From Candidatus Limnocylindrales bacterium (GTDB lineage: Bacteria > Chloroflexota > Limnocylindria > Limnocylindrales > CSP1-4): 61,245 bases of DNA. Of this stretch, positions 1 through 61,245 are shown in pieces. A model generated the notes under the pieces. The model made no database searches, was not told where the DNA came from, and saw only the letters and a list, made by a program, of their open reading frames with translations. The position numbers were made by a program, and so were the translations under genes. The first letter of the stretch is position 1, and each line of letters begins with the position of its first letter. The DNA lies in NCBI GenBank assembly GCA_035717865.1, contig DASTIE010000001.1:1-61245 (forward strand), read 5' to 3'.

Positions 1-2
1 CG

Positions 3-752
3 GCGCTCCACGCGGCCGACGTCGCCGTCGCGATGGGCAGCGGGACCGCGGTTGCCAAGGAAGCGTCCGACCTCGTCCTCGGCGACGACTCGTTCGCGAG
101 CCTCGTCTTCGGCGTCGGCGAGGGGCGCCGGATCGTGGACAACGTCCAGAAGGGCCTCGTCTTCCTCACCTCCACCCACGTCGCGCTGCTCGGCTTCATC
201 CTCGTCGCGACGATCGTCGGCTTCAGCCAGCCGCTCCTGCCGATCCAGATCCTGTGGCTCGAGCTGTTCATCGACCTTTCGACCTCGGTGGCGTTCGAGC
301 GCGAGCCGGCAGAGCCGGACCTCATGACTCGCCCCCCGCGGCACACCTCCCAGCCGTTGCTCAGCGGCGGGCTTCTCGGCCGGATCACGCTGGCCGGCGG
401 CCTGTCCGTGCTTGGAGCGATGGCCCTGCTGGCGCTGGATCCGGCCGGGCTGGGGCACGGCCAGTGGCTCGCGTACACGACGCTCGTGTGCGCGCAGGCG
501 GTGCGTGCCTACGCCAACCGCAGCCTCGTGGCGCCGGTCGCGAGGCTCGGCAGGAATGGCGTCCTCCTCGTCGCCTGCGTGATCGTGGTCGCCGTCCAGG
601 TGGCGATCCCGGCGATCCCGCCCCTGGCGGAGGCGTTCCGTGCCGTGCCGCTGACGGCCCTGGAGTGGCTGCTCGTTGCTGCGATCGCGCTCGCCCCTGC
701 GGCCCTTGCCGAGGCCGTGCGCGCAAACGGCCGCGGTCCCTGGGTCGCCTGA
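3..752 (+). CDS. P-type cation-transporting ATPase, C-terminal fragment (5' end outside window)
   Basis: The frame of ORF 33..752 stays open to the window edge. The translation ..AADVAVAMGSGTAVAKEASDLVLGDDSF.. is the P-type ATPase hinge motif and is followed by several hydrophobic helices. Confidence 0.85.
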   Translation, partial: ALHAADVAVAMGSGTAVAKEASDLVLGDDSFASLVFGVGEGRRIVDNVQKGLVFLTSTHVALLGFILVATIVGFSQPLLPIQILWLELFIDLSTSVAFEREPAEPDLMTRPPRHTSQPLLSGGLLGRITLAGGLSVLGAMALLALDPAGLGHGQWLAYTTLVCAQAVRAYANRSLVAPVARLGRNGVLLVACVIVVAVQVAIPAIPPLAEAFRAVPLTALEWLLVAAIALAPAALAEAVRANGRGPWVA

Positions 753-844
753 CCTCGGCCTTGCCCGGGCGTCATGCCCACGACACGGCGAGTCGCCCCC
801 CGATCGTTCTCTGGAGTCGCCGCTTGGCAAGGCTCGCCTGAAAG

Positions 845-874
845 CCGACGGCCCCGCCGAAGCGGGGCCGTCGG
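845..874. terminator. Bidirectional intrinsic-terminator-like hairpin
   Basis: Perfect 13-bp stem CCGACGGCCCCGC/GCGGGGCCGTCGG with a CGAA loop. It lies between convergent stops (752 and 892) and is flanked by AAA on one side and TT on the other. Confidence 0.7.
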
Positions 875-891
875 TTCGCGTGGGTCCGAGG

Positions 892-1245
892 TTACAGGCA
901 GCCGCTGACGATGCCGTGCGACTTGTCCTGGTTCACACCCTTCAGGCAGTACGCGGAGTGTCCGAGCAGCGACTCGGAAAACCCGTTCTGGTAGTTGCCG
1001 TTGGCTGCGGGGAGCCCGTTGTTGACGGACTCCTCTCCGCCGGGCGCCGCGAAGCCCCAGGCCTCGACCGGCACGCCGATGCTCGGCAGCCAGGCCCAGT
1101 TGCCCTCGATCACCGGGCCTTCGCATGTCGGGTGACAGGCCGGCGCGGCGCGGCTGAGGTTGAGGCAGCTATCGGCGAATGCGGTGCCGGCGATGGCCAG
1201 GCTGAGCGCAAGCCCGAAAGCCGTTCCGAGGAGACGTCGTCGCAT
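892..1245 (-). CDS. Secreted Cys-containing protein of unknown function (117 aa)
   Basis: ORF 892..1299 trimmed to the ATG at 1245, which is preceded by GGAGGA with 5-nt spacing. MRRRLLGTAFGLALSLAIAGTAFA|DSC looks like a Sec signal peptide. The mature part is ~93 aa with 5 Cys. No family recognised. Confidence 0.6.
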   Translation of the reverse strand: MRRRLLGTAFGLALSLAIAGTAFADSCLNLSRAAPACHPTCEGPVIEGNWAWLPSIGVPVEAWGFAAPGGEESVNNGLPAANGNYQNGFSESLLGHSAYCLKGVNQDKSHGIVSGCL

Positions 1246-1363
1246 GCAGATCCTCCGTTGCTCTTGGGGCGCGAGTGAGGCGGCCGGGAGGCCGCGCATG
1301 ATTGCCTACGAGGGTAGGACTCGCTCGCAGTGCCGGCCTTGCGGGCGCCTATCATCCCGGCGC

Positions 1364-2698
1364 ATGTCGAACGTCTTCCGCCGGTCGCTCGATGCCGCAC
1401 TCCCGGTTGCCGTCCGAGCGAAGGACTCGACCATCTGGGACGCGGCCGGCCGCGCCTACCTCGACGCGGCTGGCGGCGCGATCGTCGTCGGCGTGGGGCA
1501 TGGCCGGGAGTCCGTCGCGCGGGTCATGGCGGAGCAGGCGTCGCGGGTCGCCTATGCGCACGGCACGGCGTTTACGAGCGAGGCCCTCGAGCGTTACGCG
1601 GCCGCCCTGGCCCCGCACCTGCCGCTGGACGACCCCGCGATCTACCCCGTCGCCGGCGGCTCGGAGGCGATGGAATCGGCGCTCAAGCTCGTCCGCTCGT
1701 ACCACGCGGCACGTGGGGAGGCGGAGCGCTGGATCGTGATCGCCCGCTGGGGCAGCTACCACGGCAACTCGCTCGGCGCCCTTGACCTGTCGGGCCGGAA
1801 GCCCCTGCGACGTCCGTACGAGGCGTGGCTCGGGCGCTTCCGGCACGTCTCCGCGGCCTATCCGTACCGCGCAGGGGAGCCCGGCGCGAATGCCCTGGGC
1901 GACGCCGACGAGCTCGCCGCGGAGCTGGAGCGCGCGATCGAGGCGGCGGAGCCTGGGACGGTCGCCGCGTTCTTCGCCGAGCCGATCGTCGGCGCCACGC
2001 TGGCCGCCGCGGTCCCTCCGGACGGCTACTGGCAGAAGATCGCGGAGGTCTGCCGGCGCCACGGCGTGCTGCTCGTCGCGGACGAGGTGATGACCGGGTT
2101 CGGGCGCACCGGGCGCTGGTTCGGCATGGACCACTGGGGGGTTCGGCCCGACATCGTGGTCGGCGCGAAGGGCGGCACGTCCGGCTACTTCCCGTTCGGG
2201 TTCGTGGCGGCCTCAGGCGCCGTGGCGGGCGCCGTGCTGGCGGAGCCGCCGGGCTTCGTGCACGGGTTCACCTACTCGCACCACGCCGTCGGCGCTGCGG
2301 TGGCCGGCGAGGTCCTTCGCATCCTCGAGGACGAGCAGCTGGTCCAGGCCAGCGCCGCCAAGGGTGAGCGACTCCGGGCCCTGCTCCATGAGCGCCTCGA
2401 CGATCACCCGAACGTCGGTGAGATCCGCGGGCGCGGGCTGCTGGTCGGGGTGGAGCTCGTCGCGGATCGCGAGACCCGGACGCCGTTTCCGCGCGGCGAG
2501 CGATTGACCGAGCGCGTCCTGGGCGCGGCGCGCGAGAACGGGCTCCTGCTCTACTCCGGCACGGGGCTCGCGGACGGCACCAACGGCGATTCGATCCTGC
2601 TCGGGCCGCCGTTCGTCGTCACGGACGCCGAGCTCGAGCAGATCGCGGAGGGGCTGACGAGCGCGATCCGGACCGCGACCGCCGCCGCGGTGGCGTAG
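1364..2698 (+). CDS. Class-III PLP-dependent aminotransferase (omega-aminotransferase family)
   Basis: ORF 1160..2698 trimmed to the ATG at 1364. Motifs: ..DAAGGAIVVGVGHGR.., ..ADEVMTGFGRTGRWFG.., ..GAKGGTSGYFPFG... Confidence 0.85.
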   Translation: MSNVFRRSLDAALPVAVRAKDSTIWDAAGRAYLDAAGGAIVVGVGHGRESVARVMAEQASRVAYAHGTAFTSEALERYAAALAPHLPLDDPAIYPVAGGSEAMESALKLVRSYHAARGEAERWIVIARWGSYHGNSLGALDLSGRKPLRRPYEAWLGRFRHVSAAYPYRAGEPGANALGDADELAAELERAIEAAEPGTVAAFFAEPIVGATLAAAVPPDGYWQKIAEVCRRHGVLLVADEVMTGFGRTGRWFGMDHWGVRPDIVVGAKGGTSGYFPFGFVAASGAVAGAVLAEPPGFVHGFTYSHHAVGAAVAGEVLRILEDEQLVQASAAKGERLRALLHERLDDHPNVGEIRGRGLLVGVELVADRETRTPFPRGERLTERVLGAARENGLLLYSGTGLADGTNGDSILLGPPFVVTDAELEQIAEGLTSAIRTATAAAVA

Positions 2699-2713
2699 CC
2701 CTCGGACGCGGCT

Positions 2714-2753
2714 GCGCAGCCCTCAGGCGCGCCGGCGCAGCCCTCAGGCGCGC
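2714..2753. repeat. Two tandem copies of the 19-nt unit GCGCAGCCCTCAGGCGCGC (21-nt period)
   Basis: Perfect copies at 2714..2732 and 2735..2753. The second copy contains the stop codon (2744..2746, minus strand) of the membrane-protein gene. Confidence 0.9.
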
Positions 2754-3304
2754 GACCGGTCGCGGGTCAGGAGCACCAGTCCCACGACCACCAGCAGCAC
2801 CGGCAGGATGACGCTCGAGAGCGTCGGCAGGATCATCTGCGAGCCGCCGAGCGCCGCCAGCACCAGCCCGATGGCCGCCTGCCAGCCGACCCCGCCGCCG
2901 CGCGTCACGCGCACCAGCGCGATGAACAGGAAGGCCAGCCCGAAGCAGAGCGTCCCGAAGCCCGGCCCCGGATTGACGTTCAGGCCTTCGACGAGGCCCG
3001 GGATCGCCGACGCGGTGAGGAACGACCCGGCGTAGAGCGCGAACGTGCCCTTCCGCAGCAGCCAGATGATCAGGAACGCGAGGCCCGCCGCGAGCACGAG
3101 CAGGTTCGTCGCGGTGATGTACTGCGGCAGGGCCTCCCGCACGAGGAGCAGCGCGCCGAACACAACCAGGAAGACCCCGATCCAGGGCAGGCGCGGGCGG
3201 CGGTCCTCCTCGCGACCCCACTCCCAGCCGTAGACCCGGATCGGGCCCGACTCCGGTGGGATCGTGTCCTTCAGCGGATCCGGTTCGCGGTCTGGCGTGT
3301 CCAT
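2744..3304 (-). CDS. Integral membrane protein, unknown function (186 aa)
   Basis: Polar N-terminus followed by about 5 hydrophobic helices, with coding-like GC3. No family recognised. Confidence 0.6.
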   Translation of the reverse strand: MDTPDREPDPLKDTIPPESGPIRVYGWEWGREEDRRPRLPWIGVFLVVFGALLLVREALPQYITATNLLVLAAGLAFLIIWLLRKGTFALYAGSFLTASAIPGLVEGLNVNPGPGFGTLCFGLAFLFIALVRVTRGGGVGWQAAIGLVLAALGGSQMILPTLSSVILPVLLVVVGLVLLTRDRSRA

Positions 3305-3350
3305 GCGTCCCTCCCAAGGTCCCTCGACGCGGCCAGCCTACGCCGCCCGC

Positions 3351-3438
3351 GCGGCGGGGATCAGGCCCGTTCGCCGGCGATCAGGCGGGCGCGGCCGGGC
3401 TCAGGCCGGCGCGGCGGGGATCAGGCCGGCGCGGCGGC
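3351..3438. repeat. Four tandem ~20-nt units (consensus GATCAGGCCGGCGCGGCGGG)
   Basis: The (G/C)ATCAGG or GCTCAGG core recurs at 3359, 3379, 3399 and 3419. A 17-nt block GCGGCGGGGATCAGGCC is identical at 3351 and 3411. The last unit carries the MMPL stop codon (3421..3423). Confidence 0.85.
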
Positions 3439-5790
3439 GTGCTCGCTGGGCGAGTCCGGTCCCCCGGACACGGCCGCGAGATCCTCCTCGTCCTCGACGT
3501 GGCTGAACCCGAACCGCGCCGCCAGCCGGCCGAGCGGGCCCGGCGCCCACCAGTTCCAGTCACCCAGGAGGCGCATCGTCGCGGGAACCAGCAGGACCCG
3601 GATGATCGTCGCGTCCAGCAGCACGGCGAGCGCCATGCCGACGCCGATGCTCTTGATCGTCACCGTATCGGCGAGGGCGAACGCCGCGAACACGGTGACC
3701 ATGATCAGCGCCGCGCCGGTGATCACCCCGGCGGTTCGAGCGAGCCCATCCGCCACGGCGGCGGCGTTGTCGCCGGTCCGGCGGTACGACTCCTGGATCC
3801 TCGACAGGAGCAGGACCTCGTAGTCCATGGACAGCCCGATGAGGGTCGCGAACATGATGATCGGGTTGCCGGCGATCGTGTACCCGAGCGGCTCGAAGCT
3901 GAGCAGCTCCCGGAGGTTGCCCTCCTGGAAGATCCAGACGAGCGCCCCGAAGCTCGCGGTGAGCGACAGCAGCGTCATCAGGACCGCCTTGATCGGGATC
4001 GCGAGGGACCCGAAGAGCAGGAACAGGATCAGCGCGGAGGCGAGCAGCGTCGTCCCCACGGCCCACGGGATTCGCTCGGACTGGCTGAGCAGGAAGTCCT
4101 CGCCGAGAGCGGCCCCGCCGCCGACCTGCATCCGCTCGATTGCGGCGGCGTCCAGGGCGACGCCACGGACCTTCGAGACCACCGCGGTTCCTTCGGGCTC
4201 CGAGGGGTTGAAGGAGCTGATCGCATCGAGCCGCACGGTGCCGTCGCGGAGGTACGCCTCGCGCAGGGCCGCCAGCGCCGCCGCGAGCTCCGGTGGCAGG
4301 GCCTCGGGCGACGCCGCGTAGGCCTGGGCCAGCTCGTCCGCGGTCATCGGCGCGCCGGTGGCCGGGTTCGGGAGCGAGAACGGCCCCTCCACCCGGTCGA
4401 TGCCCTCGACACCCTCGAGGCGATCCGCCACGGCGCTGACGGCGGCGATGGATTCCGCGGACACCTCGTCGCCCTTCGTGTCGAGCAGGACGATCACGGG
4501 CGTCGTCTCGCCGGCGCGGAACTCCGTCTGGAGCGCGACCCACGCGTCACGGCTCGGGACGCCCGCCGGCATGACCGTGGCGTCCGGGATGCCCTGCTTG
4601 AGCCCGAGGAACGGCGATCCCACGAGCAGCAGGAAGGCCAGCGTCGGCACGAGGACCGCGATGGGATGCCGCATCACCCAGTGGGCCACGGCCTCCCAGC
4701 GGGAGTGGCGCTCCGCGGCCGGGTCGTCGCGCCGCAACCCCAGCCGCCGCAGGAGCCCGGCGACGGACAGCGCGTTCACGCGATGCCCCAGCATGCCGAG
4801 GATCGCCGGCAGGAAGATGAGGCTGTAGAACACGGACGCGAGCACGACGATCGCCCCACCGAGCCCGATGGACGACAGGCCGCTGGCCTGGAACCACAGC
4901 AGCCCGGACAGGCCGATCGCGACGGCGATCCCCGAGAACAGCACGGCCTTCCCGGCGGTGCCGACGGCACGCTCCACGGCCTGCTCGACCGTTCGGCCGC
5001 GGCGCAGCTCCTCGCGGAAGCGGCTCGTCAGGAAGAGCGAGTAGTCGATCGCGAGCGCGAGGCCGAGCATCGTGGCGATGTTCAGGACGTAGATGCTCAT
5101 CTCGGTCTGCTGCGCGACGAGGTTGATGATCCCGACCGAGGTCGGGATCGCCAGCGCGGCGACGAGCAGCGGCATCCCGGCGGCGACGAGCGACCCGAAG
5201 ACGAGGATCAGGACGAGCGCCGCGATCGGGAGGGAGACGGTCTCCGCGCGCACGAGGTCGCTCTCGGACAGCTCCGCGGACGCCTGCTGGATCGGCCCGA
5301 AGCCCGTCAGCTGGGCGCTGTAGCCCCCCGGGAGCGCGCCCTCGATCGCGGCCTGCACCGGGTCGACCAGGTCGATCGAGCTGTCCTCGTCGAGGTCGAG
5401 GCCGATGACGACGTACGCGGCGTCGCCGGCCTTGCTGATGAATCGATCGTCAAGCGTCTCGGCGTAGCCCGTGACGCCGGTGATGCCCTCGATGTCCTCG
5501 ACCGGCGCGAGGGTGTCCGCGATGGCGCCCTGGAACGCGGCGGAGGTCGCGTCGGCGCCGGCTACGGTCGATCGGAAGAGCGCGATGAAGGCCGACCGGC
5601 CGCCGCCGAAGTCCGCCTCCAGCCGATCGGCGACCTGGGCAGATTCCGAGCCCGGGTCGAGCCAGCCGCCGGTCGAGAGGCTGTCCGCCGCGCCCTGGCC
5701 GAGCGCTCCGAAGCCCACGGCGATGACCACAGCGAGCATGGCGAGCCAGCGACGGCGGCGATAGACGAACGCGCCCCAGCGGGTGAACAA
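3421..5790 (-). CDS. MMPL/RND-superfamily transporter
   Basis: 789 aa with two 6-TM bundles, each preceded by a large soluble loop. Duplicated motifs ..DYSLFLTSRFREEL.. and ..DYEVLLLSRIQE... TTG start at 5790 preceded by GGAGGA. Confidence 0.85.
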   Translation of the reverse strand: MFTRWGAFVYRRRRWLAMLAVVIAVGFGALGQGAADSLSTGGWLDPGSESAQVADRLEADFGGGRSAFIALFRSTVAGADATSAAFQGAIADTLAPVEDIEGITGVTGYAETLDDRFISKAGDAAYVVIGLDLDEDSSIDLVDPVQAAIEGALPGGYSAQLTGFGPIQQASAELSESDLVRAETVSLPIAALVLILVFGSLVAAGMPLLVAALAIPTSVGIINLVAQQTEMSIYVLNIATMLGLALAIDYSLFLTSRFREELRRGRTVEQAVERAVGTAGKAVLFSGIAVAIGLSGLLWFQASGLSSIGLGGAIVVLASVFYSLIFLPAILGMLGHRVNALSVAGLLRRLGLRRDDPAAERHSRWEAVAHWVMRHPIAVLVPTLAFLLLVGSPFLGLKQGIPDATVMPAGVPSRDAWVALQTEFRAGETTPVIVLLDTKGDEVSAESIAAVSAVADRLEGVEGIDRVEGPFSLPNPATGAPMTADELAQAYAASPEALPPELAAALAALREAYLRDGTVRLDAISSFNPSEPEGTAVVSKVRGVALDAAAIERMQVGGGAALGEDFLLSQSERIPWAVGTTLLASALILFLLFGSLAIPIKAVLMTLLSLTASFGALVWIFQEGNLRELLSFEPLGYTIAGNPIIMFATLIGLSMDYEVLLLSRIQESYRRTGDNAAAVADGLARTAGVITGAALIMVTVFAAFALADTVTIKSIGVGMALAVLLDATIIRVLLVPATMRLLGDWNWWAPGPLGRLAARFGFSHVEDEEDLAAVSGGPDSPSEHAAAPA

Positions 5791-5838
5791 GCGGGTCCTC
5801 CGACGGAAGTTAGAGGTGGGGAAGGTGGCCGGACGTGC

Positions 5839-6336
5839 CTAGGAGACGCCGACCTCCCAGCCCTTCGGCTCGGCCGAGCTCGCGGCGGTGGATTCGTCCA
5901 GCAGCGTCGTCTCGACGGACAGCTCGACGTTCCCGACGAGGGCCTTCGAGATCGGGCAGTTGTCGCGGGCGTCCTCGGCGATCGTGCCGAATGTCGCCTG
6001 GTCGATTCCGGGCACGAGCCCCCGCACCTTGAGCGCCGAGGTCGTGACCTTCCAGGCGCCCTCGACCTGGGCGAACGTGACCTCCGCGGTGACGTCGAGC
6101 TTCGTGGCCGGCGTGCCGTTCTTTGCGAGGCGGGCGCTGAAGGCCATCGAGAAGCAGCTTGCGTGGGCTGCGGCGAGCAGCTCCTCCGGGCTGGTCTTGC
6201 CGTTGTGCTGGCTGGTGCGCGAGGCCCAGCTCACCGGCAGCCGCGAGAGCACGCCGCTCGAGACGTAGTTGATCAATCCCGAGCCGGTCTGCAGGTCGCC
6301 GTGCCACGTCACCATCGCGGTGCGCATCTCAGCCAT
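5839..6336 (-). CDS. OsmC/Ohr-family peroxiredoxin
   Basis: ..SPEELLAAAHASCFSMAF.. and ..DNCPISKAL.. carry the two conserved Cys of the OsmC family. Confidence 0.85.
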   Translation of the reverse strand: MAEMRTAMVTWHGDLQTGSGLINYVSSGVLSRLPVSWASRTSQHNGKTSPEELLAAAHASCFSMAFSARLAKNGTPATKLDVTAEVTFAQVEGAWKVTTSALKVRGLVPGIDQATFGTIAEDARDNCPISKALVGNVELSVETTLLDESTAASSAEPKGWEVGVS

Positions 6337-6500
6337 GAAAGTCTCCTGGGTGGGTGGTCAGTCGTCGTTCGGCCCAATGCTCCCACGGCCGCGCCGCGCA
6401 CGCCGAACGAGGGTCGCTGGCTGATTGCAGCGTGGTCGTTGCGAAGCCAGGGGAGCACACCCGCGCGCTGTAATCGACCGTCCGGCGAGGATCTGCTGGC

Positions 6501-7880
6501 GTGCAGCAACCCGCGTTGGTTACGGGCGCCCACGCGCCCTTCCTCCCAACCCGCGTCCTGAGCGTCGACATCGACGCTCCACTTCCGTCTGCCCTCGACG
6601 AGGTGGCGCGAGATGGCGTCGCGTACGAGAGGGCGTCCGTGCTGGTGCGCGTCCACTCCCAGCCCGTTGGCCTGGTGGCGTTCGACCTGTCGCAGGGCAC
6701 GTTCTCGCGCGAACGGCTGGCCGAGGCCATCGACACGGCGCTCGGAGATCGGATCCGTCGCCATCTTGCCGCCGACGGCCTGCCCGTGGCCTGGCGCTCG
6801 ACCGCGGAGGCCCGCGAGACGGAGAACGACCGGCAGCCTGCGGCTCTACTCCCCCGGTGCCTCGCCGCTCGTGCCGCCGCGCTGCAGGACGCGCCATCGG
6901 TGACGGTCGTCATTCCGAGCGTGGATCGGCCGGAGGCGCTGCGCGCCTGCCTCGAGGCTGTCCTCGCCCAGTCGCTGCCGGCGTTCGAGATCGTCGTCGT
7001 GGACAACGCCCCAGGTGAGAGCGGTGCCAAACAGGTCGTCGACTTGCTCGATCCCGGCTCGCGGACGCTGCGCTACGAGCCGGAATCACGCCGTGGAGCG
7101 TCGCGTGCCCGCAACCGCGGTCTCGCCGCCGCGTCGGGGGGGATCGTCGCCTTCATCGACGGCGATGCCCGACCGGACCGTGACTGGCTCGCGGCCGTCG
7201 TTGCGACGATGGCGGCGCCGCTCGAAGGCGGCCAGCTGCCGACGTGTGTCACCGGGCCGATCCTGCCGGACGACCTCGCGTCGGCGCCCCAGCAGTGGCT
7301 GGAGGAATGGGGCGGCTTCGCGAAAGGCTTCGAACGACGCGTCTTCGATCGCCGGAAGCACACGACAGGTAGCCCGCTGTATCCCTTCGCCGCCGGCACG
7401 TTCGGATCCGGCGCCAACATGACCTTCCGGGCCTCGGCGCTGCGGCGCCTCGGGGCGTTCGATGTCGCCCTCGGGCCCGGGACGCCAGCCCGCGGCGGCG
7501 AGGATCTCGCGGCCTTCGTGGAGGTCGTCACGAGCGGCGGCACGATCGTCTACGAGCCCGCGGCAATCGTCTGGCACCGCCACCACGAGACCGAGGGGCA
7601 GTTCCGCGCCACCATTCGCGCCTACGGCACGGGGCTGGTCGCCTATCTGACGCGCCACGCGTCGCGCCACCCGGCTGATGGCCTCCGCATGGCGTTCGCG
7701 ATGCCCGCAGCGCTGGCGTACTTCTTCCGTTCCGGCTCACCGAGGAACAGGGGACGATCGGCCCGCTTCCCCTCCGGGCTCTGGAGGGACGAGGTCGCGG
7801 GAATGCTGCAGGGGCCGTTTGCGTACGCGCTCGGGCGGGCCGCCGCACGAGGGAGCCGGCGCTCCGGCGCGCGCCGCTAG
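6501..7880 (+). CDS. Family-2 glycosyltransferase (GT-A fold) with an N-terminal extension
   Basis: ..VTVVIPSVDRPEALRACLEAVLAQSLPAFEIVVVDNAP.. and ..IVAFIDGDARPDRDWL.. (DxD). GTG start. First gene of a coupled operon. Confidence 0.8.
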   Translation: MQQPALVTGAHAPFLPTRVLSVDIDAPLPSALDEVARDGVAYERASVLVRVHSQPVGLVAFDLSQGTFSRERLAEAIDTALGDRIRRHLAADGLPVAWRSTAEARETENDRQPAALLPRCLAARAAALQDAPSVTVVIPSVDRPEALRACLEAVLAQSLPAFEIVVVDNAPGESGAKQVVDLLDPGSRTLRYEPESRRGASRARNRGLAAASGGIVAFIDGDARPDRDWLAAVVATMAAPLEGGQLPTCVTGPILPDDLASAPQQWLEEWGGFAKGFERRVFDRRKHTTGSPLYPFAAGTFGSGANMTFRASALRRLGAFDVALGPGTPARGGEDLAAFVEVVTSGGTIVYEPAAIVWHRHHETEGQFRATIRAYGTGLVAYLTRHASRHPADGLRMAFAMPAALAYFFRSGSPRNRGRSARFPSGLWRDEVAGMLQGPFAYALGRAAARGSRRSGARR

Positions 7881-7882
7881 GC

Positions 7883-10201
7883 ATGGCCGCCCTCGCAACC
7901 CGCCGCTCGTGGCGGTCCACCAGCGGCGAGCTCCTCGGAGGCCTGCTCGTCCGCGTGGATGCGTTCGCCACGGGGCTCGTGGCGGCCTTCGCCGGAGCAG
8001 GCGTCTTCGTGGTCGGGCTCGCGGATGCCCACGCCCGGACCGGGGGACCGTTCGCGCTGCTGCTGTTCTGGCCGGGGATCCTCCTGATCGTCGCGCCCGC
8101 CACGTTCCTCCTGCTGCGCGGCGCCGCGCTGCGAGAGGTCGTCGCGGCGCGGAGCGAGGCCCTGGTTCGGGTGCCCGGTGCTATCCCGATCGAGCGGGCC
8201 CGCGGGTTCAGCGCCGGGTCCCGGGCGATGGTCGTCGGCGCGCTCGCAGCCCCTGTCGCCTCGCTCCGGCGCGGACGACGGAGCGCGCTCATCGAGGATG
8301 AGACCGGCATCCTGGCGCTCGACCTCCGCGGGCGGATTCCGCTGTCCATGGAGGCGGGGACCCTCGTCGCCGCGACCGGTCGGATCGTCGAACGCCGGCA
8401 GCACCCGGCGCTGCGGGTGGCGACCGGCGACCTGCGGCTCCTGCGAGACGGGCGCGGCTGGACCGATCTCGGGCACGCGCTCCGGCCTCGGCCCGGCGAT
8501 GCGGCCTCCCACGCCCGAGGGCCGGCCACCGGCCGGCTCGCCGACGCGACCGAAGGGCCGGCCCCGCGTCGGTCGCCGTCGCGCAACGAGCGCGTCGCGA
8601 TGCTGCTGATCGTCGGCCTGGCGCTGTACCTGGTGAAGCTCATGCTCAGTCCGCTGGGGCTCACCGGCCCGGACGAGCTCACCCACTGGCGGACCCTCGA
8701 GGACATCCTCCGGAGCGGCCATCTCTTCCAGGACAACCCGCTCCTGCGCATCAGCCCGATCTACCCGGGCCTCGAGGCCGGAGCCGCGGGGGCCGCCGTG
8801 ACCTCCGGGCTCGGGGTCTTCCCGATCGCGATCGTCCTCATCGCCGTCGCGAAGCTCGTCACCGTGCTCGCGGTCTTCCTGATCGCGTCCTCCGTGAGCG
8901 GGTCCGCGAGGGTCGCCGGGGTGGCGACCGTGCTCTACATGGCGAACCCCAGCTTTCTCCTGTTCGACGCCGCGTTCTCGTACGAATCGCTGGCGATCCC
9001 CCTCGCGCTGGTCGCCATCTGGGCGATCCTCCACTGGACGCGCCACGACGGACGCGTCGGGTTGCACGCCGTGCTGGCGGCGATCGCGATCGCGGCCACG
9101 GCGGTGACGCATCACCTGACCTCGCTCGTCTTCCTGGGATTGCTCGTGACGTGGGCGGTCGTGTGGTTCCTGCGCGATCGGGGGCGGACGTCAGGCCGCC
9201 CGATCGTCGTCGCGGTCGTGTGGGCGTTGGCCTGCAACGTCGGCTGGCTGCTGATCGCCGGGACGCTCGCGTTGTCGTACCTCAGCTTCATCGTGAACGG
9301 CGGGATCCAGGAGCTGATCTCGATCGTGACCGGGACGCGGGAGGCGCGACAGCTGTTCGCGCCTCGTGCGGGGCTCGCGACGCCGCTCCCGGAGGTCGTG
9401 GTGGCGTACGGCGCCGTGCTGCTCCTGCTCGCGAGCCTGCCGTTCCTCATCCGGCACGCCCTTCGAAGCCGCCGACCGCCCGCGATCGTGGTCGTGCTGG
9501 CGCTCGCCGCGCTCGTCTACCCGGCCTCGCTCGCGCTGCGCTTCACGACGCTCGGCGCGGAGGTGTCGCAGCGCGCCTCCGAGTTCCTGTTCCTCCCGAT
9601 CGGGATCCTCGGCGCGGACTGGCTGGTGGGCCGCAGACGCACGAGCCGCCGGCTGCCGAAGCCGCTCATCGCCCCGATCCTGCTCGTGATCTTCGCGGGC
9701 GGGATCGTGGCCGGCGCGCCGCTGCTGTCGCGGCTGCCGGGCACGTATCTGGTCGCGGCCGAGCAGCGATCCGTGGAGCCCCAGGGGATCGAGACCGCCG
9801 CGTGGGTCCTGCGAGAGCTCGGTCCGGACAACCGGCTCATCGCCGATCGGACCAACGCGAAGCTGCTGGGCGCGATCGGCCTGCAGTACCCGGTCACGTC
9901 GGCGAACGAGCACATCGGGACCGCGTTCGTGATGTTCGCCCGGACGCTCGGGCCCAACGAGCTGAGCGTGATGCGCGAGGCGCGCGTCAAGTACGTGGTG
10001 GTGGACCTCCGCCTCTCGACGGACCTTCCGTCCTACCCCTTCTACTTCGAGAGCGCGGAGCCCGACGCGGGCGCCCACACCGAGCCGATCCCCATCGAGG
10101 CGCTCCAGAAGTTCGAGGGCCGCCCCGGAGTGACCCGCGTGTACGACTCGGGCGACATCCGGATCTACGACGTCAGCGAGCTCGTCGATGCCCCGCAGTA
10201 A
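7883..10201 (+). CDS. Large polytopic membrane protein, GT-C-like (possible DUF2206-type glycosyltransferase or polymerase) with an extra ~235-aa N-terminal module
   Basis: 772 aa. The ATG lies 3 nt after the GT2 stop. From ~aa 235 there are more than 10 TM helices, with ..GPDELTHWRT.. in the first loop, then a soluble C-terminal domain. Family assignment is by topology only. Confidence 0.5.
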   Translation: MAALATRRSWRSTSGELLGGLLVRVDAFATGLVAAFAGAGVFVVGLADAHARTGGPFALLLFWPGILLIVAPATFLLLRGAALREVVAARSEALVRVPGAIPIERARGFSAGSRAMVVGALAAPVASLRRGRRSALIEDETGILALDLRGRIPLSMEAGTLVAATGRIVERRQHPALRVATGDLRLLRDGRGWTDLGHALRPRPGDAASHARGPATGRLADATEGPAPRRSPSRNERVAMLLIVGLALYLVKLMLSPLGLTGPDELTHWRTLEDILRSGHLFQDNPLLRISPIYPGLEAGAAGAAVTSGLGVFPIAIVLIAVAKLVTVLAVFLIASSVSGSARVAGVATVLYMANPSFLLFDAAFSYESLAIPLALVAIWAILHWTRHDGRVGLHAVLAAIAIAATAVTHHLTSLVFLGLLVTWAVVWFLRDRGRTSGRPIVVAVVWALACNVGWLLIAGTLALSYLSFIVNGGIQELISIVTGTREARQLFAPRAGLATPLPEVVVAYGAVLLLLASLPFLIRHALRSRRPPAIVVVLALAALVYPASLALRFTTLGAEVSQRASEFLFLPIGILGADWLVGRRRTSRRLPKPLIAPILLVIFAGGIVAGAPLLSRLPGTYLVAAEQRSVEPQGIETAAWVLRELGPDNRLIADRTNAKLLGAIGLQYPVTSANEHIGTAFVMFARTLGPNELSVMREARVKYVVVDLRLSTDLPSYPFYFESAEPDAGAHTEPIPIEALQKFEGRPGVTRVYDSGDIRIYDVSELVDAPQ

Positions 10202-10955
10202 GGCGTTCGAGCATGTCGCGCTCTCGGTGCTCCTCGTGGTGGCCCTGGCCGCCTTCGCGGTCCAGCTTGCATTCGATCAGCCGGTGGGCGGCGCGCTGGG
10301 GCTGCTGCTCCTCACCGTCCCGGGCTACGCCATCAGCCGCTCCATCGGTCCGCGGCCGTCGAGCTGGCCGGAGATCCTGCTCGTCACCCTCGGCGCCACT
10401 TTGGCGATCGCGGTGCTCGGGGGTACCGTCGCCGGCCTGTCGCCTGCCGGCCTTGACGCAAGGACGATCGCGATCGTCGAGGTGGCGGTCCTGGCGGCGA
10501 TCGCGATCGCGTGGCTGCGCCGCGTCGTCCGCGGCCGCATCTCGCGGACCCGGCGGCTTCCCGGCCAACGCGTGGCGCTCGGATCGCTGTTCCTCGCCGG
10601 GCTCGGCCTTGTGCTCGCCGGGGCAGGGGTGGTCGTCGCCACGCGTGCCGCGCAGGACCAGCAACGGCCCGGGTTCGTGCAGTTCTGGAGCCTGCCGGCC
10701 CGCCCATCGATCGGCGCGAGCGTGGGCGTTCGAAACCTGTCCGGCGTCCCATTGGACTGCGCGGTCACGATCGATCGACCGGATCGCCAGGGTCTCGAAT
10801 GGAATGCCGGCGCGGTGGGCCAGGGGCAGACGGTGCTCGGGCTGCTGCCGCCGGCCGAGGCCGACGAGACCGCGCCGTGGCGCCTCGAGCTGTCGTGCAC
10901 CGGCGCAGGCGACGCCCCGATCGAGCGCCAGGTCACCATCGAGCCGCCGCGATGA
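10188..10955 (+). CDS. DUF1616-like membrane protein
   Basis: 4 TM helices, then ..PGFVQFWSLP.. and a beta-rich C-terminal domain. Overlaps the upstream gene by 14 nt. Confidence 0.5.
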   Translation: MPRSKAFEHVALSVLLVVALAAFAVQLAFDQPVGGALGLLLLTVPGYAISRSIGPRPSSWPEILLVTLGATLAIAVLGGTVAGLSPAGLDARTIAIVEVAVLAAIAIAWLRRVVRGRISRTRRLPGQRVALGSLFLAGLGLVLAGAGVVVATRAAQDQQRPGFVQFWSLPARPSIGASVGVRNLSGVPLDCAVTIDRPDRQGLEWNAGAVGQGQTVLGLLPPAEADETAPWRLELSCTGAGDAPIERQVTIEPPR

Positions 10956-12307
10956 CGCCCGATCCGATCCGCCTGCTCCTCGTCAGCGACTCGTACCCGC
11001 CGCTCATCGGTGGTGCGGACATGCAGGTCCAGATGATCGCCCGCGCCATGCGTGACGCGGGCCATGCCGTCACGGTGGCCACGCCGTGGCAGCCGGGGCT
11101 CGACCTGCGCGAGGATGACGGCGGGGTGGCCGTGCACCGCACGCGAGCGCTCGCCACGCGGGTGCCGTGGTTCGCGAAGGACCCCGGCCGGCGGCACCAT
11201 CCGCCGTTCCCGGACCCCGGCACGACGCTGGAGCTCCGCCGGCTCGTGCGCGAGCTCCGTCCGGACGTCGCCCATAGCTACGGCTGGATCAGCTACTCCA
11301 CGGCGGCCGCGCTTCTCGGCACCGACGTGCCGCTGCTCCTCTCGGCCCGCGACTACGGCTACATCTGCGCGGTCCGCAACTTCCTGTACTACCAGGGCCG
11401 CGTGTGCAGCGGCCCGAGCCTGGCCAAGTGCCTTCGGTGCGCCGCGCATACGTACACGCAGGACGAGGCGGGGAACGCCGTCCTCGGGCGCGCGGGCACG
11501 CCGGTGACGGCCCGCCACCGGGTCCGCGGCGCGGGCAAGGCGATGGCGGCGGTGGGCTCCATCTATCTCGGCTGGCCGTTGCTCACCCGGCGTCTCCGGG
11601 GCCTCCACAGCGTCAGCACGTTCGTGCGCGGCGTCATGGACCGCTTCCTGCTTCAGTCGCGCACCAGCCGCGAAGTTCGGGTCGACGTGGACGAGGTGAT
11701 CCCGAGCTTCCTGCCGCCGCAGGAGCGCGACAAGCCGGACCCAGCGCTGCTCGCGCGGCTTCCGGACGAGCCGTACATCCTGTTCGTCGGCGCGCTGCTG
11801 CCGCAGAAGGGGATCTGGCCGCTCCTCGCGGCGTATCGCCTCCTGCAGGCGCCCGCCCCTCCGCTGGTCCTCCTCGGGCCGAGCTCGTACAAGTCGCCGA
11901 CGGAGCTCCCCGACGGCGTGCTTGCGCTGGGCGGCACGACCCATGCGACCGTGATGGCCGCCTGGGACCGTGCGCTGTTCGGTGTCGTCCCCTCGGTCGG
12001 CGCGGAGACGTTCGGGAACGTCGTGACCGAGGCCATGAGCCGCGGCCGCGCGGTCGTGGCGTCTCGACTGGGCGGGATCGTCGACATCATCGAGGACGGG
12101 CGCTCAGGGCTCCTGGTGCCCCCCAACGACCCTGCCGCGCTTGCCGCCGCGATGCAGGGTCTGATCGACGATCCCGCGCTGCGCGATCGCCTCGGTGCGG
12201 CCGCCCGAGACCGCGTGCAGCTGTACGCCGCGTCGCGCGTCCTGCCGCGGTTCGAGGCCCTGTACCGCGAGCTCATTGCGGCGAGACGCACGGCAGGTCC
12301 GGGATGA
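10952..12307 (+). CDS. Family-4 (GT-B) glycosyltransferase
   Basis: ORF 10511..12307 trimmed to the ATG at 10952 (ATGA overlap with the previous stop). ..LLLVSDSYPPLIGGADMQV.. and ..ETFGNVVTEAMSRGRAVVASRLGGIVDIIEDGRSGLLVPP... Confidence 0.85.
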   Translation: MTPDPIRLLLVSDSYPPLIGGADMQVQMIARAMRDAGHAVTVATPWQPGLDLREDDGGVAVHRTRALATRVPWFAKDPGRRHHPPFPDPGTTLELRRLVRELRPDVAHSYGWISYSTAAALLGTDVPLLLSARDYGYICAVRNFLYYQGRVCSGPSLAKCLRCAAHTYTQDEAGNAVLGRAGTPVTARHRVRGAGKAMAAVGSIYLGWPLLTRRLRGLHSVSTFVRGVMDRFLLQSRTSREVRVDVDEVIPSFLPPQERDKPDPALLARLPDEPYILFVGALLPQKGIWPLLAAYRLLQAPAPPLVLLGPSSYKSPTELPDGVLALGGTTHATVMAAWDRALFGVVPSVGAETFGNVVTEAMSRGRAVVASRLGGIVDIIEDGRSGLLVPPNDPAALAAAMQGLIDDPALRDRLGAAARDRVQLYAASRVLPRFEALYRELIAARRTAGPG

Positions 12308-13677
12308 CCGAGCGCGCGCGCCCGCCCGTGACCGTGCTGGGGCGGCTCAGAGACCTCGTCCGCGGCGGAACCGGCACGCTGATCCTCAACGCCGGGAGCC
12401 TCTTCGGGGGCACGCTCCTCACGGCCGTCCTCGGGGCCGTCTACTGGGCGCTCGCGGCCCGCTTCTTCACCCCGGCCGCCGTCGGGGTCGCGGCGGCGGC
12501 GATCTCCGCGATGGTCCTCGCGGGCCAGGTGGCGACGGTCGGGCTCGGGACCGTGCTCATGGGCGAGCTGCCGCACCACCGTGGCTCGGAGCGGAGCCTG
12601 ATCTTCTCGGGCGTCGGGGTCGCGGCGGTGGTCGGGCTCGGCCTGGGCGTGGCGGTGATCGCCGTTGCCGGGGCGTTCATCCCCGAGCTGGAGGCGATGC
12701 GCGGCCTTGTGGCGGTCGTGCTCTTCGGCGTCGGCGCCGGCGTCACGGCCGCCGGACTCGTGCTCGACCAGGCGTTCCTCGGGCTGCTCAAGGGCGGCCT
12801 CCAGCTCATCCGGAACGGGCTCGCGTCCGTCGCCAAGCTCGCCGTGCTCGCCGCGGTCGGCCTCGGGATCGCGGGGACGCTGGAGGGCGAGGTCCTCTTC
12901 GCGACGTGGGTCGTCGGCGGCATCGTGTCGATGGTCCTGCTGTTCGCGGTGCGGCTGGTGACGCGATCCGGCCCGACCAGGACGGTCTGGCGCTCGCCGG
13001 GGCGCCTGCCCGTGCTCGCGGCGCGGCACCACCTGCTCAACCTGTCGATCCTCACGCCCGGGCTCGTGCTTCCGCTGGTGATCACCGCCGTGCTCTCGGC
13101 GGAGGCCAACGCCTACTTCTACATCGCGTACCTCATCGCGAGCTTCGCGTTTGCCGGACCGTCGGCATTGACCACGGCGCTCTACGCCTCCGGCTCGCGC
13201 GACCTCGCCGGCCTCACCTCCCGCGTCCGATTCGCATTCTGGCTGTGCACCGCGGCCGGGATCGCCCTCAACGTCTTCATGCTCGTCGGCGCGGAGCCGC
13301 TGCTCTCGATCTTCGGCGTGGCCTACGCAGAGAATGCGGTCACGCTGCTGCGGGTCTTCAGCCTCGGCATCTTCGCGGTCACGATCAACAGCCTTTTCGT
13401 GCCGATCGCGCGGGTCGAGCGGCGATTCCTGCAGGGCGCGGTCCTGATGGTGCTGAGCATGGCGATCGAGCTGGCGTTCGTTGTCGCGGGCGCGCTCCTG
13501 GGCGGTCTCGACGGCGCCGGCGTGGGCTGGCTCGTCGGCTACACGCTCGGGATCCTGCCGCTCGCGCCGACCGTCTACCGCGTCGGGGTTCGCGGCAACG
13601 TCCGGCGCATCGACACGGACCTGCTCGGAAGGCTGCCGGCGCCGGCCGGATCGGAGGATCGTCGTGGCATCGAGTAG
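12304..13677 (+). CDS. Polysaccharide biosynthesis protein / MOP-type (Wzx-like) flippase
   Basis: ORF 11404..13677 trimmed to the ATG at 12304 (ATGA overlap). About 12-14 TM helices throughout. Confidence 0.6.
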   Translation: MTERARPPVTVLGRLRDLVRGGTGTLILNAGSLFGGTLLTAVLGAVYWALAARFFTPAAVGVAAAAISAMVLAGQVATVGLGTVLMGELPHHRGSERSLIFSGVGVAAVVGLGLGVAVIAVAGAFIPELEAMRGLVAVVLFGVGAGVTAAGLVLDQAFLGLLKGGLQLIRNGLASVAKLAVLAAVGLGIAGTLEGEVLFATWVVGGIVSMVLLFAVRLVTRSGPTRTVWRSPGRLPVLAARHHLLNLSILTPGLVLPLVITAVLSAEANAYFYIAYLIASFAFAGPSALTTALYASGSRDLAGLTSRVRFAFWLCTAAGIALNVFMLVGAEPLLSIFGVAYAENAVTLLRVFSLGIFAVTINSLFVPIARVERRFLQGAVLMVLSMAIELAFVVAGALLGGLDGAGVGWLVGYTLGILPLAPTVYRVGVRGNVRRIDTDLLGRLPAPAGSEDRRGIE

Positions 13678-15277
13678 GCCCGACCGCGTTCCGTCGGACC
13701 GGGCCGCGTCGCCGGTCGCACGAGGCGCTGCGGAAGACGGCCTGTCGTTCGCGGTCGCGACGGACGCGCCGGTCCTCGAGCGCTGGCAGGCCGACGTCGT
13801 GGAGGCGCTCCACGCCAGGGGCTTCGCGATCGAGCGCTGGCTCCATGCCGGCGCTGCGCAGCCGTCGCCAGCAGCGCACGCCGTGGCCCTCGAGCTGATC
13901 GCGCCGGAGGACGTACCGGCGAGCCTGCCGCAGCCCGCGGCGATGCGCAACGGCGATCAGTTCCCACCGGTCGACGTCCTCCTGGACCTCACGAGGGCCG
14001 GTGTCGAGCCCGGAGTTCGCACGCATGCAGGAGCGACGTGGGCATTCTCCTTCGGCCGCGAGGCCGCAAGCGATCCGGTGAGCGCCGCGATGCGCGCCAT
14101 CGTTCGCGGGCCGGCGCCCATGCCGGTGGCGCTGAGGGCAATGCCCGGCGGCGACGTGCTCAGGAGCGGCGTGATCCGCACGACGTCCGGCTCGCTCAGC
14201 ACGCAGCTGGATCGCCTGCTGCTGGAGCCCGCGACCTGGCCCGCACAGGTGGCCCGCGAACGCCTCGTGGCCACCGGGCATCTCGCGTCGCCGATCCCGA
14301 AGGGCGCAGCACCGGCGGCGACCCCCGCGACCCCCGCGACGGAGTTTCCGGCGATTCCGATGCCGCTCCTCCGGCTCGGGGTCGCTGGCCGCGAGGCCCT
14401 CACGGCCGCCGGATCACTCGTGCGACACACCGAGTGGAGCGTCGGCCACGTGCGCCGGCCGATCGAGGGCTGGCTGGACGACGGCTCGACGCCTGCCGTC
14501 TCGTGGCTCCCGCATCGGCCCGGGCGGTACGCGGCGGACCCGTTCGGCATCGAGGTTGGTGACGCGACTCACGTCCTGTTCGAGGACTTCGACCAGCGCC
14601 GGACCCGTGGCGTCATCAGCGCCGCGACAATCGATGCGCACGGCATCTGGTCCGAGCCCGAGATCGTCCTCGACACGCGCTCCCACGCGTCGTATCCGTA
14701 CCTGGTCCAGACAGACGGCGAGACATGGCTGATCCCGGAGACCTCCGACGTCGCCGAGGTTCGCCTGTACCGGGCGCTGGAGCTCCCGCACCGCTGGACG
14801 CTCGAGGCGCGGCTGCTCGAGCAGACGCACGTCTCCGACGCCACCGTCGTCCGGCACCAAGGCCGCTGGTGGATGTTCGGCACGTCGCGCGGCCGCGGCG
14901 TCGACGAGGCGCTGCGCATCTGGCACGCGCCGGCGTTGACGGGGCCCTGGCAGCCCCACGAGCTGGACCCCGTGAAGATCGATGCCCGTTCGGCGCGTCC
15001 GGGGGGCACCCCGTTCGTGCGCGACGGCGTCCTGTATCGACCCGCCCAGGACTGCTCGATCCGCTACGGCGGGCGGCTGGCGATCAACCGCGTCGAGGTC
15101 CTCGACGAGCGGCGCTTCGCGGAGGCGCCGATCCGGTTCGTGGAGCCGATTCCGGCGTTCCCGGATGGGCTCCACACCCTGAGCGCCGCCGGCTCCGCCA
15201 GCCTGATCGATGGCAACCGGACGCGGTTCGTCGCAGCGGCCCTGCGAGCGCAGCTGGGCGCGCGTCTGCGCCGCTGA
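13664..15277 (+). CDS. Two-domain protein: N-terminal formyltransferase-like region plus C-terminal GH43-like/GINT1-like beta-propeller region
   Basis: GTG at 13664, preceded by GGAGGA and overlapping the flippase stop by 14 nt. The C-terminal part (..WSVGHVRRPI.., ..DPFGIEV.., ..LFEDFD.., ..ASYPYLV.., ..RPGGTPF..) resembles bacterial proteins annotated as the glucosamine inositolphosphorylceramide transferase family. Assigned from memory, not searched. Confidence 0.5.
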   Translation: MASSRPDRVPSDRAASPVARGAAEDGLSFAVATDAPVLERWQADVVEALHARGFAIERWLHAGAAQPSPAAHAVALELIAPEDVPASLPQPAAMRNGDQFPPVDVLLDLTRAGVEPGVRTHAGATWAFSFGREAASDPVSAAMRAIVRGPAPMPVALRAMPGGDVLRSGVIRTTSGSLSTQLDRLLLEPATWPAQVARERLVATGHLASPIPKGAAPAATPATPATEFPAIPMPLLRLGVAGREALTAAGSLVRHTEWSVGHVRRPIEGWLDDGSTPAVSWLPHRPGRYAADPFGIEVGDATHVLFEDFDQRRTRGVISAATIDAHGIWSEPEIVLDTRSHASYPYLVQTDGETWLIPETSDVAEVRLYRALELPHRWTLEARLLEQTHVSDATVVRHQGRWWMFGTSRGRGVDEALRIWHAPALTGPWQPHELDPVKIDARSARPGGTPFVRDGVLYRPAQDCSIRYGGRLAINRVEVLDERRFAEAPIRFVEPIPAFPDGLHTLSAAGSASLIDGNRTRFVAAALRAQLGARLRR

Positions 15278-15289
15278 CGCCCGAGCGGA

Positions 15290-16447
15290 TCAGGGCAGGC
15301 GACCGCCGAACTCCGGCGATCGAGCGAGCGCTCGGAACGCCTTCAGCGACGCGGCCGAGGAGTTCACCCGCCAGTCGATCCCGAGCGAGGTCTCGTTCTT
15401 GCTGAACCAGATCACGGCACGCACCTCCGGCAGGTCGGTCGTGATTCGCGCCAGGCTTGTCCGGATCCAGGCGGCCTTGTCACCGCCGACCTCGCTCGAG
15501 CCGGTCTCCGCGATCATCAGCGGTTTCCGCGAGAGCGCGCGGACGTGCTCGATCGACGCCGCGAAGATGTCCTTTATCGTCTGCCAGCGGGTGCTGCTCC
15601 AGGACGTGCCGCGGTTGAACCCGTCCAGCCCGACCCAGTCGACGTACTCGTCGCCGGGGAAGACATCCGCGAACGCCGTGCCGAGCCCATCGTTGTCGAC
15701 GTTCGGCGACCAGACCCAGCGGATGTTCGTTGCCCCGGCATCGCGGGCGAGGTCGACGATGTGCCGCCACGCGGCGACGAACTGCGCCGGCGTGTTGCCG
15801 TTGGCATAGGCGCACCACGAAGCCCACCAGCCATTCATCTCGTACATCGGGCGGACGTACAGGTCGTGGCCCCATGCCGCCACGTCGCGGACCCACCGCT
15901 TGATGTAGGCGTCGTGGCTGCCGTTGATGATGCTTCGCAGCGACCAGCGGCGGTCCTCGACCGGTCCGGCGGTCGGCTCCCAGGAGATCATCGGCATCGC
16001 ACCGCGCTCGCGAATCGCGTCCGCCGTCCTCGGCGAGAACGCCGACCACTCGTCGGCCCAGCTCTGGTACCACATGATGATCCTGGGCTTCGATCCGACG
16101 AGCTTCCCGTACGCGTCGATCCTGCTCGGATCGCTCGCGGCGCCCGGAATGAAGGCGCCGAGGGCAATGGAATCGCCGCCGGGATCGGTGTCGGTCGGCC
16201 TGGGCGAGGCGTCCAGTGGATCGTCCGTCGGCTCGACCGCCGGCAGCCACGAGGCCGACGGATGCTCGAGCGGTTCTGCCGTGGCCGTTGGCGCACTCGA
16301 GGCGTCGCCGACCGATCCGCTCGCCACGCCGCCGATGCCGCCCCACGACAGCAACGTCAGGGCGAGCACCGCCACGGCGGCCGGGGTGATCGATGCCAGG
16401 AAGCGGTTCTTCACGGTCCTCCGCGCGTGATGCACGTAGCGGGGCAC
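15290..16447 (-). CDS. Glycoside hydrolase family 26 (beta-mannanase-like), membrane-anchored or secreted
   Basis: N-terminal hydrophobic anchor. ..IIMWYQSW.., ..MISWEP.., ..LYVRPMYEMNGWW.., ..WVWSPN.., ..DWVGLDGFN.., ..LMIAETGS.. follow the GH26 pattern. Confidence 0.75.
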   Translation of the reverse strand: MPRYVHHARRTVKNRFLASITPAAVAVLALTLLSWGGIGGVASGSVGDASSAPTATAEPLEHPSASWLPAVEPTDDPLDASPRPTDTDPGGDSIALGAFIPGAASDPSRIDAYGKLVGSKPRIIMWYQSWADEWSAFSPRTADAIRERGAMPMISWEPTAGPVEDRRWSLRSIINGSHDAYIKRWVRDVAAWGHDLYVRPMYEMNGWWASWCAYANGNTPAQFVAAWRHIVDLARDAGATNIRWVWSPNVDNDGLGTAFADVFPGDEYVDWVGLDGFNRGTSWSSTRWQTIKDIFAASIEHVRALSRKPLMIAETGSSEVGGDKAAWIRTSLARITTDLPEVRAVIWFSKNETSLGIDWRVNSSAASLKAFRALARSPEFGGRLP

Positions 16448-16540
16448 GCGAAATGCCCCGCGTCAGGCTACGGAGCGGCGCGCAGCAGTCGCATCAAGGG
16501 GTGGCCGCCCCTCGTTGCCCCTGCCTAAAGCTCGAAATCG

Positions 16541-17386
16541 CTACTCGCGAGCTCGAATCCAGTCCACCAGGAGCGCGGCGCCGTCCGGCGTGGTGGCATC
16601 GGACGGGCCGCACCACGAGCCGCCCACGGCGAGGTTGACGATCAGGGGCAGCGGCACGTCCGGGATGTGCTCGCGATCGATGAACCGCCAGACCTCCCTG
16701 TCGTCGAGGAAGAACGCGACGTGGTCCGGGCGCCAGTCGACGGCGTAGACGTGGAAGTCGAGGCTCAGGTCCTCGCCGCGCGTGTCACCGTCGTCCTGGC
16801 CGCCCACCCAGCGCACCGTGTTGTGGAGCAGCGAGACGTCGTTGCCGTCGTTGGCGCCGACCGGGTTGGCGCAGACCTCCATCGTGTCGATCTCGGCCTC
16901 CCGGCCATTGCCCGCGGCGTAGCTCCAGAATGCGGGCCACAGGCCCTTGCCGCGCGGCAGCTTCATGCGCGCGTCGAACCGGCCGTAGCGCTGCGTCCAC
17001 GTCGTCTTGGTGTCCAGCAGCTGGCTGACCCAGCCGTCTCCAGCCCGTGAGGCGGTGATCGAGAGCACGCCGTCCTTCACGGCTGCCTGGGAGCTCGCCC
17101 AGGTGTTCTCGATCCCGTCGAAGTCGAAGTGCTGGATCCACGAGGGGCTCAGCGCGTCGCCGTCGAAGTCGTCGTAGAACGTGTAGCCGCTGGGAAGGGG
17201 CGTGAGCCGCGGCGTCGTCGTCGGCGGTGCCGAAGGGACCGCGTCGGACGCCGAGGTCGTGGTGGCATTCCCCGAGTCCGACGCCGCAGGCGGGGGCGTC
17301 AGATGGGGAGGCGCGGGGCCGCCGCTTCCCAGGGCCAGCACGACGCCGGCAAGGACGAGGGCAGCCAATATCGCGACGATGCGCAT
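16541..17386 (-). CDS. Secreted glycoside hydrolase family 16 (beta-glucanase/laminarinase-like)
   Basis: Signal peptide MRIVAILAALVLAGVVLALG. ..GLWPAFW.. and the catalytic motif ..EAEIDTMEV.. (E-x-D-x-x-E). Confidence 0.8.
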   Translation of the reverse strand: MRIVAILAALVLAGVVLALGSGGPAPPHLTPPPAASDSGNATTTSASDAVPSAPPTTTPRLTPLPSGYTFYDDFDGDALSPSWIQHFDFDGIENTWASSQAAVKDGVLSITASRAGDGWVSQLLDTKTTWTQRYGRFDARMKLPRGKGLWPAFWSYAAGNGREAEIDTMEVCANPVGANDGNDVSLLHNTVRWVGGQDDGDTRGEDLSLDFHVYAVDWRPDHVAFFLDDREVWRFIDREHIPDVPLPLIVNLAVGGSWCGPSDATTPDGAALLVDWIRARE

Positions 17387-17429
17387 CCACGGTCAGTCTG
17401 CGCGAGGCGCATCGGATGGGCAGACCCGG

Positions 17430-17455
17430 AGATGCCGCCGATCTCTCGGCGGCAT
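17430..17455 (-). terminator. Terminator-like hairpin downstream of the large GH16 gene
   Basis: Perfect 11-bp stem GATGCCGCCGA/TCGGCGGCATC with a 4-nt loop, 33 nt after the stop at 17488. No clear U-tract. Confidence 0.55.
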
Positions 17456-17487
17456 CCCAACCGATCTCGCGAGGTTCCGCGGCCTGG

Positions 17488-19056
17488 CTACGCCTTGACG
17501 CGCACCCAGTCGACGAGGAGCTCGTTGCTCGTCGGCGTGGACGAGTCCGGCTCGCCGCACCACGTGCCGCCGACGCCCAGGTTGAGGATCAGCGGCATCG
17601 GGTCGGACAGCGAGGGCGTGATCTGGCTGCCGCGCTTGACGCCGTCGAGGTAGAACTGGATGAACCCGGAGCGCCACTCGACACCGTACGTGTGGAACGA
17701 CGCGGAGAGGTCGACGCCCATGTCCGTATCGCGAGCGACGCGGGAGTCCCCGTTGGTGCGGTGGATGCCCTGATGGGCCATCGTCACGTCGTTGCCGCCG
17801 CGCGACCCGACCGGGCCGGTGCAGGCTTCGAGCACGTCGATCTCCTCGCCGGAGCCGGTGTAGCCCCAGAAGGCCGGCCACAGGCCCATGCCCTTGGGGA
17901 GCCGCATCCGGGCTTCCCAGTGGCCGAACTGGAACAGGCGCTTCGTCTCCGTGTCCACGGTGCCCGTGTGCCACAGGCTGCCGACCTTCGTCGCGCCAAG
18001 GTGCAGGTAGCCGCCGCTGACGGAGACCTCATTGGCGTAGTTGGCGTGGTTCGTGCCGCAGCACTTCCGGCCGCCGCCGGTGACGCCGTAGTTCGAGGCG
18101 CGCCACTTCGAGGTGTCCAGGCTGGTGCCGCTGAACTCGTCCTGCCAGACGTACGTCGCAGGCGGCGCGGTCGGCGTGGCCGTGGGCCGTGGCGTGGGCG
18201 TCGGCGTGGGCCGTGGCGTGGGGGTCGGCGTCGGTCGCGGCGTCGGCGTCGGGGTCGGGCGTGGCGTGGGCGTCGGCGTGGGCTTTGGGGTCGGCGCAGG
18301 CGTCGGTGACGGCGTCCGGGTCGCGGTGGGCCCAGGCGTGGGGGAGGGGGTCCTGGTCGGCGTCGGCGCCGGGGTGGGCGCGCGGGTCGGATCCGGGTTC
18401 GGATCGTCGGTCGGCGCAGGCGGATCCGTGGGCTCGTCCGTCGGCGTCGGATCGGGCCCGTCCGTGGGGTCGGTCGTGGGCTCCGCAGGCGGCCCGAGGG
18501 TGGGCTCGGTCGATGGCTCGATCGTGGACTCGACGTCCGGGGACGTGGTCGGCCAGGCCGTCGGCCAGAAGGTCGGTGGGAGCGTCGGGTCGAGCGTCGG
18601 GTCGTCGGCGTCCGCCGGCTGGTCGACGACCCCCAGCACGAAGAAGTCCGCAGCGGCGCCGGTAGGATCCTGGTCCACTGTGGCGCCCGAGAGGTGATGC
18701 CGGCCAGGCTTCACCCGCGGCACGACGAGGTTCGTCGTGAAGACGCCGGCCGAGTTGGCGGTCACGTCGGGCATGCCGTCGGCAACGCCGTTCCAGGCGA
18801 TCTGGACCTTCGCGCCTGCGGGGAAGCCCTTGCCCCGCACGACGATCGACCGCCCGGCCGGGCCGCGGTCCGGCGTGACCGTGATCTCGGCGGGGTTCGC
18901 GTTCAACGTCGTGATGGCCGGCAGCGCCTGCACGATGGCAAGCGCGGCCACCATGAGCAGGCCGGCCTGCGCTGCACGCGGGAGGGGGTGGCCCAGCGTG
19001 GGGGCATTGCCGAGTCGGGGGCGCGGCAGGGCGACCGTGGGCAGGCGGAACGACAT
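17488..19056 (-). CDS. Secreted multidomain GH16 glucanase (signal/anchor, Ig-like IPT/TIG-type domain, long Pro/Thr linker, GH16 catalytic domain)
   Basis: ..GLWPAFWGY.. and ..GEEIDVLEA.. (E-x-D-x-x-E). Residues ~150-300 are P/T/D-rich. The ATG at 19056 is preceded by GAGGAG. Confidence 0.8.
   Translation of the reverse strand: MSFRLPTVALPRPRLGNAPTLGHPLPRAAQAGLLMVAALAIVQALPAITTLNANPAEITVTPDRGPAGRSIVVRGKGFPAGAKVQIAWNGVADGMPDVTANSAGVFTTNLVVPRVKPGRHHLSGATVDQDPTGAAADFFVLGVVDQPADADDPTLDPTLPPTFWPTAWPTTSPDVESTIEPSTEPTLGPPAEPTTDPTDGPDPTPTDEPTDPPAPTDDPNPDPTRAPTPAPTPTRTPSPTPGPTATRTPSPTPAPTPKPTPTPTPRPTPTPTPRPTPTPTPRPTPTPTPRPTATPTAPPATYVWQDEFSGTSLDTSKWRASNYGVTGGGRKCCGTNHANYANEVSVSGGYLHLGATKVGSLWHTGTVDTETKRLFQFGHWEARMRLPKGMGLWPAFWGYTGSGEEIDVLEACTGPVGSRGGNDVTMAHQGIHRTNGDSRVARDTDMGVDLSASFHTYGVEWRSGFIQFYLDGVKRGSQITPSLSDPMPLILNLGVGGTWCGEPDSSTPTSNELLVDWVRVKA
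18187..18285 (-). repeat. In-frame 24-nt tandem repeat encoding (PTPTPTPR)x4 inside the GH16 linker
   Basis: The protein reads PTPTPTPRPTPTPTPRPTPTPTPRPTPTPTPRP. The wider low-complexity P/T tract spans about 18157..18609. Confidence 0.85.
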
Positions 19057-19065
19057 GGGGTGGTG

Positions 19066-19148
19066 GCTCCTCGGTAGCCCGGCTGACTCGACAGACGAGT
19101 CCCGTGGCTTTGCGTCCCCGGGTCACCCCGGGTTTGCCGTTTCGATCC
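19066..19148 (-). promoter_or_regulatory. c-di-GMP-I (GEMM-I) riboswitch aptamer in the GH16 leader
   Basis: The minus strand reads GAAACGGCAAACC-CGGGGUGACCCGG-GGACGCAAAGCC-ACGGGACUCGUCUGUCGAGUCAGCCGGGCUACCGAGGAG. The GGCAAACC and GGACGCAAAGCC blocks are identical to the Vc2 aptamer core. They are separated by a 13-nt GNRA-capped hairpin, the same spacing as in Vc2. The 3' strand runs into the SD. Confidence 0.75.
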
Positions 19149-19474
19149 AGCCCACTGAGCCGGCTGGCTGACTGCGTCCCGTCGGAGCGCCCCTCCGAGA
19201 TGCTCAGGAAGGTAGGTCGCCGCAGCCGCCGAATCGACCCGTTCGATGGTCCCAGGTGGTGCGTCCTGTCGACCTAGGAGGACCGCACCAGACCCTCCGC
19301 AACCGCTCCGGACCTCTCCGGACCGCGGTCCTGGGTCAACCCTGACCAACCGCAGGAATCCGCACCGGACCGCCGCGGTGGGCCCGTTCCAGCGGCCCGC
19401 CGGCGGACGCCGTTGTGATGGTCCCGGCCAGGTCCGTGAGCAGGATGGGCACGCCCCGGAGGGACAATCGCCGC

Positions 19475-20710
19475 GTGACTGACATCGCGCCAGCGCCGCG
19501 GTTGCCCGTGCTCGTGCTCGGGAAGCACATCACGGCCATCGGCGCGCTCCGGACCTTCGCGAAGCGCGGCATCGAGACCTACGTCGTCGAGGATACGAAC
19601 GACGTCATCACGCGCTCGCGCTGGTATCGACGCCCGGCGACGACCGTGGCGGAGACGACCGACGGTGACGAGCTCGCGCGCTACCTGCGGGGGCTGGAGA
19701 TCGAGCGGGCGGTGCTGTTCCCCTGCAGCGACCGCTGGACCCAGGCCGTGGCCGCGCTCCCCGAGGACGTTCGCGGGCGCTTCCCGGCGGCCGTGGCGTC
19801 GCGCGAGGTCGTCGATTCGTTCATCGACAAGGAGCGCTTTCGGCAGCTCGTGGAGCGCGTCGGCATCCCCGCGCCGCAGACCATCCCGATCGCCGGACCC
19901 GCCGACCTCGACGCGGCCCCCGCGGACCTGCTGGACAAGGCCTTCCTGAAGCCCACCGATTCACAGCGCTACTCGCGCCGCTACGGCACCAAGGGCTGGT
20001 TCGTGGAGGACCTCGGGGCCGCCCGCGAGCATGTCGCGGAGGCCGCCGCTGCCGGCGTGACGTTCATGCTCCAGGAGTGGATCCCGGGCGATCCGGGGCG
20101 CACCATCCTGCTCGACGGGTTCATGGATCGCAACGGCCGCGTCCGGGGAATCCTGGCACGCCGCCGCGTGCGCATGGACCCGCCCAGGCTCGCGAACACC
20201 GCGTGCTCCCTCACGATCCCGCTGGCGGAGGTCGAGGGTGCAGTTGCAAGCGTCCGCCGGCTGCTGGCGAGCGTCGGCTATCGCGGCATCTTCAACGTCG
20301 AGTTCAAGCACGACGAGCGCGACGGCCTGTTCAAGATCATCGAGGTCAATCCGCGAGCCTTCTGGATGGTCGCCCACGTCGCGAAGTGCGGGCTCGACCT
20401 GCCGTGGATGTCGTACCTCGACGCGCAGGGGCTGGAGGTGCCCGCGCTGCAGCGGTACCGGCTCGGGCGCCACGGCCACTATGAGCTGCCGGACGCGGCC
20501 TCGATCGTGCGGGCGCTCGTCAACCGGCGCCGACCTGACGGTTCGGTCCTCCGAACGTGGATCACGGGCGACCACTCGATGTTCTGGTGGAGCGACCCGC
20601 TGCCCGGGCTGCTGGACTTCCGGAATGCCGTCGTCCGGCGCGGCGGCAACGCGCTCGACGCGCTCCGGCGGGCCGTGCCGCTACTTGATCGCGATCGGGT
20701 TCACGGGTGA
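19475..20710 (+). CDS. ATP-grasp domain protein (carboxylate-amine ligase-like, COG3919-type)
   Basis: ORF 19415..20710. I prefer the GTG at 19475, ~10 nt after GGAGGGA (alternative: ATG at 19445). ..VLVLGKHITAIGALRTF.., ..FMLQEWIPGD.., ..FNVEFKHDERDGLFKIIEVNPR.. fit the ATP-grasp pattern. Confidence 0.7.
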   Translation: MTDIAPAPRLPVLVLGKHITAIGALRTFAKRGIETYVVEDTNDVITRSRWYRRPATTVAETTDGDELARYLRGLEIERAVLFPCSDRWTQAVAALPEDVRGRFPAAVASREVVDSFIDKERFRQLVERVGIPAPQTIPIAGPADLDAAPADLLDKAFLKPTDSQRYSRRYGTKGWFVEDLGAAREHVAEAAAAGVTFMLQEWIPGDPGRTILLDGFMDRNGRVRGILARRRVRMDPPRLANTACSLTIPLAEVEGAVASVRRLLASVGYRGIFNVEFKHDERDGLFKIIEVNPRAFWMVAHVAKCGLDLPWMSYLDAQGLEVPALQRYRLGRHGHYELPDAASIVRALVNRRRPDGSVLRTWITGDHSMFWWSDPLPGLLDFRNAVVRRGGNALDALRRAVPLLDRDRVHG

Positions 20711-21679
20711 CCCGACCGCGCCCGTGATGGGCAGCGGCGGTGCGGAGATGAAGAACTCGTACCGGCCGTCGCTCGCGCAGTCCTCGGCCAGGGCCTCGAG
20801 GTCGAAGATCTCGCCGAGCAGCAGCCCCATGTGGACGATCAGGATGATGTGGAGGGGCTGGAAGACGTCCTCGGTCTGGTTGGGGAGGACTTCGGCGCCC
20901 CACGTGTCCGTCGCGAGCGCCGCGATCTCGCGCTGGTGGATCCAGCCGGCCGCATCAAGGGCGAGGCCCGGCGCGGAGCCACCGGCGTAGTCTCCCCAGG
21001 CGCCGTTGGCCCGGCAGCTCGCGATCTGGCCGGTCCGGACGAGCACGATGTCGCCACGCCCGACGGAAGCACCCTGCTTCGACGCGCACGCCTCCAGGTC
21101 GACGGCGTGGATCTGCTCGCCGGGATCGAGCCAGTCCCGGCCCTGGCTCCGCGGGATGTCCAGCAGGATGCCGCGCCCGGAGACGCGGTCGCGGGCCTTG
21201 GCGATGTCGTTGCGGATGGCGCCACGGCTGCCGACGTCCGTCGCCGGATAGCCGTTGTAGATCCGCTTCTCGAAGACGATGTGCCCCAGGGCGTCCCACT
21301 GGGTCCCGGACTGGAGTGGCAGGATCAGGATGTCGTCCGTGCCGCGGATCCAGCGATCGCGGCCGCCGTAGAAGTCGCGCACGACCGTGTCGGTGACGGC
21401 GGCGTTGCCGTCACGGATCATCAGGTGGATGGGGTTGAAGCGCCCGAACCCGCCGGTCTGCGGGCCGGCGTCGTCGAGCGGGATCGCGAGCGAGAAGCTC
21501 TTGCCCCGCTGGATGAGTCCAGCCGCGGCAACGACGTCCTCCGGGCGGATGAAGTTCAGCGTCCCGAGCTCGTCATCAGGGCCCCAGCGGCCCCAGTTGG
21601 AGTAACGCTCCAAGAGCTCGCGGACGGTATCGATGTTCGGTTTCGCGGGGATCTCGACGTCCAGCTCGACCACGGTCAT
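20681..21679 (-). CDS. Cyclase-family protein (kynurenine formamidase-like fold)
   Basis: ..WGRWGPDDELGTLNFI.., ..SGTQWDALGHI.., ..GILLDI.. follow the putative-cyclase family pattern. ATGA overlap with the upstream TPP gene. The 3' end overlaps the convergent ATP-grasp gene by 30 nt. Confidence 0.7.
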   Translation of the reverse strand: MTVVELDVEIPAKPNIDTVRELLERYSNWGRWGPDDELGTLNFIRPEDVVAAAGLIQRGKSFSLAIPLDDAGPQTGGFGRFNPIHLMIRDGNAAVTDTVVRDFYGGRDRWIRGTDDILILPLQSGTQWDALGHIVFEKRIYNGYPATDVGSRGAIRNDIAKARDRVSGRGILLDIPRSQGRDWLDPGEQIHAVDLEACASKQGASVGRGDIVLVRTGQIASCRANGAWGDYAGGSAPGLALDAAGWIHQREIAALATDTWGAEVLPNQTEDVFQPLHIILIVHMGLLLGEIFDLEALAEDCASDGRYEFFISAPPLPITGAVGSPVNPIAIK

Positions 21680-23571
21680 AGCTCCCGCGACCGAACGCGG
21701 TCGTAGCGCGTGACGGGCGCGATGGCCTCGCGGTCGATGACCGCATCGATGATCGTCGGCCCCTCGCGACGCAGCGCGTTCTTCATCGCTCGGCGGAAGT
21801 CCGGCGCGTTGGAGACGCGGACACCGTTCGCCCCGAAGTCCTTCGCCACACGGCCGTAGTCGACGTCGAGGAAGTCGTCGACCTCGGGGACCAGGTGGTC
21901 GTACAGGAGCGTCTGGACGTGGGCCTCGAACGCGAGCGTGCCGTTGTTCAGGATGACGGTCACGGTCGGCAGCCCGAGCCGGACGGCCGTCTCGATGTCC
22001 GCGAGCTGGTAGCCGAAGCCACCGTCGCCGATGATCGACACGACCTGGCGGTCCGGCGCGGCCATCTGGGCGCCCAGGCCGCCGGCGAACGACCAGCCGA
22101 GCGAGCCGTCAGCCCGGAAGAAGCTCCGGCCGGCGCGGCGAAGCTCGAGGAGACCGCCAGCCCAGGCTGACGAGTAGCCCGTGTCGGCGCAGACGATCGC
22201 GTCGTCGGCGAGGAGCTCGTTGAGCCCGGCGAGCATGGACTCGGGGCGCATCGGCCGGCCGTCGGTGCCGTCCTGGCTCGCGAGCTCCATTCGGCGCGCG
22301 TGCCAGTCGTGGCGCTTCGCCGTCAGGACGTCGAGCCAGGCCCGATGAACCCGGGCCGCCGCGGGCATCGCGTCATGCGTGTCGAAAGCCGGGGCGTCGC
22401 CGCTCACCGCGACCGTCGGGTCACCGCGACCGTTGCTGTCGTGGCCGTTGCCGTTCGCGCGGTGGCCGTTGCCGGCGCGGTGCCCGTTGCCGTTCGAGGC
22501 CGGGCCGTTCGCGCTGTGGCCGTTGGTCGCGTGGGTGCCCGGCTCGCCACCGCTGATCGCGACCGTTGCCTGCAGCCCGGCCTCGAAGAAGGCCCGGGCG
22601 TCGGCGAGGATCCCGATCTCGGTCGGGAAGTTCTGGCCGATGACGTCCGGGTCCAACGCAACGTGGATCAGGCGGCAGTCTCCGGCCACGAGCTTGAAGG
22701 AGTCCGTGACCATGCCGCCGAGACCCGTCCCGACCGCGAGGATGAGGTCCGCGGAGGCGAGCGCCTCGTTGGCGTAGCGGCGGGAGTAGCGCCCGACCGT
22801 GCCCATCGACAGGGGGTGCGTGTCGGCGATCGCGCCTTTGCCGGCGACGCTGGTGACGACGGGGATCGCCAGGCGCTCGGCGAACAGCTGGAGGGCCTCG
22901 TACGCCTTCGACTGGTGGATCCCGTTGCCGGCCAGCAGGACCGGTCGCTCGGCCGCCAGGGCCGCCTCGATGATGGTCGCGACCTCGCCCTGCGTCGGCG
23001 CAGGGCGCGTCAGCGGCATCTCGAGCGGCTTGCCTCGCTCCGGCGGCTTGAAGTCGGGCATCAGCTCTTCGTAGATGTCGCCCGGCACGCCGAGGTAGAC
23101 CGGGCCCGGGGTGCCGGTCAGGGAGCGGCGCGCCGCCTCGCGGATGAACCGGGGGAGCTGTGCGGCCGCCTGGACCTCGACGCCCCATTTCGTCACCGAC
23201 TGAAAGAGGGGCAGCTGGTCGATCTCCTGGTACTCGGAGCGGTAGCGGTCCATCCGCCGCATCGCGGAACACATGGCGATCACCGGGCTGGAGGACCAGT
23301 ACGGCTCGGCCAGCGCCGCGGCGACGTTCGCGGCCCCCGGGCCGTATGCGCCGTAGGTGAAGGTCGGACGGCCGGTGACGCGCGCGTACCCGTCGGCCAT
23401 GTAGACCGCGGCCGCCTCGGTCCGGGCGAGGACCTGGCGGATGCCGGCTCGTTGCAGCGCGATCCAGAGCGTGTTGTCACGCCCCGTCATGAGGAAGAGG
23501 TGCTCGACGCCCAAGGCCTCGAGCTCTGATGCCGTGGCTTCTGCTGCCGTCATCGCTGTAGCGGTGGTCAT
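21676..23571 (-). CDS. Thiamine-diphosphate-dependent enzyme (acetolactate-synthase-like) with an Asn/Gly/His-rich insertion
   Basis: ORF 21676..23694 trimmed to the ATG at 23571. N-terminal ..GVEHLFLMTGRDN... TPP motif ..IIGDGGFGYQLADIETAVRLGLPTVTVILNNG... Insertion ..HATNGHSANGPASNGNGHRAGNGHRANGNGHDSNG... Confidence 0.8.
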   Translation of the reverse strand: MTTATAMTAAEATASELEALGVEHLFLMTGRDNTLWIALQRAGIRQVLARTEAAAVYMADGYARVTGRPTFTYGAYGPGAANVAAALAEPYWSSSPVIAMCSAMRRMDRYRSEYQEIDQLPLFQSVTKWGVEVQAAAQLPRFIREAARRSLTGTPGPVYLGVPGDIYEELMPDFKPPERGKPLEMPLTRPAPTQGEVATIIEAALAAERPVLLAGNGIHQSKAYEALQLFAERLAIPVVTSVAGKGAIADTHPLSMGTVGRYSRRYANEALASADLILAVGTGLGGMVTDSFKLVAGDCRLIHVALDPDVIGQNFPTEIGILADARAFFEAGLQATVAISGGEPGTHATNGHSANGPASNGNGHRAGNGHRANGNGHDSNGRGDPTVAVSGDAPAFDTHDAMPAAARVHRAWLDVLTAKRHDWHARRMELASQDGTDGRPMRPESMLAGLNELLADDAIVCADTGYSSAWAGGLLELRRAGRSFFRADGSLGWSFAGGLGAQMAAPDRQVVSIIGDGGFGYQLADIETAVRLGLPTVTVILNNGTLAFEAHVQTLLYDHLVPEVDDFLDVDYGRVAKDFGANGVRVSNAPDFRRAMKNALRREGPTIIDAVIDREAIAPVTRYDRVRSREL

Positions 23572-23623
23572 GTGGTCATCCCTGCAGTGGTGGCCTTTGG
23601 CGCGTCGGGCTCTCGACCCCGCG

Positions 23624-24658
23624 TCAGTCGGGCATGTTCCGGCCGAGCGGCATCCGGCCAAGCGTGCCGCTGGCCGTTCGGAATCGATGTCCATCCGGCG
23701 CGCGCATCGGCCGCCTGGTTCGTCCGTCGTCCTCGGGCCTGGTCGCGGGGAGTCGCAGCCGTCGGATGAGCGATTCCGTCGGGCTGGGCTTGTCCGTCGA
23801 TGCCACCTCGGTGGTGCCGACCTCCTGCTCGGGCGGCGCTCCCCCGAGCGCGGGCTCGATGGCCATCAATGAAGGCGCGGGTCGCCACGCGAAGAGCGGG
23901 CCCGTGTCGAGCTCGTAGCCCTTTGCCTTGGGCGTGCCTCGCAGGCGCTCGCCCACGATGGTCTTCAGAACACGCCAGCCGTCGCGGAAGGTGTTGAGGT
24001 TGGAGTTCCCGTAGCGACGCGGTGCCTCGAAGCTCGCCACCTCCGTGACCCGGAGGCCGCGGCGCGTCGCGCGAAGGAACAGCTGGGCCTCGATCTCAAA
24101 GCCCTGCGCGGTGAGCTCCAGGTCCTGGAAGGCCGCCCGGCGGAAAGCCGCGAAGCCGTAGCAGAGGTCGGTGTGCCGGCGCCCGAACAGCACGTTCGAG
24201 AGCAGCAGGAGCCCCTTGTTGCCGGCGTCGCGCAGCGGGGTCATGTCCGCCGTGCCGCCGCCGCCGACGAAGCGCGAACCCTTGGCGAGATCGTGCCCCT
24301 CCTCGAGCGCGGCGATGAAGCGATCGATCTCGCGCGGGTCCATGCTGCCGTCGGCATCGAGCATCACGACGTAGTCACCCGTGGCTGCCTCCACACCGGC
24401 TCGGAGGGCGCAGCCCTTGCCGGGCTCGCGATCGTCCACGGCGACGAGGTCCGGGCGGACGCTGCGCGCAACGTCCAGGGTGCCGTCAGTGGAGCTGCCG
24501 TCCACGATGACGACCTCATCCACGGAATCCGGAAGCCGTCGCAGCACCCAGCCGATGTTGCGAGCCTCGTTCTTGGCCGGGATGACGACGCTGACCCGCG
24601 ACCTGTCGCGGGCTGTCGGCGGCGATGTCGCCGATCCGGGTGTGGTGGCCAGGTCCAT
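23624..24658 (-). CDS. Family-2 glycosyltransferase (Dpm1/polyprenol-phosphate sugar transferase-like)
   Basis: ORF 23624..24820 trimmed to the ATG at 24658 (preceded by GGAGGA). ..VSVVIPAKNEARNI.., ..VVIVDGSSTDGT.., ..VVMLDADGSMDP... Confidence 0.8.
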   Translation of the reverse strand: MDLATTPGSATSPPTARDRSRVSVVIPAKNEARNIGWVLRRLPDSVDEVVIVDGSSTDGTLDVARSVRPDLVAVDDREPGKGCALRAGVEAATGDYVVMLDADGSMDPREIDRFIAALEEGHDLAKGSRFVGGGGTADMTPLRDAGNKGLLLLSNVLFGRRHTDLCYGFAAFRRAAFQDLELTAQGFEIEAQLFLRATRRGLRVTEVASFEAPRRYGNSNLNTFRDGWRVLKTIVGERLRGTPKAKGYELDTGPLFAWRPAPSLMAIEPALGGAPPEQEVGTTEVASTDKPSPTESLIRRLRLPATRPEDDGRTRRPMRAPDGHRFRTASGTLGRMPLGRNMPD

Positions 24659-24871
24659 GATGTCGGTCGATCCTCCACGACGCGACGGAGACAGCAAGCG
24701 GCTTCCCAACCGCCTTGCAAGACGACACGGATGTCGTCCCGTCCAGCTGTCCCCCGAAAGCTGCGCTCCGCCAAGTAGATGGGCGCTGGCCCCGCCGCGA
24801 CCTCCGGCGATGGTGCGCATGTCATTCGTGCAGGACTACGGTGCGGTCTGGTGCGTTGCAGACCCATACGC

Positions 24872-24896
24872 GGAGGTCTGGATGACCTCCCCTTTT
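24872..24896 (+). terminator. Intrinsic-terminator-like hairpin with T-tract in the leader of the downstream GT2 gene
   Basis: GGAGGTC-TGGAT-GACCTCC (7-bp stem) followed by CCTTTTG. Preceded by competing GGTCTG / CAGACC / GGTCTG elements at 24845, 24859 and 24875. Confidence 0.45.
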
Positions 24897-24920
24897 GCCG
24901 TAAGGAACATGTGAACGACG

Positions 24921-25934
24921 TTGCATCGAGCGCGACCGCATCATTCGCGGTCCGTGGAGCAAGCCGCAATCGTTCACGCGACCCACTCGCGCCCAGACCG
25001 CCCGTCCGGGCGCACGAGCGTCGTCATCTGCGCCTACACGCTTGACCGGTGGCTGGACCTGGAGCGCGCGGTCCGGTCGGTGCAGGCGCAGTCGCCGGCG
25101 CCCCTCGAGGCGATACTCGTGGTCGACCACAACGCCGAGCTGGCGGACCGGGCGCGGACGGCCTGGCCGGAGATCCGCATCGTGGAGAGCCGCGGCCCGC
25201 GCGGTCTCTCGGGTGCCCGGAACACGGGCGTCGAGGAGGCCGCGGGGACGTTCGTCGCGTTCCTGGATGACGACGCGGCGGCGGAGCCCGGCTGGCTTGA
25301 GCAGCTCGTGGCGCCGTACAGCGACAAGCTGGTCGTCGCGACCGGTGGGCACGCCGAGGCTGCCTGGGACGCCGGCCGTCCGACGTGGTTCCCGCCGGAG
25401 TTCGACTGGGTGGTCGGCTGCAGCTACGTCGGCCTTCCGCGCGAGCGTGCGCGCGTGCGCAATCCGATCGGCTCGACGATGTCGTTTCGCGGCGAGGCCG
25501 TGCTCGAGGCCGGTGGCTTCAGCTCCGCCGTGGGGCGCATCGGGGCCACGCCCACCGGCGGCGAGGAGACGGAGCTGTGCATCCGGATCCAGCGGCTGCG
25601 CCCGGATGCGCGGGTCATCCTGGTGCCGACCGCCGCGGTTCGGCACCGCGTGCCCGCGGCCCGCGGAACCTTCCGCTACTTCTGCGCCCGCTGCTTCCAG
25701 GAGGGCCGCTCCAAGGCCCGCATCGCCGCGCTCGAGGGCTCGAGCGCGGCGCTGGCCAGCGAACGGACGTACACGACCAGGACGCTGCCACGGGCCGTCG
25801 TGCGCGGCGTGGGGGAGGCCCTGCGTGGCCGGCCCGCGGGCCTGGCCCGAGCCGGCGCGGTGGTCGCGGGGCTCGGGCTGACGACCGCGGGCTACGTCGC
25901 GGGCCGGCTCATCCGGCTTGGCGGAGCCGGCTGA
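24921..25934 (+). CDS. Family-2 glycosyltransferase
   Basis: ..TSVVICAYTLDRWLDLERAVRSVQAQ.., ..ILVVDHN.., ..VAFLDDDAAAEPGWL... Start uncertain: TTG at 24921 or in-frame GTG at 24954. Confidence 0.75.
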   Translation: MHRARPHHSRSVEQAAIVHATHSRPDRPSGRTSVVICAYTLDRWLDLERAVRSVQAQSPAPLEAILVVDHNAELADRARTAWPEIRIVESRGPRGLSGARNTGVEEAAGTFVAFLDDDAAAEPGWLEQLVAPYSDKLVVATGGHAEAAWDAGRPTWFPPEFDWVVGCSYVGLPRERARVRNPIGSTMSFRGEAVLEAGGFSSAVGRIGATPTGGEETELCIRIQRLRPDARVILVPTAAVRHRVPAARGTFRYFCARCFQEGRSKARIAALEGSSAALASERTYTTRTLPRAVVRGVGEALRGRPAGLARAGAVVAGLGLTTAGYVAGRLIRLGGAG

Positions 25935-25949
25935 GATCGACCCGGACGG

Positions 25950-26168
25950 TCACTCGGACCCTGGTCGGCTCGAGTCCCGGGCCGGAAACACCGCGTCATG
26001 GGCGGCTCCGTAGCCGTCCCGACGCGCCAGTCGATAGAGCGTCCGCGCCTCGGTGAGCGGGACGTTGAGGTGACGCGCGAGGCGCCGGGCGTTTCGTTCG
26101 TCGCCGATCGCGCCGAGCATGCGGAACGGGAACGCGAGAGCCGAGGACCAGCGAAGCAGTCGGCGCAT
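25950..26168 (-). CDS. Small hypothetical protein (72 aa)
   Basis: C-terminal 72 codons of ORF 25950..26738, from the ATG at 26168. The composition looks protein-like (MRRLLRWSSALAFPFRMLGAIGDERNARRLARHLNVPLTEARTLYRLARRDGYG..). No family recognised. Confidence 0.3.
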   Translation of the reverse strand: MRRLLRWSSALAFPFRMLGAIGDERNARRLARHLNVPLTEARTLYRLARRDGYGAAHDAVFPARDSSRPGSE

Positions 26169-26326
26169 GGCGTGCGTCCCGGCGGGAATCCCGGCCCGTC
26201 GAGCCTTTCCTGGAGGGATGGCTCCCGATCGACTTGCCCTGCGGGCGCGCGGCGCACCACCTGCCTTGCGGCGGGCATCGGAAGCTGTGGGCTCGGCGTC
26301 AGGGTAAGACCCCGGGCAAGCCGGTG

Positions 26327-27505
26327 TCAGCCGGTATCGACGCCGTTCCCCCCGCCGCCGGCAGGCGCCGGACTCGCCGTGCGAACGAACTTCTGGATCG
26401 AGCGGTCGCCGCGATCCAGCCCGACCCACGACTCCGAGGACTCGGCGACGTAGAAGCTGCCAGCCGAGTCGATCGCGATCCCGTGCGGCGCGCAGAACAG
26501 CCCGGGACCCGGGTCGTTGGGCACCTTGCCCCGCACCATCGGGTGGCGTGACGGTGCATCCGGGAGCGCCAGCTCCACGCCGCCGATCGCCGCGTCGTCG
26601 GTGATCACGCCGTCGCCCCAGCGGGCCAGGACCGTGCCGTCCCGGTCCAGGACGCTCACGCGGTTGGAGAGCTCCGCGACGACCCACTCGCCTTCGGGAC
26701 CCTTGCGAACGCTCTGGGGGAGTCGCAGGCCGCCCCACTCGCCGATGTACTCGCCGTCCGGCGTGAAGAACTGGACGCGGTTGTTGTATCGATCCGCCGC
26801 GTACACGCGGTCCCCGTCGGCATGGTCGATGAACACGCTGTGGACGGTGTTGAACTGGCCCGGCTCGTGGCCCGGCGAGCCCCAGGAGAACCGGTGCTTG
26901 CCGTCCGAATCGAAGACGTGGATCTGGGCGTTGCCGTAGCCGTCGCTGACGTAGATGTCGCCGTTCGAGGCGACGGCGGCGTGGGTCGGCCGGTTGAACG
27001 GGCGGCCGCTGAAGGACGGGGCGTTCTGGTGCGGGCTGCCGATCGTCAGGAGAGGCCGGCCCTCGCGGCTGAATTTCCGGATGGAGTGGTCGCGGCTGTC
27101 GGCCGTGTAGACAGCGCCATCGCGACCGACGGTCAGGCCGTGCGGGAAGGTGAAGTAGTGGTCGCCCCCGATCTCGCCCCAGGCGTCGAGGAAGGTGCCG
27201 TCGCGGCTGAAGATCATTACCGGGTGGCGCCCGCGATTGAAGACGTAGACGTTGTCATCGGCGTCGACGCTGACGTCCGCGACCTCGACGAACGTCCAGC
27301 CCCTGGGGCGCTTGAAGAAGCCCTCCACCACCTCGTAGCGATCGCGGCCGAAGGCGAGCGCCTCGGCGGCGGCCGGCTGGTCGGCGCTGGGGGCGCCATC
27401 GGCGGCCACCGCAATCTCCCTGGCCACCGCGTCGACTCCCATGTGCGACGCAGGGTGGGGGAGCACGGGTTGGCCCGGCGCCACCATGGCCTCGCGCGAA
27501 GTCAC
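26327..27505 (-). CDS. NHL-repeat six-bladed beta-propeller protein (peptidyl-alpha-hydroxyglycine alpha-amidating lyase-like)
   Basis: Repeated blades ..DNVYVFNRGRHPVMIFSRDG.., ..GAVYTADSRDHSIRKFSREG.., ..GDIYVSDGYGNAQIHVFDSDG.., ..DRVYAADRYNNRVQFFTPDG.., ..GSFYVAES... Confidence 0.75.
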   Translation of the reverse strand: MTSREAMVAPGQPVLPHPASHMGVDAVAREIAVAADGAPSADQPAAAEALAFGRDRYEVVEGFFKRPRGWTFVEVADVSVDADDNVYVFNRGRHPVMIFSRDGTFLDAWGEIGGDHYFTFPHGLTVGRDGAVYTADSRDHSIRKFSREGRPLLTIGSPHQNAPSFSGRPFNRPTHAAVASNGDIYVSDGYGNAQIHVFDSDGKHRFSWGSPGHEPGQFNTVHSVFIDHADGDRVYAADRYNNRVQFFTPDGEYIGEWGGLRLPQSVRKGPEGEWVVAELSNRVSVLDRDGTVLARWGDGVITDDAAIGGVELALPDAPSRHPMVRGKVPNDPGPGLFCAPHGIAIDSAGSFYVAESSESWVGLDRGDRSIQKFVRTASPAPAGGGGNGVDTG

Positions 27506-27509
27506 GGCC

Positions 27510-28787
27510 TCATGCCAATCGCGGCCTGCGCAGCGCCAGGTTTGCCTTCACGAGGCCGACGAAGGGTCGGTGCCGGAGCGTGCGCGGGAAGGCGATGCGT
27601 TCGAGCTTGCCGAAGGCTCGATGCGCGTCCAGGGCGCCCGCGAAGGCCGGCACGAACCCGGGGTCGGCCAGGGGGTCGAACCACGGCTCCCACCACAGCC
27701 CGACGACGCGGAGCGTGCCTGCCCGTCGATCGAAGCGCGGCTCGATCCGCCCCACAAGCCGGTCGCCGTACAGGATCGGCAGCACGTAGTAGCCCCACCG
27801 CCGCTTCGCCGCCGGGACGTAGACCTCCCAGACGTAGTCGAAGTCGAAGAGGCGCCGCAGGAGCTGCCGGTCCCAGCACAGCGGGTCGAGGGGCGCGATG
27901 AAGGCGACGCCGGGCTCCACGCCGCCCGGTGGCGCCGAAGCCGCGAGCTCGCGCTCCGCCTGATCGAGGTATGGGAGATCCTCGGCGACGACGAACCGCT
28001 CGCCCCGCAGGCCCGCCACGGTCACCGGGACCAGGCGGCCCTCGTCCACGAGCTTCGCCCGCCGCGCAGCGCGGTCCGGGGCATGGCCCGTGCCTCCGAC
28101 CCACAGCTCCTGGTTGCCGGACGCGCCAAGGAGGCCATTGCCGCGGTAGCGAGAAAGCAACCGGTGCCGCTGCTGCTCCTCCTCGTCGCGGCGCTCGGCG
28201 AGGACCTCCGGCGAGAACAGGCGCTCGGCGAGGTCGTAGACCCGCAGATTGCCGTCCCGCCGAGCAATCCCGATCGTCCCGACCTCCGCCAGGCCCTCCA
28301 GGATCGCCCGGACCTGGTTCGTGGGGCGCCAGTACCAGTCGATCGCCTGGCGCGGCCCGACGTCGCGCGGGAGCAGCGAGCCGTTCTCACGGATCCGCGT
28401 GAGCAGCTCCTCCACCAAGGGGGCGTGCTCGTCAAAGGCGCCGGCCTCGTGGCGCAGCCGCGCCCGGTCCCAGATGTAGCGGTACAGCGGCAGCTCCGCG
28501 ACCGGCACGATGTTGAGGCTCTTGTTGTAGGTCTCGTAGAGCCGCCGGTCCTCGTACAGCCAGTGGTCGGTCCAATCGCGCTGGTAGCCGCGGATGCGCG
28601 CCAGCAGGACGAGGTCATGGTTCCGCCCGGCCACCTCCAGCGGGTCGAACTGGAGGGAGCCGAGCCGCTCGACGACCGCGAGGACGCTCCCCGGATCCGG
28701 CGACAGGGACCGCGGCGGCGCGAGGAGATGCCGCAGGACGAGGAAACGCCTGGCGGCCTCCGGCGAGACCGGGCGAATCTCGCTCAC
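27510..28787 (-). CDS. Winged-helix DNA glycosylase YcaQ/AlkZ family (DUF1006)
   Basis: ..ARRFLVLRHLL.., ..VVERLGSLQFDPLEVAGRNHDLVLLARI.., ..YVLPILYGDRLVGRIEPRFDR... GTG start at 28787. The stop lies 4 nt before the NHL gene start. Confidence 0.75.
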   Translation of the reverse strand: MSEIRPVSPEAARRFLVLRHLLAPPRSLSPDPGSVLAVVERLGSLQFDPLEVAGRNHDLVLLARIRGYQRDWTDHWLYEDRRLYETYNKSLNIVPVAELPLYRYIWDRARLRHEAGAFDEHAPLVEELLTRIRENGSLLPRDVGPRQAIDWYWRPTNQVRAILEGLAEVGTIGIARRDGNLRVYDLAERLFSPEVLAERRDEEEQQRHRLLSRYRGNGLLGASGNQELWVGGTGHAPDRAARRAKLVDEGRLVPVTVAGLRGERFVVAEDLPYLDQAERELAASAPPGGVEPGVAFIAPLDPLCWDRQLLRRLFDFDYVWEVYVPAAKRRWGYYVLPILYGDRLVGRIEPRFDRRAGTLRVVGLWWEPWFDPLADPGFVPAFAGALDAHRAFGKLERIAFPRTLRHRPFVGLVKANLALRRPRLA

Positions 28788-28917
28788 GTGGCCCCGCGGT
28801 CGTCCGTCGCCGCCGCCCGGTGCGCCACATCCGCCAAGCGTGCCCGGCCCGCCACATCCGCCACGTCCGCCAAGGCCGTCGCAATCGGCGCGTTCGTCGC
28901 GTTTCTCGTCGCGTCTG

Positions 28918-29463
28918 TCACGAGCCCGCCGTCATCGCCAGCTCGAGCCGCTCCACGAACGCCGCCTGCACCGGATGCGCGCGCCGGCGGGCCTCCTCCA
29001 GCCCGAACCAGGCCACCTGGTCGACCTCCGGGATGACCATCGTCCGACCGGAGCGCGGAGGCCACGCGATCTCGATCTCGTTCGACGTGGCGAGCGCCGG
29101 GTCGAGGTCGCCCTCGACCGCCCAAGCGCGGATGACCTTGCCGCTCTTCAGGGTGACCTCGCCGAGGTCGATGTGCGGTCGCGCGGGATCAAGCGCGATG
29201 CGCGAGAGCTCGAAGCCCGTCTCCTCGGAGAACTCGCGCGCGGCGACGGCCTCGAGCAGCTCATCCGGCTCCGCGATGCCCTTGGGGACGCTCCAGCTGC
29301 CGAACTGCTGCTTGCTCCAGTACGGGCCGCCCGGATGGGCGAGCAGGACCTCCAGCCCCGTGGAGCCACGACGGAACAGCAGGATTCCGGCCGACACGAG
29401 CGACCGGCTCGATCCTCCCATCGGCGGATCGTAGCGGCCTTCGCTCGACCGGCCGGCCGACAT
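28918..29463 (-). CDS. NUDIX hydrolase
   Basis: Nudix box GIAEPDELLEAVAAREFSEETGF. Start at ATG 29463 (alternative: 29421). Confidence 0.8.
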   Translation of the reverse strand: MSAGRSSEGRYDPPMGGSSRSLVSAGILLFRRGSTGLEVLLAHPGGPYWSKQQFGSWSVPKGIAEPDELLEAVAAREFSEETGFELSRIALDPARPHIDLGEVTLKSGKVIRAWAVEGDLDPALATSNEIEIAWPPRSGRTMVIPEVDQVAWFGLEEARRRAHPVQAAFVERLELAMTAGS

Positions 29464-29552
29464 GGCGGCGAACCCTTCGTTGACGCTTCGACCGACAATC
29501 CCGATAATTTCACTTGGGATTAACGAATGACCGGATCGATCCGAGGAATGCC

Positions 29553-30971
29553 TTGACCACACCCACAGCGCCGACCACTCGCGAGCTCGTGCAGGACCGG
29601 CGCGAGCAGTACGCCTTCCACGACGACATCGTCTACCTCCGCGAGACCGGCCGCGGCCTGTCGCGCGAGACCGTCGAGGAGATCAGCCAGATCAAGGGCG
29701 AGCCGGAGTGGATGCTCGCGCTTCGCCTCCGCGCCTTCGAGCACTTCCAGAAGCGCCCGATGCCGATCTGGACCGAGGGCCTGGACCGGATCGACTTCGA
29801 CAAGATCGTCTACTACCGGAAGCCATCCGAGCGCGAGGAGAAGTCCTGGGACGACGTCCCGGAGCAGATCAAGGCGACGTTCGAGAAGCTCGGCATCCCC
29901 GAGGCGGAGCGGAAGTTCCTTGCCGGGGTCGGCGCGCAGTACGACTCCGAGGTCGTCTACCACTCCGTCAAGGAGGAGCTGACCAAGCTCGGCGTCGTCT
30001 TCATGGGCATGGACCAGGCCCTGAAGGAGTACGAGGACATCGTCCGGAAGCACTTCGGGACGGTCGTGCCGGCGGAGGACAACAAGTTCTCGGCGCTCAA
30101 CACCGCCGTCTGGTCGGGCGGCTCGTTCGTCTACGTCCCGAAGGGCGTCGAGGTGCCGCTGCCGCTGCAGGCCTACTTCCGCATCAACGGCGAGAACACC
30201 GGCCAGTTCGAGCGCACGCTGATCGTCGTCGACGAGGGCGCGAAGGTCCACTACATCGAGGGCTGCACCGCCCCGATCTACGCCACGGACTCGCTCCACG
30301 CCGCGGTCGTCGAGGTCGTCGCCATGGCCGACTCGAAGGTCCGCTACACGACCATCCAGAACTGGTCGAACGACGTCTACAACCTCGTGACCAAGCGCGC
30401 CCACGCCTACGAGCGCTCGACCGTCGAGTGGGTGGACGCGAACACGGGCTCGAGGAAGACGGTGAAGTTCCCGTCGATCTACCTGCGCGGCGAGGGCGCG
30501 CGGGCCGAGGTCATCTCCGTCGCCGTCGCCGGCAAGGGCCAGCACCAGGACACGGGCGCGAAGGCGATCCACCTCGCGCCGAACACGACCTCGCGCATCG
30601 TCAGCAAGTCCGTCTCGAAGGACGGGGGCCGAGCGACCTACCGCGGCCAGCTCAAGGTCGCGCCCGGCGCGACCGGCGTCGTCGCCTCCGTCCGGTGCGA
30701 CGCCCTGATGCTCGACGACGAGTCACGCTCGGACACGTACCCGTACATCGACATCCAGGAAGACGACACGACGATGACCCACGAGGCCACCGTCGGGAAG
30801 ATCTCCGCGGACCAGATCTTCTACCTGATGAGCCGCGGCCTGACCGAGAACGAGGCCCAGAACCTCGTGATCCAGGGCTTCCTCGAGGTCTTCACGAAGG
30901 AGCTCCCGATGGAGTACGCCATCGAGTTCAACCGCCTCGTGAAGCTCGAGATGGAGGGCTCGCTGGGCTAG
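29553..30971 (+). CDS. sufB: Fe-S cluster assembly protein SufB
   Basis: Strong full-length resemblance to actinobacterial SufB: ..KGEPEWMLALRLRAFEHF.., ..FERTLIVVDEGAKVHYIEGCTAPIY.., ..IQNWSNDVYNLVTKRA... Start uncertain: TTG at 29553 or TTG at 29514. Confidence 0.9.
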   Translation: MTTPTAPTTRELVQDRREQYAFHDDIVYLRETGRGLSRETVEEISQIKGEPEWMLALRLRAFEHFQKRPMPIWTEGLDRIDFDKIVYYRKPSEREEKSWDDVPEQIKATFEKLGIPEAERKFLAGVGAQYDSEVVYHSVKEELTKLGVVFMGMDQALKEYEDIVRKHFGTVVPAEDNKFSALNTAVWSGGSFVYVPKGVEVPLPLQAYFRINGENTGQFERTLIVVDEGAKVHYIEGCTAPIYATDSLHAAVVEVVAMADSKVRYTTIQNWSNDVYNLVTKRAHAYERSTVEWVDANTGSRKTVKFPSIYLRGEGARAEVISVAVAGKGQHQDTGAKAIHLAPNTTSRIVSKSVSKDGGRATYRGQLKVAPGATGVVASVRCDALMLDDESRSDTYPYIDIQEDDTTMTHEATVGKISADQIFYLMSRGLTENEAQNLVIQGFLEVFTKELPMEYAIEFNRLVKLEMEGSLG

Positions 30972-30975
30972 GGCC

Positions 30976-31593
30976 TCAGGGCCGCAGCCCGACGCTCGCC
31001 AGCTCCGCCTGCGCCAGCCGGTCGTGGCGCCCGGCAACCCAGTCCCCGATCGGATCGGGCGTGAAGTCCAGCAGCTCCGCGTAGTCCAGGCGCGTGACCG
31101 CGCGCAGCGCGAGGACCTGCTGCACGTCGCTCGTCGCGAGCTCCGCCGCCGGGGCGACCCGGATCGCACGGTGGCCGGCGCGCAGGGCGCGAAGCCGGGC
31201 CCAGCGCCACGGCACGTACCGCGACAGCCACGGGATCAGCGGCACCGCCAGCACGAGCAGCGCCAACGTCGCGGCCAGCGTGGCGATGAGCTGCTCCAGG
31301 TCCAGGCCGAACATCGTCATGGGCGTCCCGGCCCCCGCGAACGCCCGCTCCGCCACGCCGCGCAACCCGTCGCCGACCACGGGGATCCCGGCGAGCGCCG
31401 CGCCGAGGTCGCGCCCGCTCTGGACCAGGCCCTGGCCGCCGTCGCGGATCGTGCGCCCGGCCGCCCCGAAGCCCTCCACGACCTGGAAGAGGCTCACCGC
31501 GACCATCACCCAGAGGACGAGCCACGCCACCGTGGCCGCGTCAGCCAGCTGCTCCTTCGCTCGAGCCGCGCGAAGCTCGCTCCAGATCCGCAC
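30976..31593 (-). CDS. Hypothetical membrane protein inserted between sufB and sufD on the opposite strand
   Basis: ORF 30976..31623. The GTG at 31593 lies 7 nt after GGGAGG. Two hydrophobic segments (..VAWLVLWVMVAVSLF.., ..LALLVLAVPLIPWL..). No family recognised. Confidence 0.5.
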   Translation of the reverse strand: MRIWSELRAARAKEQLADAATVAWLVLWVMVAVSLFQVVEGFGAAGRTIRDGGQGLVQSGRDLGAALAGIPVVGDGLRGVAERAFAGAGTPMTMFGLDLEQLIATLAATLALLVLAVPLIPWLSRYVPWRWARLRALRAGHRAIRVAPAAELATSDVQQVLALRAVTRLDYAELLDFTPDPIGDWVAGRHDRLAQAELASVGLRP

Positions 31594-31645
31594 GATCGCA
31601 CCTCCCGGGCATCCGGCGGGCAAAACAAAACGCCCGAGAGAACCC

Positions 31646-31696
31646 GATCACTAGATGCTCCTCGCCCATACAAGTACAGGTCTGGATCACTAGATG
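31646..31696. repeat. Two perfect copies of GATCACTAGATG, 39 nt apart, in an AT-rich spacer
   Basis: Copies at 31646..31657 and 31685..31696. A 7-bp hairpin TGGCTCT/AGAGCCA follows at 31700..31720. Local GC is clearly below the window average. Confidence 0.85.
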
Positions 31697-31865
31697 TTCT
31701 GGCTCTCTCGAGCAGAGCCAACTATAGCGGTTCCAAGGCCGCCTGTCCCGACGATTCCGCAACGTCTGGGCAGATTCACATGCAATCCGCATTACGCGAG
31801 GACGGATCTGCTCGGGTCAGGGCCTTCGGCGTCCCGAATCACGTTCCGCCGGTACGATTCTCGAC

Positions 31866-33245
31866 GTGACCCAGACCCCTGCTTCCACGCCGACCGCCGC
31901 CGCGCGCGCCGCGACCCCGCTGCGCCCCCCACGCCGCTCGCCGTCCGACCTGCCGTTTCGGTTCCCCGATGCCGCGCTCGCGGAGCGGCTGGCGACCGAG
32001 CGCGGAGAGCCCGAGTGGCTGCGCGCGGACCGCCTGGCAGCCGCCGCGGCGTACGACGCGCTGCCGGTCGAGGGCAACCAGCTGTACACGCCCTACGTCG
32101 ACCTTCGCGCCGCCGTGCTCGACGAAGCCGAGCCCTACATCCTCGACGGGCCGGCCGAGCTGGGCGACGACCTTCGTGCCATCGAGCCGGGCTCGCTTCC
32201 CGACGGCGTCCAGGTCGAGACCATGTCGCAGTGGCTGGAGCGCGACCCTGACGCCTTCCGCCGGGCGATCGAAGGCGGGGCGTCGCTCCCGGAGGACGAC
32301 AAGCTCGCCCAGCTGGCGCGTGGATTCTGGAGCCACGGGCGCCACGTCGAGGTCGGCGCGGGCATCAAGCTCGAGCGGCCGATCGCGCTTCGCTGGCCCG
32401 CCGCCGCTCCCGGGCGCGCGCTCATCACCCGCACGATCGTGACGATCGGCGACGGCGCCTCGGCCTCGATCGTCGAGGAGCTCGTCCCGTGCGGGCCGTC
32501 GATCGAGTGCGCCGAGGCCGAGACCGTTCCGCAGGGGTTCTTCCACGGCACCACCGAGGCGATCCTCGGCGCGGGATCGTCGCTGGCCTTTGCCTCGATC
32601 CAGGAGTTCGAGGGCGGCCAGGTCACGTTCCAGCATCGCCGGGCGCAGATCGGCGAGGGCGCCGCGATGCAGTGGGCCCTCGCGCAGCTCGGCGGCCGCC
32701 TCGTGCGGTCGCGCGTCGACAACCGCCTCGAGGGCGATCGCAGCACGGTCGACCAGGTCGAGATCGTCTTCGGGGGCGAGCAGCAATTTTTCGACCTCAC
32801 CTCGTACACCCGGCACATCGGTCGTGACACGACCGGAAACCTGCTGTCGAAGGGAGCGCTCCTCGACCGGGCCCGGAGCTACATGAAGGGGCTCATCACG
32901 ATCGAGAAGTCGGCGATCGGGACGGACTCCTTCCTCGGCGAGTTCGGCATGAACCTCTCAAGGGCCACCCGCGCCGTCGCGATCCCGTCGCTCGAGATCG
33001 ACCAGCCGGACTGCCGGCGCGTCGCCCATGCGTCGTCCGTCGGCCCGATCGACCCGACGCAGCTGTTCTACCTGGAGAGCCGCGGTATCGATCCCGACGA
33101 GGCGCGCAAGTTCATCGTCCTGGGCTTCCTGGAGCCCGTCGTCGCGCGGGTGCCGCTGGAGAGCGCGCGAGAGCGGCTCCGTGAGCTCCTCGAGGAGAAG
33201 TGGGCTGCCGGCGTGGCCGCCGCGGAGGCGAGCGCCGCCGCGTGA
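31866..33245 (+). CDS. sufD: Fe-S cluster assembly protein SufD
   Basis: GTG start. ..GASASIVEE.., ..HTRHIGRDTTGNLLSKGAL.., ..AHASSVGPIDPTQLFYLESRGI.. are the SufD C-terminal signature. Confidence 0.85.
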   Translation: MTQTPASTPTAAARAATPLRPPRRSPSDLPFRFPDAALAERLATERGEPEWLRADRLAAAAAYDALPVEGNQLYTPYVDLRAAVLDEAEPYILDGPAELGDDLRAIEPGSLPDGVQVETMSQWLERDPDAFRRAIEGGASLPEDDKLAQLARGFWSHGRHVEVGAGIKLERPIALRWPAAAPGRALITRTIVTIGDGASASIVEELVPCGPSIECAEAETVPQGFFHGTTEAILGAGSSLAFASIQEFEGGQVTFQHRRAQIGEGAAMQWALAQLGGRLVRSRVDNRLEGDRSTVDQVEIVFGGEQQFFDLTSYTRHIGRDTTGNLLSKGALLDRARSYMKGLITIEKSAIGTDSFLGEFGMNLSRATRAVAIPSLEIDQPDCRRVAHASSVGPIDPTQLFYLESRGIDPDEARKFIVLGFLEPVVARVPLESARERLRELLEEKWAAGVAAAEASAAA

Positions 33246-33613
33246 CCCGACGCATCGATCTCCTGGGCGTCGACGAGGTGCCCGAGGGCACGATGAAGAT
33301 GGCGTTCGTGGACGGGACCGACCAGGTCATCGTCGTCCACACGGGCGGCGAGATCCGCGCCTTCCAGGGCATCTGCACGCACGAGTACTTCGAGCTGGAC
33401 AAGGGCTTCCTGACCGGCAACGGCTCGCGTGGCCAGAATGGCGAGCCCGCGGGAACGCTGACCTGCGCGCTGCACCTCTCGCGCTTCGACCTCGCAGACG
33501 GCGAGGCGCTGGACCCGCCCGCGGAGATCCCCCTCGCGATGTACCCGGTCTCGATCGAGGATGGGCGCGTGGTGATCGAGGCTCCGGACGGTCCGCTGCC
33601 CGTCAACGAGTAG
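33242..33613 (+). CDS. Rieske [2Fe-2S] ferredoxin-like protein of the actinobacterial suf operon type
   Basis: GTG at 33242 overlaps the sufD stop (GTGA). C-T-H ... C-A-L-H ligand pairs, with an unusually long 27-residue spacer containing GNGSRGQNGE. Confidence 0.75.
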   Translation: MTRRIDLLGVDEVPEGTMKMAFVDGTDQVIVVHTGGEIRAFQGICTHEYFELDKGFLTGNGSRGQNGEPAGTLTCALHLSRFDLADGEALDPPAEIPLAMYPVSIEDGRVVIEAPDGPLPVNE

Positions 33614-33634
33614 GGCGTCCGTCAGCGAGCAGGG

Positions 33635-36397
33635 CTAGGGTGGCGTCAGGATCAGCGTCTGCGCGGCGCTGGCCTGGACGTTCCCGACGGAGAACGGCAG
33701 CGGGACGGTCTGCCCTTCCGCCCACAGTGTGATCAGGTCGCCGTAGTGCGGGTCGCCGGGATTGCCGCTCTGGCCGGTGGTGATGACGATCCGCGCGCCG
33801 TCGAGATCGGCCATGTCGATCGTGAAGCGGTACGACGGGCCGTTCGTGACCCCGAACGTCTCGACGTTGCCGAGGGGCTCGTACCCCGGGTCGTAGGGAT
33901 CCGCGTAGGCGCGCTGGACGCGGTAGTAGTTGTTGTCGATCGCGCCGTCGGCGCCCGCGACCGGCCGGGACGAGGAGTTGAAATACAGCTCGAGCGGCGG
34001 AATGCCGGACGTCCCGAGCGTCGACTCCCGGAACTGCACCTGGTGCAGCCGGCCCCACGTCCAGCCCGATGGGTCGCCGTAGGCCTTGCGGAGGCTCGCG
34101 GCCGTCTGGTCGATGACGCCGGAGAGGATCGCCTCGGGCGCGGGGGCGCTGCCGGCGTCTGACCCTGACGTCTGCCACCACGAGCTCGAGCGATCGCCGA
34201 GGACGGCGATCAGCGCCTGCCACGACATGGTCGAGCCGACGTACTCGCGCGCGATCGGCCCGAGCTCGTCGTCGAAGATCGCCCGCAGCAGGCCCAGCTC
34301 GACCGTCGCGTACGCGGCACAGCCGGCCGAATCCACGGTGCACTGGTGGTCCCAGCGCGTGAGGCTGGTCCACAGCGAGCGGCCATCCTCGGTTGAGGGC
34401 GTCGGGATCAGCGACACGAGCAGCGGCACGATCGTGTCGGCGCGCCCGAGCAGGGTGTCCATCTGGATCAGGCGCATGTCCTGCGCCGTCGCTGCGCCTT
34501 CGCCCAGCTCCTCGAGGCGCTCCGTGATCCTCGCGGCGCGGTACCCGGGGTCGTACTCGTTGCCGAGCCAGTGCGCGTACGCCTGGTCGACCGGGGCGTT
34601 GTTCGCGCTGACGATCCGGCCCGACGCCGGGTTGAGCTGCCATGGCAGCGCCTCGCGGGGGATGTAGCCCGTCCACTCGGCCTCGCCCGACGCGCCGTCG
34701 CGTGCACGTTCGCCCGTGGCCCAACGGATCAGGAGAGCGCAGTCCATGGTCGGGCTGGCGCTGCACGCGTCCCCGATCGCCGCCGCGGTGTCCCGGATCG
34801 GGATCAGGCCCGGGAGCACGTAGCCGATGTTGCCGTCGACGTCGGCGTAGATGAAGTTCTGGCTCGGCGAGCCGTAGCCGTCGAACGCCGCGCGGAACTC
34901 TTCGAAGCTCGTCGCGAGGTCGATCTCGAAGAAGCTCTCGAGCGCGAGATCCACCTCGGCCGTCGTCGTCCAGCGCATGGCGAGCACGGGGCCGTCCTTC
35001 AGTCGATCGTCGACGTCGCTCAGGACGACGCCGTGGCGGGTCGATCGGATGTCGAGCTCGACGGTCGTCCCGCCGGCGACCTTGATCGACTCATGACGGA
35101 TCTCGAACGGCACGGACGCGCCCTGGTAGATGTAGCGGGCGTTCGGATCGGACGGGTCGACGGTCTCGACGAACAGGTCCTGGGTATCCGGGTTGACGTT
35201 CGTCGCGCCCCACGCGATCCGCGCGTTGTGCCCGAGGACGACCGCCGGCGCGCCCGGGAACGAGACGCCGACCACGTCCCACGGGCAGGCCGTGCCGAGC
35301 GTCCGGCAGTGGAGCCCGTTCATGATCCAGATCGACGGCATCGCGAAGCCGAGGTGCGGGTCGTTGGCCAGGATCGGCTTGCCGCTCGCCGAGTGCGCCC
35401 CGGAGACGACCCAGTTGTTCGACCCGATGCCGTGGTCCCCGACGAGGCCTGCCCCGCGATCCAGGCCCGCCAGCGCGGCGATCTCGGAAGCGCGCCCGCC
35501 GATCGCCGCGAGTGCCGCCGCATGGTCCGCGGTGATTGCGGCCGCGGCCGGCCCGCCCGAACGTGGCACGGTTTGGGCGGCCGCGGCACCGGGCAGGGCG
35601 CCGGTAGCGGCGTTGCTGCCGTTGCCGACGTTGCTGCCGGTCCCGGCGTTGCCGCCGTTTCCCATCGCGTCGGCCGGCGTGATGACCGGCGCGGCCGGGT
35701 CGTAGGCGGGGAAGAGCTCGTCCGTGCGGGCCGGGTCGCCGAGCCGGGCGTCGGCGAGCAGCCGGAAGATCTCCGAGTCGACGTTCCCGCCGAGCGACCA
35801 CGCCTGGACCTTCTGCCACGTGGCGGTGTCCAGCGGCGTCCATGGCTCCAGCTCGAAGCCGCCGATGTCGTAGCGGCCGGACAGCACGCCGGCGACGACG
35901 AACGGGGTCGAGAGCCGGCCGTTGTGCTCGGCGATCCAGGCGTTCACCCCGTCGGCGTAGGCCTGGAGGATGGCCTTCCCGAACGGCGACATCGCGTCCA
36001 GGTCGCGCTGTGCCGCGACGCGCCAGCCCAGCGTCCGGATGTAGCGATCGGTGTCGATCTGGCTCTTGCCGAACAGCTCGGCGAGCCGGCCCGCACCGAT
36101 CCGACGGGACATCTCCATCTGCCACATCCGCTCCTGGGCGTGGACGTAACCCTGGGCGAGGAAGAGGTCGTGCTGGCTGTCGGCGCTGATCTGGATGATC
36201 CCGGATGCGTCGCGGATGACGGTCACCGGCGCCGTGAGCCCCTGGACCGCGAGGGACCCCGCGGTCTGCGGCCAGCCGCGTTGCGTCGTGACAGCACCGA
36301 GCACCGCGAGAACCACGATCACCAGCGAGACGAGGACCGCGATCAGCCGGATCAGCCGGCCCACGAGGCTCACCGCGATGCGACCCGCGCGAAGCAT
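33635..36397 (-). CDS. Penicillin acylase family (Ntn hydrolase S45)
   Basis: N-terminal TM anchor. ..LAQGYVHAQERMWQMEM... Nucleophile context ..GIGSNNWVVSG... Asn/Gly-rich spacer ..GNGGNAGTGSNVGNGSN.. just upstream of the Ser. Confidence 0.85.
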   Translation of the reverse strand: MLRAGRIAVSLVGRLIRLIAVLVSLVIVVLAVLGAVTTQRGWPQTAGSLAVQGLTAPVTVIRDASGIIQISADSQHDLFLAQGYVHAQERMWQMEMSRRIGAGRLAELFGKSQIDTDRYIRTLGWRVAAQRDLDAMSPFGKAILQAYADGVNAWIAEHNGRLSTPFVVAGVLSGRYDIGGFELEPWTPLDTATWQKVQAWSLGGNVDSEIFRLLADARLGDPARTDELFPAYDPAAPVITPADAMGNGGNAGTGSNVGNGSNAATGALPGAAAAQTVPRSGGPAAAAITADHAAALAAIGGRASEIAALAGLDRGAGLVGDHGIGSNNWVVSGAHSASGKPILANDPHLGFAMPSIWIMNGLHCRTLGTACPWDVVGVSFPGAPAVVLGHNARIAWGATNVNPDTQDLFVETVDPSDPNARYIYQGASVPFEIRHESIKVAGGTTVELDIRSTRHGVVLSDVDDRLKDGPVLAMRWTTTAEVDLALESFFEIDLATSFEEFRAAFDGYGSPSQNFIYADVDGNIGYVLPGLIPIRDTAAAIGDACSASPTMDCALLIRWATGERARDGASGEAEWTGYIPREALPWQLNPASGRIVSANNAPVDQAYAHWLGNEYDPGYRAARITERLEELGEGAATAQDMRLIQMDTLLGRADTIVPLLVSLIPTPSTEDGRSLWTSLTRWDHQCTVDSAGCAAYATVELGLLRAIFDDELGPIAREYVGSTMSWQALIAVLGDRSSSWWQTSGSDAGSAPAPEAILSGVIDQTAASLRKAYGDPSGWTWGRLHQVQFRESTLGTSGIPPLELYFNSSSRPVAGADGAIDNNYYRVQRAYADPYDPGYEPLGNVETFGVTNGPSYRFTIDMADLDGARIVITTGQSGNPGDPHYGDLITLWAEGQTVPLPFSVGNVQASAAQTLILTPP

Positions 36398-36408
36398 CGA
36401 GCCCTGGC

Positions 36409-37431
36409 TCAGCGAGGCAGGACGGTGCCGAGGCCGGCGGCTTCCGCCGACCGGACGATCGCGTCCGCGAACACCAGGTCCGCGAGGCCGACCCCGAGGT
36501 GCGTGACCACCACGCGACCCGCGGGCCGGGGCGTGCCCGCGAGGATCGCCTCGCCGATGGTCGCCATCGGGTCCGGGTAGCCGTCGAAGTTGCCGGCGTC
36601 GCGGTTCGCGAGGTACTGCTCGCGCTGGTCGACGACGAACAGCGCGGCATCGCGCGCGACCTGGGCGGCGCAGTAGGTGGCGTAGTCGATCGGGATGACC
36701 GTGGCGTCATCTCGCAGCCAGTCGTTGGTCATCGACTGGCGCTCCTCCGCGGGCCCGAAGGAAGCCGCCGAGAAGACGACGCTCGCCCCGTCGACCGCCT
36801 CGCGGGCCGTGGCCGCGACCTCAGCCGAGGCGATTCCCTCCGTCGCGCGGGCCACGCGGGCGAGGGCCGCCGCTCGCTCCGGCGATCGATCGAAGATCCG
36901 CAGCCGCGCCCCCGGCAGCAGTCCCGCGAACACCGCGAGGTGGGAGCGCCCCTGCACGCCGGCGCCGATCATCGCCACCTCCTGGGCCGCGCCGCCCGCC
37001 GGGCCGAAGTGCCGCAGCCCCACGCCGCTCACCGCCGCCGTTCGCTCGGCCGTGATCGGCCCGCCATCGAGCACCGCCGTCGGGATCCCGGTCTCGGGAT
37101 CGTTCACGACGACGACGGCGTGGATGCCGGGCAGCCCGAGCGCGGTGTTCGTCGCGTAGCCGGCGACCCATTTCATCCCCACGAGGTCGCCGGACGCGTC
37201 CTCGCCCCGGAGGTGCGACGGCATCGCGTGGACGAACGAGGCCTCCGGTCGCGGGTGGATGGCGATCTTCGGCGGGAGCTGGGCGGCGCCGGGTCGTGCG
37301 AGGGCCGTCATCGTCAGCTCGGCGAGCCGGAGGCGTTCCTCCAGCGGCGGCATCGCGGCGACCACGTCGCCACCGGACAGCCACCGCAGCGGCGGGAGCG
37401 CCCCGGATCCGTCCGCCCTGCGACCGGCCAT
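36409..37431 (-). CDS. Ornithine cyclodeaminase / mu-crystallin family protein
   Basis: Rossmann motif ..VAMIGAGVQGRSHL.., with family-wide similarity in length and order of segments. Confidence 0.75.
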   Translation of the reverse strand: MAGRRADGSGALPPLRWLSGGDVVAAMPPLEERLRLAELTMTALARPGAAQLPPKIAIHPRPEASFVHAMPSHLRGEDASGDLVGMKWVAGYATNTALGLPGIHAVVVVNDPETGIPTAVLDGGPITAERTAAVSGVGLRHFGPAGGAAQEVAMIGAGVQGRSHLAVFAGLLPGARLRIFDRSPERAAALARVARATEGIASAEVAATAREAVDGASVVFSAASFGPAEERQSMTNDWLRDDATVIPIDYATYCAAQVARDAALFVVDQREQYLANRDAGNFDGYPDPMATIGEAILAGTPRPAGRVVVTHLGVGLADLVFADAIVRSAEAAGLGTVLPR

Positions 37432-37492
37432 CGGGCGGCATTGTAGGGAGCCGCGACATGGCCCCGTCTCGCCATGGCTACGATTCGCTGCG

Positions 37493-38629
37493 ATGGCCCC
37501 GATCGACGTCCAGCAGAGCCTGCAGAACCTGAAGCTGGAGCGCGACGCGATCGTGCTCTACGACGAGCTCGCGAAGATCGAGAAGGATCCTCGCCGGGCC
37601 GACGCGTTCCGGACCATCGCCTCCAACGAGCGGCGCCACGCGGACGTCTGGGCCGGCAAGCTCCGGGAGCTCGGCGCCACCGTGCCGGAGATCGACAGGC
37701 CGGGGATGCGCATCCGGACCATCCTCCTGATGGCCCGCGCCTTCGGGACCCACGCGGTCCGCGACATGGTCCAGGCCCTCGAGGGCGACGAGGAGGAGCT
37801 CTACACCGCGCAGTCCTCACCCGAGGTCGAGGCCATCGCCGCGGACGAGCGCGAGCACGCTGCGATCTGGGACCGCCTCAGCGGCGGCAAGCGCAGCCAC
37901 GCGAGCGTGGCACAGCGGGCGAGCGACATCGCGGCGGGGGAGCGCTGGCATCGAGCCGGGCGGTCGGGGACGCTGCGCGCGGTCATCTTCGGCGTCTCGG
38001 ACGGGCTCGTCTCGAATCTCGCCCTGGTGATGGGCGTCGCCGGCGCATCACAGGGCGAGGGCTCGTTCGTGCTGCTCGCCGGAATCGCCGGCCTGCTGGC
38101 CGGGGCGTTCTCCATGGGCGCGGGCGAGTACATCTCCATGCAGAGCCAGCGCGAGCTGTTCGAGCGGCAGATCGCGCTGGAGCGGGCCGAGCTGGAGGCG
38201 ATGCCCCAGGAGGAGCAGGCCGAGCTGGCCCAGGTCTACCGCGCCAAGGGCTTCACCCAGTCCGAGGCCGAGGCCATCGCCGCGCGGATGTTCGCCGACC
38301 CGGAGCATGCGCTCGACACGCTCGTACGCGAGGAGCTGGGCCTCGACCCGGACGAGCTCGGGTCGCCCTGGGGCGCTGCGTCGGGTTCGTTCGTCGCATT
38401 CGGGATCGGCGCGCTGATCCCCGTGATTCCCTACCTGCTCACGAGCGGCAGCACGGCCTTCCTCGCCGCGATCGCGCTATCGATCGGTTCGCTGTTCGCG
38501 GTCGGCGCCGGCGTGAGCCTGCTGACCGGACGGAGCCTGCTCTTCTCCGGCGCGCGCCAGGTGGTGATCGGCGCTGCCGCTGCCGTCGTCACGTACCTCG
38601 TCGGACACGCCATCGGCATCGCGGTGTAG
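37493..38629 (+). CDS. VIT1/CCC1-family iron/manganese transporter with an N-terminal ferritin/rubrerythrin-like domain
   Basis: ORF 37259..38629 trimmed to the ATG at 37493. ..ERRHADVW.., ..DEREHAAIW.., then ..GVSDGLVSNLALVMGV.. and ..GEYISMQSQRE... Confidence 0.8.
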   Translation: MAPIDVQQSLQNLKLERDAIVLYDELAKIEKDPRRADAFRTIASNERRHADVWAGKLRELGATVPEIDRPGMRIRTILLMARAFGTHAVRDMVQALEGDEEELYTAQSSPEVEAIAADEREHAAIWDRLSGGKRSHASVAQRASDIAAGERWHRAGRSGTLRAVIFGVSDGLVSNLALVMGVAGASQGEGSFVLLAGIAGLLAGAFSMGAGEYISMQSQRELFERQIALERAELEAMPQEEQAELAQVYRAKGFTQSEAEAIAARMFADPEHALDTLVREELGLDPDELGSPWGAASGSFVAFGIGALIPVIPYLLTSGSTAFLAAIALSIGSLFAVGAGVSLLTGRSLLFSGARQVVIGAAAAVVTYLVGHAIGIAV

Positions 38630-38947
38630 CCAGTCCAGCGTCGAGTCGCGGCGGTCTTCGGTCGCGGGGGAGGCAACCGCGGAAACGTCCTCGCCGTCGA
38701 CGAGGATCGCGTCCGGCGGCGGCAGCCCGAGGTACTCGCGATGGAGCCGCAGGACCGATTCGACGGTCTGGCCGTCGATCCACTGGGCGCTGCCGGCGAG
38801 CCGCTCGGCGATCCAGCCGGCCTCGGCGCGTCGCTCCAGGGCCTCGAGGTCCAGCTCGCGGCGCTTGCCATCCATCGACACGACCGCGACGAGGCCGCCG
38901 CCCGCGACGAGCCCGACGAGCAGCAGCCACCATTGGAACTCCGCCAT
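38477..38947 (-). CDS. Hypothetical single-pass membrane protein
   Basis: ATG at 38947 within ORF 38477..39055. MAEFQWWLLLVGLVAGGGLVAVV is an anchor. However, the last ~50 codons overlap the VIT1 3' end in antisense, so the C-terminus or the whole call is doubtful. Confidence 0.35.
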   Translation of the reverse strand: MAEFQWWLLLVGLVAGGGLVAVVSMDGKRRELDLEALERRAEAGWIAERLAGSAQWIDGQTVESVLRLHREYLGLPPPDAILVDGEDVSAVASPATEDRRDSTLDWLHRDADGVSDEVRDDGSGSADHHLARAGEEQAPSGQQAHAGADREQRTDR

Positions 38948-38987
38948 CAGGCCGGAAGGATAGGGCGCCCGCGTACACTCGCCCGCG

Positions 38988-39947
38988 ATGATCGACTGGA
39001 CGCCGAGCTCGGTCGCGCTGCAGCTCGGCCCGATTTCCCTGTACTGGTACGGCATCTGCTACGCCCTCGGGCTCGCAGGCGCGTACTGGGTCATGGTCCG
39101 GATGGCGAAGCGCTTCCACCAGAACCCCTCGATCATCGGCAACGGGCTGATCGTGGTGGCCATCGCGGCGCTCGCGGGCGGCCGGCTGTACCACGTCATC
39201 GACCAGTGGCAGAACCTCTACGCCGCCGATCCGATCAAGGTCTTCCTGCCACCCTACGCCGGCCTCGGGATCTTCGGGGGCCTCATCACGGGCGGCATCG
39301 CCGTGGTCGCGCTTACCCGCTACTACCGGGTGTCGTTCTGGCGCTGGGCGGACATCGTGGCGCCCGGCATCTTCGTGATGCAGGCCGCGGGCCGGCTCGG
39401 CAACTTCTTCAACCAGGAGCTGTACGGCCCGCCGACGAGCCTGCCCTGGGGGATCGCCATCGATTGCGAGCACCGGGTCGTCGAGTATCCGTGCGCGACG
39501 TTCCCGCTCGCGGAGACCCATTTCCAGCCGCTGTTCCTGTACGAGTCGCTCTCCGGGCTCCTCGCGGCAATCGTGCTGATCTGGCTTGCCAGCCGGCCCC
39601 GACCGTGGCTTCGAGTCGGCGACCTGGGCGCGATCATGTTCATCTGGCTGGGCGGGGTGCGTTTCCTGCTCGAGTTCCTTCGAATCGACAACTGGCGGAT
39701 CGGCGACATCCCGACGGCCCAGCTCTTTGGCGCGGCATCCGTGGCGCTCGGCATCGGGATCCTGGTCTACCGGCGGCGAGCCGGCGCTCCACAGCTCGTC
39801 CCCGAGCCAGGCAGCCCGGAGGCGCGGGCGCTCAAGGAGGCGGCGGCGGAGCGCGCACCTGCCGGCGAGGGCGACGCAACTGCCGACGCCGACGACGACT
39901 TTGACGAATTCGACGAATTCGACGCCACCCACGGCAAGGGCACGTAG
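38988..39947 (+). CDS. lgt: Prolipoprotein diacylglyceryl transferase with an acidic C-terminal tail
   Basis: ..LYWYGICYALG.., ..GGRLYHV.., ..GRLGNFFNQELYGPPT... Tail ..DADDDFDEFDEFD... Confidence 0.85.
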   Translation: MIDWTPSSVALQLGPISLYWYGICYALGLAGAYWVMVRMAKRFHQNPSIIGNGLIVVAIAALAGGRLYHVIDQWQNLYAADPIKVFLPPYAGLGIFGGLITGGIAVVALTRYYRVSFWRWADIVAPGIFVMQAAGRLGNFFNQELYGPPTSLPWGIAIDCEHRVVEYPCATFPLAETHFQPLFLYESLSGLLAAIVLIWLASRPRPWLRVGDLGAIMFIWLGGVRFLLEFLRIDNWRIGDIPTAQLFGAASVALGIGILVYRRRAGAPQLVPEPGSPEARALKEAAAERAPAGEGDATADADDDFDEFDEFDATHGKGT

Positions 39948-40087
39948 CGACGGCTCCGAAGCGGCCGCGCGCGCGGATTCGGCCGGAGGCGCTGGCGGCG
40001 GCTCGCGGCGGCGCCCGGGAGGGCCTCGAGTGGCTCGGCCGGCGCCCGGAGGCGAAGGCCTCGCTCCTGTACCGGCTCCTTCGGCTC

Positions 40088-40816
40088 GTGGCCCGCTTCG
40101 TCCTGTTCGGCGTGTTCCGCCTCAGGGTGGACACCTCCGGCCAGGAGCACCTGCCCCGGGACGGGGGCTACCTGCTCGTCGCCGCGGCCCACCGGGGCTG
40201 GATCGACCCGTTCGTCGCGATGCATGCCCTTCCCGCGGAGCCGCGCTGCTGGTTTCTCGGCAGCGGGCCGTCCACGTTCACGTCGCGGTGGCGAGAGCGG
40301 CTGATCCACCGCCTCGGCGGGCTGCTGCCGGTGTGGCGCGGCGGCCTGGGCGTCGAGGGGCACGTCCGGTCCGCACGGGCGGTCGTCGAGGCCGGAGCGG
40401 TGTTCGTGCAGATGCCGGAGGGGACGGTCAACGGGCCACCCGGGCGGCTCGGGCCGTTTCGGCCGGGCGCGGCACTGATCGCGCTGCGCACCGGCGCCAC
40501 GATCGTCCCGCTCGCGATGGCCGGCACCGAGGAGCTCTACATCGGGCGCCGGCTGGCCTCTCGCGTCCTGCCGCCCACCTCGGCGCGAGAGCTGCTCGGC
40601 GACACCTGGGACGGCGTGCGGCCCGAAGCGGACTCGCGCGCCGAGCTCGAGCTCGCGAAGCGCGCCAGCGAGGCGCTCGCGGCCCGGATCGGCCCGGTCG
40701 TGGAGGAGCTGTACCCCCGAACCATCGATCCGCCCTCGCACCCGCGCCGTCTGCGCCGGCGCCTGACCTGGCTCCTGCTCGGGCCGGGCCCGCTTGAGCA
40801 CGAACCGAAAGCCTGA
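40088..40816 (+). CDS. Lysophospholipid (1-acyl-sn-glycerol-3-phosphate) acyltransferase family
   Basis: H-x4-D motif ..AAHRGWIDPF.. and ..VQMPEGTV.. / ..IVPLAMAG... Confidence 0.75.
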   Translation: MARFVLFGVFRLRVDTSGQEHLPRDGGYLLVAAAHRGWIDPFVAMHALPAEPRCWFLGSGPSTFTSRWRERLIHRLGGLLPVWRGGLGVEGHVRSARAVVEAGAVFVQMPEGTVNGPPGRLGPFRPGAALIALRTGATIVPLAMAGTEELYIGRRLASRVLPPTSARELLGDTWDGVRPEADSRAELELAKRASEALAARIGPVVEELYPRTIDPPSHPRRLRRRLTWLLLGPGPLEHEPKA

Positions 40817-40844
40817 ACCGTCGGGCCGATATCCTCCGTGGCGC

Positions 40845-42284
40845 ATGCGCTACGCGGAATCGATCCTCGACCTCGTCGGCGGCACGCCCCTCGTCCGCCT
40901 GACGCGGATCCCCGGGCGGGACCTCGGGCCGCTCGAGGCGCAGCCGCTCATCCTCGCCAAGCTCGAGACGATGAACCCCGGCGGCTCCGTGAAGGATCGC
41001 ATCGGGCTGCCGATGATCGAGGCCGCGGAGCGCGGGGGCCTGCTCAAGCCGGGCGGCACGATCATCGAGCCGACGTCCGGCAACACCGGCCACGGCCTGG
41101 CCATCGCGGCGGCGCTCAAGGGCTATCGCTGCATCTTCGTCATGGCCGACAAGCAGTCGACCGAGAAGCAGGCGCTGCTCCGGGCGTACGGCGCGGAGGT
41201 CGTGCTCTGCCCCACGAACGTCGAGCCGGATTCCCCCGAGAGCTACTACTCCGTGGCGGCGCGGCTGGCGCGCGACATACCCGGCGCGTTCAAGCCGGAC
41301 CAGTACTGGAACCAGGAGAACCCGACGGCCCACGAGCAGACGACCGGCCCGGAGATCTGGGAGCAGACGGAGGGTCGCATCAGCCACTTCGTCGCGAGCG
41401 TGGGGACGGGCGGCACGGTCACCGGCACCGGTCGGTACCTCAAGTCGCGGAACGAGAACCTGGTCGTCGTCGGGGCGGATCCGGAGGGCTCCGTGCTGTC
41501 CGGCGACACCGCGCGCCCGTACCTCCAGGAGGGAATCGGCGAGGACTTCTTCCCGGGGACGTACGACGCGGCGGTCGTGGACCGCTGGGTCCGCGTCTCC
41601 GACCGCGACGCGTTCGCCATGGCCCGCCGGATCACGCGCGAGGAGGGCATCCTCGCGGGCGAGTCCTGCGGCACCGCGCTGATCGCCGCGCTGGACGAGG
41701 CTCGCCGGCTCATGCGCGAGGAGGGCGACGCCGCCCGCGAGCGGATCATCGTCGTGATCTTTCCGGACAGCGGCCGGAACTACCTCTCGAAGCTCTACAA
41801 CGACGAGTGGATGCGGGCCAACGGACTCCTGACGACCACCGGCGCAGTGGTCCGCGTCGAAGAGGTCCTTCGCGCCCGCCACCACGACCAGGAGATTCCG
41901 GACGTCGTGCTTGCCCGGACGACCGATCGCATCGGGGCAGCGATCGACCTCCTGCAGCTGTACGGCATCAGCCAGCTGCCGGTGTCCGAGCGCCCCGACG
42001 ACGACGCGATCGAGGGCATCGTCGGCTCGGTGAGCGAGCGCGGGCTCCTCGAGCGGGCGTATCGCGACCCGAGCGTGGTCGAGCGCACGGTGGGTGAGCT
42101 CATGGACCCGCCGCTGCCGACCGTCGACGTCCGAACCTCGCTCGACGACGCGTTCGCGCTGCTCTCCGGCGGCGCCCCGGCCGTGGTCGCCAGGTCGGGT
42201 GCGCGGTCGGCAGGGGTCGTGACGAAGCTCGACCTCCTGGAGTTCCTGGCCCACCGGAGCCGCGAAGGCACCAAAGCGGGCTAG
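40845..42284 (+). CDS. Cystathionine beta-synthase (PLP domain plus tandem CBS pair)
   Basis: ORF 40794..42284 trimmed to the ATG at 40845. ..NPGGSVKDRI.., ..EPTSGNTGHGLA.., ..GTGGTVTG... The C-terminal ~130 aa is a CBS pair. Confidence 0.85.
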   Translation: MRYAESILDLVGGTPLVRLTRIPGRDLGPLEAQPLILAKLETMNPGGSVKDRIGLPMIEAAERGGLLKPGGTIIEPTSGNTGHGLAIAAALKGYRCIFVMADKQSTEKQALLRAYGAEVVLCPTNVEPDSPESYYSVAARLARDIPGAFKPDQYWNQENPTAHEQTTGPEIWEQTEGRISHFVASVGTGGTVTGTGRYLKSRNENLVVVGADPEGSVLSGDTARPYLQEGIGEDFFPGTYDAAVVDRWVRVSDRDAFAMARRITREEGILAGESCGTALIAALDEARRLMREEGDAARERIIVVIFPDSGRNYLSKLYNDEWMRANGLLTTTGAVVRVEEVLRARHHDQEIPDVVLARTTDRIGAAIDLLQLYGISQLPVSERPDDDAIEGIVGSVSERGLLERAYRDPSVVERTVGELMDPPLPTVDVRTSLDDAFALLSGGAPAVVARSGARSAGVVTKLDLLEFLAHRSREGTKAG

Positions 42285-43339
42285 ACCCAGGGCAGCTTGA
42301 CCGGCAGGAACGCGTTCAGGAGCAGCCCGAGGATGAGGAGCGCGCCGGCACGGCGCGTGTGCACGAAGGCCTGGCCCACGAACCACAGCGGCCAGCCGAC
42401 GTAGCTGTGCGGCTCGACCTCCGGCTTCGGCTGCGAGAACACCCGCAGGACCTGGACGAGCTTCGGGAGCCCGAGCACCACCAGCGCAACCCACGGTCCG
42501 ATCCAGCCGATGGCCGCGGCCCCGAGGACGATCGGGTAGAAGGCGATCATGAGGACCTGGGCAACGAGGCGCGCCTTCTTCTCGCCGAGCAGGACGGGCA
42601 TCGTCCGGACGCCCTTCTTCCTGTCGGCCTCGATCTTGTCGATGTGCTTGCCGAAGAGGACGGTCGTGACGAGGATCGCGTAGGGCAGGGAGGCGATCCA
42701 CGCCCAGCCGGGAATCTGGCCGGTCGCGACGAAGAACGTTCCCACGACCATCAGCGGACCCCAGACGATGAACACGCCGGGCTCGCCGAGCCCGATGTGC
42801 TTGAGGCGGATCGGCGGTGCCACGTAGAACACGGACACGAACAGCCCGCCGAGCGCGAAGGCGGCGACGGGCCAGCCGCGCTGGGTCACCAGGAACAGCA
42901 GGATTGCGAGGTCGATCGCGTTGGCGATGAGGATCGCCGCGCCGAGCTGGCGCTTCGTGACCCAGCCCGAGAGGATCGGGTGCGGTGCGTACTGCGCCCG
43001 GACGTAGTCCTCGGTGTCGACCCCGCCCTCGAGGTCGAAGTAGTCGTTGATCATGTTGTTCGCGGCATGGGCCACGACGAGCCCGAGGACCGCGAGCAGC
43101 AGCAGCCCGTAGTCGACCGTGAACGGCCCGCCGATCGGGCCGCCGCCGACCTGCGCGAGTCGCTCGGCGCCGATCGCGAGCAGCCCGCCGATGAGGCCGG
43201 ACGTGACGGTCATCGAGAAGACGGCCGCGCGGGTGATGACGAGCCACTTGCTGACGGCGTCCGGCGGGGTCGTCATCCCGACGGGCAGGTTCGCGGTGTT
43301 GTAGGCGGTCTTCCAGACTCGGAGTCGGTCGGCGAGCAC
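42281..43339 (-). CDS. UbiA-family aromatic prenyltransferase (MenA-like)
   Basis: 8-9 TM helices. Motif ..NNMINDYFDLEGGVD.. (N-x3-D-x3-D). Convergent 4-nt overlap with the CBS gene. Confidence 0.75.
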   Translation of the reverse strand: MLADRLRVWKTAYNTANLPVGMTTPPDAVSKWLVITRAAVFSMTVTSGLIGGLLAIGAERLAQVGGGPIGGPFTVDYGLLLLAVLGLVVAHAANNMINDYFDLEGGVDTEDYVRAQYAPHPILSGWVTKRQLGAAILIANAIDLAILLFLVTQRGWPVAAFALGGLFVSVFYVAPPIRLKHIGLGEPGVFIVWGPLMVVGTFFVATGQIPGWAWIASLPYAILVTTVLFGKHIDKIEADRKKGVRTMPVLLGEKKARLVAQVLMIAFYPIVLGAAAIGWIGPWVALVVLGLPKLVQVLRVFSQPKPEVEPHSYVGWPLWFVGQAFVHTRRAGALLILGLLLNAFLPVKLPWV

Positions 43340-43440
43340 GGCGGTGTCCCTTGTCAGCGCCGGAGGAGGAGTCCCTCCGAAACTTGCGCGCCGATAGTAG
43401 CACTATTGTGAAGGCGCGCCGACCTGCGATCATCCGAGCG

Positions 43441-44649
43441 ATGCGACCCGAGGAGCTCGACCCCGCACTGGCGATCGAGACGCTGGCCGTCCATGCCGGC
43501 CAGGAGCCAGACGAGGCGACCGGGGCCGTCTCGCCGCCGATCTACCAGACCTCGACCTATCGCCAGGCCGGTGTGGGGCGCCCGATCGACGACTACGACT
43601 ACGCGCGGACGAAGAACCCCACGCGCGACCGCTTCGAGCGCGCAGTCGCCGCGCTGGAGGGCGGCGGGTTCGGGATCGCATTTGCCTCCGGGTCGGCGAC
43701 CACCGCGGCCATCGCCGAGCTGGCCGAAAGCGATTCGGAGGTCGTCGTCGGCGACGACGTCTACGGCGGCACCTTCCGCTACCTCGAGAAGGTTCGGCGC
43801 CCGAATGGCGTGAACACCCTCTACGCGGACCTCGCGGCGGATCCCGAAGCGATGTGGGAGGCGCTGTCAGAGCGGACGCGGCTGGTGTGGTTCGAATCGC
43901 CGACCAACCCGCTGCTCAAGGTCGTCGACATCCGGGCGTCGGCCGCCGTCCTGCGCGAGCGGTTCGGGGAAGGCGCGCGGCCGCTGCTGGTGGTGGACAA
44001 CACGTTCGCGACGCCCGTCTTGCAGCGGCCCCTCGATCTCGGCGCCGACATCGTCTTCCACTCGGCGACGAAGTACCTGGCCGGCCATAGCGACACGGTG
44101 CTGGGGGTCGCGGTGACCCGCGATCCGGCGATTGCCGAGCGGCTGCGGTTTCTGCAGAACGCCGGCGGTGCGGTGCCGGGGCCGTTCGACTGCTTCCTGG
44201 CGCTTCGCGGTTTGAGGACGCTGCCCTTGCGCGTCGGTCGCCACAACGCCAACGCGTCGGAGGTGGCCCGCTTCCTCGCCGAGCGCGATGACATCGAGTG
44301 GCTTTCCTACCCGGGTCTCGCGAGCGGGCGCCACGCGCACGCGCAGGCCGCGTGTGCCTCGCAGCAGATGCGCGCGGGGGGCGGGATGGTGTCGTTCGTT
44401 CCCACGGCTCGCGCCGGCGTGTCCGCGCGCAACCGGGCGATCGCGATCTGCGAAGCGACGCGCATCTTCACCCTCGCCGAGTCCCTGGGCGGGGTCGAAT
44501 CGCTGATCGAGCTGCCGGCCGTGATGACCCACGCCTCCGTGGCCGGCTCGCCCCTCGAGGTGCCGGAGGCCCTCGTGCGGCTGTCCGTCGGCATCGAGGG
44601 TGCCGCTGACCTCATCGAGGACCTACGGCAGGCGCTCGACCGGAGCTGA
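43441..44649 (+). CDS. Cystathionine gamma-lyase/synthase family (Cys/Met-metabolism PLP enzyme)
   Basis: ORF 43351..44649 trimmed to the ATG at 43441. ..PPIYQTSTY.., ..YARTKNPTR.., PLP-Lys context ..FHSATKYLAGHSD... Confidence 0.85.
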   Translation: MRPEELDPALAIETLAVHAGQEPDEATGAVSPPIYQTSTYRQAGVGRPIDDYDYARTKNPTRDRFERAVAALEGGGFGIAFASGSATTAAIAELAESDSEVVVGDDVYGGTFRYLEKVRRPNGVNTLYADLAADPEAMWEALSERTRLVWFESPTNPLLKVVDIRASAAVLRERFGEGARPLLVVDNTFATPVLQRPLDLGADIVFHSATKYLAGHSDTVLGVAVTRDPAIAERLRFLQNAGGAVPGPFDCFLALRGLRTLPLRVGRHNANASEVARFLAERDDIEWLSYPGLASGRHAHAQAACASQQMRAGGGMVSFVPTARAGVSARNRAIAICEATRIFTLAESLGGVESLIELPAVMTHASVAGSPLEVPEALVRLSVGIEGAADLIEDLRQALDRS

Positions 44650-44652
44650 GGC

Positions 44653-44670
44653 GGGCCCCGCGCGGGGCTC
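44653..44670 (+). terminator. Short GC hairpin after the cystathionine lyase gene
   Basis: GGGCCCCG-CG-CGGGGCTC, 4 nt after the stop. No U-tract. Confidence 0.35.
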
Positions 44671-44888
44671 GCGGCGGAAGCGGGATCGGCACGGTCCTGC
44701 AAGGTGAGGTGACCTTCGGCCCGTTCCGGGCTTCCGGTGCGGTGCTAGGATTCCGGCCAGCAACGACTGCGGAAGCCGACTCTCACGTCCTCACGGACGG
44801 TGTCACGCGCGGCCGGTCGGATCGAAGCCAGGTGCCCGATGCCACTGCTGGTGGTGCTCGGGAGCCCGAGCAGGAGACCGACGCCGTC

Positions 44889-47520
<2,632 letters not shown>

Positions 47521-47542
47521 ACCGGGACCCTACACTCGCGGC

Positions 47543-48409
47543 GTGCAGCTCGCCGTCATCACCATCACGCTCGACCCCGTCCTGCGGCTGGGCGACACCT
47601 CGTCCGTTCGCTACGAGACGCTCGCGCTCGCGATCGTCCTGCTGCTCGGGCTCCTGGTCGCGGCGCGGACCGCCTCACGGATGCCGTCGGGCGACCCGGA
47701 TGATCCCTCGGCCGGCCTGCGGCTGGACGACCTGGTGTTCATCAGCGTCGGCGCGGTGCCCGGCGCGATCATCGGCGGCCGGCTCGGCTACGTCCTCGAC
47801 CACCTCGACTACTACCACGCGAACACGGCGGCGATCGTCGACCCGGGGCAGGGTGGGCTCACGCTCACGTTGGCGGTGCCGCTCGCGATCCTCACCGGGG
47901 CCCTGATCGCGCGGCTCCTGGGCGCGCCGGTCGGCCGCTGGATGCAGGCGGCGGTGCTGCCGCTGCTGTTCGTGCTGGCCGCCGGGAAGTTCATCGGCGT
48001 GCTCGGTGGGACCGGCCAGGGCGCGGTCAGCGACCTGCCGTGGGCGACGGCCTACGCCGGACCCGGGCCGTGGGGCTCCCTGGCGGCAGAGCTGCCCGCG
48101 CACCCGTCGCAGGTCTACGAGGGCCTGCTCGTGGCCGCCACCCTGCCGCTGCTGTATTTGCTCTCCCGGCTCGCCGGCGACTCGCGGCGAGCGGGTGCCG
48201 GCCTGTTCATCGCGCTCGGGCTCTGGGCGGTGGTCCGGCTCGCTGTCGCCACGACCTGGCGGGATCCAGCCGACGTCGGTCCGCTGCGCATGGAGCAGGC
48301 GCTCGCGGTGGTCGTGTTCGCTGCCGCCGTTGTCGGCGTCGTCACGCGCTGGCGCCGTCCCGTGACCGCCGGACGCCCGTCGCTGGACGTGGAAGGACAC
48401 CCGGCGTAG
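47543..48409 (+). CDS. Second Lgt-family (prolipoprotein diacylglyceryl transferase-like) membrane protein
   Basis: ..GAIIGGRLGYVLDH.., ..GKFIGVLGG.., ..HPSQVYEGL.. parallel the Lgt motifs, but the sequence is divergent from the copy at 38988. Confidence 0.65.
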   Translation: MQLAVITITLDPVLRLGDTSSVRYETLALAIVLLLGLLVAARTASRMPSGDPDDPSAGLRLDDLVFISVGAVPGAIIGGRLGYVLDHLDYYHANTAAIVDPGQGGLTLTLAVPLAILTGALIARLLGAPVGRWMQAAVLPLLFVLAAGKFIGVLGGTGQGAVSDLPWATAYAGPGPWGSLAAELPAHPSQVYEGLLVAATLPLLYLLSRLAGDSRRAGAGLFIALGLWAVVRLAVATTWRDPADVGPLRMEQALAVVVFAAAVVGVVTRWRRPVTAGRPSLDVEGHPA

Positions 48410-48497
48410 CCGGGGAGGGCCTTCGGATTCGTCCTCCGGGGGTACCCTTGAAGGACATTCGAACAGCTCTTCACGCCTGCAAACCGAGGTTCCGAGC

Positions 48498-50033
48498 ATG
48501 ACCCAGGTCGCCGAGCCGGAGCTCGAGCGCTCCACCCCCGCCACCGACAGCGTCCCGCACTGGATCGGCGGCAAGCGCGTCGCCGGCACGTCCGGCCGTC
48601 GCGGCCCGGTCTACAACCCTGCGATCGGCGCGGTCGCCCGCGAGGTCGATTTCGCCTCGGTCGAGGAGGTCGACGCCGCGGTCGCCGCGGCCCGCGCGGC
48701 GTTCCCCGCATGGCGATCGACGTCGCTGTCGCGGCGCACGGAGATCATGTTCCGCATCCGGAACCTGGTCGACCAGCATCGCAACGAGATCGCGGCATTC
48801 CTGACCGCCGAGCACGGCAAGGTCCCGTCCGACGCGCTGGGGGAGGTCGCGCGCGGCCTGGAGAACATCGAGTTCTCGACCGGCGTTCCGCACCTCATGA
48901 AGGGCAGCTACTCGGAGCAGGCCTCGACCGGCGTCGACGTCTACATGATCCGCCAGCCCCTCGGCGTCGTGGCCGGGATCACGCCGTTCAACTTCCCGGC
49001 GATGGTCCCGATGTGGATGTTCGCCAACGCGATCGCGTGCGGCAACACCTTCATCCTGAAGCCTTCGGAGAAGGACCCGTCCGCCTCGATCTACATGGCC
49101 GAGCTGCTCGCGGAGGCCGGCGTGCCGGACGGCGTCTTCAACGTCGTCCAGGGCGACAAGGTGGCGGTCGACGCGATCCTCGAGCACCCCCAGATCGCGG
49201 CGGTCAGCTTCGTCGGCTCCACGCCGATCGCGCGGCACATCTACGAGACGGGCACGAAGCACGGCAAGCGCGTGCAGGCCCTCGGCGGCGCGAAGAACCA
49301 CATGGTCGTGCTCCCGGACGCGGACATCGAGATGGCCGCCGACGCGGCGGTCTCGGCGGCCTACGGCTCCTCGGGCGAGCGGTGCATGGCCGTCTCGGTC
49401 GTGGTAGCCGTCGGTGACGTGGCCGATCCGCTGGTCGAAGCGATCACCGCCAGGCTGTCGAAGATCAACGTCGGCCCGGGCACGGACGAGCATGCCCAGA
49501 TGGGCCCGCTGGTCACGCGCGAGCACCGCGACAAGGTCGCGTCGTACCTCGATCGCGGCCGCGACCAGGGCGCGACCGTCATCGTCGACGGACGCGAGCA
49601 CGACTCGTACCGGTCCTCGGGCTTCTTCCTCGGACCGTCGCTGCTGGATCGCGTCACGCCGGACATGGACTCGTACTGCAACGAGATCTTCGGGCCGGTC
49701 CTGGAGGTCGTCCGCGCGACGACCTACGACGAGGCGCTCCAGCTCGTCAACGACAACCAGTACGGCAACGGCACCGCGATCTTCACCCGCGACGGCGGCG
49801 CGGCCCGGCAGTACCAGTTCGATGTGAACGTCGGCATGGTCGGGATCAACGTGCCCATTCCCGTGCCCGTCGCGTACTACAGCTTCGGCGGCTGGAAGGG
49901 CTCGCTGTTCGGCGACCTCCACATGTACGGGCCGGAGGGCATCCAGTTCTACACGCGGGGCAAGGTCGTGACGTCGCGCTGGCCGGACCCCGGAACCTCC
50001 CGGGTCGACCTCGGCTTTCCTCGAACCCGCTGA
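48498..50033 (+). CDS. mmsA: CoA-acylating methylmalonate-semialdehyde dehydrogenase
   Basis: ..ITPFNFPAMVPMWMF.., ..KPSEKDP.., ..SGERCMA.., ..FSFGGWKGSLFGD.. are typical of the MmsA branch of aldehyde dehydrogenases. Confidence 0.85.
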   Translation: MTQVAEPELERSTPATDSVPHWIGGKRVAGTSGRRGPVYNPAIGAVAREVDFASVEEVDAAVAAARAAFPAWRSTSLSRRTEIMFRIRNLVDQHRNEIAAFLTAEHGKVPSDALGEVARGLENIEFSTGVPHLMKGSYSEQASTGVDVYMIRQPLGVVAGITPFNFPAMVPMWMFANAIACGNTFILKPSEKDPSASIYMAELLAEAGVPDGVFNVVQGDKVAVDAILEHPQIAAVSFVGSTPIARHIYETGTKHGKRVQALGGAKNHMVVLPDADIEMAADAAVSAAYGSSGERCMAVSVVVAVGDVADPLVEAITARLSKINVGPGTDEHAQMGPLVTREHRDKVASYLDRGRDQGATVIVDGREHDSYRSSGFFLGPSLLDRVTPDMDSYCNEIFGPVLEVVRATTYDEALQLVNDNQYGNGTAIFTRDGGAARQYQFDVNVGMVGINVPIPVPVAYYSFGGWKGSLFGDLHMYGPEGIQFYTRGKVVTSRWPDPGTSRVDLGFPRTR

Positions 50034-50051
50034 GCGGACCAACGGGCCGGG

Positions 50052-51380
50052 ATGCGAATCCTGCTTCGGGCCCCCAAGAACACGCTTGACGCCAGGCCTG
50101 CGCGCGAGGTCCTCGAGCGCAACCTGATCCTCGGCAACGCCGGGAACCTCCTGTTCATCGGCGCAGCCCAGAAGCTGCTCTCGGCGCCGGGCGTGAGGAT
50201 CGAACCGGATCGAGCGCGGGTCGGCGCGCGCGACGCCGGCATGATCAACGAGCGCTTCGACCACTATGTCGTGCCGCTGGCCAATGCCTTCCGGCCGTTC
50301 TACGAGTCGAGCCTCCTGCAGCACGCCGCCCTGTTGTCCCGGCTCCGAATCCCGGTCACCGTCCTCGGGGTGGCGGCGCAGGGCAGTGTCGCCGGCGACT
50401 TCTCCCGGCTCCGGCCGATGGAGCCCGCCATCCGCGCATTCCTCCGCGCCGTGCTCGATCGCGGCCCATCGATCGGGGTTCGTGGCGAGCTGACCGCCGA
50501 CTACGTGCGGGGCCTCGGCTTCCACGACGTCGCGGTGATCGGCTGTCCATCGATGTTCGCCGGCGGCCCGGCGCTGCCGGCACCGCGCGTCGTCGACCTC
50601 ACGGGCGATGCACGCGTCGCGATCACGATCTCGCCGTACACGGCCGCCATGGCGCCGATCGTGAGGGCCAACCTCGCGCGCTACCCGAAGCTCGAGTACA
50701 TCGCGCAGGACCTCGAGAGCATCGAGCTCCTCCTGTGGGGCGTGCCCTGGAAGCGCGGCCTGCCGGGCGACGCGATGCCGGTGCATCCGAGCCATCCATT
50801 GATCGAAGGCGGCCGGATGCGGCTGTTCCTGGACCCGTGGCCATGGGTGGAGTACCTGCGGGGGTTCGCTGCCGTGTTCGGGAGCCGGATCCACGGCTCC
50901 ATCGCCGCGGTCCTCGCCGGCACGCCGGTCGTCGTGCTCCCGCACGACAGCCGGACCCTCGAGCTGGCGCGGTACTTCGAAATCCCGCATCGGCCGGTCC
51001 GGGAGGTCGCGCCGGATATCGATCCGGCGCTGCTGGTACAGGAGGCGGACTTCGGGCCGCTGATCGCGGGGCACGCGGCCCGCTGGCAGCGATTCGCGGA
51101 CTATCTCGCGAGTCACCGCCTCGATCACGTCTTCGCGCATCCGGGCGCGGCAGCGGTGTTCGACGCGGAGGTGGCGAGCACGGCATATCCGGCCCCGCTG
51201 GCCTCGCCCGCACCGGGTTTCGGCGCTGCTCCCTTGTCCGTCGCTGCGCGCGTGGACGCGGCGCTCTTCAGGGGCCGTCGCGCCCTGCGTCGCGGGTCCC
51301 TGCGGAAGGTCCGGCTTGCCGCGCTCCGGTCCGGCTCCCAGCCGGAGCCGACGGACCAGGCAGCGCCGCTCGCGACCTGA
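50052..51380 (+). CDS. Polysaccharide pyruvyl transferase family protein
   Basis: N-terminal ..GNAGNLLF.. and ..IGVRGELT.., ..GSRIHGSIAA.. resemble the pyruvyl-transferase family. Assigned from memory of family motifs. Confidence 0.55.
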   Translation: MRILLRAPKNTLDARPAREVLERNLILGNAGNLLFIGAAQKLLSAPGVRIEPDRARVGARDAGMINERFDHYVVPLANAFRPFYESSLLQHAALLSRLRIPVTVLGVAAQGSVAGDFSRLRPMEPAIRAFLRAVLDRGPSIGVRGELTADYVRGLGFHDVAVIGCPSMFAGGPALPAPRVVDLTGDARVAITISPYTAAMAPIVRANLARYPKLEYIAQDLESIELLLWGVPWKRGLPGDAMPVHPSHPLIEGGRMRLFLDPWPWVEYLRGFAAVFGSRIHGSIAAVLAGTPVVVLPHDSRTLELARYFEIPHRPVREVAPDIDPALLVQEADFGPLIAGHAARWQRFADYLASHRLDHVFAHPGAAAVFDAEVASTAYPAPLASPAPGFGAAPLSVAARVDAALFRGRRALRRGSLRKVRLAALRSGSQPEPTDQAAPLAT

Positions 51381-51384
51381 AACC

Positions 51385-52578
51385 ATGAGCCAACCCACAG
51401 CCACTCGCGAGGAGGTCGACATCGTCACCCAGGATCGACCGCGCGTTCAGGGCGTCGGCGTGCGCGAGTGGCGCCCCCGCCCGACGCTCGCTGGTGCGGA
51501 CTACGCCAGCCAGGCGGTCTACGACGAGGAGCGCGAACGGCTCTTCCACGGCGGCTGGTTCTGCATCGGGCGCGCCGAGGAGGTCCCGGCAACCGGCAGC
51601 TACCTCGTCCGCGACGTGGCCGGCGAGTCCGTGTTCGTCGTGCGAAACCGCGACGGCGAGCTCCGGGCGTTCTACAACGTCTGCGCCCACCGCGGGACCA
51701 AGATCCTGGACGACGAGCCCGCCTGCGGCACGGTCGGCAAGGCCATCAAGTGCCCGTACCACGCCTGGTCCTACGACCTCGACGGCCGGCTCCTCGCCAC
51801 GCCGAACGTCCACGAGGACGAGCAGTTCGAGCGCGCCGAGTACCGGCTGAACGAGGTCGCCGTCGACGAGCGGGGCGGCTTCCTGTTCGTGTCGCTCGCG
51901 GACGAGCCGGGGAGCCTCGTCGACTGGCTGGGCAACAGCAACGAGACGATCCTCGACTTCGAACGCTACCGGCTGGGCGAGCTGCGCCTGGCGCGCCGCA
52001 TCACGTACGACGTTGCCGCGAACTGGAAGATCATCGTCGAGAACTACAACGAGTGCCTCCACTGCCCGCAGATCCACCCGGAGCTCGTCCAGGTCATCCC
52101 GCTGTACCGGAAGGGCGAGGTCTGGGACGGCGAGACGCGCGACGGCGGCAACGAGATGGCTCCCGGCGCGACCTCGTTCACCGCTACCGGCACCTCGGAC
52201 CTGCCGAAGTTCCCGGACCTCTTCGCCGAGGACTACGGCATGTACTACGGCGCCTTCCAGTTCCCGAACCTCATGGTCAACATGCACCCGGATTCGGTGA
52301 TGGCCTACCTCGTCTACCCGAACGGGCCCGCCCGAACCACGGTCGTCTCCGAGTTCTACTTCCGGCCGGAGGCACTGGCGCTCCCTAGCTTCGACCCGAG
52401 CCCGACGGTCGAGCTGTGGGACCTCATCAGCCGCCAGGACTGGCAGGTCTGCGAGCGCGCCCAGCTCGGGGTGTCTTCGCGCGGCTACAAGGGCGGCGTC
52501 TACCCGCGCAAGGACCGCCTGCTGTTCGACTTCAACGAGCGCTGGCGCGAGTCGATGGGGCGCCCCCTCGTCGGCTAG
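51385..52578 (+). CDS. Rieske non-heme-iron aromatic-ring-hydroxylating oxygenase, alpha subunit
   Basis: ORF 51316..52578 trimmed to the ATG at 51385. Rieske motifs ..CAHRG.. and ..CPYHAW... Mononuclear iron region ..NYNECLHCPQIHPEL... Confidence 0.85.
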   Translation: MSQPTATREEVDIVTQDRPRVQGVGVREWRPRPTLAGADYASQAVYDEERERLFHGGWFCIGRAEEVPATGSYLVRDVAGESVFVVRNRDGELRAFYNVCAHRGTKILDDEPACGTVGKAIKCPYHAWSYDLDGRLLATPNVHEDEQFERAEYRLNEVAVDERGGFLFVSLADEPGSLVDWLGNSNETILDFERYRLGELRLARRITYDVAANWKIIVENYNECLHCPQIHPELVQVIPLYRKGEVWDGETRDGGNEMAPGATSFTATGTSDLPKFPDLFAEDYGMYYGAFQFPNLMVNMHPDSVMAYLVYPNGPARTTVVSEFYFRPEALALPSFDPSPTVELWDLISRQDWQVCERAQLGVSSRGYKGGVYPRKDRLLFDFNERWRESMGRPLVG

Positions 52579-53348
52579 GCGGCCGGCAGCCGTCGGAACA
52601 CGAGGAGGGCCAGGTCGTCGGCGGGTTGCGCCGATCCCTGGAACGCCAGCACCGACTGGATGACCGAACGAGCGGTGTCCTCGGCGGTGTCAGCGACGCC
52701 GCATTCCGTGATCTTCGAGAAGAGGCGCAGGTCACCGAACCGGGACCCGTCCGGCGCCGCGGCGTCGGTGATGCCGTCCGTGTACAGCACGATTCGCTCC
52801 CCGGGCTTGATCTCGAGGCGCTGGAGGGTCAGGTCCAGCCTGCCGAAGACTCCGAGGAGCGGCCCCGCGCCCTCGACCCACGTGGGATCAGAGCCGTCCG
52901 GACGGGCGAGCAGCGGCCGTTCGTGTCCGGCATTCGCGTACTCGAGGACGCCCGTGTCCAGGTCGAGGACGCCGCACAGGACCGTGATGAAGAGGCCCGT
53001 GCGCCGCTCGTTGACGAGGATGCCGTTCGTGAGCTCCAGCGCCTGCACGGGGTCGCCGGAACGGTCGAGTGCGGAGCGCAGCACGGCCCGCGCGAAGGCC
53101 ATCATCACGGCCGCGGCGATGCCCTTTCCGGACACGTCCGCGATGACGATGCCGAGGTGCCGCGGCCGGTCCGGATCGAGCAGCGGGAAGACGTCGAAGA
53201 AGTCGCCGCCGATCGATCGCGCGGGCCGGTAGTCGCTCGCGATCTCCCAGCCGTCCGCCTCGACTCCCGCGAGCAGGACGAGGGTGCGCTGGATCCGCTG
53301 GGCGACCTGGAGCTCGCGCTCGAGGAGCTCCGCGTCGGAGGTCGTCGG
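52575..53348 (-). CDS. PP2C/SpoIIE-type serine phosphatase domain with no start codon of its own (in-frame continuation of the upstream ORF after TGA)
   Basis: My translation of 53348..53136 gives PTTSDAELLERELQVAQRIQRTLVLLAGVEADGWEIASDYRPARSIGGDFFDVFPLLDPDRPRHLGIVIAD, then VSGKGIAAAVMM... There is no ATG, GTG or TTG between the TGA (53349..53351) and the GTG at 53135. That GTG would delete the GGDFFD metal-binding segment. Confidence 0.6.
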   Translation of the reverse strand, partial: PTTSDAELLERELQVAQRIQRTLVLLAGVEADGWEIASDYRPARSIGGDFFDVFPLLDPDRPRHLGIVIADVSGKGIAAAVMMAFARAVLRSALDRSGDPVQALELTNGILVNERRTGLFITVLCGVLDLDTGVLEYANAGHERPLLARPDGSDPTWVEGAGPLLGVFGRLDLTLQRLEIKPGERIVLYTDGITDAAAPDGSRFGDLRLFSKITECGVADTAEDTARSVIQSVLAFQGSAQPADDLALLVFRRLPAA

Positions 53349-54239
53349 TCAGGCTCCCTGCAGCGCGGCGACGGCGCTGCTCCGATCGGCATCGATCGGA
53401 AAGAGCCTGCCGATGCCGGTTCGCTCCAGGACGCGCGCGATCGCCTCCTGCGGCGCGGCGAGGCGGACGGTGGCCGCCTCGCCCTCCTGGTCGCCGGCAA
53501 CTTCGTGGAGCGCGCCCCAGCCGGCCTCTGGATCCGGCGGCGTCTCGCCGCGCATGATGCGGAACGCCGAGTGGAGGGCGAAGAGGCCGGAGCTGGCCAT
53601 GAAGCCGAGCTTCGACAGATCGACGACGAGCCCGCGGGCGCCGCGCGCGTAGGCCTCGCGGACGGCCTCGATGACGCGCTCGTAGTTCGAGGCGTCGAGC
53701 TCCCCGTCGAGCGCGAGGACGCTGACGGCCGGCGACCCGCCGAGGTCCTCGACATCGATCGTCATCGCCATCGGTCTGTCCTCCTCGGCCGGGTTGTCGT
53801 CGATCGAGCGGACGAGCGTCAGCTCGTTGCCGCCGCCGGGACGGACATGATGCCGCACCGCATCGGTCATCGTTCGAGCGAGATGCAGCCCCACGCCCGC
53901 GTTGCCGGGCCGGCGGGGCGCGCGCCCCCCGGGGTCGGCGAGCACGGTGGGGTCGAACGCGGGTGCCCGATCCAGGATCCTGATCTCGATCGATCCATCG
54001 CGGAGCGCCGCCTGGACCTCGATCTCGCCGGGCTTGCCGTCGTAGCCATGGAGCATGACGTTGCACGTCACCTCGTCGACCGCCTGCACGAGGTCCTCCG
54101 CGGCACGCTTCGAGCCGCCGAAGGCATGGACCGCATCGCGAACGAAGGCGCGCACCTCGGCGAGCCGGTCGACGTGGGCCTCCACGGCGAGGCGCAGCGG
54201 TGGGGCGGAGGCGGTGGCCTGGCCGCCCGCACGGGTCAT
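53349..54239 (-). CDS. Fusion of an RsbW-like anti-sigma serine kinase (HATPase) and a STAS (anti-sigma antagonist) domain
   Basis: ORF 53349..54416 trimmed to the ATG at 54239 (ATGA overlap with the VOC stop). Kinase part ..DEVTCNVMLHGY.., ..EIRILDRAPAFDP.., ..GVGLHLARTM... STAS part ..VVDLSKLGFMASSGL... Confidence 0.75.
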   Translation of the reverse strand: MTRAGGQATASAPPLRLAVEAHVDRLAEVRAFVRDAVHAFGGSKRAAEDLVQAVDEVTCNVMLHGYDGKPGEIEVQAALRDGSIEIRILDRAPAFDPTVLADPGGRAPRRPGNAGVGLHLARTMTDAVRHHVRPGGGNELTLVRSIDDNPAEEDRPMAMTIDVEDLGGSPAVSVLALDGELDASNYERVIEAVREAYARGARGLVVDLSKLGFMASSGLFALHSAFRIMRGETPPDPEAGWGALHEVAGDQEGEAATVRLAAPQEAIARVLERTGIGRLFPIDADRSSAVAALQGA

Positions 54240-54697
54240 GACCACGCCTGCAGCTCGACGATGTTGCCGTCCGGATCGGTCGCGTAGCACCACGTGACCT
54301 GGCGGCCCGCCGCCGTCGTGGTCGTGACGATGTCGCCGACGCGGCCGCCTCCCGCAGCCAGGACGACATCGAGGGCGGCCGGCACATCGGGAACCTGGAA
54401 CGCCACGTGGCCCCATCCGGCGCGATCGACCCGCGCCTCGCGCGCGGGCTCGACGCTGTCGTACTGAAAGATCTCGATCGTCGGACCCTCGGGCCCGTAG
54501 CCAGGCAGCCGCAGGTGTGCGCCGGTGAGATGGGCGCCCGTCACGCCGGTTGCGCGATCCAGGTGCGGGCCGGAGATGTCGCGCTCCGGCGGAACGAGCT
54601 CGCAGCCGAAGACATCGGTGTAGAAGCGCGCGAGGCGACGCCAGTCGGCGCCCGTCACGTTGACGTGCCCGAACCGCGCGCCGTCGATCCTTGCCAC
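54236..54697 (-). CDS. VOC (glyoxalase/bleomycin-resistance/dioxygenase) family protein
   Basis: Only the C-terminal ~153 codons of ORF 54236..56311 are credible: ..FGHVNVTGADWRRLARFYTDVFG.., ..GWGHVAFQV.., ..DPDGNIVELQ... The GTG start at 54697 is tentative. Confidence 0.65.
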   Translation of the reverse strand: MARIDGARFGHVNVTGADWRRLARFYTDVFGCELVPPERDISGPHLDRATGVTGAHLTGAHLRLPGYGPEGPTIEIFQYDSVEPAREARVDRAGWGHVAFQVPDVPAALDVVLAAGGGRVGDIVTTTTAAGRQVTWCYATDPDGNIVELQAWS

Positions 54698-54711
54698 CCA
54701 GGTGGAGGCCG

Positions 54712-56106
<1,395 letters not shown>

Positions 56107-56142
56107 CGCTCCTCCTTCGATGAGGAGCAGATCGTAGCCGCG

Positions 56143-56346
56143 CTAGACGCCGAAGGGCACGTGGATCCCGAGCATATGCGCGAAGCCGAGGTGGATCGCC
56201 CAGAGCGCTCCGGAGCCGAACAGCGCCGTGAGCGAGAAGACGAACGCCAGGAACGAGACGAACCGCGTGTAGCGGTAGCGGCGCCGTGCGGCGGAACCAT
56301 CCACGTCCCACCAGGGGTCATGACGCCGGAAGGCCAGGGTCGGCAT
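56143..56346 (-). CDS. Small membrane protein (67 aa) upstream of the hydantoinase gene
   Basis: ATG at 56346 within ORF 56143..56490. MPTLAFRRHDPWWDVD.. is followed by two hydrophobic stretches (FVSFLAFVFSLTALFGSGALWAIHLGF). Confidence 0.4.
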   Translation of the reverse strand: MPTLAFRRHDPWWDVDGSAARRRYRYTRFVSFLAFVFSLTALFGSGALWAIHLGFAHMLGIHVPFGV

Positions 56347-56542
56347 GAGAAGCCTCGACTGTGGCGAAAGTGCCGGGTTTGTTGGACAGGCCGAGTCTCG
56401 CTCGCGGCGGTTCGGAGAGGAAGGCGGACCTTCGGTGCAGGGACCGTGACAAACGTCCCAAGAGCGACCGGGACCGCACCGGACCGGCACATCGAGGCGG
56501 CGCGCGGCGACACCGCGCTCAGCAAGGGTGTCCGAAAGGATG

Positions 56543-56564
56543 GAGCCCCGGGTTTCCGGGGCTC
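56543..56564 (-). terminator. Hairpin terminator after the Lys-rich micro-ORF
   Basis: Perfect 9-bp stem GAGCCCCGG/CCGGGGCTC with a 4-nt loop, 5 nt after the TAG at 56570. Followed on the minus strand by CATCCTTTC. Confidence 0.6.
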
Positions 56565-56569
56565 GTCGG

Positions 56570-56632
56570 CTACTTGGCGGTCTTCGCCTTGTTCTGCTTC
56601 GGCTTCTTCGGGGTCTTCGCCTTCTTGTCCAT
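56570..56632 (-). CDS. Lys-rich 20-aa micro-ORF (MDKKAKTPKKPKQNKAKTAK)
   Basis: Too short for the ORF track. ATG at 56632 preceded by GAGGAG (4-nt spacer), TAG at 56570, hairpin immediately downstream. Lies 45 nt after the LLM oxidoreductase stop, on the same strand. Confidence 0.5.
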   Translation of the reverse strand: MDKKAKTPKKPKQNKAKTAK

Positions 56633-56677
56633 GTCGCTCCTCACGCTCGGGCCCGGCGGCCCGTCGACGCGTCGATC

Positions 56678-57685
56678 CTAGCCCCGCGAGACGGCGCCCG
56701 CCATGGCCGGGATGACCTCGTGACCGATTTTCTCGAGCTGCTCGCGCTCGTCGCCGTTCATCAGGTAGACGTTGAACTGGTCGACCCCGGCGTCTGCTAG
56801 GACGCGCAGCTTCTCGACGATCTCGTCGACCTCACCGAGCACGCAGAAGCGGTCCGTCACCTCGTCGCCGACGAAGCCGGCGTTCGACGAGCCGACCTCC
56901 GCGTGGTGGTGATAGTCGTAGCCAGTCCGGTCCGTGATGTAGCCCGTGAGCGTCTCGGGCAGCTGCTCGCGCGGGTACTTGTTCACGAGATCCACGACGT
57001 GGTTCGAGACGAGCGCTGGGAACCACCGGGTCCGCTCCCGCCCGAGGTCACGATCGCCGACGTGCAGCGGCGCGGCCGCCTGGACCTTGATCGAGGCCGG
57101 GTCGCGGCCGGCGCCGGACGCCGCCTCGCGGACCTGGCCGACGAACCACCGGATGAGGTCCGGGTCCGCGAGCTGCAGGATCACGCCGTCCGCGACGCGA
57201 CCGGTCATCGACAGCGCCATCGGCCCGTACCCCGCGACCCACACCGGGAGCCTGTGCTTGCCGCTCCACGGCAGGTTGAGCTCCGTGCCCTCGTAGGTCA
57301 CCGGCCGGCCCTCGACGAGCTCGCGGATGACGTGGATCGCCTCCTCGGTGTTCGCGAGCGTGATGGGCGGCTTGCCGAGCACGCGCCGGGCGGAGTCGCC
57401 ACGGCCGATGCCGAGGTCCATGCGACCGCCGCTGATCTCGTTCAGGGTGGCGAGGTCGGAGGCCGTGACGGAGGGCTCGCGCGTGCCCGGGTTCGTGACG
57501 CACGTGCCGAGCCTGAGGCGATCCGTGTGCTCCGCGATGAGCGCGAGCAGCACGTACGGCTCGCGCCACAGGACGTGCGAGTCAAAGAGCCACAGGTAGT
57601 CGAACCCGACCTCCTCGCCCAGCTTCGCCAGCGCCAGCGTGTCCTGGATCGAGTGCTCCGGCTTGAGCGTGAATCCGAACTGCAT
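56678..57685 (-). CDS. LLM-class (luciferase-like) flavin/F420-dependent oxidoreductase
   Basis: ORF 56678..57814 trimmed to the ATG at 57685 (preceded by GGGGAG). MQFGFTLKPEH.., ..FDYLWLFDSH.., ..RLRLGTCVTNP.., ..GRMDLGIGRGDS... Confidence 0.85.
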   Translation of the reverse strand: MQFGFTLKPEHSIQDTLALAKLGEEVGFDYLWLFDSHVLWREPYVLLALIAEHTDRLRLGTCVTNPGTREPSVTASDLATLNEISGGRMDLGIGRGDSARRVLGKPPITLANTEEAIHVIRELVEGRPVTYEGTELNLPWSGKHRLPVWVAGYGPMALSMTGRVADGVILQLADPDLIRWFVGQVREAASGAGRDPASIKVQAAAPLHVGDRDLGRERTRWFPALVSNHVVDLVNKYPREQLPETLTGYITDRTGYDYHHHAEVGSSNAGFVGDEVTDRFCVLGEVDEIVEKLRVLADAGVDQFNVYLMNGDEREQLEKIGHEVIPAMAGAVSRG

Positions 57686-57762
57686 TGTCTCCCCGTCGTG
57701 GTGTGAGGCGGTGAGAGTACCGCGCAGATTGCGGGTATTGATCGATTGCGGCCCGCCCGACA

Positions 57763-59703
57763 GTGCGTACGCTCCGAGCAATGAGAGCAGGACTCGCACT
57801 CCACCTTTCGCCATTCGCGATCGCAGCTGCCATCGCCGGAGGCTCGGTCCTGGTGGCGGTCGCGGTCGTTGGGCTCCTGTCGGTGAGCCCTCCCCCGCCG
57901 TTCGAGCCCAGCTCCTACCTGGATCGCGCGTGGTACCAGGCGCTCTCCGGAGCCGTCCTCATCCCGCTCGCATGGAGGCTCCGCCGGCGCAACGATGCCG
58001 TGGCATTCGCGCTTTTCGCCGCCGCATGCCTCCTCGCTGGCTGGGCCATGGAGGCGATCCGATACGACGACGAGGCGAGTGGCAGCCCCGTCTTCCTTGT
58101 GCGCCTCGTTGCGGGTCTGGCGCTCGTGCCCGCGACGACGGCGGCGATCGGCGCGTTCGCATCGACACCGCCGCGCCGCCTCGCCAGGGCGGTACCGGTC
58201 CTGCTCGTCGCCATCGTCGCGATCAGCGTGGTTACCGTTGTCGCCCAGACCGCGGTCCGCGTGGACGGCGGCTCCTATGACGGGATCGCACAGAGCTTCG
58301 TTGACTGGTTCTCGTCACCCTTTATCACGCTCACGGTCCTCGGCCTGGCGCTCATGGGCAGTGTCCGCAACGAGGCCCTGCGCTTCGTCTCGGCGGCGGC
58401 AGCCACGCGCCGATCCGGGACCGTGCCGCGCCGCCTGGGCTACGCCGTCATGGCTGCGCTGACCGTCGCGGGGGTCGTGGCTGTCGGCGGCCTCCAGACC
58501 CCGGGCGCGGCCCAGGGCCACACGCTGCTGCCGCTGCTCGCGGTTCTCATCGCGATCATCGGGGCGCGGTGGAGCGCGTACGTGTCGTGGACGGCCGTTT
58601 CCATCTCGCTCGCGATCAGCAGTGGCGTGATCTTCTCCACGGCCGTGGACGTCGAAGTCCAGAAGCTCGTCCAGGATCCCGACGGGACGTGGATCCCGAC
58701 GGCGAGCTGGGTGTTCATCGCCGGTGTCTTGCTCGTGGTCACCGCGTCGGGCCTCGCGGCCGCCTCCATGGCGCTCGTGGAGGCGTCCAGGTCGAGAGGG
58801 CGTGGGGACACCGCGAGCGTGCCGTGGTCCACCTTGACCGCGGCAGGGATCGGCGTCGCTGCGTGGGCATCGGTTGGACAGCTGGTCGGCGACGACGACC
58901 TGCTGCCGCTGCTCGAAGGACCACTTTGGGCGTTCTACATGGCCACGGTGGTGCTCGGGCTGCTGCTGGTCCTGGCGGCCTTCGAGGCGATGCGAAATCG
59001 ACTCGTCCCCGCGATCGCCGAGGCGGAGGCCACGGCACGGCGGCCGCTCCGGCCGTTCATGTACCTGGAGACGGTCGCGATTGAGACGCTGGCGGCCAGG
59101 GCGGCACTCCGGCGGAGCACCGCGGCCGCGGAGCGCTCCAGGCTCGCCTCCGACCTACACGCACAGATCCTGCCCTCGCTCGCCGACATCCGGACGCGCT
59201 ACGAGACCGGGGCCGCGGACGTGGAGGTCGCCGATCGGCTGCGCCAGCTCGAGCGGGAGGTCCGGGATCTCATGGCCGAGCGCCGGCTCGTCGTGCTCGA
59301 GGAGTTCGGCATCGTCGAGGCGATCGAATGGCTCATCGGTCGTGCTGAGGAGCGAGCGTCGATGGACATCCAGCTGTCGGTCGACGATCGAACGACGGAG
59401 ACGCGACCTCCTCGCGAGGTCGAGCGCGCAGCGTTCCGGATCGCCCAGCTGGCGATCGAGAATGCGCTGCAGCATGCGGCGCCCTCGCGCCTGGAGCTCG
59501 CCGTGCTCGCCCGGTCCGATGAGGTTCGGATCTCCGTCGCCGACGACGGACGCGGCTTCGGGCCAGCCACGGCGTCACGGGACAGGGATCGCGTCGGCAT
59601 CTCGGACATGCGCTCCCAGGCGGCGGACGTCCATGGCGAGGTCCAGGTCGTCAGCCCGGCGAGCGGCGGCACGATGGTGACATTCGCCTGGCCCGCGGCC
59701 TGA
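57763..59703 (+). CDS. Sensor histidine kinase (HisKA_3/NarX-type) with a large polytopic N-terminal domain
   Basis: About 10-12 TM helices, then the H-box ..ERSRLASDLHAQILPSL.. and the HATPase part ..IAQLAIENALQHA.., ..DDGRGF.., ..GISDMR... Alternative start at ATG 57781. Confidence 0.8.
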   Translation: MRTLRAMRAGLALHLSPFAIAAAIAGGSVLVAVAVVGLLSVSPPPPFEPSSYLDRAWYQALSGAVLIPLAWRLRRRNDAVAFALFAAACLLAGWAMEAIRYDDEASGSPVFLVRLVAGLALVPATTAAIGAFASTPPRRLARAVPVLLVAIVAISVVTVVAQTAVRVDGGSYDGIAQSFVDWFSSPFITLTVLGLALMGSVRNEALRFVSAAAATRRSGTVPRRLGYAVMAALTVAGVVAVGGLQTPGAAQGHTLLPLLAVLIAIIGARWSAYVSWTAVSISLAISSGVIFSTAVDVEVQKLVQDPDGTWIPTASWVFIAGVLLVVTASGLAAASMALVEASRSRGRGDTASVPWSTLTAAGIGVAAWASVGQLVGDDDLLPLLEGPLWAFYMATVVLGLLLVLAAFEAMRNRLVPAIAEAEATARRPLRPFMYLETVAIETLAARAALRRSTAAAERSRLASDLHAQILPSLADIRTRYETGAADVEVADRLRQLEREVRDLMAERRLVVLEEFGIVEAIEWLIGRAEERASMDIQLSVDDRTTETRPPREVERAAFRIAQLAIENALQHAAPSRLELAVLARSDEVRISVADDGRGFGPATASRDRDRVGISDMRSQAADVHGEVQVVSPASGGTMVTFAWPAA

Positions 59704-59710
59704 GGTCGGG

Positions 59711-60382
59711 GTGGGAATCCGGATCCTCGTCGTCGACGATCACCCGGCGGTGACGGACAGCCTGGTCCGCCTCGTCGAGGAGGAGGCGGACCTAGAGGAG
59801 CCCGCCATCGCCCGCAACCTGGCAGAGGCGACCGAGGTCATCGAGCGGCTGGGGGCGGATCTCGACCTCGTTGTCTGCGACGTGCAGATGGGCGGCGAAG
59901 CAGAGGGGCTGCGGTTGCTCGAGCGGTTCGGCAGCCGCCCGCGGCCGCGGTTCCTGATGCTGTCGGCGTTCGACTACCCGACGTTGGTGCGTGCGGCGTT
60001 CGAGCGAGGCGCGCGCGGCTACCTGCTCAAGACCGCCGAGCTCGCGGAGATCGTCGCGGCGATCCGCTCAGTCGCCGCGGGCGCGACGGCTTTCTCCGCA
60101 TCCACATTGACCTCCATCAGCCTGGCGCGGAGGCGTCCCAGCGTTCGCGAGATCGAGCTGCTCGTCCTCCTGGCTGCTGGAGCGAGCAATGACCAGATCG
60201 CATCCGAGCTCGTGCTCTCGCTGAAGACCGTCGAGAGCCACCTGCGCCGGCTCTTCAACCGCTACGGCGTGATGAACCGAACCGAGCTCGCCGTGCTGGC
60301 GCTGCGCGAAGGCTGGATCGATGCCGCCGCGCCGCCCGCGACGCGCGGAGACGCAGAGGGCCCGGTCCCAAGTCGTTCCTGA
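59711..60382 (+). CDS. NarL/LuxR-family response regulator
   Basis: Receiver ..RILVVDDHPAV.., ..DLVVCDVQMG... C-terminal LuxR HTH ..REIELLVLLAAGASNDQIASELVLSLKTVESHLRRLF... Confidence 0.9.
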   Translation: MGIRILVVDDHPAVTDSLVRLVEEEADLEEPAIARNLAEATEVIERLGADLDLVVCDVQMGGEAEGLRLLERFGSRPRPRFLMLSAFDYPTLVRAAFERGARGYLLKTAELAEIVAAIRSVAAGATAFSASTLTSISLARRRPSVREIELLVLLAAGASNDQIASELVLSLKTVESHLRRLFNRYGVMNRTELAVLALREGWIDAAAPPATRGDAEGPVPSRS

Positions 60383-60385
60383 CGA

Positions 60386-60837
60386 TCAATCACGCGGCCA
60401 GATGGAGGAGCGCTCGGCTTTCGACGTCCACGCCACCACGTCCGCCCGGCCGGCGAACTGGTAGTGCTGATACGGCTCATCGATTCCTACGCCGTACCCG
60501 CGCCGACGAAGCTCGATCGCCTCGAGCTCGCCAATCGCCGAGTGGACCATGTCTGTCGACAGGTTCGCGCCAAGCCTGCGACGGCGCTCGACGACATCGA
60601 TCTCGAGCCTGCGGTCAAGGCCACTGCGAGGCGCACCATCGTCCCGGCCGATGCAGGCGTCCCCGACTCGACGCGGTAGACCATGTCCGGCGACACGCCT
60701 GCCCGCGCGGCGAGCTCCGTCACCGACCAGCCGCGCGCGAGCCGGGCGTCGCGAACCCGGACGCCGAATGCGTCGGCTACCCGTCGGAGCTCGAGGGCCG
60801 CCCTGGGGTTGGCCGGCTGGCTCTTTCGTGGCGACAT
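60386..60837 (-). pseudogene. XRE-family HTH regulator disrupted by a 1-nt frameshift (or an assembly error)
   Basis: Frame A (ORF 60487..60837) encodes a good HTH, ..RDARLARGWSVTELAARAGVSPDMVYRVESG..MVRLAVAL, then Ser/Arg/Ala-rich junk. Frame A+2 from about 60620 reads LDRRLEIDVVERRRRLGANLSTDMVHSAIGELEAIELRRRGYGVGIDEPYQHYQFAGRADVVAWTSKAERSSIWPRD, ending with a stop at 60386..60388. Confidence 0.55.
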
Positions 60838-61127
60838 TGGAAACCTATCAACGAGTTGCGGCTTATCGCGCGGTTACCAACCCTCGTTCACAGGCTCGAC
60901 GCCTTGCCGATGCCCGCCTGATCACGCCGCCGAGCGCGGGGGGTGCTCGATCACGCTCGATCGGCGACCGCGACCGGCATCGATCCAGGCACTCGCTGCT
61001 CGGTCTCGTCCCAAAACCTCGTCAGTACGCGCCCCTTGCCGAATAGGTTTCGATTGTGGCCTCCGCACGCGAACGAACCGCCGACCGCCGAGCCGTCGCG
61101 CGGCGTCTGCGTTCGGCGTGCGACGCG

Positions 61128-61244
61128 CTACGGGCGGACGAGGTCGTCGTAGGCGTCGGGGCGGCGATCCCGGTAAAACTGCCACGTCTGGCGGACCTGC
61201 TGGACGAGGTCGAGGTCCATGTCGCGGATGATCAGCTCCTCGTC
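61128..61244 (-). CDS. Carbon-nitrogen hydrolase (nitrilase superfamily, N-carbamoyl amidohydrolase-like), C-terminal 38 codons; the rest lies outside the window
   Basis: The minus strand from the window edge reads DEELIIRDMDLDLVQQVRQTWQFYRDRRPDAYDDLVRP, ending with TAG at 61128..61130. The ..W.F.RDRRP..Y.. tail is typical of this family. Confidence 0.6.
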   Translation of the reverse strand, partial: DEELIIRDMDLDLVQQVRQTWQFYRDRRPDAYDDLVRP

Positions 61245-61245
61245 G

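Follow-up and report, generated by a model that had tools for sequence, protein, structure and literature searches.

The three domain families of bacterial partner switching are encoded together in the RsbW-RsbV-RsbU and SpoIIAB-SpoIIAA-SpoIIE systems of Firmicutes and Actinobacteria. The same three activities are combined in Rv1364c of Mycobacterium tuberculosis (PDB 3KE6), which is one polypeptide with the order sensor-PP2C-kinase-STAS, and Chloroflexota contain single-chain HATPase_c_2-GAF-SpoIIE proteins (P0057-type, 568 aa) in which the kinase comes first and the PP2C domain last. With regard to translational starts, the AUU of infC, the gene for IF3, is a conserved weak non-AUG start, and the alternative starts of translation table 11 include CTG, ATT, ATC and ATA; to our knowledge, ACG is not in that list. 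ACG can initiate translation in Escherichia coli reporters, with an N-terminal Met observed by mass spectrometry, and is absent from the annotated starts of the model genomes surveyed in the same study (Hecht et al., 10.1101/063800). It is a weak initiator in E. coli, where changing AUG to ACG is a routine start knock-out, and the bacterial ACG starts that we found in the literature were all either engineered variants in reporters or knock-out mutations.

Here we analyze a locus of a high-GC uncultured soil Chloroflexota of the Candidatus Limnocylindria group, contained in a stretch of 61,245 nucleotides that we refer to as the window. A HATPase_c_2 kinase, a STAS domain with its loop Ser and a PP2C/SpoIIE domain with metal-binding Asp motifs are all present, and the locus is best explained, from its sequence, as an rsbW/rsbV/rsbU-like partner-switching operon of Ser kinase, STAS phospho-acceptor and PP2C phosphatase. 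It shares with the RsbW-RsbV-RsbU and SpoIIAB-SpoIIAA-SpoIIE systems the STAS Ser in a ..FMASSGL.. loop and the PP2C motifs GGDF.D and DVSG.G, but its kinase and STAS domains are fused, and its phosphatase has neither an N-terminal sensor domain nor a canonical start. No sigma factor or other output partner of the kinase is evident among the immediate neighbors of the module, where a dihydropyrimidinase gene and a glyoxalase/VOC gene are found. In contrast to Rv1364c, the domains follow one another as kinase-STAS-PP2C, with a gene of its own for the phosphatase, and comparison of the loci argues against an uninterrupted three-domain chain; the P0057-type proteins differ in having GAF rather than STAS as the middle domain and in being true uninterrupted ORFs. 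What an earlier note on this DNA had described as an interrupted three-domain protein is, on the comparative evidence given below, a tightly coupled kinase/STAS/phosphatase operon, in which the genes run head to tail and the junctions lead from an SD through a stop to a start 2 to 5 nt further on.

Results

The kinase-STAS gene occupies positions 53349..54239 of the reverse strand, on which all of the features described here lie, and encodes 296 aa followed by TGA, with an RsbW-like HATPase_c_2 domain fused to an RsbV-like STAS domain. The longer ORF previously proposed (53349..54416) does exist as a maximal reading frame, but the real start is ATG 54239, which overlaps the stop of the upstream gene as ATGA. 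Profile searches placed HATPase_c_2 (Pfam PF13581, E=1.4e-21) at aa 20-143, about 53811..54182, and gave E=4.2e-13 for STAS (PF01740), whose loop ..DLSKLGFMASSGL.. is identical in the window and in P0007 and contains the Ser that is the putative phosphorylation site. An exact-protein look-up of the window kinase-STAS returned no record. The PP2C/SpoIIE (RsbU-like) phosphatase gene lies at 52575..53345 (256 codons and TAG), and its product carries an N-terminal helix ELLERELQVAQRIQRTLV followed by the metal-binding motifs GGDFFD and ADVSGKG. PDB entries 3ES2 and 3F79 align to phosphatase residues 5-251, with these motifs opposite SGDFVD and ADVSGHG of 3ES2, and the best PDB sequence match is Rv1364c (3KE6, residues 30-195, E=1.1e-13). 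All three domain calls of the earlier note (HATPase, STAS and PP2C/SpoIIE) were thus correct, as was its observation that the kinase-STAS ORF ends at TGA 53351..53349 with the phosphatase frame in phase. The codons between this TGA and GTG 53135 contain, as it had stated, no stop and no ATG, GTG or TTG; they number 71 sense codons, the 72 originally counted having included the TGA.

We compared the junction between the two genes in 36 related loci retrieved by tblastn, mostly from Ca. Limnocylindria MAGs and soil contigs, with L083 as the closest relative of the window (88% identical). The arrangement was found again in dozens of independent assemblies and is therefore not due to chance. The TGA at 53349..53351, which has the SD before it and the next gene's start after it, is the native kinase-STAS stop: P0007 and all tblastn relatives terminate at the equal C-terminal position, directly after ..AVAAL(Q/E)G(A/G), with TAG in L016 and L050 and a sense codon in none of them. 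An SD-like GGGAG (53354..53358) lies within the last STAS codons (..CAG GGA GCC TGA), 8 nt upstream of an ACG, and in 28 of 30 non-redundant loci the final 12 nt of the STAS ORF contain a purine-rich SD core. The SD is selected at the nucleotide level, the penultimate STAS codon being GGA in 23 of the 30, a codon that otherwise accounts for just 5% of the glycines in these genes. The stop is followed by a non-coding 3-nt spacer, CCG (53346..53348). Spacers of 3 nt in the relatives are CCG, CCC, GCG, TCC and TTG, and those of 2, 4 or 5 nt are CC, CG, AG, CCCC, TCGG, GCCG, TCCG and CCGAC, so that spacer length varies by non-multiples of three. The junction in the window thus has the SD of a coupled gene inside the upstream ORF, within 5-10 nt of the ACG, and the stop 3 nt before it; a canonical restart codon is absent across the 71 codons, and ACG stands at the expected position. 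These data suggest that the phosphatase is most probably a separate, translationally coupled gene initiating at ACG 53345..53343. Of the four explanations listed in the earlier note, the comparison favors non-canonical initiation, now at a specific codon. It amounts to the alignment of orthologous loci that the note had called for, and shows the stop conserved as a native gene boundary and ACG in place of a canonical phosphatase start.

The in-phase layout had suggested programmed readthrough of the UGA at 53351..53349, by which a kinase-STAS-PP2C chain of ~60 kDa would be the functional phosphatase product. The stop is in frame with the phosphatase in 25 of the 36 loci, usually with C as the next base, which makes UGA-C, the leakiest stop context; single-chain HATPase_c_2-GAF-SpoIIE proteins of the same order exist in Chloroflexota (P0057), and the first junction of the operon is already fused in the window by a stop-to-sense change. 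In the other 11 loci, however, L083 included (TGA-CG-ACG ACC TTC), the phosphatase is not in the frame of the stop, and across the set it occupies all three frames relative to the stop, with at least eight independent frame changes on the STAS tree. The two TAG stops and the absence of any relative with a sense codon also argue against readthrough, as do the unconserved downstream hairpin (see below) and spacers that vary in sequence and length and so leave no conserved 3' context, and the in-frame 3-nt spacer is equally the commonest layout at the kinase/STAS junction, where the start is a normal ATG. Readthrough would further leave the selected SD and the invariance of the ACG (see below) unexplained, and we consider it unlikely as the source of the phosphatase, although leaky UGA-C may produce traces of the three-domain chain as a minor product in the in-frame majority. 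The P0057-type proteins, which match the concatenated query at 27% identity across 96% of its length, show that fusion is feasible, not that it occurs in the window. An apparent STAS-SpoIIE fusion, P0027 (458 aa), is probably not a true one; its middle resembles an out-of-frame reading of the STAS C terminus, and it is likely to contain an assembly frameshift.

The inverted repeat GGAGCTC-N9-GAGCTCC at 53309..53331 is present as reported in the earlier note, which had allowed that it might be coincidental. Of 34 distinct junctions, only two retain all pairs (7/7); the 3' arm hardly varies, and changes in the 5' arm break pairs without compensation. A search of Rfam at the junction (E<=1) gave no match to SECIS or any known RNA family. 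By these comparisons, the hairpin reflects the repetition of GAG-CTC (Glu-Leu) codons and is not a conserved structure.

The junction between kinase and STAS has the same design. In relatives it reads GGAGG-N2-TGA-NNN-ATG, with 8 nt from SD to start as at the STAS/phosphatase junction, and is usually in frame too; for example, L083 has ..GAGGAGGGC TGA CCG ATG GCG ATG ACG.., and the window has GAGGAGGAC AGA CCG ATG GCG ATG ACG. By comparison with the relatives, a relic of this junction can be recognized at 53769..53786, comprising an SD relic GAGGAG (53786..53781) followed by GAC, AGA (53777..53775) in place of what is TGA in most relatives, followed by CCG, and an ATG (53771..53769) that is the STAS start codon in relatives. 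The alignment identifies the kinase-STAS fusion of the window as a derived TGA-to-AGA stop loss and not an ancestral multidomain design.

Thirty-six loci carry the proposed initiation codon, ACG (53343..53345 in the window), in frame with the phosphatase, 2-5 nt past the stop and ~8 nt past the SD GGGAG. Its offset from the first base of the stop is 6 in 25 loci, 7 in six, 5 in four and 8 in one, and its placement is independent of the frame of the stop. The codon itself is invariant (28/28), whereas of the 48 other four-fold columns with an invariant amino acid only one also has an invariant codon, and the four other invariant Thr columns alternate between ACC and ACG (23-69% ACG). The residues directly after it are hypervariable among relatives. 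At the aligned position L085 has ATG (ATG-ACG-TTC-GAC, compared with ACG-ACC-TTC-GAC in L083), L007 and L010 have ATG at +13, about the same place as the ACG, and the L163 junction reads TGA TTG ACG. The ACG therefore combines what marks a conserved non-canonical start, being near-cognate, conserved at the nucleotide level and exchanged for canonical codons in relatives. Most loci of the clade have no canonical start from the in-frame stop upstream as far as the conserved helix, and a far-upstream GTG of L002 (-328) would encode Arg-rich out-of-frame junk. It is likely, from this conservation, that ACG is a genuine and positively maintained bacterial initiation codon and that the Ca. Limnocylindria clade starts its RsbU-like phosphatase at SD-N8-ACG after the stop, a layout that spans kinase-STAS identities down to about 55%.

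A different near-cognate start, either the CTG overlapping the TGA (frame +2) or a downstream ATC (RIQ) or CTG in the window, seems improbable. CTG and ATC are table 11 starts, which ACG is not known to be, and an in-frame CTG lies over the stop in L002, L009, L037, L046, L083 and L084; L001 has CTG at +7. Counting against the ACG, two relatives with no canonical start have no in-frame ACG either, namely L002, which offers ATC at +8 or the CTG overlapping TGA, and L016, whose stop is TAG and whose sole candidate is a CTG at +18. The overlapping CTG is likewise in frame in the frame +2 loci, but it is only 1 nt from the SD, and it lies in another frame in the window and the 30 other frame 0 and frame +1 loci. 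The window has no other near-cognate codon before an ATC inside the conserved helix, at codon 19 counted from the stop and 17 from the ACG. As with readthrough, a start elsewhere would not account for the invariance of the ACG.

We also suspected a 1-nt indel relative to an L001-type arrangement, since the +1 frame of the window reads MPIGAAPSPRCREPD.., like the N terminus of P0002, and this was rejected. The ATG at -41 in this reading is a by-product of STAS Asp-Ala/Val codons (GAT GCx or GAT GTC) and is in the phosphatase frame only in some frame +1 loci, and the similarity to P0002 reflects the overlapping STAS reading.

Strict conservation of ACG would also fit C-to-U editing of the codon to AUG, or a dedicated tRNA that is initiator-like and reads ACG through a CGU anticodon, and both are very unlikely. 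ACG start codons become AUG through C-to-U editing in plant organelles, but we know of no C-to-U editing of mRNA start codons in bacteria. No tRNA gene is present in the window. In a composition screen, no further coding-like ORF of the window had a long 5' segment devoid of starts; since only 1 of 37 coding-like ORFs has no canonical start, a general ACG-decoding system is also argued against.

Gene callers place the phosphatase start at GTG 53133..53135, the first canonical start in frame, which yields a 5'-truncated product of 186 aa in the window. This GTG encodes the Val of ADVSGKG, downstream of both metal-binding Asp motifs, so that the real start must lie elsewhere. Upstream of the GTG, within the start-less codons that the earlier note had taken to encode an indispensable N-terminal part of the phosphatase domain, are GGDFFD and the ADVSGKG Asp, and a product from the GTG would have neither. 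Nor is the GTG conserved, being GTC in L002, where the caller fell back to a later ATG that gives 171 aa. The SpoIIE profile (PF07228) scored E=1.6e-49 with the 71 codons included, and its match begins about 10 residues upstream of GTG 53135. The 71 codons have GC contents of 0.77, 0.44 and 0.96 at codon positions 1, 2 and 3, a coding signature, and across relatives the differences per site at these positions are 0.13, 0.12 and 0.32, the third position changing 2.6 times more. These patterns indicate that the codons upstream of the GTG are translated and under purifying selection. Apart from the truncated gene calls, nothing in the comparison favors a decaying pseudogene, an assembly error in the TGA or the frame, or a truncated protein from the GTG, and we regard these as highly improbable. 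Identical junctions occur in more than 36 independent assemblies, so the sequencing error considered in the earlier note is excluded, as is its recent nonsense pseudogene, given a stop at the native C terminus in all relatives and 70 codons before the GTG under purifying selection. Selenocysteine insertion, for which the in-frame UGA and the 7-bp hairpin 18 nt downstream in the window might speak, has a negligible probability in view of the two TAG relatives, the 11 out-of-frame loci, the unconserved hairpin, the lack of an Rfam SECIS match and the location of the UGA at the C terminus of the upstream protein, which is not a catalytic Cys site.

Discussion

We propose that the window carries an operon whose first junction no longer contains a stop, TGA having become AGA and made kinase and STAS one protein, and whose second junction is intact. 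Kinase-STAS would terminate at TGA 53351..53349, and the phosphatase would start at the ACG 8 nt past GGGAG 53358..53354, presumably by fMet-tRNA mispairing at the middle base of the codon, so that Met would be the first residue. Termination 3 nt upstream could supply the initiating ribosomes (termination-reinitiation), or 30S subunits could be newly recruited. As ACG is a poor initiator, phosphatase output is likely to be low and strictly tied to kinase-STAS translation; ACG-driven expression might even be very low, and a stoichiometric rationale for such a start is conceivable.

The junction resembles those of gene pairs coupled by termination-reinitiation in having the SD in the last upstream codons, the stop between SD and start and a spacer of 2-5 nt, but its restart codon would be ACG rather than AUG, GUG or UUG. 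Like the AUU of infC, the ACG would be a near-cognate codon that selection keeps as the start of a regulatory gene; it too follows a normal SD and gives way to a canonical codon in some relatives. It differs in its mismatch with the initiator anticodon, which falls at the middle base. Neither bacterial gene finders nor the standard code table admit ACG as a start, and AUG-to-ACG changes are used as null alleles. If ACG is indeed used here, a natural and conserved ACG start would mean that the accepted set of bacterial starts is incomplete. The locus would then offer a natural substrate for bypass of IF3 proofreading, possibly through coupling to the adjacent termination event, and a natural model of middle-base-mismatch initiation or of termination-reinitiation.

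For annotation, all public gene calls examined for this phosphatase family appear to be wrong, some giving products of 171-186 aa without the catalytic Asp and others being too long because they begin at an out-of-frame-derived ATG that is there by chance. Where operons are compact, a start-less ORF behind an in-frame stop need not mean recoding and can be the way a junction is normally built. With such in-frame junctions one point mutation can fuse neighbors, as for kinase and STAS in the window, and the two are fused in only 16 of 50 loci. The kinase/STAS junction also serves as an internal control for the layout of the STAS/phosphatase junction.

Locus Anatomy and the Start-less Segment

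Recomputation within the window bore out an earlier description of the ORFs at this minus-strand locus, their stop codon, a start-less in-frame stretch, and an inverted repeat. The kinase-STAS ORF comprises 296 codons from ATG 54239, which shares an overlapping ATGA with the stop of the upstream glyoxalase-type gene, to TGA 53351..53349. Domain searches matched it to an RsbW-like HATPase_c_2 (amino acids 20–143, E = 1.4e-21) and a STAS domain (E = 4.2e-13). After the TGA, 71 in-frame sense codons run as far as GTG 53135 with no stop, ATG, GTG, or TTG among them, and with these counted in, the downstream ORF matches SpoIIE/PP2C in full (E = 1.6e-49), from ∼10 residues upstream of GTG 53135 onward. 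GGDFFD and the Asp of ADVSGKG also both lie upstream of this GTG, which is not conserved (GTC in L002, a related locus). PDB entries 3ES2/3F79 aligned to phosphatase residues 5–251, N-terminal helix included, and Rv1364c (PDB 3KE6) to residues 30–195.

The start-less segment is translated. Pairwise differences per site over the 70 codons after an ACG that follows the stop were 0.13/0.12/0.32 for codon positions 1/2/3, values that an ungapped indel around codon 55 raises slightly, and the segment has a GC content of 0.77/0.44/0.96 at the three positions. Such a long coding-like stretch ahead of the first canonical start is specific to the phosphatase within the window (1 of 37 coding-like ORFs). 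The inverted repeat GGAGCTC-N9-GAGCTCC (53331..53309, minus strand), already suspected of being coincidental, is a by-product of repeated Glu-Leu codons; of 34 distinct junctions just 2 keep all seven pairs, the codons GAG CTC C of the conserved helix that form the 3′ arm are nearly invariant, and 5′-arm changes disrupt pairing and are not compensated. No Rfam family matched the junction region.

Kinase-STAS Stop and Phosphatase Frame across Relatives

Three-domain chains were absent among the closest database proteins. The C terminus of P0007, a 307-amino acid kinase-STAS protein 54% identical to that of the window by MAFFT alignment (55% by BLASTP), coincides with the window stop (..AVAALEAG versus ..AVAALQGA*), and this stop is native. 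L002, the 76-kb contig that carries P0007, shares its gene order with the window (dihydropyrimidinase, glyoxalase, kinase-STAS, SpoIIE); its phosphatase is shifted to the −1 frame with respect to the stop and has no canonical start in that frame closer than a GTG 328 nt inside STAS.

Scans of genomes and metagenomes yielded 160 loci, mainly from Candidatus Limnocylindria (Chloroflexota) MAGs and soil contigs, and we compared the clade with kinase-STAS identity of at least ∼55% to the window. Throughout this clade the phosphatase directly follows the stop, and most loci have no canonical start ahead of the conserved helix ELxxAxRIQ. The phosphatase frame relative to the stop varies over 36 loci (frame 0 in 25, +1 in 6, and +2 in 5), with at least eight independent changes on a neighbor-joining tree of the STAS domain. 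The closest relative of the window, L083 (88% identical), is out of frame (TGA-CG-ACG ACC TTC GAC), the stop is TAG in L016 and L050, and none of the loci compared replaces the stop by a sense codon. Alignment of orthologs, proposed earlier to distinguish a sense codon, a conserved TGA, and a gene boundary with a start codon, revealed a conserved boundary with a TGA or TAG stop, mostly lacking the canonical start. Taken together, these observations exclude selenocysteine and two explanations in the earlier note, a sequencing error and a recent nonsense pseudogene, the former also because the junction recurs in independent assemblies and the latter because the stop sits at the native C terminus. 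They likewise make obligatory readthrough untenable.

A Conserved ACG at the STAS/Phosphatase Junction

An ACG stands in the phosphatase frame 5–8 nt from the first base of the stop in 36 of 36 loci, either after a spacer of 2–5 nt or overlapping the TGA (L037 and L083). Both the sequence (CCG, CCC, GCG, TCC, and TTG) and the length of the spacer vary, the latter by non-multiples of three, whereas length changes downstream of the ACG are of whole codons only, which argues that the reading frame is set at the ACG. The codon itself is invariant in 28 of 28 non-redundant sequences; other four-fold-degenerate columns of these genes with an invariant amino acid are codon-invariant in 1 of 48 cases, and ACG makes up 23–69% of four other invariant Thr columns. 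The hypervariability of the next four residues (TSDA, ATDG, PTDA, HPDA, and VLDA) is what a free N-terminal tail would show. On the upstream side, STAS mostly ends in the codons CAG GGA GCC, so that GGGAG stands 8 nt ahead of the ACG. Only 5% of Gly codons in these genes are GGA, yet 23 of 30 loci have it here, an enrichment that amounts to nucleotide-level selection for a Shine-Dalgarno (SD) element.

Some relatives have canonical starts at or near this position. The aligned site reads ATG-ACG-TTC-GAC-CCC-GAG in L085 versus ACG-ACC-TTC-GAC-GCC-GAG in L083, and L007 (M-IPDP-ELLERE) would have the same N-terminal length as the window ([ACG]-TSDA-ELLERE). L010 has an ATG at +13 and L015 a GTG at −5; L163, encoding P0005, reads TGA TTG ACG. 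Distant relatives (<55% identity) carry an N-terminal sensor domain of ∼110 amino acids and ordinary starts. The ACG state is therefore derived. Two loci without a clear start do not fit initiation at ACG: neither has a canonical start or an in-frame ACG, L002 offering ATC at +8 or a CTG at −1 that overlaps the TGA (6922–6960) and L016 only a CTG at +18 (∼3838–3910).

Public gene calls for this phosphatase family are systematically wrong. They are either 5′-truncated to 171–186 amino acids without the catalytic Asp motifs or extended from an ATG at −41; miscalls include L002 7173–7688 (a 171-amino acid SpoIIE fragment), L001 596–1795 (P0002), and L164 750–1751 (P0001). The −41 ATG from which P0001 and P0002 are called is a by-product of STAS Asp-Val/Ala codons; L164 has an ACG at +7 in the phosphatase frame and L001 a CTG at +7. 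The C-terminal third of P0002 (399 amino acids, ENA) matches polyphosphate kinase PF13090 in place of the end of the SpoIIE domain, and its 1.9-kb contig is suggestive of chimeric assembly or rearrangement.

The Kinase/STAS Junction as a Control

The kinase-STAS stretch delimited by tblastn contains an in-frame stop in 13 relatives, where it marks a kinase/STAS gene boundary (..AAG GAG GGC TGA CCG ATG GCG ATG ACG..). At this boundary an SD precedes the TGA, and after a 3-nt spacer comes an ATG (or GTG) in frame, 8 nt from the SD as at the STAS/phosphatase junction, which differs from it solely by ACG in place of ATG. The in-frame layout is therefore normal junction architecture here, SD-stop-NNN-start being the standard build of the operon. 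The locus is an ordinary partner-switching operon with an unusual start codon.

The window retains a relic of the kinase/STAS junction, GAG GAG GAC AGA CCG ATG (53769..53786, minus strand), in which the ancestral SD GAGGAG and the STAS ATG 53771..53769 are both intact. AGA, a rare Arg codon, has taken the place of the TGA that L083 keeps, and the kinase-STAS fusion of the window is thus a derived stop-to-sense change. Internal initiation at the intact ATG might still yield a free STAS protein besides the fusion. The kinase and STAS frames differ in several close relatives (L046, L025, L040, L095, L029, L037, and L041), a drift that parallels the STAS/phosphatase junction, and the L163 spacer is 1 nt (TGA C ATG).

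Probable Initiation at ACG and Its Alternatives

The phosphatase is probably a separate gene initiated at ACG 53345..53343 and would then be 256 amino acids long, in keeping with one option in the earlier note, non-canonical initiation. GGGAG (53358..53354) would position ribosomes at the ACG, probably right after they had ended kinase-STAS translation at the TGA, 3 nt upstream. Translation of the phosphatase would then be coupled to that of kinase-STAS and its output low, possibly with a stoichiometric purpose, and the first residue would be Met. ACG supports initiation in E. coli reporters, with N-terminal Met found by mass spectrometry, and annotated starts in model genomes are only ATG, GTG, TTG, CTG, ATT, ATC, and ATA (Hecht et al., 10.1101/063800). 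Other bacterial studies have used AUG-to-ACG changes to abolish initiation. Natural ACG starts in the literature searched came only from plant organelles (with C-to-U editing), AAV and other eukaryotic viruses, and eukaryotic genes, an absence of bacterial cases that is not proof of absence. The conserved ACG would be a variant of known non-canonical, coupled initiation, apparently confined to one gene family of uncultured bacteria.

The earlier headline, a three-domain chain made by readthrough, finds no support, and readthrough is unlikely to be the main route to the phosphatase: it fails on the variable frame, the TAG stops, the unconserved hairpin, the invariant ACG, and the selected SD. 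A trace fusion product may arise in in-frame loci with UGA-C. Equally doubtful is another near-cognate start codon, which fits some frame +2 loci, where a CTG overlaps the TGA, but does not fit the window. That the ACG is edited or read by a special tRNA is very improbable.

Chloroflexota proteins P0057–P0061 and similar are single chains of HATPase_c_2-GAF-SpoIIE (∼568 amino acids) in the domain order of the operon with GAF for STAS, and in P0062 the order is reversed, with SpoIIE ahead of HATPase_c_2. A kinase-phosphatase fusion of the P0057 type would therefore be feasible in principle, yet the comparative data point to a separate phosphatase gene at this locus. P0027 (458 amino acids, STAS and SpoIIE) has an Arg/Pro-rich middle resembling an out-of-frame STAS C terminus and linker and is probably an assembly frameshift, not a real fusion.

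The partner-switching genes lie directly downstream of dihydropyrimidinase/hydantoinase and glyoxalase/VOC genes in both the window (54236..56106, minus strand) and L002 (4135–6004), where the overlap with the glyoxalase/VOC gene is GTGA. That synteny is kept at 55% identity is a hint that they may be co-expressed with a pyrimidine- or hydantoin-catabolic cluster. The L002 neighborhood also holds CN_hydrolase, aminotransferase, and luciferase-like oxidoreductase genes.
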